NCBI RefSeq assembly: GCF_037042905.1
Contig: NC_087252.1
Location: 806,001-870,000 of the forward strand
Direction: 5' to 3'
DNA: 64,000 bases
Source of the DNA: Lytechinus pictus
Taxonomy: Eukaryota
In this document: positions 1 through 64,000 of the stretch, piece after piece
Numbering within the stretch: position 1 is the stretch's first letter
Layout: each line of letters opens with the position of its first letter
Notes under the pieces: generated by a model
What the model was told of the DNA's origin: nothing
The model's input: the letters and a program-made list of their open reading frames with translations, nothing else
Databases searched by the model: none
Translations under genes and position numbers: made by a program

Positions 1-740
1 ATATCTTTAAAACCCTACTAGGCCTGAAGTTGATTTTTATGCCGAATGAAAGATGAATTCTGCATTACCGTCTTGCGAAATTAAGCGAAATTTGAAACAA
101 AAAATAACCGTCTGTTATTTCACATCAGATTTTGATGGAGGTTTCAGCTTAAAAGTTTTCCCCTGCAATCAAAAAAAAGTTTTATAGGGGCGGACTTATC
201 TTTGACATGCGGAAGGACAATATTCCGAATGTGGGTGTTGGTGGATGTGGTTGGATACGACGTTTATTTTGTGTAGAGTTATCAAGTGGGTGTTTCATAA
301 AGCTGTTCGTAATCTTCGAGCGACTGTACGAAAGACTCATATCATTTCTTATGGTAAATGATATATACCGAACATAGAGAGGTTACAGAATTTTCATTGA
401 TGTTGATTTAGCGCATAAAAAAAGGATCACCAGTCGTTCGTCAAGTGAAACACACACCAGGACCCCGTTTACAAGCTTAATAAGCTTATAAGTATTATAG
501 TAGCTTTGCCATCCAATGGTAGCTACCATGGTAACGCTGGTAAACAGCCAATCAAAATCAAGGATTCCATGCAAGTTACTATTGGATGAACAAGTTTAGT
601 AACTTTTATGCAACGGGGCCCAGGTCTGCAAGAGAAATTAATAAATGTAGGTTGATATCACTGTCATAATATTGAAAACAGCACAGTCAAATTCTGTACA
701 TGGAATAACACATAGAACATTAGCAAAGATACCCATTTAA

Positions 741-1145
741 AGGTCAAGTCCACCACAGGAAAATGTTGATTTGAGTAAATAGAGAAAAATCAAACTAGCA
801 TAACGCTGAAAATTTCATCAAAATCGGAAAATAACTGAGAAATTCATTTTATTTTAAAGTTTCGCTTAATTTCACAAAACAGTTATCTTCACATCCTGGC
901 TGGTATGCAAATAAGGGGACTGATGACATCACTCACTATTTCTCTTGTATTTTATTATATGAAATATTCCGATTTTCTCCCCCTTGTCATGTAAAATTTT
1001 GTTTTATTCCTTCCGGAACATGTGGAATTAACATTGTTAAACATTATGTGGTTCAGTCAAGTTTTACAATACTGTCAATTCTTTAAAAATCATAAATATC
1101 GTATCATTCAAACAAGAAAAAACTAAAGAAATAGTGAGTGATGGC
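741..1145. mobile_element. Kolobok-like MITE family A, truncated copy
   Basis: TTAA|AGGTCAAGTCCAC terminus; body matches the copies at 35892, 38990 and 60933. Confidence 0.75.
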
Positions 1146-1236
1146 TAGCACCTTTGTTTATATTCCCGATTCTAGAGCCATTAATTGTATTTGTTTAATG
1201 AAACGATCAGTAGATCGTCAATAATCGGTTTACCTC

Positions 1237-2530
1237 ACGTAGCTAGGATTTTTTTCCTGGGGGCACTGGGGGGGGGGTCCTTGCTTTTTTAGGGGTGGGC
1301 ACCATTTTTTCCGGTGTGTGTGTATGTGTCACAAGGGCGGATCCGACTTTCGCCAATAGGGGACGGGGCCCGAAAATATCTTCACCTATATTTTCTCCGA
1401 TCAGTCACTTCTTAGTTTTATTCTTATAAAACAAAATTAACATGAAATAATCTCATAAGCCTTATAAAAAGTGCGAGCGCGAAGCGCGAGCGATTTTTTG
1501 TTTTACTTTCATGTATTTTGTCCTGAAAATGTAATATTCTGGGCAATATTATGTATGATCCTGAACAAGATTCGTATGTAACTAGGTGGTTACTGCGAAC
1601 GCCAAGCGCGAGCAGAAATCTATATTGACTGTTCTAGCATTATCGAAAAGGGACCTGTTAAGGACTGCTTAGCCTACAGTTACCCACGAAGACGGTATAT
1701 ATTTCAATAATGGGAGCGCGAAGCGCGAGCAAATCTTTTGGGACATTCCGACCTAAAAAAGGTCATTCTAAGCACTTTTTGTATTAATAAATGGGATATG
1801 TATGTAACTAAACAATTGATGTGAGCGCGAAGCGCTAAAGGAAGAAAATTAAGATCTTAGACCTAAAAGCGGGACACTCTATTCATATTTTGTAAATCAT
1901 AAATAGGATATAGTTAATTGGGTATCATTAATAATGCGATCGTGAAGCGTGAGCAGACAATTATTGATATTCTGATGTGAAACTGGATAATTTAAGTAAA
2001 GAATCTAGAACCTAGAATCTGGGCATTCTGAATACATTTGTTTAATAGAACTTTATGGAATACAAGTAGACAATAGGAACTTGGCAAATCAAACAATGTG
2101 ACCATGCAGCGCGAGCTTAAAATGATGATAAGTAGACCATAAAACGGACATTTTACAGAGCACTTAAATTTGTAAATAAAACTTGCTCCATATCAGCCTA
2201 TTGAGCAAGATATGAATCTCATCGAACAGGCAATTCTGGCGCGAAGCGCAAGCGAAAATTTTATATAGTAACATGAAATAATTTTTTTTTGCAAGTCTTC
2301 CCCTCACATTATTTCATTCATTCGTCTTCCTCCTCTTATTTTCCTCTTCATTTTTTCTTGTCTTTCTAGCTCCTTCTTTTCCTTTTTTCTTTTTTTCTTT
2401 CTCCCTTTTTTATCTTTTTTTTACTCTGCCAATTTTTTCAGGGGGGGGGGGGCACCTGGGGGGCACACCAAATCTCAGGGGGCACGTGCCCCCCAGGCCC
2501 CCCCCCCCCCCCCCCGTAGCTACGCCACTG
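1237..2530. mobile_element. Nested poly-G/poly-C non-autonomous DNA elements
   Basis: Right end GTAGCTACGCCACTG; an inner element starts AGGGCGGATCC at about 1334; repeated GCGAGCGCGAAGCGCGAGC motifs. A related end occurs at 22982. Confidence 0.55.
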
Positions 2531-2811
2531 GTCAGGATAAGGATTATTAACAATGCTCCTATTCGCTCTCGTATTTGATTGTACTACATAAAACGAACAT
2601 CCTAAAATGATTTCCGGATTTTTTTTTTCTTTTCACACAGGGCAATATATATATAAATTGGACACAAAATGTACTTCAAAAACATTATTGATTAACATGT
2701 TTACAAAAAAAAAAAAACCATTAAAAGTTACCAAATCCAACAGACCCTCAGTTTCCCTCTTCCCAGTACCCGCACTCTCTTTGCACAAAAAGCAATTTTT
2801 ACCGTCCTTAA

Positions 2812-3220
2812 AGAGAAATTCCAGTAGTTGCAGTAAACACTGATTTCATGAGAAAGTCTGTAAAACCAGGCGTAATTGTCAGTATATCATCGAGGATCTA
2901 GATCTGGTACAGTTACATAAACTGAACTTTGTGAAATCTTGAAATCTACGCTGACAAATTTTCACACTGAAGATCACCAACACAGAAAGGCACACATGGG
3001 ACAGTGAATTATTATTGCTGGAATAAAGACCCGACGGAAGTGACCGAATCCGAAGTGACCGAATCCGCGTTTATTTTGCTTATTTATCAGCAATTACACA
3101 ATTTCTTCCAGAATCCTTTGGCACATATTTTTTATTCATACAAACAGACACTTGGATGGTCATTATATTAGATTCTGTAAAAAGTCATTTTGAGATCGTT
3201 ACCAGAACTGGAATTTATCT
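2812..3220. mobile_element. Kolobok-like MITE family B
   Basis: TTAA on both sides; TIR AGAGAAATTCCAGT / ACTGGAATTTATCT. Confidence 0.8.
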
Positions 3221-3223
3221 TTA

Positions 3224-3930
3224 ATTCTGGAACTCTCTCAGGATTGACATTATAAATGCCGCTAGTTTGAATTGTTTTAAAATAAAGCTGAAGAAACAAA
3301 ATTTGATTCTCGAATCATACATAGAGCGAAATGCCAATTGAGCGATCGGTACAAAACTCTACCTTACTTTCTTCCCTCGTGACGTTTTTTTTTTCTTCCT
3401 CCTTCTTTCTTTATTTCTTCCTCTTTCCTCTGATCCCCTTTCACCCACACCTAAGCACCACACTATCCTCTCGGTTACATTCTCTCCATTTGATTTATAT
3501 TCTACTTCCATTAACTCAATTTTAATGTATCAACCATCAAAGTAAATTTATTCCTTCACCCCTCCCCTCCTTCTCCTATGCCATAGTTATACCTACTAAT
3601 CTATCTAATATCCATCGAGGGATCCACATTTAACAAGCCCTGCTATTCAGAGGACCCCATTTCCTCAATTTTTATTCTGCCTAATTAAAAAAGATAAATG
3701 CAAATAGCCTTGCAGATGTTTAATAGACAGTGTTCTACATTTAGTTTTACCCTCATTGTATATATCATAATTGTATGAATTTCTTTTAAATCTGCATTGT
3801 TTATTGCTTACCGAAAACATTTATCTCTTATTTGTATGGTCTTATTCCTTACATAGTACATTCCTTTGTATTGATTTGTATGGTTATCATTTCATATTTG
3901 GTTAATGTGTTGACTACAAAAGAAATAAAG
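3224..3930 (+). mobile_element. 3' remnant of a CR1/L2-group LINE
   Basis: Translates FWNSLRIDIINAASLNCFKIKLKK, a typical ORF2 C-terminus, followed by a pyrimidine-rich UTR ending near AATAAA. Confidence 0.55.
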
Positions 3931-4393
3931 CAAACGAGAGCATGAACTTGAGTAAATTGATAGAAAGACAAACAACAAAGCAAATTTATTTCTAACTTAC
4001 CTTAATGAATTTGTACACCTTACCAGACAAAAGTAATGAGAAAGGAATAAAATGAAATAGATTAATAAGTAAAATATACATATTATTTGCAGTGTGAGAC
4101 TGTGAGTTTGTTTAAATGGGCCGGGATGTAGTTGTCCCCATTTACTTCATGTCTTTTTTCTCAGATACATTTTAAGGGAGGGTCGAGCTTGCGATTATGT
4201 AACTGCAAAAAAAAAGCTTGTGCGCAGCTACGCATTGTACTTCTACCATGTCTACTATTGTGTAGCAAAACAACGTTTGGTGATTTGGACACAGATTCAT
4301 GCCATTCCAGTGATTCCAATTACATTATTCTAAATTGCCGAGCTTGACGGGTTAATTGTTCAGGAACACGACTCGACTCAAAGTGCGAATTTG

Positions 4394-4435
4394 ATTGGTT
4401 CGCCATGTTGAAGCACGTGACCTATTTTTAAATAA
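4394..4435 (+). promoter_or_regulatory. Cluster of promoter-type motifs upstream of the zinc-finger-like gene
   Basis: ATTGG (reverse CCAAT) at 4394, CGCCATGTT (YY1-like) at 4401, CACGTG E-box at 4414 and CTATTTTTAA (MEF2/TATA-like) at 4422, all within about 40 bp. Confidence 0.3.
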
Positions 4436-5306
4436 CCCATTCAAGACCTATTATAGAGCAAAGGTCTCGTGTAAAGTTGCTCGCCGTAACTCTTTCGACA
4501 TCTCTGCTAGACTTTGTCATAGACATGTCGTTTGGAGATTTCTTAGCATTTGCTTTGCCCGGTTGCGTTGATCTTCACCTTGTGAATGATGGCTAACCAG
4601 TACATAGGATGTTGCATCGAGAATGCCCGCGAGGGTGCCCGGTGTAGGAGGCAACCACTCCCAGGCTTACAGGAATTTCGTTGCTGGCAACACGTCAGGT
4701 CAGCTTTTTACTTTATTTTTTTAGAACCAAGCACATGTATGTATTCCCTATTGCAGTCAGGACTAGCCAGGAGGCTTCTAGAGAGTAAAAATCATTTACT
4801 AACGTAAGCTTACTCTCAACGAAGCCAGGGATTCGATATCTACACGCACCGCCCAAGAAACCTCAAACTTTCGCCCCCGAGATTTATACTTTCCTTCTAA
4901 AAGATATAGCCCTAAATAATGTAAATGGGATACAACTTCATTTCCGACATTTCTACGATATTGATTTCATTTTTAAACAAGAATTCATTCAAAAAACGAG
5001 AAAATGTTATGAAAAGACGGGAAAAACTCGCGACCGTGTTTACGTCGCCATCTTGATTCATTGTCTTTCGCTTGGCGACAGCAAGCAAATCGCGCGATTT
5101 GCTTGCTGTAAACACGGTGGCAAGTTTTTTCCGTTTTTTCATAGCATTTTCTCGTATTTTGGATGAAATCAATATCGTAGAAATGTCGGAAATGAAGTTG
5201 TATCCCATGTAGATGATTTAGGGCTAGATCTTTTAGAATGAAATTAAAAATCTCGGGGGCGAAAGTTTGAGATTTTTTGGCGGTGCGTGTAGATATCGAA
5301 TCCCTG

Positions 5307-7676
5307 GGGCCTGTTGCATGACGAGATGAGCGATACGAAGGAACGTCCTAGGACCATTCTTCCGAGATAGGAAGATTGGCGACAAATCTGCGCTTTCCGT
5401 TTCACGAAGGCAATTTTGTCTTTCAAGTCCGCGACATCATTTGATATCGATAGTATCGGAAAAATATTTAGTCTTCATCGACACCTGAACCTTTTATTTC
5501 GGAATGGCGACTTTTCACAAAATCATATATTTCAATAAAAGGGGATCAAATAATGTTTTATTTATTACTCATTGTAGAATTGATGTATGGAGCGTATTTT
5601 ATATGGTAAAAAGAGAAAAAACTATCAAGATTCACAAACATAACTGGATAAAATCGAAATTTTCATTATTTCCCTTATTTAGAACACGGTGTCCTTTAAG
5701 AGACACCTTTCATTGATATTTCAACGAAAGAGACCCTTGTCCGACATAAAAATTGATTTAACTAAGTAATTTCGATATTTTATTAGTTCAATATACTGAT
5801 TTTTTATAGAATACATATATATGATGATTTTGCAAATTATGCGTTAATATATAGGGTTTGAATGGAGTAAACAAAATCAACAGTGTCTGATTGTTTGAGA
5901 CTAAAAAGGAAAATATGAGAGGCTTCCTGTGAAAAATCTAATTTATTTATTTTATTTGTCAGATATAACGCAAGAAATACAAATGTGAGTGTTTATAAAC
6001 ATACCTCAGTTGCATGATGAGTAACCGAAGACAAGGAAAATATGAAAATTGCTGCAAACATGTCCAAGTGGATAAAGTAGTGCTTTGCAATAACAATTAA
6101 AACATAGAAAAAGGTGTGCAATCCGCAATGGAAAAAATACTATTTACAAAACTAATGCTAAATATTACAAGGATCATAAACGTTGATCATCTTTAAAGTT
6201 GATCACTTAATTTATGGAAGCTTATATAAGAATATAAGGTTTAAGAATATAAAAAATATATTGTTCAACATTTCAAAGTTGAGGAGTAAAGACTACATTA
6301 TTGATTCAACATTACATAGGGGCCGAAAGAGGCCTCCCTACGATTTAAAATGCGCCTCTTCGTATGGACTTTCCATAATCTTTTCTTTAATGAACTAGCT
6401 TATTTTCATTTGTAATAATTGTGATGGATTCGTAAGCAATAGGCCTAGAATCTGTATCTTAAATTCAATTAGCTATTTTGTTACTGCCGATTGTTTGTTT
6501 TGTTTCACTGTTTCACATCTCAAGTTAGCCCAAATCCGACAATTAATTTTCATTGATTAAAAAAAATCTCAGCAAAAAAAATAATTATAATGAAAATGAA
6601 ATAAAAAAATAAATGAATGATTTACTATGTTTAACATTTTAGTTTTGTATCGTGTTTTTTTTTTGCTGAACGTTATAAACACGTTTTTTACCTTACATAA
6701 TTTCTTTTAAAGAAATTTGTTTTCATGTTGTTTAATTATCTATGATGAGAAAGCATGAGGGGTCAGACTGCCGCCCATTTCGATATTTCAAAAAAAATTA
6801 ATGGAAATGGTGTGGGGATAGGACGGAGAATGAAAGAAAACATATTTTAAAAAATATTTGGGCCTTTATACATTACCCCCGGACATAATGCCCGGAGAAG
6901 TTAAAATGACATCTGTTTTTGGTCGTCTTGCCGTGCAAAAAGACGACCTGAAATCGATAACAACTAGCCCCCATATAAAAAATAACTTGGCGCCATCCCA
7001 GACAAAATACATCAGTGTGCAACCGCAAAAAATGTTTAAAGGTGATATGTCAGTGTGGCTTGCCGTAAACGCATTTTCTCTCAGTGCCGACAGTGGCGGG
7101 CGGTGTGCAAAGAAGATCATACCTACGTAGGACATGTCTGGAAGTAGCGCGTTTTCGCCCAGCGTCGTACGACGCTATCTACGACGTAGAACGATCTCTT
7201 GGTTCGTGCGTCCGTCGCGCTCAACTCTCGCTTGTAAGCAGTTTCGCAAATCGCTGAACGCGGCCGGATCGACCGGAAGTACGTAGACTGCATGACGTCA
7301 CCACTACTAGGGAAAATCCCGCGCCCGCGCTCTATGAACTGGCTACATCGGCTCAGCTTGCTCGCTCTACAAGCGATCTGATTGGCTGTTGACGGCTGTT
7401 GACAAATCCTACGTTCTAATGCGGACGCCCGCTAATTTGCGGAAGAACCGTCCGTGATTTGAGCTCAAGAACGCTCGGGCCTCTGTTTCCATGGAAGTTG
7501 GCGATTTTTGCACACGACCCTTACGTTCTACGTCGTACGACGCTGGGCGAAAACGCGCTATTGTCTTTCCAAGGACCATTCTTCGTAGCGCCCAAATCGG
7601 CTTTGTGAAACAGTTGAGCGATATCTCGTTCTTACGTATAATGGTTCTACGAAAGACCCTTTCATGCAACAGGCCC
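5307..7676. mobile_element. PIF/Harbinger-like non-autonomous element (2.4 kb)
   Basis: TIR GGGCCTGTTGCATGA / TCATGCAACAGGCCC; 3-bp CTG TSD in a CCTGG site; removing it restores the host arm GAATCCCTGGCTTCG. Confidence 0.8.
7145..7560. mobile_element. CpG-rich MITE nested in the Harbinger-like element
   Basis: 30-bp perfect TIR TAGCGCGTTTTCGCCCAGCGTCGTACGACG. Confidence 0.8.
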
Positions 7677-10600
7677 CTGGCTTCGTTGAGAGTAAGCATA
7701 CGTTAGTAAATGATTTTTACTCTCTAGAAGCCTCCTGGCTAGTCGGGACCCTGGAAACGATTTTTGACTGCGGGTGCTGAGGTAAATTTGAAATGAAAGA
7801 AAACAATTCAAACATTTTTTTTTACATATTTTTTTCAGAATGCCGAAGGTGCTACCTTTGCAGAATGATACACGCAGCACCCTAAGAAAATCATTCAAAG
7901 TAGCACCCCCGCTTCACAGGGCCGTGATGGTTGTGTAAAGTTTGGAGGCATGTATGGATGAAACATAAATAAATTGCAATACTATCCCGCCAATGCATGG
8001 TTATTTAGGATTATGGAATTCTGAGAATGATGAAAGTTGCTTCCGAATTCCATGCTATCATGGAATTCATCTTATTCTCTTTATCTTGGTTTCTTATATA
8101 AGATAAATAAAAAGTTAATAACACTGTATAATCATCAGGGTACAGAAAAAAAGAAAAATGTAACTGGCAAATGGACACACATTGTGTACATGCCTTAATA
8201 AATAGCGGTCTGAAACGAAATGAAAGGAAGCACGATGGTGGCGCTTATAAATTTCACAACCTTTATTCAGCTCCTCGATATAATTGTCTAAATTCTTTGA
8301 ATGCGCCATTCTTATAATTACTTTATTAGATATGGGCACCAATAAATTAAATACCTTCAAAACACAATTAAAGATTATTATTGGCGATGATAACTTTTGG
8401 GGAAATAGTTTAAAATGATGACTAAAAAAAAAAAAAATAGGAAAAAAACGGTGTGCCTTCAACGAAACCAACTTTGTTCAACGAACGGTCCATCAAAGTC
8501 TATACATTGAAAAGATTGGACACTTCACGGACTTCTTGTAATGCTTTGCGTCGATTAGTATTTTGCGTGTAAAATTATTTAGGTGCTTATAATTAGTCTT
8601 CCCTTGTAGTGTGTTTGATATAAATATGAATTGCGTGCCCTCTTTAGACAAAAAAAAAATCGGAATCGCCGAGTGAGATCCACCTTGCTGCTTGTCGATG
8701 AGAAAAGTCCGAGAAGAAAAATTGAAAATTTAAATTTCACCAATTGAATTGGTGAATACTGGGGAAATCCGGATTCACATCGTTCGGTGACATAGAAAAT
8801 GTTTGACCTATTTTGATTAATTATAGTTAGTCCTATTACGTTTTATCCCATGGAATTGGAAGTGTTGCACATGCATGCGCCTCGCCAGGAGGCTCCTACA
8901 GACATGACAGAGTAAAAGACGGGCAAAACTCAAGCTTTCGCCATGCCAAATTCTGCTTTCCCTTTAAAATTTCAAGCCATTAATCATGTAAAATGGGTCG
9001 GTACTTCATTTCTGACATTTATGCAATATTGATTTCATTTTCAGGACCCGCGGAGCGGTTTTCAAAGTGGGGGGGGGGGGGGGCTGACCATGCAAAAAAT
9101 CACAATCTTATGGTAATTTTTACGTTTTTGTACACGGTTTTGGAAAAAAAGTGGGGGGGGGGGGCTGAAGCCCATGAATTCCTCCACTAGATAATTTTTC
9201 CCAAAAAATTACGTCAGTATAAGTGTATACCATGGACTGCATTAGGAACGTCGTCTTCAAGTAGGGGGACTACAGGAGTAGGAAAGAATTGTTAATAAAT
9301 GTATTTGAAAAATCGGCAGCAAAAACGACTAATTACTAAAATGATTCAAGATAAAGTTTAATCATTTATCACATCGAAATAGTCAATTTAGTCATTGATA
9401 AGATAATTAATATTTTAACGATTGATTTGCTTATTAATTTGTTTTACAGACAGCCAGCAGCGGTCCAGTGCAGTGCGCACGTCGAAGTGTCCGGAATTCG
9501 TCCTGGACGTCGAGATCGCAGACGCTCCAGTCGGCGACGCCTTCATAGGCTAGGAGGGGACGCCGGCAACGCATTCTACTGCACGGTATGTACCACACAA
9601 GGGGTGGGGGCATTAATGTGGACAAAAGCCACCAAAGAAGTTAAATTTTCAAGCACCATTTCGCATAATTCACACAAACTTAAACAGATTTTCTACCCTA
9701 GATATAATTTTGGATATGTATATTTTTCGTTATATTTAAAATCATTCACCTAAATGTATTTCATCTCACTAATATATTGATAATTAAACAATGATGACGA
9801 CGGTGATGATGTTAATGATAATAATCATGATAATGATAATAAAGAGATATGAATGATAAAATGACAATAATGATGATAACGGTGATAATATTATTGATAA
9901 TAGTGTTCAAATAAATATAGAAAAATTATGATAACGGTAGCGATTATAACGATCACGACGACGATGATGATTTTAATGATGACAATGATAATGATGGTAA
10001 TTTATTTTGAATGGTAATGTTTATTGTATTGATATCATTTTCTGCAGTCAAAAAGTTGCACAGGGAGAACGATCATGCGGAGGTCGTTCCAGCGTACCGT
10101 CAACGGCTGGATGAGAGGCGGCGACGCGAGGAGGAGCTTGAGCGACTCCATCCTCGACCATGTCGACAAAGATCACCTCGTCTGGTAGCGTGTGAGATCG
10201 CAGCTGCAGCCGCCGCTCAGCTGCAAGCAGCTAGAGAGCAGCGTCGAGACAACCATCGAGCCAACTAGACCCAGCGGAGGTCGGCCTGGATTGCCGCAGG
10301 CAATGTGTGATCGTAGCCTCAAGTAAGTAAGATTTTTGTATAATTGACAGCTGAATTAAAAAAAAAAAATACAGTATTCTATAGCAAAATGGCTCATCAA
10401 TGAACGAAAGCAATATTTAATTTTTACCAATCACAAATGAAATATTCAATGGTACTATTGTAAAAAAAATGACAAGCAAAAAATAAAAGGTCCTCGCTTT
10501 CAAACTGGGGGGACACACTCGCTAAAAATGCAATTTTTGCATTAAACAATTTGATTATTGCTCTCAAGGAGGGGGGAGCACTGGCTCGATGTGCCCCCCC

Positions 10601-11489
10601 CCCCCCCGATCCGCCAGTGAATTAAATGAAATCCATTGGTTTTGTCATGTTCTTTCATATATCAGATTTTTTTTCATGATGCGAAGAGTATAGGTAATTT
10701 GTTTGCTGTAAATTTTCCGAACTTTTTCGTATATGTCGAGTATTTTTTGCAGAAAATTTGAAATAAAGAGATTTATGGTTTAATCTCTTATACAAGATAT
10801 CAGGATAAAGCATATTCTTTGAAGAGTCTAATTATTCGGAATGGTATAACAATAAGGTATACAGCCGGCTTGACAATATCGTATATAGACTACGAGAACG
10901 CATGGAATTAAGCTGAGTGGATAACATTTCAAAAGTACATCGAATGTCAAAAGAAAAAAAAGAAAAAAGTATGATTTATCGCGACAGTACGGTGTATTGA
11001 CACATTTTGAAATGACAAAATAGACCTTTTTGTATTAGTAAAGCCAAATTAGCAAATAGGCCTATGCCCAACGACGGGCATAAATTTTAGACCAAGGTTG
11101 GCGATTTTTATTGATTGTGGACGTTTTCATTGATATTTGCTTTTACCCTATTTTTGAAGGATCATAACAAAATTTCCTGCCAAATCTAATCCTTTCAAAA
11201 CTAGACATGTGACATAGTTATAACATGTATCTACAATATAATTATGTAGGAATTTATCAGCTTCTCACTTGCAACAGGGGTATGTTATGGCTGAAAGACC
11301 CCCTCTAACGTAAAACAAACTATATTTCAATGAAAATACCTTAAGCTACAAAAGACGAAATTCAATTAAGCATTTTCATTGCTTAACAGAATAATATTTT
11401 GTTTTAGAAACTATTAAAAAAATAGCGTTACTGAATGACTTTCTGACGTCACACAGACCGATCGGTGTTATAAGAACAAAGGTATGTAT

Positions 11490-11640
11490 AGAGCCCGGAT
11501 CCTTCGTCTTCATAGACCGTTTACTATCCCTCGTCGTCATAGCCCGTTTCCCATTCCTCGTCGTCATAGCCCGTTTCCCATTCCTCGTCGTCATAGCCCG
11601 TTTCCCATTCCTCGTCTTCATAGCCCGTTTCCCATCCTTT
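11490..11640. repeat. 27-bp minisatellite, about 5 copies
   Basis: Unit CCTCGTCGTCATAGCCCGTTTCCCATT; gives the 9-aa periodicity of two spurious ORFs. Confidence 0.9.
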
Positions 11641-13411
11641 ATCTTCATTCAATTTCCCATCCATCTTCATCATGTTTCCCATCTATCATCCTTTTGCCGT
11701 CACTCACCTTCATTCCGTTTTCCATTATCCGTTACCCATCACTTTATCTTTGACATCACCCCTCTGTATTTAGTTTTGCATCATATCGCCATCCTAACCA
11801 TCACTCATCTCTCATTTTCTAAACGCGAACGCCCTGATCAAGCAAACACTCAAGCTACTCTCACAGAGCATGAAACAAACAAAGCAAATGCTTAAGCGCA
11901 CAAGCAAAATGTTCGCTTTTTGCATACACTTTTTAGAAATAGCTTAATCGTCAAGCGAATGCTACCAAGAAGTTAACTATTGCTTGAGCCTACTAGCAAA
12001 AACATTTGCTCGCCCATTTTATGCATATGTAATCAAGCAAAAGCCTAGCATAAGCAATTGCTACTTTGTATGCTTCTGAACCAATTTCTTTCATCATTGT
12101 CCATTATCTTACCTCCTCCATCTTTTCTGTAATAATTATCTTGCCCTATATAACGATTTACCTATTCCTCAGTCATATTTATCTCTGTTAGACATTGTGT
12201 TCAAATTGTTACATCTGTATATCAGATTGAAGAAATATGTTGCATCCCTTTTTCTTGATCAGAACTAAAGTTTTTCCAGTGTTTGGTCTTATTGTAATTA
12301 GAAATTTAGAAACTCTTTTCATTAATAGTTCCGGTAAAACCTTGCTCATTACAATGTACATCAAAATAATGTCATTTTTCCTATTTTCTTCAATTAATTA
12401 ACTTTTCGTGATCATTACACACTGCATTCCACAGAATATATTTTCTTGCAAAATTATTTCCCTGTATCCCTCGATTTCATTATATTAAAGGTTTGAACAT
12501 GAAGAAAGTGTTTTTCGCTTCTAATTGTATCCCTTACTATCTTTGTTATTCTTTCTCTCTAATCCCTTTAATCAAATAGAGGCATTTTCGTATATTTTGA
12601 GAAAAATACTTTAGATTTCATCGAATTCACCTACACAAATTGACAGGAAATATGTTTACAGTTAAACAAAATTTTGTGAAATCTAGAGGTTTTCTGTAAA
12701 TAAGTTGTCTCTAGATTTACTTGAAATTAAATATTTTCCATGTATATTTTGCGATCATCTTTTTGGCGCATGTAATCCAATGGAGTAAATTGTATTATCC
12801 TCACAATTTTTCATAATGCCATAATCAAAGGTAGTAAATTATTATGTAGTACACTCAAAGCAGGAAAAATCACCACACAATATGAATATTCAAATAATTA
12901 TCCTTGCTGACAAAAACTTAGGAAACGTCGACCAACGGTAATTCCAAAAGCCCCATTGCAAATAAATTGAAAAAGCTCTAACGTTTTAGGTGCCTCATAA
13001 AAGGTATGTGGAATTTGAATTAAGAAATATAGTTGGATCATGTTAAACAATTTTTTGTTTTTAATGTTTCATATTTCATACTTTAAAAATGAAGATTAAA
13101 AGTTATATCTAAAACGTTTAAGTCATATTCTTTTGAAGAAAAAAAATACATATTGAGCATGCCGAATTTACTAATTTTAAATAATTTACATGCGCTTTGT
13201 GCATCTCTAGGGTTGAATAATGAATATGTTTGTCGCAAAGCTGTATGAATACATACGTTGGAACAAATTTGAAAACAACCGACCTCTTTACACCAAAGAT
13301 TTTTTAGAATTCATTCGAAATAGCTTGGACCATCTAGGGTCATCCTCTGGCCCTAATGATTAAATATGTGTAGATAAAGATCATAAATATATACATATAT
13401 ATATATATATA

Positions 13412-13690
13412 TCAATGTGAGAAATTATACATTTACAACAGCAGGTGAATGAAGAGAACAATGGTATTTGGTAGGCATAGCTTAGATCAAGCTGGCAGGG
13501 GGCCCGGGTTCGATTCCCGTCAGAGACATTTTTTCGGCCTCACCAATTTTTCCAAAGGGTAGATAGTCCTTGGGAGCCTTGAATGAAGCTACGTCTACCA
13601 TTGTTCTCTGCATTCATTCCTTTCATCACATATTTTGAATACAAGAATTGCCAAAGCTGCTGTACATGTATAATTTATCACATAATTTGT
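13412..13690. repeat. Palindromic repeat next to (TA)n carrying the 3' half of a tRNA-like sequence
   Basis: Inverted arms (TGTGAGAAATTATACAT / ATGTATAATTTATCACA; AGAGAACAATGGTA / TACCATTGTTCTCT) around GGGTTCGATTCCC..CAGAGACATTTT; homologous to 14504-14670. Confidence 0.7.
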
Positions 13691-13746
13691 GTTGTTGTAT
13701 AAACAAATAGAGATGTTTGTATATGTATACATGTGTGTGCGTGTAT

Positions 13747-14130
13747 ACAGTGCGTCCCAGAAAAAACGAAACCGAGATTTAGCGATGATTTATCATAACT
13801 TAATCAAAAATAGAATAGACAAATGACCTACCAATGTAAAGCTTAGAATCTCCTCTTTCATCTGATATTATTTAGATTATTCCTCATTCACGCATGAGTG
13901 AGCAAAAACAATTTGAAGGAAGGATACCAAAAACTCATTTGGCGGGGGGTATATGAATTTCAAAAAGAAAATCACATGTCTTAAAAGTTCAATATCCGCT
14001 CTTTAATTTGATACCTCAATTACAGAAAATGGTCATGAAATAACAAAGTTCTGGTTATTTGAAATAAGGCTTGAATTTCCATAATTTCATTAAATAAACT
14101 GTTTTCACCGGTTTCCAACAGAAGCTATCG
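13747..14130. mobile_element. Tc1/mariner-like MITE, one end only
   Basis: TA|CAGTGCGTCCCAGAAAAAACG terminus; no matching right TIR seen. Confidence 0.5.
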
Positions 14131-14132
14131 CG

Positions 14133-14476
14133 TGATTGACCGTCAGATAGACAGATTTTCGACACTATACCAATTATAATGTCCTTTGTCGGGTGAAGGT
14201 GGGTTTTGATTTCAATAGCTTTGATCCAGCTGAGGCATGGCGGCTTGTCATTGTTCAAAATCAATAGCTTTGATCCAGCTGAGGCATGGCGGCTTGTCAT
14301 TGTTCAAAATCAATAGCTTTGATCCAGCTGAGGCATGGCGGCTTGTCATTGTTCAAAACAATAGCTTTGATCCAGCTGAGGCATGGCGGCTTGTCATTGT
14401 TCAAAACCCACCTTCACCCGACAAAGGAAATTATAATTGGTATAGTGTCGAAAATCTGTCTATCTGACGGTCAATC
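14133..14476. repeat. Foldback: about 76-bp inverted arms enclosing four 49-bp tandem units
   Basis: 14133-14208 is the reverse complement of 14401-14476; unit TCAATAGCTTTGATCCAGCTGAGGCATGGCGGCTTGTCATTGTTCAAAA. Confidence 0.9.
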
Positions 14477-14503
14477 GGATTGGGGTCGCCCTAGCCACTA
14501 ACC

Positions 14504-14577
14504 CGTCTCTGTGGTCTAGTGGTTAAGGCACCGGCGTTCAAAGCTGGGGGCCCGGGTTCGATTCCCAGCAGAGACAT
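14504..14577 (+). ncRNA. tRNA-like sequence (tRNA-Glu-like body, apparent UCA anticodon), repeat-borne; probable pseudo-tRNA or SINE head
   Basis: GTCTCTG/CAGAGAC acceptor stem, GTCT/AGGC D stem, CCGGC-GTTCAAA-GCTGG anticodon arm, CCGGG-TTCGATT-CCCAG T arm (one mismatch); A and B boxes intact; T-run immediately downstream. Confidence 0.65.
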
Positions 14578-14671
14578 CTTTTCGGCATCACCAATTTTTC
14601 CAAAGGGTAGATAGCTCTGGGGAACCTTGATTTAAGCTACGCCTACCATTGTTCTCTTCATCCATTTCTTT

Positions 14672-14675
<4 letters not shown>

Positions 14676-14709
<34 letters not shown>

Positions 14710-14836
14710 GGCCCCATTGGCCGAAAGCTTGTAATAAAGATATACATGGAAGCTACGTCTTGCGTTGATGCTGAATTATTTACAAGTGTACATAGAACAT
14801 GACGCGCTGTAATACACGTTATGCAAAGGGCCCTCT

Positions 14837-14888
<52 letters not shown>

Positions 14889-15520
14889 CCCTATCTTATT
14901 TTCTATGTACATGCCTGTATATTAATGCAGAATTTTCGAAGGACCCCCAAACTAACAAAGAACTTATTGGGCCACCCTATGTTTATTATGTGAATTAAAT
15001 ATATATGTATATATATATATACATATGCATGTATATATATATATATATATATACGTGCGTGTGTGTATATATATCGACATATACATATATGTCTATATAT
15101 GTGTTTATTGATGTATAAATAGTGATGTATGTATATGTATATACATATATATCTATATCTCTTAATACACTATCTTATTTTATATGTACATGCCTATATA
15201 TTAGTGTTGTATTTTCAAAGGGTCCCAAACTAACAAGGACGTTTGTACATATTGGGTTACCCTTTGTTTGTTATGTTTATTAAATATATACATATATATA
15301 TGTATATTATATCTATTTATTTATATCTCGGTATACATATATATATTGTGTGTGTGTGTATCGTTGATATATTTATGTACGTATAAACGTCTATTTATGT
15401 ATAAATAGTGATGTATGTATATGTACATTTATATACATATAATTGTATATACACACATTAAATATATTACTTATTACATTATCATATTTTCTTTGTACAT
15501 GCCTGTATATTAATGTATAA
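14676..15520. repeat. (TA)n-rich block with three degenerate copies of a roughly 280-300 bp unit
   Basis: TATCTTATTTT..TGTACATGCCT.TATATTA.TG recurs at about 14890, 15170 and 15480 between TA/CA microsatellites. Confidence 0.75.
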
Positions 15521-16986
15521 ATTCCTTCCCCTATAATTGTATTATCGATCATGCTGTGAAATAGATGAATATCGATAATCAACTGTCAATTTTTTTACAT
15601 ATCAAAGATTTGCAAATTTACTTAAAACCTATAAAAGTCAAAATACATTCCTGTATTTGATTGGTCAGATTAAAATCACTAAAGGTTAAAATAATTGTGC
15701 AAGGTTTAGTACAGCGTCGACTGTATTTATTCTAAGTCCATTTGGCTTATTTCATTAAAGCTTGGGCAATTAATCAGTACTAAATTGGCCCAAATTAAAA
15801 AAGGTAGTTTTCAATCCTGGGTCTGAATCAATATTCTATGCAGATTTCGTAAAAAAATGCGCTTTTTAATTTAGTTTAGTATGAATGCGCGCTTTTGTAA
15901 AGGGGCGCTGAAATGACGCTTATTGCTATAGAGTCGGCATTAATGAACCCATGGTTTGTGTAAATCGATGTGCATATAAAACGATATTTAAAGCATGGTT
16001 TGAGAAGTCCGCGGATTAAAAACCATATTTTCTGAATATTCGCAAATGTTTCATTAACTGTGTTTCTGTTTATGTGACTGTGCTTCATTTATTTTGATGT
16101 TTAGCTAAAAGAAATAAGATTTAAAAAAAATTATAGATGATTCTTTTTATTGATTTGGATTGAATATATTCTGCGAACCTGGGTGGTGTTTATAAAATTG
16201 TTCGTAACTTACAAACACCTTTACGCGCAAATGATAACTATTCTTACGCTACATCGATAAATGAATAAGATTCAGATTAGCACCCAAAACATGTTCCATT
16301 TGCTCGTAACGTCTATTGTTAACTAACCACTTCATGAATCATCACCCAGTCTCGAAACATCTTACATAGATTTGCCCAATGCCATCGAAAAATCATATTT
16401 TGGATACAGCCCCTTACTATTTGATTATGGAAGGGGGATCTCATTTGTCAGAGTTTGCGAAACAAAAAAAAAATTATAATGAGGGCTTGGGATGGCAAAG
16501 TGGCCATTAACTTTATTGATGTTGGCTAAAAGAAAGACCGATGTAATCGAATCAGTAGACTGGATTCGCCACTGAAAAGAAGCAAAAACATCATCTCATC
16601 GTCGAGGCACACCAACTCAGCTCTTCAGAATGGACTGATTTAGCATGTGCGTAACGTGGAATTGTCTATTGAGGAATAGATTTGTCATGTTTGTGTACTA
16701 TGCTACATAGCCCAATATCTTCATTATTTTGAACTGATTTACATTCTCCAAGAGAAGGATTATTGTGTGAGGACATTTTTATTTTGTAACCATCTGATAC
16801 GTCAACATTGATTCACACTTCAAGAACAGGATCCTATAGAATATGAAGAACCCTCATCTTTCACTGCAGGATTTCTAAACCTGGATTTCTCCAAGACACA
16901 CAAAATAAGGAAATGCTTCCCGTTTGGACCATTTATCCTGCTTAATCATGTAGATCCAATTTCCTGATGGTCATGGCATTTAGTGT

Positions 16987-17372
16987 AAATCTAGTGTAGT
17001 CTGGCTGGGAGATGGTGACCTGTGAATGATGTACCCACGGGGCCTTGACCCTTAAACTGTGGGTGAACGGCACGCCCAGTCAGATTTAGTCCCTTTTTTC
17101 ATTTTTTTTTTTTTACATTTAATCTAAATCTAGAGTTGTCTGGCTGGGAGACGGTGACCTGTGAATGATGTGCCCACGGGGCCTTGTCCCTTAAACTGTG
17201 GGTGAACGGCACGCCCAGTCAGGTTTAGTCCCTTTTTTCATTTTTTTTTTTTTACATTTAATCTAAATCTAGAGTTGTCTGGCTGGGAGACGGTGACCTG
17301 TGAATGATGTGCCCACGGGGCCTTGTCCCTTTAACTGTGGGTGAACGGCACGCCCAGTCAGGTTTAGTCCCT
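16987..17372 (+). repeat. Three tandem copies of a 139-bp unit with a GC-rich hairpin
   Basis: AAATCTAG starts at 16987, 17126 and 17265; near-identical units separated by T-rich tracts. Confidence 0.92.
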
Positions 17373-18454
17373 TTCTTTTCTTTTCTTTTTCCTTCTTTAT
17401 TTTATTAAAAACTAAAACTGCCATAACTGCCGAAATTGATCACTGTTACCTTTAAAACAAATCAATGGAAATTGAGTTGTTTGATTTTATGTTGTCAGCA
17501 CGATTTGCTCATTTCCCCTGGAATTGTTCATGTATTTCCTTTGTATCAAATCTATACTTGATTGCAAACAAATAATTCCTATTAAAAGGTGATTAATAGG
17601 ATCAAGAGGTTCAGATTTGTAAAAATTATTTGTCAAAATCTGTATCCCTTATTTCACATTTTTTGCCAAGATATAAAGTTCTTATTAAGATTTCTTAGCA
17701 AATAATATTGCATTATGGGCTTTTTAGGGTGTCATTTCCAAACAGAGCCTGCAAGTTAGGCTATCCGCGAATCCAATCAAGCAAAATTTGATGTTTGGGC
17801 CTGTTGATTGTTAGGTGTTTGCAAAAAATAACCTTGTTAAGAAATGAAATGTTATTCTCGAAAACATATTGTGAACTATTAATCATAGAAAAGGAACCAT
17901 TACAAAATATATACTGGGATGCAGATGGCGTTACGTATATGTCGACTTTCGCCCAATACAAAGGATGATTACGATTTTGTTGGAACTTGGAACAATGGAA
18001 ATCCTCCAGTAAACTCCCTCTCCTCTGATGCCATACTAACACAAGTCTTTTTTTTCATGGCATTATTTAAACAAAATAAGGTTGATACTTGTGAACAGGG
18101 ACCAAGTGATCCTGTGTAGGGGAAAGATGCTAGAGTATGAATGTTACCAGGTTACACATTGCGAGTGTTGGCAATAGGGCGTTTATGCTTGATTCACTGT
18201 CCTCCGACCAACCGTGCAACCTATGAATCAATACGGTTCGGCTGCTGGTATTTATGGTATATTTTCTACCTGGGTGTTTCAATTATACCTGCCTATAGTT
18301 TATGCACTGACAAAGCAACGTACCTGGCCCATAATAAATCCATTGCTTTTGTTTTTGAAAGCTTGTTTAGGGTAAGGCTGCCATAGGTAACATTGCTCTG
18401 AAGTCGAAGTCATCTATATTGTCTTTAATCGTAAGCTCATTAGTATCGCATTAA

Positions 18455-19046
18455 AGGGATTGTCCAGGCTGGAAATATTTGTATCTCAATAAAAAGAGAA
18501 AATTCACAGAGCAAAATGCTGAAAATTTGATCAAAATCGGATAACAAATACTCGTAACAAAGTTATTGAATTTTAAAGAATCGCATTATTCCGGTGAAAA
18601 AGTTCTACATATGTCTTTATTAATATTCATTAGGTGGGCTGATGTCATATCCCCACTTGTTATTTTGTATTTTTTAAACGAAATTAGGTGTATTTAAAAA
18701 ATTTCTGCCAAGAACTAAAACAATTGGATTGACAACTGATTGAGTGCATTAGTTATTTATTGCCGAAACTTATTTCATTGTAATGGAGACACATCATTTA
18801 CACATGTAGGATTTCATGTAATAACATATAACATGAAAAAGGAAAGTGGAGATGTGACATCATCAGCCAACCTAATGAATATTCATGACGATGTGCATAT
18901 AACTGTTTTCACAAAATATTGATAAACTTTAAAATTCAATCACTCCGTTATTTGTTATCCGATTTTGATTAAATTTTCAGCATTGTGCTCTGTGCATTTT
19001 ACTCTAGTTATTTAGATATAAATATTTCCGGCCCGCACCATCCCTT
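18455..19046. mobile_element. Kolobok-like MITE (relative of family A)
   Basis: TTAA flanks; AGGGAT..ATCCCT termini; subterminal AATGCTGAAAATTTGATCAAAATCGG at both ends. Confidence 0.75.
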
Positions 19047-19194
19047 TTAATCAGACAACTGTAGTTCTGCACTTAAAACGCAAGGTTTCATTGTGTTACC
19101 AGTTCATCTATTCATCTGGAAGTTTTAAAGCTTAAAATACGACTCTTTGCATTAAATATTTGTGTATTTCGAAAGGGCTAATTCCACTGGTTTA

Positions 19195-19864
19195 TGCAGC
19201 TATTACACTTGCCCAAATAGTTCACGACTAGTTCACGCATCGAGTCGTGCCACGTCGTTCCATGTCGTGACGCGTGCGGGCCAGTGTGGGACAATGCTTG
19301 AAGTGTCATGCCAAAATTTTAAAATTTCTAAAATAATGGCACGACAAAGTTCGGTGTGGACTATTCATAAATTGCGCGCAACCTCGTCGGGCCAAGTCGT
19401 ACTATGATACGAGTGTCACGCAGTAGCACGACTAGTTAACGACTAGTTTACGAATAGTTTGCGACAAGTTAAACAAAAGTTTGCGCATAGTTCACGCTCG
19501 CCTCTGAATTGCTCTCAAAGGTATACGCATGCGCAGTTTGGCTATAACGAACGGCAATTCATGGAGTTCGATTTTATGCTCCAATGAATTATGGTGAATT
19601 GAATGATGTGACCAATAGCATATCCAGCATTAACTATGACAGAGAAATGTATGGGCCATGCACAAGCATAATTTTCCCAAGACAATTGGGCCATGGAATG
19701 CTTTGTATAATATAATACTGGATAAGCACCTGGTGACAGTCCGCAAACTATTCATAAATACTGCGTAAACATGTCGTGTCATTGCCTAAACTTGTCGTGC
19801 CCCACATTGTCACGAACTGGTACGATGATAAAATCATGCCAGTGTACATGGTGTAATAGCTGCA
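19195..19864. mobile_element. PIF/Harbinger-like MITE
   Basis: TIR TGCAGCTATTACAC / GTGTAATAGCTGCA; TTA TSD on both sides. Confidence 0.8.
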
Positions 19865-22800
19865 TTAGACGTCGAAGCCACCCATGAACTACTTGGGCAA
19901 TCACATGAAAAATGTCTTGGAGACCTCTCCGTGACTCATCTAGACAAGGTCATCTCCGTCGCCACGACGTTACGGAGGCACCCCCCCCCCTCACCCCTCC
20001 CCCCCAAAAAAAACACGAAAAAGTGGATTTAAATAACTTTCTCTGGCAAATGATGACATTGCAGAGACCACTAGACTGGGAAATCGGTTTGTTCCTTGCG
20101 ACTTTCCAGAGACCTAACTGGTCTTCAGAGATGTATCCAAGACGAGAGAAAAATCGAGTTACTAGTTCTGATGTCAGTCCGCCCAGTGGTCCCCCTTAAA
20201 GCACCAGACCTTCGTATAACATGTAGAATGGATATGAACAAGTAAATTATATTGCAGCATTACAAATTTGTAATATGAATGATGCGATTGGCCATTTTGG
20301 CAATTTAATCAAATCTTTTTATATTTGATTGGTGCTTAGATAAAGAACACTTCCATTCAGCTGATGTTAATATTGTGTTTCACTAATTAGAATGACATTT
20401 TTTTATAAACGTTGAGCCCAGCTTTAAACACGTCTTTGTGATTCACATTCTGGATATTGTTATACAGTATATACAATTGAAAAGTGATATTCCTTGTGAA
20501 TACTCTCAAAACAAAACAAAAAGTGGATTAGGTCCTTATTCATTTAAATTTTTAATCAAAATGATTTAAATAAATCCAGACTAGATGTGAATTACCTGCA
20601 ATACATTGGATTTATAATTGAAATTTGTCCTGTAAGATTTGATTTTAAATTGTTAGAGGCTTGAAGATATTTATAATTCAAAATCTAAGAGTTCGACGGT
20701 CTACTACTCACACCCGATCTAGAATTATTTTGAGTCCATGATTTTTTTAGAGTGTATTTTGTTTCGTAAAGTTACAATATATGTTCCGACGTTATGTATT
20801 CTACCTGTGAAGCAGCATTTTCATCTCAATCTGGTCAATAGAAATTCACTTTAATCTTTAGCCAAAGAGTAGAGCGCATTTCATGTATATACAAGTGTAA
20901 CATCAATCATACTATACAGCAGCTATCGCATGTAGAGATCAAGTTTGTCTCCAAGCACTAAGTCATAAGGGCGATTCCATGCGCGACGTATGGGACATTT
21001 AGACTACAATTTCTTGTCTCTTGGCCAAAGCGTGACAAACAAAAATAGTGTTATGACAATGACAAAGTACAAGTGGGTATTCTTATTGAAAAATGACAAC
21101 CAACAAAATTAGTTGTTTATGGTGAATAAGGAGTGAAAATGCTATTTGTCGTATGGGGCGCAGATAATTTTCTTATCGAGAAAAAAGAAATCCGTTCCAA
21201 AGCTTCGCATATTTTTCGTTACGCCGTTCCGGCCGCATTGATCCGCTACAATGAGCTGCAATTTTGGTATTCAGTTCTCTCATCTTACCAATCATCCCCT
21301 CCCACCATCCCATTTTCCTTTCAACTCTCTGGGTTTCTTTCTTTGTATTTTCATTTACTCTTCCTTCTCGGAAAAAAATGTCTCCTACCAATCTACCTCC
21401 TTTCACCATCACTGAATCCCGTCGACCTCCAAACAGATTTCCTCGGCAAACGCTAGGGCATGTGCCTCTGGTTCCTTCAATTCCGTCTCTCCTACAATCG
21501 CACCTATCTGCCTAACTTTTATTTTAAGGGTATACAAAACCACAACCTTGACCATTTCCAAAAATTGCTTCCTACTAAATATTGAGTCAATCGATATGAA
21601 ATTCATTCGTTTCCCTGTTAAATTAGTTATCTCGGTGAATTGTCTTTTTTGCACCCCGGAAAATTTGCTACCTGGGCACATGCGCCGTATATCGTCTCAA
21701 GGATAAGCCACAAATGTCATCGAATCCCACCTACAGTCCCACCTCCTCCGTCTCGTTTTTCCAAACATTCATCCCAATCGCCCACCTAAATGTTTGCAGA
21801 TTGTTTGGGAAAATAGACGAATTAATTCTTATATTATTAAACTGAAGCTTGATGGATAACCGAAAATTGGTTAACTCCATTCATTGCAGATAGAAGTATG
21901 ACAGGCCTAATTGATTTTCCATAGACTCGTGTGTTAAAGTGGCACTTTAAAAAAATCATAAAAAATTAGGAAATTCGAGGGTTAATTGAATGTTCACTAC
22001 CAGTGGATAGGATATATATCTGACATTCCATATCTGACCAGAAAAGGGTACCTCGACCGGTTAATTTTAAAACTAAATCGGCATTTATGAAGACTACACC
22101 TGACAGGATAAACTTCATCACTTGAGAGAGTAAAATGGCCCTAATTCTTCCTCCAGTAAAAAAAATAGTTGCCAAGTGGTGATATATCTTTCCAATTTGG
22201 AAAAAGGAAGTTCAGTAGGTACCCTCCCTAGAATCAGTGTTAGATTGTCAGTCATATTCATTCATTTTTGTCAATCAGCAATATCAAATTTAAAAATTGA
22301 GAATGGGTTGGCTCGAACGAATATCTTTTGGCTGCCAGTTGTAATTAGGCCCATGTAACCTCAGATGGGTTATTCGCCACGATCGTGTTGATGGCCATCG
22401 TTGAGGGGGTGTGAGCATTTTCGCCAGAACTCACAATCAATTTTAAATGATAGCGCTGTAAAAAATGTTTGGGTAAACTAGAGAGCACCATTTTCAGAAA
22501 ATACTCATAGATGTTTGTTTTTTATACAGACCTCCAGATGCAACTAATGATTATTCCAAAAAAATCTAAAGAATTATTAATACTTGGAGATCTTAATAAC
22601 ACTGACCGTGTAAACCCTGTCAATATCATTAATGATCGTTTTGCTCCAAGTCAGAAAATATCAAACCTAATGACACCTTTATCTTTCAAATGTCTTGTAT
22701 AGATCCTCTTTGCCTCTTTGGTAACGTGCAAATGTAATTATCTATGATCAAAGTCAGATGCAAAACAAGTAATAACATTATTATGTTCCGCTTTATCTCA

Positions 22801-22981
22801 CAAAACAATAGTTCATGTACGCACATTCCGGATTCCTGGTCTGTTTACAAACATGACAAATGAGAGGACTTATGATGTCACTCAATTTTTCTTTTGTATT
22901 TTATTATATGACATATGAAATATAATTTTCTCATTGTCCTTTGAGACAAAATTTTATTCCTCCCTGATAAACATTTGGTAA

Positions 22982-24648
22982 CAGTGGCGTAACTACGGGG
23001 GCACGTGCCCCCCCCCCCCCACAATCGCAATCGGCTGGCCAAAAAAGGAGAAAAATAGGGGAAAAGAAAGAGAAACGCAGTGGGGGAAGAACAATTATTC
23101 TATATTAAATTATGATATAATATATTATACTACATAACAATTCTTTTTCATAATTTTACGAAACATAATTTGCTTCGGGACTTATGTGTTTATTTTTCCT
23201 GGTGTTCGCACTGTCTCTGTTTAATGACATATATAATCCTGTTGTACTAAAACATCCCGTTTTCTAGTCAATATACACTGAATATATTTCCTCGCAATTC
23301 GAGTTGTTATTGTTTAATGTAGTGACATATGCTTATTTTCGTGACTAAAAATAATTGCCCCCTTTTAAGGTCTGAATATAAAACATTTCTCGTCCTTATG
23401 TTCGCATTGTTAAAAAAGGTTAAACTGAATTCATTAGAAAAAAGACGAAAATACCATAGACTTGTCTTATACTATAAAATTGTAAATAAGATTGTTATAT
23501 GTAGGAGAAATAAATAGGTGCACACAAGCGAACAGAATAGGAAGAAATGATAATACTTTTAAGATGAATGTTCCATATGCCAGAACAGACTATTATATTA
23601 AATCATTTTATCCTCAAACAATCAATGAGTGGAATCAACTCCCTGAAATTGTAGTTAATAGCCCATCTCTCAATACATTTAAATCGTCCCTGTTGAAACA
23701 TCTCCAGTTAGACATTTGAGTTATTGTTTCAAGCAATCTTAGTATTTTGAAGAATTATTTTTTGTATCCCTGATGTTGTACTTAAACTATAATCTTTTAT
23801 CTGCCTTTATATTATGTATTTGTATTACTTGGTTAATGTCATCGATATGTTTTGTACTTCGTTTTATATATCTGGGATGCCAACTTGTATGGGTTTTCCT
23901 AAACCTTGTTTTGCAACCCGAGACATGTAAATATTTTATTTTTCTGTTTGAATAAATCAAATCAAATCAAATTAATGGGTTGTGAGGTATGTCTGCTCTT
24001 CATGAATTCATAAAAAACAGCCCTTAAAATGTTCCTTTTCCTGGTCTGAATAACAAAATATTTTAGAAAAAATACGTATGGTCTAAGTGAATTCCTACAA
24101 ACAAGCCTTAGAATGTCCAGATTCAGGTCTAAATTTTAACATTTTTGAGCTCGCTTTTCGTGCTCGCAATATTTGATTCGTGAGGTACGTATCATGTTCA
24201 TGATTTTAACGACTACAAAAGGTACTTTAAGTGTAATTCTAATGAACTTAGCAACGGTTGGTGCTCGCATTAGATGACTATAGTGAGATATTGTTGCTCT
24301 TCATGAATTCGTAAAAGACAGTCCTTAAAATGTCCCTCTTTGGGGTCAATATCATATAAAAACTTTCAGCTTGAGCTTCGGGCTCCCATTATTTGTTTCG
24401 TAAGACAGGTACGTATTACAAAAATTTGCTTATAATGTCCCTTTTAAGGTCTGAATATAAAATATTTTCAGCTTGTGCTTCGCGCTCGTATTGATTGATC
24501 AGTGAGATACATATCCGTTTAATGGCATAGCCCTTAAAATATCTATATTAGGTCAGTATACATGGCGATTGAGCGCACTTTGCGCGCCCACTAAGTGAAT
24601 AAAAATGTTTGCTGGTTCCCCCCGTGCCAGGACCCACGGTACGCCAAT
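22982..24648. mobile_element. hAT-like poly-G element inserted into a family A MITE (remnants about 22840-22980 and 24650-24785)
   Basis: CAGTGGCGTAAC ... GGTACGCCAATG ends; the flanks rejoin into family A sequence; TSD is degenerate. Confidence 0.6.
23405..23971 (+). mobile_element. 5'-truncated CR1/L2-group LINE
   Basis: Frameshifted ORF2 end LNSLEKRRKYHRLVLYYKIVN / ARTDYYIKSFYPQTINEWNQLP..SLNTFKSSL; tail AATAAA(TCAAA)n. Confidence 0.85.
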
Positions 24649-25258
24649 GTGTGATATTACTATTGTTTTAACATCTTATGGTTCATTCAAATTGGTCTTT
24701 ATTGGCAAATCTGTAAAAATTGAAATATTGTATAATTCATCCAATTTCTCTTTTCATTAAAATCAAGTTTTTGTTGGGTCGGACTTGTTCGTCAATGAAG
24801 TCAAAATCAATGAATCTATTAATCATAAATTCTTTGATAAAGACACGTTTTTTTATCCAATAAGAAATCGGATTGCAATGACCACGCTTTTGTATACACG
24901 TTTAAATAAAAGTAGGGGGCTGTTGCGGACCCTATCTATAACACCCAAATATTATCTTGTAAGATTATCCAGCTCACCACAAAACTCAAAAAAGCATTCG
25001 CCCTTGTCCCCCCCCCCCCCCCTTCATTCTCACCAAAAGATGATGCATTGTACATATCTAGTTCAAGCTCGTGTATAGACCTAATCAATTTTCAAAATAT
25101 AGGGGTAAATTTTACACCGATAATTCATATAATATATGACCGATAAACAGGATATAGCCTATGTGATCAATCTAGCGAATGCAGGAGTAGACCGAAAAAG
25201 GATCCGGTGTCAGGTAAAAGAATAGACTCGCCCTTTAGGGCACACACGGGTCAATCTA

Positions 25259-25650
25259 ATACCCCTTTCATAAACCCAATAAAACCCAATTATGCGGCTA
25301 ATAGCAGCATAGTTTGGTCGTAAAATCAGAGGAGGACAAGAGTTATCCGCATTATTCTGATGCTGCTATTATCCGCATAATAGCGGCATCGGGACAAGAT
25401 TGTGAGTTTATGAACGTATTTCCAAATAATGCGGATAATTGCCATGGTGCGGTCACAAGGTCACCCTTTTCCAACACAACCGCATCGGAGGGGGCGTGTC
25501 CAGTTGTCATGACGATTATCCGCCTTTTTCAGGACGGGCGCTCGTAAAAATAATGCGGATAATTTTCGGAGTTTGTAAACGCAATTTTTATTGAATTATC
25601 CGCATTACTATTAGGCGGCTAATTGGAGGATAGGTTTATGAAAGGGGTAT
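25259..25650. mobile_element. MITE about 0.7 kb upstream of the RNase T2 ATG
   Basis: TIR ATACCCCTTTCATAAACC / GGTTTATGAAAGGGGTAT; internal ATTATCCGCATTA repeats. Confidence 0.8.
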
Positions 25651-26363
25651 TATGAAACAAAGCCATAAATTATTCTGTCTGTTCACAGCTAGAAAAACCA
25701 GATCCGCGTTGCCAACAACAATATTAGAAATTCAAATGATATACAAAAATACAGCCTAGCTTCTTTAGAGGCCTGATTGTGAAAGAGAATGAATAGAGGA
25801 TGTATTCGTTTATAATTTGGTGTGAAGTAATTTTATGTCAGTTTGATAAATTATGTTTTGCGCGCGGAGGAATCACTCATGTTGTTTCAAAACAAAAATT
25901 GTCTCCGTTTACTTCCCCCATCCCCCTTTAATGACGTCGTGGGACTAATAAAACCAACTCCAAAATGATCTATTCGATATTTAAAAAAAATTGAATTGTC
26001 GATCTGTTTGGGGTTTTTCAGGATGACTGGGGCAGTATACTGTTATAATATAAGCCGAATGAACGAGTTTGATAATAACACCACTACGCTCTCATTTCTA
26101 AGATGGATGATCAAAAACATTCGTCTTGTATTCAAGGTTAAATGCCGTATGGTGGTTTCTCATTATCACATCTATGTATCTTATAACATCCGTTAATATC
26201 AAAATCCGTTAGTATAACATGAATATCAAAATCTGTTAGGGTTTATAAGTACGACCCCCACCTCAAATCTTCGCCACTGCTTCAATAATTTAAGAGCTTT
26301 CGAAAGCGAAAAAGAAGCGAAAAGTGATTGAGATTGATAAACTGATAGACCTGAAGATCAACA

Positions 26364-27902
26364 ATGGCCAAACTGAGTCTAGCCATCGTTCTTATAGTAG
26401 GGATAGTCTCCGTTCACACCAACAAAATCAATGTTTTTGAAGGACTTTTCGACCAAGTTTGGTAAGTACTATCTCGAGTTCGTGTGTACTTATTTTTTCT
26501 TCTCTACCCATATAGCACGTTGTTTAAGCATGTCACTCTAACAACAAGTTGTTTAAACTTTTTTGTAATTGTTAAACTTTTTAAACAACTTGTTTAAAAA
26601 GTTAAAACAACTGTGTAAAAAGTTTAAACAGCTGTTTAAAAAGTTTAAACAGTAGTTGTTAGAGTGACAGGCTGAAACAACGTGCTTAAAATTTTAAACA
26701 GCGTTTTTACAGTGTATAGTATGCTCATTATAAAAGTTATTTTTATGCCTTATGCCTTTTTTAAGTTATGCCTTCCTTCATGTTTTTTTTTACTCCCGGT
26801 CTTTTAATGACAGTGCCCTAATTAAACTATTAAGAAGATAAACATAAAGTCACAGATACTCTTCTCTAAAATGTCTTTAGGTCTCGATTCTTATGACATT
26901 AAATTGATTATAAAAATCTTAAAGATAATTATGGTTAATAAAAAAGGTAATAACCCTCATTCTGACCATGCTAATTGCACATTGATCGATATGTTTTAAT
27001 CATGTATTTTTCCATGGTAAATTATAAACATTAACCTGGAGTCTCACTCCTCCCCCTCTCTCCCCCTCTCTCTCTCTCTTTATCTCTCTCTCTCTCTCTC
27101 TCGCTCATCAGGGAGGAAGCCAATTTTGATGGACTCACTTTGGTCTATACTTGGGCCCCAACCTTTTGTGTAAAGGTATGCATATAAGAAGCATTATTCT
27201 ACCCCTGTGCTATTCTTCTGTATCTGTTTTTTGTATCATTTTTTCTATTCTACATTAACCATTATATCAAGGCGGATTTTTGCTTACAAAATCAAAGACT
27301 AACTACCTTTATTGCTTAAATCTAGATAACATAATTTTCAACTTTATTTGAAATTATGAAATTTAGATTTGAGAATTACTCTTGTATTACAAATTACCCT
27401 CATTTAAGGAAAAATGTATTAATAAAATATTGATTATTTTGAATCGAGGTAATTGATATATGTTAACAGCTAATATACGTCTTATTCAGCGCTGAAGACA
27501 ATGAATATTCAATAAACGTGGAAACGTGGAGAGCGAAGTTGGCTCAGTCGGTAAAGCGTCTGCCCGTCGAACCAAAGATCGTGGGTTCGAGTCCACCCCG
27601 GGCGGATGACTGAAGCCAGTGCGTTGTGTGTAAACGTCTCTCCCCTGTTTCATAGATGCAGGCTGTGTTACAGTGGAAAACGCTCCGTCCCTCGGATAGG
27701 ACGTTAAATGGAGGCCCCTTGTGGAGGAGAATCACCACCTTTGCACGTTAAGAACCCACTGCACTATTCGAATAAGAGTAGGGGAAACCCCGGTGTAGTG
27801 GTCCACCTGCATTCCCCAACAATACTTATTATCATCATTTATATTATTATTATTGTTGTTGCTATTGTTATTATTTCTATCATTATTTTATTATAATCAC
27901 TA

Positions 27903-27935
<33 letters not shown>

Positions 27936-30900
27936 TAGTAGTAGTAGTAATAGTAGTAGCAGTAGAAGTAGTAGAAGAAGTAGTGGTAGAAGTAGTAGTA
28001 GTATCATTATTATTGTTGATATTATTATTATAACTATAATCATTGTGATCATTATTATTATCCTGTAATATTTTTTTTCGATTTACCGAAGGGACCATGT
28101 ACACTCAAGAGCACAGCTAAGAAGATATGGACAATACACGGTTTGTGGTAAGTTTGATCAATCTCTCTGACCGCGCGCGCGAAGCGGGTAAGCTACGAAA
28201 ATCATTCTGCATTGAATACAATTATACAGAAGATAGTGCTTCACTCCCCACCAAAACTGTAAGCCTTCATCTACACTTTTCCAGGGATTTATAATCGGGG
28301 TTTTTTACAGGTAAGCCTAAAAAGATTAGGGTCAACTTTGTATCAATGACCGAAGTAAGAGTAAGTTTAGATTTTGAGTTTTCTCATGAAGTAACTTCCC
28401 ATCAATATGTCTGTACAATATATTGATGATCGATAAATTCAGGATAGTTGCTTATGAAATATGTCTAATCTATTGGCTTAGATTTGATGATTCAATCCGT
28501 TTCTTTACACAAAGTACTTTTGGTTATTTTTTGTAATAAAATTACAGGCCGTACAGTAATAACATGGCACCTTCTCAGGGGAGGACAATTAACTGCGGAG
28601 GAATGTACAATCAGGCTGCTATCTCTGTAAGTCAAAGAAATATACATTTTATATAACATTATATTACATTGTATTATATTATACAAATATAAAAGGCTTT
28701 GAGAAAGTATAGTGGGAATTATTTATCCGAGGTTGGACTGGCAACTACTATTTTTCCCCGAGGGGCGAAAATAGTAACATTCATTGCCAGTCCAACCGAG
28801 GATTAATAATTCCGACCATGCTTTCGAAAGAAACGATTGATATATTATTTGTACTATATCCCTCTTTGACTTGTGGGCGTAGTCCTTGCTGATGTTTTAA
28901 CAAATCTCGACCAAATATAACGTTGCCAGACCTAGTCCTACTCTAGGCCGGTCGAGATAATGCTAAGCAGTTCCTGGGTAGGCTGCGCGCGGCTTCTACC
29001 ACTATACCGTGTTTATACTTAATCGGCATTTGAATCGGCTCGCGGTTCTGAACCGCGAGCCGATTCAGCATCGGCTTTTTCATAGCGTGTAAACGCGAGC
29101 AACTTGAATCGGCTCGCGGTTCAGAACCGGCAATTTGCACCACCAAAGTAGTAGGTTCTGAACCGCGAGCCGATGCAGAATCGGCTTTTTTACTACGTGT
29201 AAACAGAAAGCCGATTCTGCACCGGCAATTTGTGCGCATTTCAATTACTTTACCATTGTGACGTAATTGTAAGCGCACTGATCCAGCGTTGTCTTTATTA
29301 TGACGTATATTGTAGGTATGCGTATCATTTCAGGTTTTTGCATCGGCTCGCGGTTCTGAACCGCGAGCTGTAACAACGTGTAAACGCAATCCAAATGCCG
29401 ATTCTGCATCGGCATTTGGTTCAGAACCAATTGCCGATTAAGTGTAAACACGGTATATACCGTGTTTACATGTGATCGGCTTTTGGTTCAGAACCAAAAG
29501 CCGATGCAGAATCGGCTTTTGGTTTATCTTGAACTGCGTTTACACGCTGTTACAGCTCGCGGTGCAGAATCGGCTCGCGTGTCAAAAACCTGAAATGATA
29601 CGCTCTCCAACAATATACGTCATAATAAAGACAACGCTGGATCCGTGCGCTTACAATTACGTCACAATGGTAAAGTAAATGAAATGCGCACCAATTGTTG
29701 CCGATGCAGAATCGGCTTTCTGTGTACACGTAGTAGAAAAGCCGATTCTGCATCGGCTCGCGGTTCAGAACCTATTACTTTGGTGGTGCAAATTGCCGGT
29801 TCTGAACCGCGAGCCGATGCAAGTTAATTGCGTTTACACGCTATGAAAAAGCCGATGCAAAAGCCGATTAAGTGTAAACACGGTATAATTAGTTAGTAAA
29901 TACGCGCAGGCTAAATATAGATTTTATGCTCTAAAAATTAGTATCGAAACTTGACTCACCTTGTTAGGTATATTTATTCCAGATGCTGTATGAATGGCCG
30001 TCGGAATTACATTTTCTGCATTGTAAACTAGACCCAATTCAACAGTGTTTTTTTTTTCAAATTTGTCAAGAGCTTGTATTTCACTTGATTGCGAATGATT
30101 TTGGTCAAGTCAGGCCTGGGAGCGTGCGCACTTCAACTTTTAGGGAAAATATCGAGCATGAGCATGCGCAATTCTACGGAGCCCGGGAAGGGACATGGTA
30201 AAAATATTTTTATCTCGTTAAAACGAGATAGTTATCTCGTTTTAATGAGATAGTATCTCGTTAAAACGACATAGTATCTCGTTAAAACGAGATAGTTATC
30301 TCGTTTTAATGAGATAGTATCTCGTTAAAACGACATAGTATCTCGTTTTAATGAGATAGTTATCTCGTTTTAATGAGATAGTATCTCGTTTTAATGAGAT
30401 AGTATCTCGTTAAAACGACATAGTATCTCGTTAAAACGAGATAGTTATCTCGTTTTAATGAGATAGTATATGTCGTTTTAACGAGATACTATGTCGTTTT
30501 AACGAGATACTATCTCATTAAAAGGAGATAACTATCTCGTTTTAACGAGATAAAAATATTTTTACCATGTCCCTTCCCGGGCTCCGTACAATTCGGCCCA
30601 TGAAAGTATATCGAAAAATATACGGAGCTACGAGAAAACTATACGGCGCTATTTGCAGTGATGTGTTTTCCTATTGAAATTATACTTTGTCTCACGAATT
30701 GACCAATCGTTTATCTAAAATACTCATGATTATTCATAAGCGGGAAATAAAGTGATATAAAAATACATCTTCATGGTACCGTGCGTGAAGGTGTGTGTGT
30801 GTGTGTGTTTTAAGCGAGTAATAGCTCTTTGTAAGACATTGAGGTATATCATAATTCTTGTTTTCATTAATGGACCTCTTCCTCGTTCATATCATTTTGC

Positions 30901-31090
30901 AGACAATAAGATCCGAGTTGGAGGATAAGTGGCCATCGTATAGCTCCAAAACCACTGACCAATTCTGGTATGTATCTTACCTCGATCTCGGAGTGGAACA
31001 AAGGAATATATTGAATAAAATAATATAACTGAATATTCTTGGATTTTGAGTTGGGTTAACGTGGACAGTTTCTCGGAATGCTCTATTATG

Positions 31091-31139
<49 letters not shown>

Positions 31140-31241
31140 CACTACTACTACTACTACTACTACTATTACTACTACTACTAATACTACTACAACTACTTCT
31201 ACTACTAATAATAATAATAATAATAATACTACTACAACAAC

Positions 31242-31291
<50 letters not shown>

Positions 31292-32753
31292 ATACTAATA
31301 CTACTACAACAACAACTACTACTACTACTAATACTACTACAACTACTACTACTTCTACTACTACTACTACAACTATTCTACTACTACTACTACTATACTA
31401 CTAGTACTACTACTACTACTACTACTACCACTACCACTACTACTACTACAACTACTACTACTACTACTACTAATACTACTACTACAACAACAACTACTAC
31501 TACTACTACTACCACTACTACTAATACTACTACTACAACTACTACTATTAATACTACTAATAATAATAATAATACTTCTACTACTAATAGTAATAATATA
31601 ATAATAATAGTAATAATACTACTACTAATAATAATACTACTACTACTACTACTAATAATAGTAATAGTAATAATACTACTACTATTAATAATAATAATAC
31701 TACTACTACTACTACTAATACAACTACTACTACTACTACTACTAATAATAATAATAATATTAATACTAATACTACTAATACTAATACTACTACTACTAAT
31801 AATAATAATAATAATATTACTACTACTACTAATACTACTACTACTACTACTATACTACTACTACTTCTACTTTTACTACTACTACTCATACTACTTCTAC
31901 TACTATTACTTATACTACTACTACAACTACTATATACTACTACTACAACTACTATATACTATTACTTATTCTACTACTACTATTATTTCTTGTACTACTA
32001 CAACTACAACTACTACTAGTACTACTACTACTACTACCACTACTACTACTAGTACTACTACTACCGCCATCACTTCCACCGCCATTTCCATTTCGTAAAA
32101 ATCTGAAAAATCACTTGATTAATACAGTTTGATGATTAATATGAGTTTGGAATAAAAAAAAATAAATACATTGCACTTTGATCCTTTAGGGGAACCATTC
32201 TCGACTAGCACTTGTGCTAACTTTTGGTTCTCCCTTTATCAGCATTTCTCTTGATATAAAATCACTCATACCATTTATAATTTATGTTCATGCATACGAT
32301 CAATTTTTATGGTGATTTGCTTCTTGTCAGGTGAAACTGCATCAAGACAAACCACATGATGTTACTCTTTCGTATTATAATTATGCTGATATCACATGCG
32401 GTATAATATTATGCTTTTATATAGACTATGCTTTATTATTATTATCATTATTTATTTGGCCATAAAAAACATACAAAAATTGTACAATGTAATTACAAAA
32501 ATACAATTTGAAATTTGAAAATTAAATATGGATAAAGTAGAAATGAAAGAAAAGAATAAATAAATGAAAGAAGAAAAGAAATGAAAGAAAAGAAGAAATG
32601 AGCTTATGTTATGTTATAAATTGCATTTATATGATTCATGTGATACAAACACATTCTTGTAAATATGTATTTTACATATATTCATTCATGTAAATATGTT
32701 AATGTTGTTAAGAAACTCAACTAAACTACTATTACAACTACTAATACTACTAT

Positions 32754-32791
<38 letters not shown>

Positions 32792-35700
32792 TTACGACAA
32801 TTATTACTACTACTACTAATACTACTGCTACTACTACTACTACTACTACTACTGCTATTAATACTGCTACACTACACTACTACTACTTCTACTGTTAATA
32901 CTACTACTACTTCTACTACTTTTAATACTACTACTACTACTACCACCACCAATATTACTATTACTACTACTCCTTCTACTACTATATTACTGTTACTACT
33001 ACTGTTTCTTATTATCATTGCCATTATTATTTTTTTCAAGACGATCCCTTTTTTTGTCTTGTATGTAAATGAACGTGCCTTAGATCAACACTAACATACC
33101 CAATGAAATTTGAAACGGATTTGATTTATTAATTGTTCTATTTCCCTATTCATGTATTTCTTACAGGAAACATGAGTACGTAAAGCATGGTACATGCGCA
33201 GGTAACCTAGCCAAGTTTAATTCGCAGCTCAAGTATTTCGAAGGCTCCATCGATCTCTTTGATAGATACGACATCAAATCGTATGTTAGACATCTTTTCT
33301 GTTGTGATTTTAATTAATTGTTATTCTAATCGTTCAGGTATTTCTGTTTTCTTGGTAGACTGAAATAGAACTTCTTACATTCCCGGGGGGGGGGGCACTT
33401 CCATCAGTGACGAGTGGATACCATTCGCGACCATGGGGTCTCGAAAAGCACCCTAAACACGTATTTTCCATATTCTGAAAATGCACCCCTTAACAAGTAT
33501 TGGCGTGTGAAACCCTACCTTTAACAAGTATTGGAAGCAAAACGATACCCTTGGCAAGTATTCGAACCCCTAAACATGTACAGCGATATTTTAATTGTTA
33601 TATGTCACGGACCTCGGTCGTCGGTTTTACCTTTACCTTCATAAGCTAATACTATCAGTCAAACAGTTATAATTAATGCCTTTGTACATCAAGTTTGGTG
33701 CTCTCCGGCATTCTTTTCTTCAGAAAGATATATGTTCAATTTTAAATACATCTATTGCTATCAAAGTTAGTGTAAGAGCGCACAGCTCTACGTCAGACTT
33801 CCGTTGAACAGAATCGGACATTCTAAATCATGCTTAAATTAGGAAGTTCATTTCTACTCTTTTTACGATTGTAGTATCTTGGCAAACGGCAACAACCCTG
33901 TGCTACCCTCTAGAAATATTAATTATCCACTGAGTTGGATCACAACAGCTCTCAAGAAGGGACTCGGAGTGGAACCTAATCTCTACTGCATAGTAAGTAT
34001 ATGATCGACCGACGTAGAGGGCACCAAGATAACACTGCAAAGAGAGCCATTAATGTTAGGGAAGGACCGTTTGGACTGCAATTCGGTACCGACGCGATTT
34101 TGACGTATAATGACGATATAATAGGGTCTATTTAGTCCTGATACTCAAAACGTAAGGAGGTAGCGTAATTTCCGACGTGTCGGTCAGCTCGATCGAGTGG
34201 ATACCATGCGCGACCCAAAAAACACGTAAAAGGATCTCTTTTTCAAGATAGGGCACATTTCGTACTTAACGTAATAAGGGTGTCAAAAACACTAAAATAA
34301 TGAAAAAAGGGTATCTATTTTGCTAGGGAAACTACGTGTTTACGGTCCGATTTGCGAGGGTATAAAAGATTATAATACTTTATAAAGGATGTACTTTTTT
34401 GCACCAACACTACGTGTTTATGGGCCTTGGGGAGTTGGGGGTGGTGGTACGTAGGCCTATCCAGCGGTTTACTGATGGTTGGTCTAATATCAACAGGTAG
34501 CTTTTCGATCAGTTCAAAACGTATATTAAAAATTTCGCACTCGCAGTAATTAATTAGTTGCATACACATCTTATTCAGGATCACAAAACCTGCCCAGAAT
34601 GTTCAAATTTTAGGAAAAAATTTAAATGAGGATTATAAGATTATTATGTATTTATGTTGATTTATTAGAATAAAGCAAAGAGGTAACAATTCGAGCGGCC
34701 GATCGGGGAAAATATGGCTGAAAAAAAATCGCCCCCCCCCCTTTTGGCGAAGGCTGGATCCGCCCCTGTTATTGTTTTGTAAATGTGCATGCGGTGATGT
34801 AATGATTATGAGTATGATATAATTTTCATCATCATCTATCAATATATAGGCCAAATAAGAATTTTATTTGATTAGAATAATTCATTTGATGAGCAACTAT
34901 CTCGTCATCGATAGTCCTTCACGGTGAGGTCTTGCGCCCAGCAGTCCTTCCCTGGCTCTACCCCTCCGGATCCTGGCGACATGTATTAACTGATGCATGG
35001 TTTTTATCCATTACGTACCATATTTGCTAATTCTAGATAAAAAAAAAAAATAATAAATGATGTTATATTATAATAAATGGAATTAGACCAAGTGTGAATT
35101 AGACCAAATGAAAATTAGACCAAGTGACGATCAGCCCAACTGGGCATTAGACCATTTGGCGATTAGACCAAGTGGTCATTAGACCATTTGGCTATTAGAC
35201 CAAGTGGTCATTAGACCAAATGGATATTAGACCAAGTGGTCATTAGACCAATTGGATGTTAGACCAAGTGGAAATTAGACCAAGTGGAAATTAGACCAAA
35301 CGGTCATTAGACCAAATGGATATTAGACCAAGTGGTCATTAGACCAATTGGATATTAGACCAAGTGGAAATTAGACCAAGTGGAAATTAGACCAAACGGT
35401 CATTAGACCATGTGACAATTAGAAAAAATGAAAATTAGACCAAGTGGAAATTAGACCAAGTGGTGTTAGACCAACTGGAAATTAGACTAAATGGTTTAAG
35501 CCCAACTGCTCAATAGACGAATTGGATATTAGACCAAGTGAGAATTAGCCCAACCGGTTATTAGCCCAAAATGGAAATTAGACGAATTGGATATTAGACC
35601 AAGTGAGAATTAGACGAATTGGATATTAGACGAACTGGTTGTAGACGAAATGAGTTTAGACTATGTGAAGTTGGACGAACTGATAAGTAGACCAAGTGGT

Positions 35701-37801
35701 ATTAGACCATCCGATAATTCACCTACCCAGCGGCCTTAACTTTAATGCCGACACAGTAGTTACCCGGTTTGTTTGTGTGCTTCTCTGGTATTGTAACTCA
35801 AATGTCCATACACATACTAACTGCTGGGGCTGTTAAACTATCGCTGTAGACTTACTTGTTTAGGGGGTCAAAGGAAGGGGATACTTGTTAAAGGTCAAGT
35901 CCACCTCATAAAAAAAAGTTGTTTTGAATCAACAGAGACAAATCAGACAAGCATAATGCTGAAAATTTCATCAAAATCGGATGTAAAATGAGAAAGTTAT
36001 GACATTTTGAAATTTCGCTTATTTTTCACAAAATACTTATTTTTTATGCACAACTTAGTCACATGCATATGAAATAATCGATGATGTCCCTCACTCACTA
36101 TTTTTTTTTTTTTTTGAATTATACATCATTTCAATTTTTACAGATTTGACAATAAGGACCAACTTGACTGAACCTATAATGTTAAGCAATGGTAACTCCA
36201 TATGTTCAGTGAGAAATAAAACTTTGTTTCACAGGACAATGAGGAGAAAATAAGAATATTTCATACTTCAAATTATAAAATATTAAAGAGAAAGTGAGTG
36301 AGTGATGTCATCAGTGCCCTCATTTGCATACCGACCAGGATGTGCATAACTGTAATGTGAAATTAAGCGAAACTTAAAAATGTCATAACTTTCTTATTTT
36401 ACATCCGATTTTTATGAAATTTTCCTTTTATTCAAATCAACTTTTAGTTGGGGTGGACTTGTCCTTTAAGGGAACCGTTTTGTTTCTAATACTTGTTAAG
36501 AGTAGGATTTCACACGTCAATACGTGTTAAGGGGGCATTTTCAGAACATGGAAAATACTTGCTTAGGGTGCTTTTCGAATCTCCATGTTCATGATGGTAT
36601 CCACTCGTCAATGGAAGTGCTCCCCCCCCCCCCCCCCCCGGGGCGCAATCAGCAAGTCCACTGGAGTCAAGACCATTGACACGGGCTCCTTACTCGTCTT
36701 GAAACAGTTTTTAAAGTTATCATTTTCTTTGAATTAAAAAATTGAGGCAAGAATCTGAAAAAAACAACGATTTGTTTATGAATATTCATGACAGCGTCAA
36801 TTGCGTCAATACCGAACTGGAGCCAATACTGACTGCAAATAGTGCGACGCCCTCTACGGTTGTTGATATGACTTAAATCTATAGAAAGGTTTTACCCATA
36901 TGCTTCATCATAAACGTGCAACGGTTGTTGATTTAAAAAAGCAACGCCCCGTGGCTTGCGTCTAATGCGTGAATTCTGAATAGCCTTTGTCTTTACGATA
37001 TAATTTTTTCTTTAAAGTTACTTCATTGATCATGTGACCAAACGTCATGTTGCTTCATGTTACCGATAAGAAAAGTTTCCTTCACTCACAAGGTTTATGC
37101 TTCTAAGTAAACTTCATGCTTACCCGGTGCATCAAGCTTAATCGGCGACAAAGGCCTCTGATTGGTTCAGATAGGGTCATGTGACATTTCAGTTGGAACT
37201 GTTGCATTAAAACTGCTCTCGTTGGAGTGCAGGTATGGTGCGTTATATACCTGCACTAAGAAAGCATCCTTTCCAATGCGCGTATTTGCATTCATGCGGT
37301 GTGTGGTAGGCCTATATCTTGGATGTTCGAGAGAATGTTACCATGGTTACTTGCAATGGTATGAAGCCATGGACAAAATTCATTTAATATTTTTTTCACA
37401 CATATAAAATCGTACACTAAGAGTTTGGGACAGCTCAGTATCGTTGCATGTTGGGAAAGTTGTATGAAACAAACAAACACAAATGATTGCGTTTTAGTGT
37501 TAATACCTCTGTACATATTTTGTTATATTTCTTTCTACATTTATAGTCGAAGAACCGTGTGCAATACTTGTTCGAGATTCGAGTATGTTTCGACACGTCT
37601 CCCCAATCCGTTCTGATTGACTGTACCGGGCTGACTGGCGGTGGTAAATGCAACCCTGGCACGGTCGTATATCCCCCGTTTCAAGACTACGTCAATGCCA
37701 AGTCTCTGTCACGTGACGAACTCGATTCTGATTGGCTGTTCAACATGGTGGCTGAAATAATGGAAGACAGAGATGGTGATGATGAGACCATGCAGCTATA
37801 A
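26364..37801 (+). CDS. RNASET2: Secreted ribonuclease T2 family protein, 282 aa, 8 coding exons: 26364-26461, 27112-27175, 28092-28147, 28548-28626, 30903-30967, 33167-33280, 33875-33992, 37547-37801
   Basis: All introns are GT..AG and the phases join into one 849-nt ORF. Signal-like N-terminus MAKLSLAIVLIVGIVSVHT; FDGLTLVYTWAPTFC; CAS I WTIHGLWP; CAS II FWKHEYVKHGTC; C-terminal YLFEIRVCF..C..C..YPP; 8 Cys. The symbol marks the family; orthology is not tested. Confidence 0.95.
27528..27822 (+). mobile_element. tRNA-headed SINE with a Deu/Nin-like core (DeuSINE) in RNase T2 intron 2
   Basis: A box TGGCTCAGTCGG, B box GGTTCGAGTCC; core GGACGTTAAATGGAGGCCCC..GCACTATTCGAATAAGAGTAGGGGAAACCCCGGTGT resembles the Deu domain as I recall it; followed by (ATT)n. 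Confidence 0.75.
28695..28830. repeat. Hairpin-forming dispersed repeat (second copy at 46110-46202)
   Basis: GGCTTTGAGAAAGTATAGTGGGAATTATTTATCCGAGGTTGGACTGGCAA is identical at both loci; inverted arm TTGCCAGTCCAA. Confidence 0.75.
29003..29887. mobile_element. Two adjacent copies of one MITE in opposite orientation
   Basis: Each is bounded by TACCGTGTTTA / TAAACACGGTA; junction GGTATATACC at about 29452-29461; interiors are reverse complements. Confidence 0.85.
30175..30588. mobile_element. IS3EU-like non-autonomous foldback element
   Basis: TACGG...CCGTA termini, long near-perfect TIR, exact 6-bp TSD CAATTC; interior is 21-22-bp palindromic tandem units TATCTCGTTAAAACGAGATAG. Confidence 0.8.
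31088..32065. repeat. About 1-kb compound (CTA/ATA)n microsatellite; similar tracts at 27826-28060, 32720-33030 and 57230-57430
   Basis: Directly visible trinucleotide repeats. Confidence 0.97.
33382..33640 (+). mobile_element. End fragment of a CCCGGG(G)n-terminated DNA element
   Basis: Reverse-complement match to 36470-36642. Confidence 0.7.
35081..35715. repeat. 16-bp minisatellite, about 40 units
   Basis: Consensus ATTAGACCAAGTGGNN. Confidence 0.93.
35892..36465. mobile_element. Kolobok-like MITE family A, full length
   Basis: TTAA TSD on both sides; AGGTCAAGTCCACC / GGTGGACTTGTCCT. Confidence 0.88.
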
Positions 37802-37828
37802 AACAATAATAGCTCCATGATGAGACTA

Positions 37829-38825
37829 CAGTGCGTATCAAAAAAAAGTTTACACTTTAAAAAAGCCTTGGGAATTCAAAAAATATACAACATGTGGGTA
37901 ATTTTTTCACATATAATCTTGGGTTTGGGTCTCATCTATCCAATGAACATGATGAAAGTAAAAGTTTTGACAGAATGTTACACTTGAGTGAGCACTGTCC
38001 ATTTTTGTAAAGCTCGCATAAATCTGTTTGCGCAGAAATGCTCGTTTTCACGCTGTGTCAAGGGGAGAGGGCGAAATAAAACTTACCCTGCGAAACATTT
38101 CTCATATTTCCCTTGCACTTTTAGTCAATTGAAATAAAACGGATACATTCAAAAGTTTTGTAACAATTTTGCCACCCACACCCAAATTGAAATTTCAACA
38201 CTTGGTAAGCACAACCTTTACGCTTTTTGTGCTAGCTGCATCTGAGGACATAACTGAATCTGATAAAAAGTTTATATCAGACATCTCCAGCATTCTTTCA
38301 CTAAGTTTTTATCATTTAAAGTCGGTTTACATTTCATTTTTCATTTAATACTTGTTTCTCCATACTTTTTCCAAGCTTGACAATGATCAACAAAATGAAA
38401 ATCAAGCCTAAGCCATTTCATGTAAATCACAGCTCAGTGTAAAGCAAATATCGTCACGATGGCCTCGGTGTGTGGGGGAGTGGGGTGGGGCGCAATGCAC
38501 TTTTCGAAGTGTTGTGGGCATGGAAACAAGTTAAAAAAGGTAAAAGATATCTTCAAATCAATTGTACTAGCTAAATCCCACGTGTTCTTCATAATTAAGG
38601 TCTACTTTTATTCGAAGAACTATTTCAAAGTTCTGCGCAAATCATTTTTCACTAACTTATCAAAAGTGATGCTCACTCAAGCGGAAATATTTTTCGACAG
38701 TTATATCGTCATTTGCTTAAATGGATCTGTACCAATGTTAAAATGTGGAAAAATCTTCAGGATATTACAAATGTATAATTTTACCGGATTTTTTCTAAGT
38801 GTAAACTTTTTTTTGATACGCACTG
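37829..38825. mobile_element. Tc1/mariner-like non-autonomous element in the RNase T2 3' region
   Basis: TA TSD; TIR CAGTGCGTATCAAAAAAAAGTTTACACTT. Confidence 0.9.
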
Positions 38826-38989
38826 TATAATACCGCCTCCACCGAAAGGATTATAGGAAACGATCAACTTCTAATCAAATTTATGCCAGGGTATAGAATT
38901 CAAAGAAAATTAAATTTTCTCGTTTTTATTGTCTTTAGGTTGATGGTGTTGTATTATTCTGCTTTCAAATTTGTATATTCCTTTATCAA

Positions 38990-39583
38990 AGGTCAAGTTC
39001 ACCCCAGGAAAATGCTGACTTGAATAAATAGAGAAAAATTAAACTAGAATAGTGCTGAAAATTTCATCAAAATCGGATGTAAAATAAGAAAGTTATGACA
39101 TTTCAAAGTTTCGCTTATTTTTCACAAAACAGTGATATGCACAACTAGGTGAGTCGGTCGATTATGTCCATCACTCACTATTTCTTTTGTTTTTTATTGT
39201 TTGAATTATACAAAATTTCATTTCTTATATAGATTTGACAATAAGGACCAACTTGACTGAACCATAAAGTATTAAACAAAGCTAATTCCACATGCTCAGG
39301 GAGGAATTAATCGTTATATCACTTGACAATGGGGAGAAAATTAGAATATTTCATATTTCCTATAATAAAATACAAAAGAAATAGTGAGTGGATGACGTCA
39401 TAGTCTCCTCATTTGCATACCAGCCAGGATGTGCATAATAACTGTTTTGTGAAATTAAGCGAAACTTTAAAATGTCATAACTTTCTTATTTTACATCCGA
39501 TTTTGCTGACATTTTCAGTGTTAATCTTGTTGGATTTTTCTCTTTTTATTCAAATCAACTTTTTGTTGGGGTGGACTTGTCCT
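38990..39583. mobile_element. Kolobok-like MITE family A, full length
   Basis: Same termini and body as the 35892 copy; flanks TCAA / TTAA. Confidence 0.88.
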
Positions 39584-39994
39584 TTAAAATGGTATTTTCA
39601 CCAAATGAATGAGGAATAGCATAGTAATACATGTTGATAAAGCACCAATGACGGGATTATTTTGATTATTTTCCCTTGTTAGTTTTATTGGCGATAAAAT
39701 CATTGTCACGTGATTTCAATTCAATATGATTTTATTCCATTCTATATATACAAAAGTTACATCAACAGGTAAATATATGGGTTTCAAAATACAATATTGC
39801 AATGATATAGATAAAATTACATGATTAAAATGGAAAATAGCAGTGCTGTACAAAACCCCAGAGAGCTTGTATTGACAGCCACCACAACATTAAATAAATC
39901 AATATATGTCCACCTGTTTTTTTACCTCTAACAAATATTTGAAAAATTTCCCAACACATAAAAGAAATTTAATTTTACACTCAAAATTATCTGC

Positions 39995-40316
39995 AGAGGC
40001 GGATCCAGGATTTTTCGAAAGGGGACACATTTTTCCGAGGAAAAATTTGACAAGCAATAAAAAAAAGGTTTTAACCAAAAATTAATGGTATTTCGTCCAC
40101 GAAAAAAAATTGACAAGCAAAAAAAAACACTTTCAAAAGGGGGCGGGGCACACTTCTATTTTAACGGCATTTTTACATTAAAAAAACACTTTCAAAAGGG
40201 AAGGGACACTATTCTGTTTTAACGGCATTTTTATATTACAAATTTTAATTGTGCCTCTCAAAAGGGGGGGCACGGGCCGGCTGTGCCCCCCCCCCCCGCC
40301 CCCTGCATCCGCCAGT
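39995..40316. mobile_element. Poly-G/C MITE
   Basis: CAGAGGCGGATCCAGG ... CCTGCATCCGCCAGTG inverted ends; internal duplication of about 58 bp. Confidence 0.65.
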
Positions 40317-41011
40317 GGCACCGGGGCTTATAACTATAGTTTTATATAAATTATATCTACATATATAATAGTCAACCACAATAAAATTGTTATTTGCTTA
40401 TAAAAATTAGTGTTGTTTCATTAGTATTTTTAAAGAAAATTCACACTGTAATGTATTTCAATAATTCAGGAACACACCACTCTAAATGATACTGGGATTG
40501 CGGGGCTTCTTATTTAGGGGGTGTTTCCCGGGGGTGTTTCACAAAAATTAATCAATTATTTATTTCCTGACGTACAACCGATTGGTTGGTTTGTATTTGG
40601 TGTCGATGAGTCGAGCATATAAAAGCGTGTTTAAGGCAACTGCCTTCATTTTATATGTATATCATTCTGTATTTGCTTTTGTTTGAATTAGGTAAACTGA
40701 CATTATGAGCGCTTTGAGCCATTTGGAAAAGCGCCTCATGAATAATGAGTATTATCATTATTATTATTTACACTTATTGTAGGTTTATGACATTATTGAC
40801 ACATGAATTCATTTGATGCAATTATCAAATTAATAAACTGGTGCATAAGAGTGGGGAAAAAAACAAAGGAAGGCATAATAAACTGGTGCATCACTAACCT
40901 GATTGGTCTTCTATACTCACTAATGTCCCTTTTGTCTCCTTGTTTCTAGTGTTGCTGTAGCTTGTCTGTGGTCTATATTATAGTTGTTCCACTTTATATG
41001 TTTGTCATTTT

Positions 41012-41050
41012 GCCTCCGACGAAGATTCTGCTAGGATCGAAAGCTTAGGC
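41012..41050 (+). ncRNA. Minimal hammerhead-ribozyme-like motif (Penelope-type), core variant
   Basis: GCCT-CCGACGA-A-GATTC tgcta GGATC-GAAA-GCTT-AGGC: stem I GCCT/AGGC, stem II, palindromic AAGCTT. The core has CCGA instead of CUGA. Confidence 0.5.
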
Positions 41051-41569
41051 CCCTTTTTGACTTTCTAATTATCAAATTACTTAGATAAAATACCTCTTGA
41101 GACATTTTTTTAATTTCATTGGTCATTTGTGAGGTGTAAAGGTTTTCTCCCGTCTCACTCTGTTTGTTAATTGAAGCTAATGCATAAAATATGTGGAATG
41201 CGTAAAAGATAAAGAATAAATATAACATGATAAGAAACAAATTGAGTATATATATGTTGATCATTGCGAGAACGAGTCGCAGAAAGATACACGATCAATC
41301 GTTAAGGTTACACTTAAATTGCGAGGAGCAAATACAATGATTAATATTCAAACATGAATTTCACCGTGATCATCATCACGTGGCATTTTAAGTATGAATA
41401 CTTCATTTGATATTAACGGTTTTGCGTATATTTTTGGTGAAATGGTTATTAAAGAAATACTTTCTTTCTTCAGCTAACACGATTCATTTTGTCTCCTTTG
41501 TATGCCTCGTTTTGATATTTGCAGAAACTTATACGATTAGTGGTTTTAATCAGTAGCGTAATATCCCCA

Positions 41570-41571
41570 CC

Positions 41572-41619
<48 letters not shown>

Positions 41620-41636
41620 GGACGGATGGATGGATG
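41570..41636. repeat. (GATA)n/(GATG)n microsatellite
   Basis: Directly visible. Confidence 0.95.
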
Positions 41637-42719
41637 AATAAATGATTGAAAGAATAAATGAATACATAACAACTACATAAATAAATAAATAAATATTTAT
41701 AATATAAATAAATTATCACCCCTGCTATGGAGATGCAATTTTTTAAAGTAATAACTCATCATTGACATTAATAAAGACATACCTGTTTATACAAGCAACA
41801 TTTATTAAAACTATTATTTTATAAAGTTCGTCATGCTCATTAAACACTCTAAATTGTAGGGAATTAAAAGAAATACAGATGGACTGCAGTTAAAGGAAAA
41901 ATCGAATTCTGGATTTTGTTTGATTCCTATCAATTCTAGTTTGAAATCTCGAGGGATTTGGAATAAATCCTTTGAGATTTTAAAATGATTCTGTACGATT
42001 CAAACTAAATCCTGAATTTGATTGGTCCCCTATCTATCTGGACATATTTTAAATGCCTGCAATTTAGTGTGAAGCTTGCCAGAAACCTGTCTTACCTAGC
42101 AACAGTCTATTATGCAAACATTGTGTTATCGCGGTAAAGTAAATTTAAATTTCTTCGTTATATATGTCTAATCAAGGGGATACATAAAGATATTGGTACA
42201 AGTTCGATGGAAATCCATCAAGAATAAGGTTATGAATGTTTGGTTTGTTTTGTTACGTCATGTGCTAGCAGTTACCCCAAATTTCCTGTAATATAGATTG
42301 CATCACTTCCTTATTCTTAACGGTTCACGATGGCTGAAATATCTTGCTTCGTGTAATTGTCTGATTTTACGTTGGATTCACACGTAGAATCATATCCAAC
42401 TTTCTAAGAAAATTGCATTTTATAAGTTTCATACCACATGACATATTTGGGCAGTTGAAAGCTATTCGCACGCATGACGTCACAAAATCAAAATTTTAGA
42501 TATTCGTAACTGTATTGTCTTTGGCGGGTTTTCGTGGAAAATTAATATTTTATTTTTATAATTTTTTTAAAAACTTCACTTAAAACGTCAGGGTAACCTT
42601 CTCATCATTTCCTACTGGTAAGATAATAACTATACCAGGAGGAAATTATAGATAGTATATGGACAAGGTAACGAAAGCATGTAAACAATGTGTGTCGAGA
42701 AAATCTTTAAAACTCCTAT

Positions 42720-43340
42720 TTCACAAAACAAATAATGGAGCATTATTCCAGAACAAATTGCTAATCGGGATAGATTTTAATATATGATTCCTTTTAAATG
42801 TTCATTTTCAACAAAGCTTAGATATTTTCAGTATAAAATTTTTCATGGTATCCTTGGTGTCAATAGATACTTAAACTGTTGGTTTATTACAATCTGATTA
42901 GTGTTCCTTTTGTTCAGAACACACAAACTATTGCTCATTTACTTTGGGAATGCCCCGTCACTCGTCGATTTTTAGTTGATTTTGAAAAATTCATTCTTAA
43001 AAGTGCATTTAAGTTATCTTTAATGATATTGTATTTGGCATACCAGGCGGAAATCGCTCTTTTAATTTTTTATATTCTATAATGCTAAATATTATATATT
43101 TTCTACTCGATGTTCAAAAAGTTATTTATCGTTTTCTTTATTTCAAAAGAAATTAAAATACCAACGTGAGCTAGAACGCATTAGGAATATGCAACAAATT
43201 GAGTTTATTGCAGATATTGATGGATACACGCACATCGAACTTATTTAATTTTTTGGATTTCTATTAATGTAGGCCTATAATCAATATTTGTTAGATATTA
43301 CATGCATTTTGTATTTCATTTTGTGATTCGTGGAGAAAAT
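42720..43340 (+). mobile_element. Degraded L1/Tx1-group LINE ORF2 C-terminal fragment
   Basis: Frameshifted IPFKCSFSTKLRYFQYKIFHGILGVNRYL ... CSFCSE.. TIAHLLWECP (zf-RVT-type motif). Confidence 0.75.
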
Positions 43341-44369
43341 GGAATATTCTTTTTAAAAACAGTCTCATATTTTCAATAGATAACATTTATACGTGGAATT
43401 ATCCAGGGATCTTTTGTCTTAAAAATATAATTATTTGATTTTTTTTCAGGAGTTTCGCATTTATCGCATGTGAAATAAATATACAGTATATTAACATAAT
43501 CATGCTATAATATAATAAAGTAAGCTTGTGATAAAATTATGATATAGGACTGATAAGATAAATTGAACATGAATGCAATATTGTAGGCACAAAATATAAT
43601 AATGAAGAAAAAATGTAGAGGCCAATTATTAAAGCAAAATATTCTCGAGACATGGCGTCAAAAAGAGATGGGCTTCACGGAAACCAATAAGATTACTTAG
43701 GTCTATAAGACAAATTTTGACGGCACTAAAATCATCAGTGAAGGGAAAAAAGTAAAACTACAAATGAAATGTATGCTATAGTGGGTGTGAGTGCACGTGA
43801 GAGAAATGAAAACCTGCCGGGATAGAAGATTCTAGCGAGGTTTAAAGCTTATATATTGCAGAAAAATTAAAAACCGGTAACTTGTCCATGCACCGCATTG
43901 AATAAAGGCCATTTCCCAAATTACGAGGAAAAAAATCATATTAATTGCAAAAATACAGATCAAGTAAACCTTGATACTTTCATAACAAATTGTTTTAAAG
44001 ATGATTGCACAATTTGATTAAACTACAAATGAAATGATATGCCTAGACCGAGGCTGTTGTTACATTTAAAAGATAGAAGTTATTACGAAATATATTGGTT
44101 AAATATATCTACCGCAAAGATATATTTCTTATTTTCAAATTCCTGACTATTTCCCTCAGTTTCAAACAGAAGCCTAAATGTCTCTTTAGTAATTCCGCAA
44201 TCATCATTTTCACCCACAAACTTTATCCTCTCTTGGCATATCCCCGGATATCCGAATTTAGAATATGCGCGCGCAGACCCTTTCTGTTATAGCAGCAACA
44301 TCGTCTGCGACAGACGTGCGAAATTGTCGCATTTCCCGCTAAATCAAACGGAACCCGACCTCCCGCAAA

Positions 44370-44658
44370 AAAATGATTGTTACGTCACCGCTTAAATGTC
44401 GGTCGCCTGCCAGTTGCAGAGTCACGCTTCGATGAGGTATATAAATAATTATACCTATATAGTCATAATTCATACTTTAATCCAAATAAGCGTCAACTGG
44501 AACAAATTAGGCGTGAACTTGAATATAATTACTTGACAATAAAACTGATTGGTGTCGAAGCAAGTGATTCATTTCATTTTAAACGATCGCTTAATTTCGG
44601 GAGGATTATTTCAAGTTTGGAAAGCGACTAGCTCACCTAACACCAATTCATAGTAAGT
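44370..44658 (+). promoter_or_regulatory. Candidate promoter and non-coding first exon, possibly of the 51565-58128 gene
   Basis: Locally CpG-richer stretch with TTACGTCA (CRE-like, about 44379), TATATAAA at 44438-44445, about 185 nt without ATG, then a GTAAGT donor at 44653. The next coding exon starts with ATG at its acceptor, so an upstream UTR exon is required. The link between the two is inferred. Confidence 0.4.
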
Positions 44659-45553
44659 TCTTTTCAAAATTAATATATCAAAGTGTTTATTGTTTTTTGA
44701 TGGAAATTCATTCCATTTTTGTAAGTGATTAAATAAAGCTCAGATTGTTGAGTGAAATCATAATCAAGTTATTATTAGTTGCAGATTACCTTATCTTTGT
44801 GTTTAATAAAAACAATGTTACCGTAAAATTATGAGCGATTTGAATGCTTACAATTCACATCGACAGGGATTTCACCATCAATATATTTATATATTATTAT
44901 ATATTTATCTATATATTTTCATCTACACTTCATTGACAGTTTGTCCGCTAAGGCTTAGAAAGGCAACATTTTATCAAGTTTATATCAATTTTTTTTTTCC
45001 ATTTAACCATATTCGATCGATTGGTTGATTGCCATTCGCTCTTTCGATAAAAGCCAATTGATACACTAATTTTAGTTGCAAACGGGAAAAAAAAGTTGAG
45101 GAAATATAACAGAAATGATAAAAAGAAAATTATTGACAAAGTATTTAGATTAGACTAAACAACTAGCACCAGGAAATACATAAAAGTTGTATATAACTGT
45201 TATTACTTTTGATATTTCCTTATCGTTAAAATGTTGTGAACAGACTTTTGATAAATTTCCTGAATATTTTCCTCAGTTTATAGTATTCTTTAAAATTTTG
45301 AACTGCGACTTGGTTGGTTTTGATAATCCACAAACATCAGCTGGTGTCCCTTTTGCGCTTCTTTACTATAATTCCAATCGTACTGATAATTATTATCAAT
45401 GATCTTTGTGAGAATGATTCTGGAAATGTAAAAAAAAAATAATAAATAGATAAATTGAAGAATAGAATGTCCAGTGACTTAAACATGTTAAACATTTCGT
45501 AAGATGGCAAATTGCAAATATTAGCCATTTATTGTAATAGATGATGATATTTA

Positions 45554-45749
45554 CACTCTTAAAATGTTGGGCAACATACTGTCCACACAACAACTGGTTA
45601 AAAACATTTATCCAACTCTGGGTAATTTTCAACCAATAATGTGTACTTTTCACCAAAAGCTCACATTATTAGTTTAAAACTACCCAGACTTTGATAAAGT
45701 TTTAACCAATTGTTATGTGGACAGTATGTTGCCCAACATTTTTAGAGTG
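45554..45749. mobile_element. CACT-terminated (CMC/EnSpm-like) MITE; relative at about 50580-50797
   Basis: CACTCTTAAAATGTTGGGCAACATACTGTCCACA TIR; 2-bp TA flanks. Confidence 0.75.
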
Positions 45750-45787
45750 TAAGATGTTAGTTGATCGAGTCTGGATTCATCGGGAAT

Positions 45788-45866
45788 GGAGGGACCATGG
45801 CCATGTGGTTCCACTCCTCGCACCAGACACATGAAAGTCCGGGGTTCGATCCCGACCACGGCATAC
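45788..45866 (+). mobile_element. Degenerate tRNA-derived SINE head
   Basis: TGGCCATGTGG A-box-like and GGTTCGATCCC B box. Confidence 0.45.
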
Positions 45867-48800
45867 ACTAGAATAGATAACGACCATGCAGGAAACCAAT
45901 TTGTGCACGTGTTTAACCAATAATTATTTTACCGAATCGAATTTCGATTTATTTACAATACAATTATTGTCATATCTACCTTTAGCACATTTAGATACGG
46001 GTATTCAAACAATCTTTTCAGTGGTATTGCAGAACTTCAAAATCAACATTATCGATATCACTCTTCACCGCCACCCCCAAAAAATAAATATATAGTATAC
46101 AGATATATCAGGCTTTGAGAAAGTATAGTGGGAATTATTTATCCGAGGTTGGACTGGCAATTACTATTTTCCCGAGCGAAAAATTTTTAATTGCCAGTCC
46201 AAATAACTATTTGCCTCAGCCAACCATTTAAGTTCATTCAACTAGTGACAGCCATTAGAGAAAATAAAAATAAAAATAATTGCATATACCATTGTGTCAA
46301 AACTGAATATGGGCTATCCATCAGCTTTGTATTTTGTATACGGAAAATAAATACTATACTATACTACACTATACTATACTACTAGTATACTATACTATAC
46401 GATACGATACTGTGAATAATACTTAATGATGGCTGAATATGAGATAAGTCCCTAAACAAAGGCAGTGCAGTGTTGTTTTTAATTATTTTTGTCTTCATTT
46501 TTTAAAAATATGGTTGGTTTTATATTATTTTTTGGTGAATATGTTAAACTTTGTGAATATAATTTGAAGTTTCATTCTACTCTTGATAAATACATGACCG
46601 TATGCAGAAATGTATTCCTCGGGGGACGGCATTCAAGAATACATACAATTTCCAATATGGCATTACTATATTCGAGTAAGCGAAGCAGTCGAGCTGAAAC
46701 CGAAGTTGCTTTTGTTCTTCTGTTTTGGTTATTGTAATTTCAAATTGTAACTAAATACTTTGATGCCCTCTCGGGCTATTTTCTTTTTTAATAAAAAAGT
46801 TATTTCGATTTTCACTATATTTTTGTTTGCCTTTGGGAAAGATAAGGAGACGCTTACCACCCCTTCCCCTACCACTTGGCCTTTCGATCACCCCCCCCCC
46901 CCCCACCGCCAATCTCACCCCGTTGCGTAAGACAAGTTGATAGAGATCAAATATCATATCCATTGTTTGTTTATCCTTTTAAGAAGACATGTACTCTGAT
47001 TTCATCATATTGGCAAAATTCCAAAAGAACTACGTTTCCAATAAATTTATCTTGTTAATATTCTGCAAGTTTTTGTTTTATATAATGATCTTGATTCAGT
47101 TTTTATACAGCAGACTATATTTTTATAGCGTGTTGCTTTAAGGGAAAGAAGCCAAATTCTATTCAGGTGTAATTAACATCATATAGGCACGTGGTATCAG
47201 ATTCAGCATACATAGGCCTAATTGATATTTACTGCCCTGGGATAAATATTTCAATGGAATGTATTTGATATCATTTTTAAAATCGAGTACCTTCCTTAGT
47301 TTAACCTGGTAACTCCTTGGTTTAACCTTCTCGTGTTCGGTCATTATATGCGTATACGTTGCTTCATCAGAAATAGACTTTTATTAATACTCCCATAATA
47401 GAATGTTGGTTGAAATTATGAATTTGCAAACTGTGAGATGAACAAAATTCTATGTAAAATGAAAATTATGTTGGGAGGCTGACATGACTTTGTCTGGGTG
47501 TAATACGAAACCAAGTTTTTATCTTTCCTAATGGAAGATGTGATATGATACAACGTGTTACACTCTATAAATTCCAAGGATTTAAAATAAATCCAGATCG
47601 GCTGTGAATTGTAACCAGCCGAATATTATAGATTTAGATTTAAATTTAGATATAAATCTAAAAGTTTTGAATTTAAATCTTTTGAGATGTAAAAGTTAAT
47701 CATTGAGATTTGAAATAAATTCGAATTTCGGCTGGTCACTATTCGCAGCCGACCTGGTTTTATTTTAAATCCTTGGACTATACATGTAGAGTCCAACCCA
47801 GCTAAATCTTGACGGAGAAGTGACGTCGAAAATTTGGGTGAAGTTATCAATTCATATAGGCAACACTGCATTAAACTGTTACCGCTGTTATCTTACTGTA
47901 TAAAATATAACCTTCTTTCTTAAAATCATTATTGTTTGATTTCTTATCTTTGTAACATGGTATGTCTTTGTTTCAGTTGATTTGAATGAAGAGAAAATGG
48001 CGTATATTCGGCATTACAAATCATAAGCATGCTCTATCTGATATCTTGTAAAATAATGTGTGATTATAATGTGATAGGTTTATAAGTTTTTTATAACTTC
48101 ATGCCTACTTCCAAGGTATGATAATTTGTTTCAAATTTATTTCTTGATTAACACAAACAACAAAACAAATCGAAAATCTAAAGAGTTATCAATTCCATGG
48201 GATACCCCCCCCCCCTTCCATTATTACCAAATTATATAGTCACGCCATTGTCTTCAATCTGTTATGTTAACGCATGTATTCGTAGAATTTTCTTTTAAAC
48301 CAAATACACTTCTATTATGTTTATCTACGCATTTTAGATAATCCATGGGAATTAAATTCGTATAGATTCACAGAGCCGGGATGATCTCCTTAATATGTAT
48401 AAATGCTCCCTATTTCCTCAGTATGAGTATATCATAATGTATGCTTAGATCGCCGTACAGGTATGTCATGAATTTGAAATATTTATTTTGTCTTTTATTT
48501 CATTTATATTATTTCTGGCAAAGGATATACAAGTACATGGAAAATTGAAAGACCAATCGATCGGTGGCTGGCAAGAGATAGCCAAAAGGAAACTGGTTCC
48601 GATTTAATTTGATATTATTCATATTAGTAATTGACGGTAAAATCACCAATGAGTTACAGGCTGGTTTACAAAGGGGCCGAACAAAAGTAGAAAAACATGA
48701 AACACACTTGGTAATAAAACAAAATCTATACAATTACAAAGATTAATGAAAAAGAGTTACCGATGACATCATGAGCACACAAAATCGGAAAAAATCAAAT

Positions 48801-49149
48801 CAATGTACGACCATACACAGATACATGAGTCATCTCCTCACACATAATAGCCCAAACACGAGTAGTTCTTTTTAAAGTTTAAAGTAAAGTTTCAAACTCA
48901 AGAATACGTGTTACTTTGACTTGGTCTTAATAGTGTATTGATAGCAAAGAGAGTCTTCCGTCATTGTTAGATCCCCGGTTAGATCATAATTGTCATTTAA
49001 TATTACTTTCAATTACTATATAAAAAAGCAATTAATACTTGTTTACCATGGTCTTAACTCCAAAGGCGAAATAAGGTGAGCATTTAAACATCACATTATT
49101 GAAATATTACATATCAATATTGGTATATTCATGCAAACATATTAAATGA

Positions 49150-50360
49150 ATAGATAATCCAAGGTGTTGTTTGGTTTGAAAGATACAATAGATGGCAAAT
49201 AATTCAATTAAAACAGCTTATAAGGGTAAAAAGAAATCATGTTTGAAATTAATCATTAAAGTGGGGCGAGTTGAAAAAGAAAAATGTCACACTTCTTGTG
49301 CTAAAAGTGAAAACATGATTACATCGATTATAATGGAAGAGCATTTATTTGATAAGAACGCATGATTATCGATAATCATGTAGATGTGATACATACCAAT
49401 ATCCAATCACGCAAACGTATTAGATAAATAGATCATCCGAATCCCAGGTGTTGTTTGACTTGAAAGAAACAATTAAAGACGACAAATAATTCAATTAAAA
49501 CAGCTTGAAGTGTAAAAAGAAATCATCATGTTTGAAATTAATCATTGAAGTGGGGCGAGTTAAAAAAAATGTCACACTTCTTGTGCTAAAGTGAAAACTA
49601 CAAGAGCATCTCGTTGACAATCGATAATCATGTAAATGTAATAAAGAGTACATACCAATATCCGCTCACACAAACGTATAAGATAAATAGATCATCCGAA
49701 TCCCAGGTGTTGTTTGACTTGAAAGAAACAATTAAAGACGACAAATAATTCAATTAAAACAGCTTGAAGTGTAAAAAGAAATCATCATGTTTGAAATTAA
49801 TCATTGAAGTGGGGCGAGTTAAAAAAAATGTCACACTTCTTGTGCTAAAGTGAAAACTACAAGAGCATCTCGTTGACAATCGATAATCATGTAAATGTAA
49901 TAAAGAGTACATACCAATATCCGCTCACACAAACGTATTAGATAAATAGATCATCCGAATCCCAGGTGTTGTTTGACTTGAAAGTCAAGTTCAAGTTCAA
50001 GTTCAATTTATTCAAAAACCAGACATATTATGAGTACAAATCAATGATCAGATGGTACAAAAGAATACATGATACAATATAAACGGTTTTCTAGGACCCC
50101 GAAGAAGCACAGCTTGTGAGTGGGGCCCTATACCTCTAAATAAGATGTAGATCTAAATGCATAAAATGACAAAGGAGAAACAATTAAAGACGACAAATAA
50201 TTCAATTAAAACAGCTGGAAAGGTAAAGAGAAATCATCATGTTTGAAATTAATCATTGAAGTGGGGCGAGTTAAAAAAATGTCACACTTCTTGTGCTAAA
50301 GTGAAAACATGATTAAGTCGATTATAATGGTGTTTAATATGAACGCATGTTGACTATCGA
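49150..50360. repeat. Tandem repeat of a roughly 259-bp unit (4 copies); the last is interrupted by a reverse-strand LINE-tail-like fragment (about 49985-50176)
   Basis: ATAGATCATCCGAATCCCAGGTG at 49428, 49687 and 49946, with a diverged copy at 49150; the insert begins (AAGTTC)n-AATTTATT. Confidence 0.9.
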
Positions 50361-51564
50361 TTTTAGTTATTCAGTTCAGTTCAGTTAAATTCATTTATTT
50401 CCAATTAAAAATCGCAATATAACAATTCATAAAAATATATAATAAATGAGCAAATGTAAATTTATAAAAGTGTTTCACATAAATATATATATATACTGAG
50501 TTTACCATTAAACAATAAAGGAAACAGGGAAGCTATAAAAGCCCATATTATGAAGGTTTGGTCAAGTTTCATGTGTTGTATGTTCGGCAACATACTGTCC
50601 ACAGCTGTGTTGGGTAATGTATGTTGGTAAAAAGTTATATATTCTGGGCAATTATTATCCAATTGAGCAAATTTATTACCTAATTATTCGTTTTTATTAC
50701 CCAATTAGGAAAGATTTTAACTAATAATTATGTGGACAGTATGTTGCCCAGTGATGGTTAAAAATTGGGCCTTTTTGCCCAACCTTTTTAAGAGTGTAAA
50801 TTTGCATGATAAATCAAAATAAAGTACAATGCACGAAAATTAATAAATACAACTGCAAAACCTTACATATAATAATATAGATGTTCAATAAGCATATTCT
50901 CAGGCAGGGATAACTGAAATATATCATTCAAATGTATGACAACTAAAATAATTTTCTTCGTTCATGAAGCTTACATGAACATAAAGGTTAAGTTCGATGA
51001 ACTAATAAATCTTGGCCGCAGTTATTTACCTGATCTAGGGAATCCCGCGATCAGGAAGACATGAAATATCAAGTTTATCAATTTAGATTTTAATTTTGAT
51101 TGGCAGATGACCTTTACCTGATAATCTTCTTTTTTCACGTTCCATCTCGATGTAGATAGACATAATCTCGTAGTTTATAACAACAGCTTAAAACTTTAAG
51201 TCCACATCGGAGACATGTTCATTGTCAATGTAACATTTTAAAGCGTAAGACCAGTCAGAGAACAAAATATATAAGAAAATGTTTTTTTTTTAAAGTAATA
51301 TTTTTAGATTTTGGATAATACAAGAAACCATTCTTTCTCTTTCATGTGATCTGCCACCAAAAAGCAACGAGAATAAGAATAGATCTTAAACATAAAGAAG
51401 GGAAAAAGCAGCGACAGTGCACTTAGGTCTATTCCCAAGAAAATTGGATTTTTGTAACAAAATGCGCCCCCCCCCCAAAAAAAAAAAAAAGCAAAGGGGG
51501 ATCCCCATTTGCAAACCCCTCCATTTAATTGAGACCAATCTCTCTTTCTCTTTTCGTAATTCAG

Positions 51565-54500
51565 ATGGCAGTACTCCGAGTTTCAACGATATTCGCCCTT
51601 CTTTTCTCAATATGCCTTCTACTATCAACGGCACAGGGTGAGTAACATCACAATAAACATTTGTCATCAAATAAGAAGTTGCGATCGACGAGATCATTAC
51701 AATTTTGAGCTCATTTAACTCCTTTCACTGAGGTATTCAGCTCTAACCATTCATTATCTTGATGAGACCCGCCCCCACCAAAAAAATCAATTAATAAATC
51801 AATCAGAAGTTGCGATCGATTAAGATCATAACAATTTTGAGCTCATTGAACTCATTTCGCTGAAGTGTTCAAATCTAACAATTCATTATATTGATGAAGA
51901 CCCCCCCCCCAAAAAAAAAAAAGTAATAATAATGCATAAATTAAAAAAAATGAATAAAAGTATTTGATGAATTCGGTTTTTGTATCATTCATATTTGGCA
52001 AGATATTTCAGGTAATTGTGCTAAACATTTTGATGACTAAATAAAATAATGAAAAAAAAAACCCTCCAGCATGGCCATGCCTTCATCAGTACATCCACCC
52101 GACACCCGCACTAATCCCTTAGCATGTACTAGGAGTATTCATATGTCACTTACTTTATATGCTACCATTGTAGATAAACAGTATAGCTCTTGAACTTGAC
52201 GCATGCTCTAGATTTCAATGCTGTAAAACAATTATAAAAGATGGCATGACCTTGTCTCTCGTCTCACAGCTGTTCCGTATGAAACCCTTGCCGCCAAAAT
52301 TACGTATGCAAAGAGTAATTACGATGCAGTGTTTTGGTTTGCGGGAGAACATTGCCCCCCTTTCCACGTAACATCTACTCTCTAACTTATTTAGATAGAA
52401 ATAGATTGCGATCAGCAGTTCAATCTAATACATTTAGAATTCAATCTTATTCGATTAAAACTTTCGATCCAATTTTGGATTAGTCCCTGGCCACAATAAT
52501 AGATTGACTTTTAACTTACGGATTTAAAGATTGCCTCTCGGGCTAAAGAGGGGCAAAGCCCCCTCCCCCTTCCCAAACACCATCACTTTTTTCTTCAAGG
52601 GGAACTGGAAAAGAGAATACGAGGAGCGAGGAGGAAAAGGAGGAGAGAGGACAGGTTCTCAATCATGAGGAACGCAATATAGGGAAGGTGGCAGAGGTCC
52701 GAATACACCACAATTTTTTATCAAGGGAGTAGAAAAGAAAATGCGAGGAGTGAAAAAAGAAAGAGGGGGATCTCAAACATTTCAGCAGCAAACGAGTGGC
52801 GCGAAGCGCGGCTACCCAAATGACTGTTGTTGGGGTTTCTATTCAAGAGATGGTGGAGCGTGGAAGAAAAGGAGGAGGAGGAGAGAAACGGACGAGGAGG
52901 GCGGGGAAGGTCTGAATGAGAGAGGGGAATAGAGAGATCACACTCGTCTACGGCATATGTGGGGGGATGAAACTCAGTTCAGGTTCACCTTGCACAAGCA
53001 CCAGCCCCCCCTTCCCATGGTGCCAAAAGCAACCCCACCCTGAACAATTATTTTTTGCTTGAATATAATTTTCTTCTTTTTATCGTCCTTGATATTACTC
53101 ATAGTCCTGATAATTAACCACGTAAGTCTGGCTTAGCTAATCAATCAAGTTCATTCCATTCATAAAGAAGAGAACTTGAGAAAATCAGAATTGTCGATAT
53201 GCCAATTCTTATGTCATTATTACTTGGATGAGTTGGATTCTTTCAGCGTTCACCCCCTGGAAATGCCCCCAATGGGTTTGATTACATCAGACGAAATCCT
53301 TAAAATTTATTAACGAAATGTAGGCCGAGTTGTCATGATTTCAATGAAACCTACATTTTCCTCAAAATGAGAATTAAACAAATGTAATAAAACAAAAAGA
53401 CCTGAATATATACGAATCCTTTGCCAAATTAATTCTTTTGATAATAAAAGATATATTTAGTTTATTTTTTAGGACAGGTTGTATTTTCAGAGATGGGGGA
53501 TATCAGAAGTAAGAGAAGCGATAGAATGACTAGATATGCCACATGTATAATAGCTTAAAGTTGTTATTTTTTATTATTATTATTATCATTATTATTATTA
53601 TTGCTGTTGTTGTTCTTATTGTTATTGTTATTTAGCTAATTTACCAATTAAGCACTCATTCCATTTGTCTGTAGCCTTATATGGTGATTACTATATAATC
53701 GAGTAAAAGAAATAAGGATAAGAATAATAACTAGTAGAGTACAATGATATGTGACTCTTTATACGGCTATTTTTTAAGCCAACATGTTGGCTTACTATAA
53801 TTAAGTAATATCAAACTGGTGAAACAATATTAAACTTCGTCAAGGAAATAATACTTGAATCTCTCCAAATAAGTAAAGCAAAAAACAACAACAGAATAAA
53901 GACAATACGAAAGTATTTCCGCATGAATTGTGATTTCAATAAAATCGTAACCCATAAAAACAAATTCAGAGATATCAATTAATAATTTTTACCTCAAATA
54001 TTTGGAATCTTTTGTTCCACTAAGGCACTAATTACATCCTGTGTCGGTGGAAATGTCATGTAATTTCTCACGTCACATAATCCCCCTTATTCAGTTATCA
54101 TGGTTATTGTTTTCCCCATTTTTTTTTCTATGTATATTGTAGTCAGTATTTACTGACTCATCCCGAAGCGTAATCGTGACGTTAACCACAATTAAATGTG
54201 AATCTTAAAAAAACATTTAATGTTGATTCAGTTTGATCGCTGGCATTTCCGATATCGGGAGAAAACAGAAATCCGGGGAAATTTTATTCGATCTGAGGTG
54301 ATGAACTTTTCTGAGTGCAACCTCCTTTGATGTCATCAGAGTTAAAGGCTTCCTCATGTTGTTTGTCCGTATATGGCTATCCTGTCACACTTCTTGTTCA
54401 TAATTGAAAAGTTTGTAATTGAAATTTGGAAGAAACAAAAATATTTAAGGGGATGTGCTACATGTGATTTTCCACATGACGAAAGAGAAAAAATATGAAA

Positions 54501-57500
54501 AAGGGGAAAAGGGAGAGAAGGTGGAGAGAGGGGGAGGGGGGATGCGGCAAGGAGATTTGTCCCGGAACTGTACACTCTATATGGGTTCCATGACATTTGT
54601 TAAGCCAAACATAATAATCTATAAACTCCATCACTAAATAAACCCTAATAATTACCTTTACATTATTCTCAACCAAAATCTCTATTACAATCCTAACTCT
54701 AACCCTATGCCCTCTGAGATATAAGACCTGAGCAAATGTCATAGGAGAAAATGTCGTAGGAGCAAATGTCGTGTCACCACAAAGTGGGTCCCACTTTGTG
54801 GTTGTCTATCCCCCCCACCCCTCGATTCATGAAAGTAAAATTAACCTGCCACCGCCCCTAATTCAACGGAAGAAAAATAACTCAAATGTTAGGCATGTTA
54901 GAGCGACCTCAGCACTGACAGTTATCCGACAGTTACCATAGTAACCATCCGACAGCTGTGCTTCTCAGCCAATCAAACCGAGGAAAGATAAAATGTCGAT
55001 TAAACGCTTTTCAGAACGTTCAACATCTTATCTTTCAAAATGTGTCCCATTTTCAGCGGTAATAATCATTTTTTAGATGATATTGATTGACTAATACACA
55101 ATCATGATGGGAAAATTTTAATTCATTTTATTAGTATGTTGATGTATAGTCGTTTACGGATAAGGGATAATAAGACGTTTGATTGTAAAGGAAATTGATT
55201 TCTCAAAGACGTCGGTGTTATGTATATTTTTGTCACTTTCCTAATCGGTGTTGAACACTGTTACGCCTTGGGTGTTAAGGTTTTTATTTTCTGCGTCGTC
55301 AAAAATCATCAGGTGTAAATATTATACATAAACTGCTATGTTGTTTTATATCAAAATTATTAAATTGGTGCTGATGGTGCTCAGTTCTTTAAAAATTAAT
55401 TCAACCGGGCCCCAAAACTAAACAAAAAAAAGCGTCCCAATCGGATGTTGCTCATATGCCTGTCAGACAAGAATGTCAACATAATATTTGACTTTATCTT
55501 TTTTTCTTTTCAAAGTCAAATGACAAGGTTTGATAACCGGTTTGATCAATAATGCATTATCATCTTTTCATGCTGCGCTCTACTTAATTTACCTGTCGTA
55601 AACATGGCAAATGATTTTCTGTTCCATATCAAATATGATATTTCCTTTTGTTTCAGAAAAAAACAACCTTCATCGTTTAAATGAATTTCCGCCAAAAACC
55701 AGACCTCGCACGCCCTTGGTATAGAGGGTTGATCAGATGATGAACAACAACAGATGTTATTTTGTAATTTTGGAACAATGACTAATTGTGACGCAAAAAG
55801 TTTACCTTTATTACAGTCATTTTCCCCAGTATTTTGTATGCGAGTTTGTAGCCTCTGTTTAATTCAAGTCATTCATTTTCATGTGATATTGCAAAAAAAA
55901 ATTGTCGTCAGGCTCTTGATACAGTGAACAGGTAATTCTCCGACCCCCCCCCCCCCCCCCCCCCCCCCCAGTAAAAGTGCATGTCACTATTTTAAGTCAT
56001 TATCATTTTACATCACTACAAGATCGGGTGCGTGATTGATATCTGTGTATTTTGTTGTTGTTTGTTTATACAAAAACCTTTCTCAAGAAATGGGTTGAAA
56101 ATTCAGGATATAATCTCTTTTTTCAAGCATTCTAATATCCAATGACTAAATTTACAAAGTACATGTAAATACTCAAAGGGTGTAGTCCCCAAACAAGAGA
56201 GGGCGCTAGATGTCAAACGTATTTTTTTTTAAAGTATGAATAAACATCCAATTTCCAAAGACCACTATAATACAATCGTGTTGTTATGAACTATTGATCG
56301 AAGATGTGGAATGATCCTCGAGTATCATTGAGTATAAAGGCGACCGCACACCTTACGACTGGTCTGCGACCCGATTTTAGAATAAAATGTAGTAGTATTT
56401 GATGCTAATATTAAGACTTGGAATATCTTACTGTGTAATGTTCTTAATCATCTTACGAATACCAATGATCAAATTTGTGACTATGCTATCATCCTTCTTA
56501 AAATAAAAGCGAATTTGATATCTAGTCGCAATGACGTCATAGCAGTCGTACGATTGGCTACGATTTGAAACTAATTTGGACTTTACTCCAAAATAAGGGC
56601 TTGCAATCTTTCAAAATGGTTATAATATTATTATTTCAATTAATTTTAACCTCAAATAAAATGATATGTTCCATTCACATCTTCAAAAAATGAGCAAAAT
56701 GCGATTTGTTCCAAAATCGGGTCGCAGACCAGTCGTAAGGTGTGCGGTCGCCTTAAGACCGACCTTAACCCACCGGGGAAGGTGCATCTTTCCACTGGAA
56801 GGCCCTATATTAGTGACGTTGATTTACATGAATGGTATCTTGTTCCCTACTCTTCACGCCCCTTCTCCAGACACACTCATTCAGACGAGCAACATTCTCC
56901 ATGTGTTTTCTTTATTCTTATTTATTTATTTTTTAAGATTTAGATTTGTATCTATAGATTTTATTTCCGTTTTAACGTTAACTTCTCTTAAAACAAGTGC
57001 ACACCGAGTTATTATATAGCATTTCCATTCATTAATTTTGAATGCAGGATAAAAACAGCAAATAATTAAAGAACACTCCCCCCCCCCCCCCCCCCCCTCA
57101 CCCGCCAAAAAGAACTAAAATGAAATGAATAAACCGACAATATGTGATCGTTGGTTTACATTCGATAAATAAATGAGAATTAAAAAGTGATATTAGTTGA
57201 GTAGAATTGTAGTAACAAAGCATAGGATCATCATCATCATCAACATCATCAACCTCACCATTTCTATTAGTTTTATTATTATTATCACTATTATCATTAT
57301 TATTGTTATTGTCATTATTGCTATTATCATTATTATTACTAGTATTATTATTATTCAATTATCATTATTATTATTATTATTATCATTATTATTATAATTC
57401 AATTATCATTATTATTATTATTATTATTATGACAGTTCTTGTTATCATTTTCATGAATTTCAGTGAAAACAATGAGCAGTACGTAAGACATGCCAAGACC

Positions 57501-58128
57501 CCCCCCCCCCCCAAAAAAAAAAAAAAAACGAAAGTAGAGGGCGTCAACACTTTGCACTGTTACGTTCGTAGGCGGTAGGTGACTGCTTTTCTGATTATGA
57601 TTTTTTAGTCAGTCATCCAACTTCATAGGCATAAAGATAATATTGAAACCTATATATAAATAAAAAATTATGTACGTAACTCAAATAATAACTTTAACAA
57701 GTCTCAATACTCTTCATGTATCCCGAGGAATAGACCTCTGGCAAGATTGAAAGCTGTCAAGAATAGAATATATATATATTAATTCTAAAAGTTGATTTAA
57801 AGAACAAGGTCAAAAAGAATTTAAAGAATGTTAGATAGCGGTCTAATCAGGATTGTCTTGTCTGGTCTCTGGTATAACAGGACGACCAGCAAGGAGAGAG
57901 GACAGATCAGCCGAATCCGGTAGTGATTCTAGCAGCAGTAGCAGTAGTAGCAGCAGTAGCTCCTCCGAGGAGATAGATAACCGACCACCAACTGTTGCGA
58001 CCACCACTACGACGACCACCACAGCCCCGACCACGCAACCGCCTACTACCGCGATGCCAGTCATGACGACATGCGTCGTTCGAGGTGACGGCATCCTAGT
58101 CTGCCGTCCAGTGGCGGCCATTCCCTAG
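51565..58128 (+). CDS. Small secreted Ser/Thr-rich orphan protein, 106 aa (exons 51565-51637 + 57881-58128), with SSEE and RGD motifs
   Basis: Polypyrimidine-CAG|ATG exon encodes MAVLRVSTIFALLFSICLLLSTAQ G with a GTGAGT donor (phase 1). It joins in frame at AACAG|GA to RPARREDRSAESGSD(S)13EEIDNRPPTVA(T)8APTTQPPTTAMPVMTTCVVRGDGILVCRPVAAIP*. Ser and Thr runs use mixed codons. AATAAA at 58326. Extra internal exons cannot be excluded. Confidence 0.75.
51668..51915. repeat. Diverged tandem duplication of about 133 bp just after the signal-peptide exon
   Basis: AGAAGTTGCGATCGA..ACAATTTTGAGCTCATT..CTAAC.ATTCATTAT.TTGATGA occurs twice. Confidence 0.85.
56338..56753. mobile_element. PIF/Harbinger (Tourist-like) MITE
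   Basis: About 41-bp perfect TIR AGGCGACCGCACACCTTACGACTGG..; TAA TSD. Confidence 0.9.
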
Positions 58129-58449
58129 TTCGTTCTTTGGACCAAATAACAGCACTGGATTTTTAAAGAAGATCGGATGAACATCGTTTTGAAGAGGAGA
58201 CAGATGACAAACAATTTAATAATTGAGAGAAGACCGCTTGGCATCTGCGTTTCAAGCGAAAGTTCTTGTTCTGCGTTAGACCCTAGACCCGAACATTGCA
58301 TTTGACCTTGAACCGATATAAGCCAAATAAAACGAACGGTTTACATAACAAAAACCCTGAAAGTTAACACAACATCTTTGACAGAATTTAGGCCTGAAAT
58401 TAATGTTAAAGTTAATTCACTAATGACACCCTGTCCTGAAACCAACCGG

Positions 58450-58750
58450 TGGGTGTTTTATAAAGCTGTTCCCTTAAGCACGACTGGTGCTAAATAATCA
58501 CCAATGAACATGTAATGGTGAATATCATTTACCACAAGAAATGATAACCAGTCGTTCTCATAAAGTCACTCTTAAGTTACGAACGGCTTTATGGAACGGC
58601 CCCCAGGGACCCCGTTCCATAAAACATGCTAAAATAACAAATTTGCAATAACAGTTTAAAGCTACTGAAATCCTTCAATTTGATTGGCTGATGGTAAACT
58701 TGTAGAAAGTGTGCATTTAACATTATAACGAGTCTTTATGAAACGGGCCT
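58450..58750. mobile_element. Two short adjacent Harbinger-like MITEs (relatives at 286-620 and 16180-16349)
   Basis: GGGTGTTTTATAAAGCTGTTC..CTTTATGGAACGGCCCC followed by GGACCCCGTTCCATAAA..TTTATGAAACGGGCC, with a CAG junction. Confidence 0.55.
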
Positions 58751-60525
58751 AAGATATCTTCACTCTTCTACAGTATCATTCCATGTCAAGGTGATATTCA
58801 TTGGGTAAATGTACTACTAGCAATATTTCATTTTATGATATTAACATAAGTTAGCCTCTTTTTACTCTGCGCTAAATCTCCTGTAAACTAATCCAGTATT
58901 TATAATACCATATTTTGATAAGTTCCCACTTGTCGGGTATACCATGAACCTTGGATGTACCAACGCAGGGACCGCGGAACCGTTATGAAAAGGAGGTGGT
59001 CTGAAATCGCATGAAATACAGTTTTATGATGGTCAGTTACTGGGGTTTATTCTTTAGTTGGTGTTGTTGCATAGTTACTGGTGAAAGTGAAATGGGTAAT
59101 CCAGCCCCCTCCCCAACCCACCCCCCCCCCAACTTCCCGGTTATGCTGCCCGTGCAATAATCCCACATGACTCTCTTTTCCATTCCAGTAACTTTATTTC
59201 TCTGTTTATACACTGCATGGAAAGGTGATTTATCACAATTTAGTTTCCTTGCCTTTTGCCCATTCTTTAAAAGTATTTGGGTGTATTTTCGGGTTGTTTT
59301 TTTTCCATTTCATTTATATCACAATCATATCCACGAGGCTTGCAGTTGCATTATTTGTGTAGTATATATTTCAGCAATGACGTAAAGAAAGGGTGGAGTG
59401 CAATGTTATAACATTTTTGTTATTATGTAAAAATCTATCCAAAATTTAATTTTTACATTTTTGTAAAAATTTTCTTTATCAGCCTTTTAAGCCACTATGT
59501 ATTTGAGTACATAATGAGCAACCTAATTATGAACCAAAAAATAGAGCTTAGGTGTAGTTTTGTCAATTGCTTGACAGGAAGGGGCAAATAAATATCTTTA
59601 TACATGTACTAAGTTTGTTTTGTGTCAATACAAGAATGGCGCTTACAGCATGTACAGCACTTTAGTGTTGTATCATTGACCTAGGTCCATGGTGTTCATA
59701 GTGTTAATAATGCTCCTGCGACATTTTGCTCCGGTCTTAATATCTTTGGACATCGGATTAAAGTTAGGATTGCAATAGAGTTTATTTTGTCCGGAATAAT
59801 GCAAAGATAATGATTAGTGTTCATTTAGTTTTGGAGGTTAGATTTTATGTTTGGCTTAACGAGCAGAATTTCCATCGGAGCATTTGTCGCCGGAGCAAAT
59901 GTCCTGGAACTTATTAAAATATAGCAGACACAATGACAGATTGAGTAAATATGGTTGCTTAATATCTGGATTTATACGATATGGTGACCCTTAGTCAGAT
60001 ATTTGTTTGTATCCGTAAGGGTTTTCACTTGCATGTTCTTATATAACTTTACAATATTGATATCTGAACTTTACTTAAGCACTCCACTTCGAGATCAAAT
60101 CGACTGAACCAACAAAATTTTCAAAGTCAGATGAAAAATAACAAATATTCACGGTCCACGGCGATGTTGTGTTCCAAAGACTTAGGCCTAAATATATCTT
60201 TAAATTATCACTAATTTGTTGTTCTCTTTGATCTTCCTTTATTGATTTTATTGAAAGGACAGTTACGTGGTCATGTACCTCTATAATTGTGCAACGTTAT
60301 TATTGAAAAATTGCACCCAAAAGAAGTAATTATGATGCCTTTAATGGGTGCCAACTTTTTTTAGTGCGCGAGATTTATCTTAACATAGCTGTATCTATTT
60401 GTATATTTTGGGTTTTTTTATAATTATATGTATAAAACTGCAACTCTATGACTTATAGTGGACATTATACTGTTAATTAAATTAATATAACATAATGCAA
60501 ATTGGTTTTGTCATCATGGATGCTG

Positions 60526-60741
60526 CACTGCAAAAACTCTGGTGTTGATTTAACACCAGCCCGGAATATATATATGTCCGCACCAGAAAAGTATTGAAAC
60601 AACACCAGTTTGGTGTCAAACCGATGCTGTTTTAATACTAATTGGTGTTTATAAACACCTTTCTGGTGTTAGACCAAAACGAAACTGGTGTTGACATAGA
60701 TTCCGGGCTGGTTTTAAATCAACACCGGAGTTTTTGCAGTG
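60526..60741. mobile_element. CACTG-terminated (CMC/EnSpm-like) MITE
   Basis: About 40-bp TIR CACTGCAAAAACTC..; 2-bp TG TSD. Confidence 0.85.
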
Positions 60742-60932
60742 TGTATCTTCGGGATTCTATTTTGTTTTCTTCATTTCCCAATGAGTGGAGGTTATGCCAT
60801 TTGAAACTGATGTGCGGAAATCTATAGGTAGGCAATGGATGATTTCAAGTCCGGTGTTGGCGTTGGTGTTGGTTTTGGTGTTGAAATTTGGATTGCTTCC
60901 CCTAGCTCCAAAACCTATCCTGAGTTTGTTAA

Positions 60933-61535
60933 TGGTCAAGTCCACCCAAAAATATGTTGATTTGTAAAAATAGATAAAAATCAAACTAGCATAACACTGA
61001 AAATGTTATCAAAATCTGATGTGAAATAAGAAAGTTATGACATTTTAAAGTTTCGCTTATTTTTCACAAAACAGTGATATGCACATTCCAGTGACATGCA
61101 AATGAGACAGTCGATGATGTCCTCCACTCACTATTTCCTATGTTTTCTATTGTTTGAATTATACAATATTTCATTTTTTACAGATTTGACAATACGGACT
61201 AACTTGACTGAACCATATAGTATTAAACAATGCCTAATTCCACATGTTCATGGAGAAAATACCCGTTGTTTCACTTGAGAATGAGTAGAAAATTAGAATA
61301 TTTCATATTTCATATGATAAAATACAAAATGAATAGTGAGTGGATGACTTCATTAGTCTCCTCAATTGCATATCCAGCAGGATGTGAATAAAACTGTTTT
61401 GTGAAATTAAGCAAAACTTTAAAATGTCATAACTTTCTCATTTCACATCCGATTTTGATAAAATTTTCAGTGTTATGCTTGTTGGATTTTTCTCTTTTTA
61501 TTCAAAACAACTTTATGTTGGGGTGGACTTGTCCT
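60933..61535. mobile_element. Kolobok-like MITE family A, full length
   Basis: TTAA flanks; same body as the other copies. Confidence 0.88.
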
Positions 61536-61873
61536 TTAAACTGATCCAGATCACATTATTGACATCTCAACAACTAGCATGACTAGTGAGTGACTCTTCA
61601 GGACCATCTTCATTTTATGTTTGGTGTTATACTCGTTATAAAAATGAATTAACACCAACACCAAAAGGTCATTACTGAACTTGAAATCACACAATATAGG
61701 CCTACTTAGAAAGTAGGCGATGTGAGAATATATTTTGATGAAAGAGGGGGTTTGGGGATGGTGAACGAAATAAAAGGGTGAGGGCGAAACCAGAAATATT
61801 GAGAAAGAGTTTTTAGTGATGTGCGTATGTGAAAGTTGAGAAATTATTAAGGAAATATAAATGTAAAGGCTAA

Positions 61874-62652
61874 GGGTGCGTTTATCCGCCACTTTTTTAA
61901 CCTAGAATCATGATCTGAATCATGATTCAAATCATGATTCTGCAGAATCACGATTGCGTTTAGTCGAAATTGAATATAATCATGATTAGAATCACAAACA
62001 CGAAAAAAGGGGCGTTTGGAAAGACGTTTCTGCAGAATCACGTACGAAAATGTTCGAATAAACGATATCGTGATTTGAATCATGATTATATGACCTCACT
62101 GTTGTGTCGGGCTACTTTTGGTTTGACTCTTACCAAGCTCAAGGCGCTCTTTTTGCTCATTGTATGTACATGATCATGTACTACGCATGCATTTCTTGTC
62201 ATATTCAAATTCTGTGTTGGTCATTGCATCATCCACTACTTTTCATTTTTTTGGTCATGTCTTCAAGTTCTAGTAAATGAATTAACTGGACAGAAAATGA
62301 TCTCAGTTGTTGTTGAGTACACCAATATCAAATTGGATCTACGCTGAAATTAACTCCCGAACACCATTTTGGATAAACTAACAAGATGAATATAAGCATA
62401 TGGACCCTATATGATAGAAGTAAACAAAATGGGGGTATTTCGAGAGCCAAAACACGTGCGAAAAACTTCCTCTGTCAAACTGCGCACTAGTGATGCGCAC
62501 TGGATTGGCCCGAATCTGAGGAGAAACAGCATTGGAATGATGGTCGTCTAAACGCTGATTCTGTGATATTGTGATTCATGTTTGTGTTTTGAATCATGAT
62601 TCAAATCATGATTCAAATCATGATTCTGGCTTGAGGTCGCATAAACGCAGCC
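61874..62652. mobile_element. PIF/Harbinger-like MITE
   Basis: TAA TSD; GGGTGCGTTTAT / ATAAACGCAGCC; subterminal AATCATGATT repeats. Confidence 0.8.
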
Positions 62653-64000
62653 TAAGAGAGAGAGAGAGAGGGGGGGGGGGCCAGAGGAGGGGCCATGACC
62701 GGACATCTGTGTCAGTATACCATGTACAGGAGAATGCGGCCGAAAATTTGGTCAGGAAGGAATTAGAGCCGGTTCTCGGAACACTATCGACCGGCGGATT
62801 CAGAACCAATTTCTGTTCGGCAGATTTCGTTCTTAATTGCTATCGTTTCTCGATCTCCAAGCCGCACGGTACTCATTTCCTTCAAAATTATAGAGGACCT
62901 ACAACTTTTGTTTATCTATTTTAATAGGAAGATAAATAATAAGAAAATCAAACCGCGGCAGCCCAGCAGATATGGTTCGAGTAAAGAACGATATCTGCCG
63001 TTTAAAACGATACCTGCCGGCGGATTCCGCCGGTGGAACAAGATCTGCTGCTTCACCGTCGAGACGTGGGCAACAATCTAGAAATCGGGAGCAAATCAGC
63101 AAATACAATTTCCTGAAGTAGTATGATCTAGTATGTTATTGCAATATTTTCCCCATCTTCCCTTTTAAAGAAACAAATAATTAGCTTTGCGTTAACTCGT
63201 AAGGATTGCCGAAATTGTTCGTTCTATTTCGACCGGTCAAAGAAAAAAGTCCAAACAATTTTTGCTAACATGCCCCGATACCCACGAACAAGTTCGAAAG
63301 TTTTCGCACATCGACGATGAATAAATCCTGAAACGTACATGTATATAGCAAATACAGGTCAAATCACAATAAAGTCTTTGTATATGGTCGGTGAATTGGA
63401 ACAGCAGTTTAGTCGGTGACTCCTGGACAAACGACATAATTATTGGCGATTTTTCTTTATATTTAGTTCCCACTTTCAAAATTCACATCACGATTCAAAC
63501 TGTGCTCTTAATCGTGTTGTAATCGTAATGATCGTATCAGATCAGTCGTGGCAATCGTATTGATCGTAGTAAAATATGGAATGGTTCAAATATTTTTGCG
63601 ATCAGTTACGAAAGGCCAATCGTGGTAACTGATCACGCGACAATTGGGATCGAGCCATCAGATCTGACACGACGGACGAAACTTCTGATCCGAGTCCACC
63701 AATCCTCAACAAAGACTTCATTTTGATTTGACTTTTGTATTTTCAATACATTTGCTAAGTTGTAGGATTCATTCTGCATGTTCTGCGTCCCAATGCTCTT
63801 CAAAACTCTTTGAAGACGATGTTGACGAAGTTTTGGCGAAGTTGCCGATTTGTTTTTTCGACAGTGATTGATCATCATCGAAACTACATCATACACAGTA
63901 AAACCGCTGTTTAAGATTTTATTCAACGCTGTTTACTATATGAACCTTACAGTATTTGTTTAACCGTTCAAACAATCATGTTTAATCGCTGATGTGGTTT

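Follow-up and report, generated by a model that had tools for sequence, protein, structure and literature searches.

Within the window, as we call the whole 64,000-nucleotide stretch of DNA analysed here, we have found an almost certainly genuine gene for what is apparently, judging from sequence comparisons, an undescribed echinoderm miniprotein. A small signal-peptide exon precedes two paralogous last exons, both of which are spliced in assembled contigs, and either would yield a short chain consisting of an acidic serine block, a threonine- and proline-rich stalk and a cysteine-flanked RGD. We tentatively propose, as something close to but short of an even proposition, that this lineage-restricted gene makes two small proteins that would anchor to calcium-rich mineral or matrix and offer the RGD to integrins on a stalk.

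Exon structure and splicing

Joining exons 51565-51637 and 57881-58128 in frame gives 106 aa and a stop codon. The first-pass annotation had described these two exons and their product together with SSEE, RGD and 13 Ser before EE, all of which lie where it placed them. The first exon (51565..51637, forward strand, as are all features below) encodes the signal peptide in 24 codons plus one base and ends in a phase-1 donor, G^GTGAGT; its leader has a hydropathy peak of 3.0 and would be cleaved after its A-Q-G end. In the genome searched (812 Mb in 368 contigs) this exon is single-copy, with a single match by both protein and DNA search. A polypyrimidine tract and CAG acceptor (51540..51564) abut its ATG, implying a further upstream exon; none was found upstream of 51540, and a search for a strong donor nearby gave one at 42617 only. 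Among 12 hydrophobic ATG-to-phase-1-donor candidates on both strands of 264 kb, 51565 alone has an acceptor directly at its ATG. A phase-1 intron of 6243 bases (51638..57880) leads to terminal exon A (57881..58128), which has the acceptor AACAG and completes isoform A.

Four of 18 runs (X1, X4, X12 and X16) were compared with C8:863800-871800; X1 and X12 represent two studies, and the kind of run could be guessed at best. A 681-base contig of X1 (record 1) and an 897-base contig of X12 (record 9) fit exon A from the last G of the acceptor, both at record_from 29 with 28 foreign letters ahead, and run unbroken through the stop. Because these contigs start at the acceptor and pass through the stop, exon A is spliced and terminal, in keeping with the view that the reading frame is not part of a longer one at its 3' end. 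The 3' UTR of isoform A (58129..60481) is covered by contigs to 60279, with a putative end point and a likely poly(A) signal, ATTAAA, at 60476; an AATAAA at 58326 is read through.

The spliced contigs demand an upstream exon that ends in a base other than A followed by G. The exon ending at 51637 does so, and none of five internal-exon candidates in 51638..57880 does. We infer the junction 51637^57881 from position, phase and the absence of another fitting exon. Thus, of the junction originally put forward, the part that stands is splicing at the 57881 acceptor, seen in contigs from two studies, while the donor at 51637 is deduced rather than read.

The original description of a single unit closing at 58128 was right about exon A being terminal and has to be widened by a second terminal exon past the window end. 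A genome search with exon A returned eight matches, namely itself, six simple repeats and one true paralog, which we call exon B (G000:C8:870692-871014, 690 bases past the window end); in another genome search 9 of 11 matches were weak. The repeat-rich spacer at 60482..64000, which leads to exon B, is likely the remainder of the isoform B intron. Exon B has the same phase-1 acceptor, AACAG, as exon A, and with the same signal exon would give 131 aa. A 311-base contig of X1 (record 7) fits exon B from its acceptor, again at record_from 29 with 28 foreign letters ahead. In a simulation with a k=31 graph, splicing a single exon to the two acceptors reproduced the offsets of the exon A and B contigs exactly; splicing to A alone gave an offset of 73, unspliced acceptor reads gave 1 and unspliced donor reads gave 29.

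We consider it likely that one signal exon is shared by both last exons to give isoforms of 106 and 131 aa, because exon B, too, is spliced, agrees with exon A in phase and has no separate signal exon. That A and B are instead two tandem genes, B having its own diverged signal exon, would concern gene structure only and seems to us unlikely. The 28 leading letters of the contigs are known by their number only, and unspliced donor reads give an equal contig offset, as two genes would allow; but three scans of the 6.5 kb between A and B gave no convincing signal exon, the weak candidates at 59011 and 59167 fall within unspliced 3' UTR contigs of A, and the signal exon is single-copy.

Exons A and B are identical at 44 of 79 aligned residues, and 28 of these 44 are encoded by different codons. 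Over 38 non-repeat codons, pS is 0.84 and pN is 0.32, with synonymous sites saturated; since the alignment of the repeats is unreliable, this non-repeat figure is the trustworthy one. In both exons an R-x-x-R immediately precedes SAES, and both also have SSEE, an acidic Ser-Gly, a Thr/Pro stalk (33 aa in A, 62 aa in B) and C-V-x-R-G-D-x4-C, with the RGD of exon B at C8:870964-870972. The R-x-x-R and the acidic Ser-Gly had gone unmentioned in the first-pass annotation. The expected conservation of SAES, SSEE, both Cys and RGD was thus borne out in a diverged paralogous exon, while the long Ser run of A is not kept in B. A microsatellite artefact is ruled out by the spliced contigs and by purifying selection.

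Among 8.7 million records of raw RNA from X16 (~6% of the run), neither exon was covered (depth 0), so expression is not general. In X4, from a second organism, a 195-base contig aligns without gaps to 58033-58227 at 14 differences, the differing letters being unread. Its interval takes in the RGD and the stop, and was compared by position and difference count only.

Sequence features and predicted fold

Exon A contains an R-x-x-R, a minimal proprotein-convertase motif (57895..57906), abutting SAES. By the furin rule, the chain would be trimmed there. From SAES to SSEE (SSEE at 57961-57972) runs an acidic block of 22 aa, 16 of them Ser (57907..57972). It is followed by the stalk (57973..58071), whose 33 aa include 15 Thr and 6 Pro and which is predicted to be disordered and probably O-glycosylated, and then by a Cys-x9-Cys loop (58072..58104) with RGD at 58081-58089. 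A position check agrees with the claim that the mature chain has only two Cys (58072 and 58102). The Ser run had also been described as a mixed-codon, non-microsatellite sequence, which we cannot uphold: AGC and AGT make up most of it, and 57930-57960 is marked as a repeat by Tandem Repeats Finder. Because of this codon dominance and the tandem-repeat flag, the length of the 13-Ser run was probably made by slippage.

Fam20C prefers the motif S-x-E/pS, according to PMC7948968. Direct S-x-E sites number 3 in A and 4 in B, and a predicted S-x-E/pS cascade would reach 16 Ser in A and 5 in B; the Ser block is therefore a predicted target of phosphorylation, and matches to exons of the Fam20C family occur on three contigs of the genome. 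The acidic Ser-Gly, one of which lies in the exon A block, is a possible glycosaminoglycan site in A and in B. There is no N-glycan sequon in A and one in B. No hydrophobic stretch follows the leader (C-terminal hydropathy at most 1.3), and the miniprotein is probably secreted.

In an AlphaFold2 model of exon B from a two-sequence alignment, the chain, stalk included, lacks secondary structure apart from strands at 86-92 and 96-102 (pLDDT 76-84); the model rests on 2 sequences and has a mean pLDDT of 62 and a pTM of 0.23 overall. The RGD (92-94) lies at the turn, and Cys89 is opposite Cys99 by strand register. By transfer from this model, the loop of exon A is predicted to be a beta-hairpin with its RGD at the turn. 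A Cys-flanked RGD arose in 0.03% of 200,000 shuffles of exon A, and RGD alone in 1.3%. Two loose Cys-RGD-Cys motifs were observed in 264 kb, against 0-1 across 10 shuffles. A degenerate pattern based on the motif occurs at two places genome-wide, exons A and B; since it was designed from A and B, the result says no more than that a third close copy is lacking.

Comparison with known proteins

The first-pass annotation had regarded the protein as an orphan, and no homolog emerged from four protein searches, Pfam or PDB. A protein search with exon A alone gave 2 candidates, neither of them within E 1. With the A/B alignment, no homolog appeared among 6063 candidates of near length or among 7973 scored at longer lengths, and HMMER gave 0 matches among 1.84 billion representatives. 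PDB sequences gave no match at E up to 10. The ESM Atlas gave no usable match to exon A or to the C-terminus of B, which is not evidence of novelty. These protein collections are probably thin for echinoderms, and other resources may list the gene as uncharacterised. No frame tested from the window passed the Pfam cut-off; a DUF3439 match under the cut-off (E 0.0045) was rejected as compositional.

We found no description of the miniprotein in the published literature searched. A match in biomineral phosphoproteomes, suggested earlier as a check, did not appear in the spicule supplements or the phosphoproteome main text: no matching motif was present in nine supplement files and the main text of the spicule proteome (PMC2909932), and in the main text of the test and tooth phosphoproteome (PMC2830187) RGD and SSEE are both absent and none of the peptides compared matches. 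There was also no trace in the main texts of the tooth and test/spine proteomes (PMC2614417, PMC2527298), and the motifs were absent from one supplement of PMC11574069.

SIBLING and SCPP introns are phase 0, whereas the intron here is phase 1 at both acceptors. No homolog was found. The genome matches Bindin at 237 bits, above the cut-off, and 14 control genomes gave no such match, which marks the host as an echinoderm and most likely a sea urchin. Among 56 frames scanned with Pfam, those upstream of the locus gave a DUF4062/NACHT/TPR gene; on the downstream side lie a BEL/Pao element, a nuclear receptor and Ig exons. We conclude that the gene is not a SIBLING/SCPP member, a judgement that draws mainly on host and neighbours, low-complexity homology being hard to detect. 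The absence of a homolog and the phase of both acceptors agree with the earlier suggestion that any likeness is convergent rather than homologous.

The likeness itself is considerable. As in SPP1, IBSP, DMP1, DSPP and MEPE, the start codon is on a small signal exon, the last exon is large, and acidic Ser clusters with S-x-E, RGD and predicted disorder are present (SIBLING features as given in PMC3250972). Of the SIBLING exon layout we see the ATG directly after an acceptor and the large last exon, with the upstream exon not located; the RGD and S-x-E/pS motifs are found in both A and B. No sequence homology to SIBLING proteins was found, and the miniprotein differs from them in an echinoid host, a length of only 106-131 aa, a C-terminal RGD in a Cys-closed predicted hairpin, a mucin-like stalk and no N-glycan sequon in A; its variety stems from duplication of the last exon, not from a cluster of genes. 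By analogy, it probably works like a SIBLING: a phospho-acidic end would serve as anchor, and a stalk would carry the tip that binds integrins.

Disintegrins and other Cys-looped RGD integrin antagonists carry the RGD at the tip of a cysteine-held loop. In contrast to disintegrins, the miniprotein would have one disulfide at most, is stalk-borne with an acidic N-terminus and has no disintegrin match in Pfam or PDB. Like P16/UTMP16, phosphodontin and Glean3:20139, it is rich in Ser and acidic residues and has no known domains; those matrix proteins are phosphorylated (PMC2830187, PMC2758014). According to PMC2830187, the phosphosites of Glean3:20139 adjoin a Pro/Thr-rich stretch. UTMP16 has a transmembrane segment (PMC2758014), which the miniprotein lacks, and phosphodontin differs in being built of short acidic repeats.

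Like the SpTransformer (Sp185/333) and HeTrf genes described in PMC5491942, the gene is most likely from a sea urchin, joins a leader exon to an exon for a mature disordered protein and encodes an RGD. It differs from Trf in that regions rich in Gly or His are missing (exon A encodes few Gly and not a single His), in its C-terminal rather than central RGD, in a length far over 2 kb owing to the 6.2 kb intron, where Trf genes are shorter than 2 kb and form a clustered multigene family, in two last exons against about 50 copies, and in that alternative splicing is likely here and is excluded for Trf.

Proposed mechanism and its rivals

Splicing into both last exons, as the contigs show, would proceed via the signal exon that they probably share. 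Signal removal and R-x-x-R trimming would leave a chain beginning at SAES, on which Fam20C would phosphorylate up to 16 Ser in A and 5 in B. O-glycosylation would stiffen the stalk, at the end of which a disulfide-closed hairpin, predicted for B and by extension for A, would hold the RGD at its tip. We lean towards this tip binding integrins, and the protein thus acting as an integrin ligand. The isoforms would differ in charge and, through their stalks, in reach. That the anchor is skeletal calcite rather than soft matrix is a guess, with less than even weight behind it. The first-pass annotation had suggested mineral binding and a role in skeleton, tooth or adhesion, which no result here supports. 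Several results weigh against the scheme: the zero depth of both exons in X16, the 11% chance that three given residues are retained at the local A/B identity, the 0-1 loose motifs that arise in shuffled sequence, the loss in B of the long Ser run, and the lack of a match in the spicule supplements and the phosphoproteome main text.

Published work makes a receptor for such a ligand plausible. An RGD peptide binds sea urchin gastrula membrane extracts (PMC10250714). Focal adhesions form around spicules and an ITGA8-like alpha chain is expressed, according to PMC12705340, where sea urchin Npnt, a tested candidate ligand, has no RGD.

The best-surviving alternative, which we nonetheless regard as rather unlikely, is an integrin ligand without a mineral role: a small matricellular phospho-mucin belonging to soft matrix, to an epithelium, to the tube foot or to wound tissue. 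More than two-thirds of secreted phosphoproteomes bear the S-x-E/pS mark, not mineral proteins alone (PMC7948968); exon B keeps the RGD yet offers no more than 5 Ser to the cascade; in sea cucumbers, regeneration of the gut is delayed by RGD peptides (PMC8718600); and the skeletal proteome texts searched hold no trace of the miniprotein. However, SSEE and SAES have both survived a divergence that saturates synonymous sites, and a short, heavily modified protein would be easily missed in tryptic searches.

It is also unlikely that the RGD is incidental, in a small mucin or proteoglycan whose Cys hairpin serves self-association or another partner and whose Gly-Asp forms a turn. At the local A/B identity of 13/26, the chance of keeping three given residues is 11%, the acidic Ser-Gly is in both A and B, and Gly-Asp lies within the predicted turn of the exon B model; but the Arg has been retained as well, with a change at each of the residues that flank the RGD. 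RGD ligands display the integrin motif at a loop tip, and a loop carried on a stalk is the place expected for such a display.

Soluble integrin antagonists typically have Cys-closed RGD loops, and the miniprotein might be a soluble integrin modulator or opsonin of an immune or defensive secretion, acting as a one-loop disintegrin would and not as an anchor in matrix. We find this quite improbable. Its absence from one RNA sample (X16) would fit, as would the leader exon and RGD-bearing exon that Trf immune proteins also have (PMC5491942). Yet the protein is not Trf-like, since exon A encodes no His and the mature chain contains just 3 Gly; there are two copies only and no diversified family; and no cleavage site frees the loop from the stalk, R-x-x-R being only near the N-terminus. 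For the same reason a neuropeptide precursor was rejected, no basic site freeing the Cys loop.

Returning to the proposed adaptor with a phospho-acidic anchor, its strongest form is an independent sea urchin counterpart of SIBLING proteins, an RGD ligand gluing integrin focal adhesions to calcite. Its Fam20C-phosphorylated end would sit on the mineral and its disulfide hairpin on the integrin, and the last exon chosen would determine how much phosphate is carried and how long the stalk is. We think this improbable as it stands. Cell-to-mineral adaptors that combine phosphoserine clusters with RGD are treated as a vertebrate invention, and the two-isoform gene is a concrete candidate ligand for spicule focal adhesions. 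If non-skeletal, it would still represent an undescribed echinoderm matricellular family with isoform variety by last-exon duplication, of modest interest. In runs that had been picked with exon A, contig depth on A and B was 22 and 20 in X1 and 9 and <1 in X12, a weak hint of a regulated choice of last exon.

Repeats between and around the exons

A very abundant repeat of 608 bases lies between terminal exon A and its paralogue, exon B, at about 60930-61538 of the window (L042:3130-3739; L handles denote stretches of the same contig). This repeat was skipped by 362 reads of the raw RNA run X16, which come from other copies, indicating that it is an element inserted into another repeat. Around the signal exon, a near-perfect 259-base tandem repeat occupies window 49390-49984 on the 5' side, and a 132-base duplication (window 51670-51917) directly follows the donor on the 3' side.

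A possible further gene

Two GC-rich stretches of the forward strand, at window 9450-9585 and 10048-10325, each carry canonical acceptor and donor sites. Neither gave a Pfam match in the frames tested; they may be exons that belong to another gene, or may represent a pseudogene.

Flanking genes and retroelements

Upstream, a Pfam scan of frames identified DUF4062/NACHT-like/TPR exons (L024:376-3597, L023:1687-2025 and L022:6040-6378), among which an LTR-type retroelement lies on the opposite strand. Downstream, the same scan placed a BEL/Pao retrotransposon 7 kb beyond exon B (L009:8228-10000 and L010:1-3432; contig positions 878228-883432), and its open frames are long. A nuclear receptor gene with zf-C4 and ligand-binding domains, also on the downstream side (L010:7828-8457 and L012:3064-3360), provides a handy synteny anchor. 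About 90 kb downstream, the scan detected a series of Ig C2-set/I-set exons (L017:9673-9999 and L018:1008-9515).
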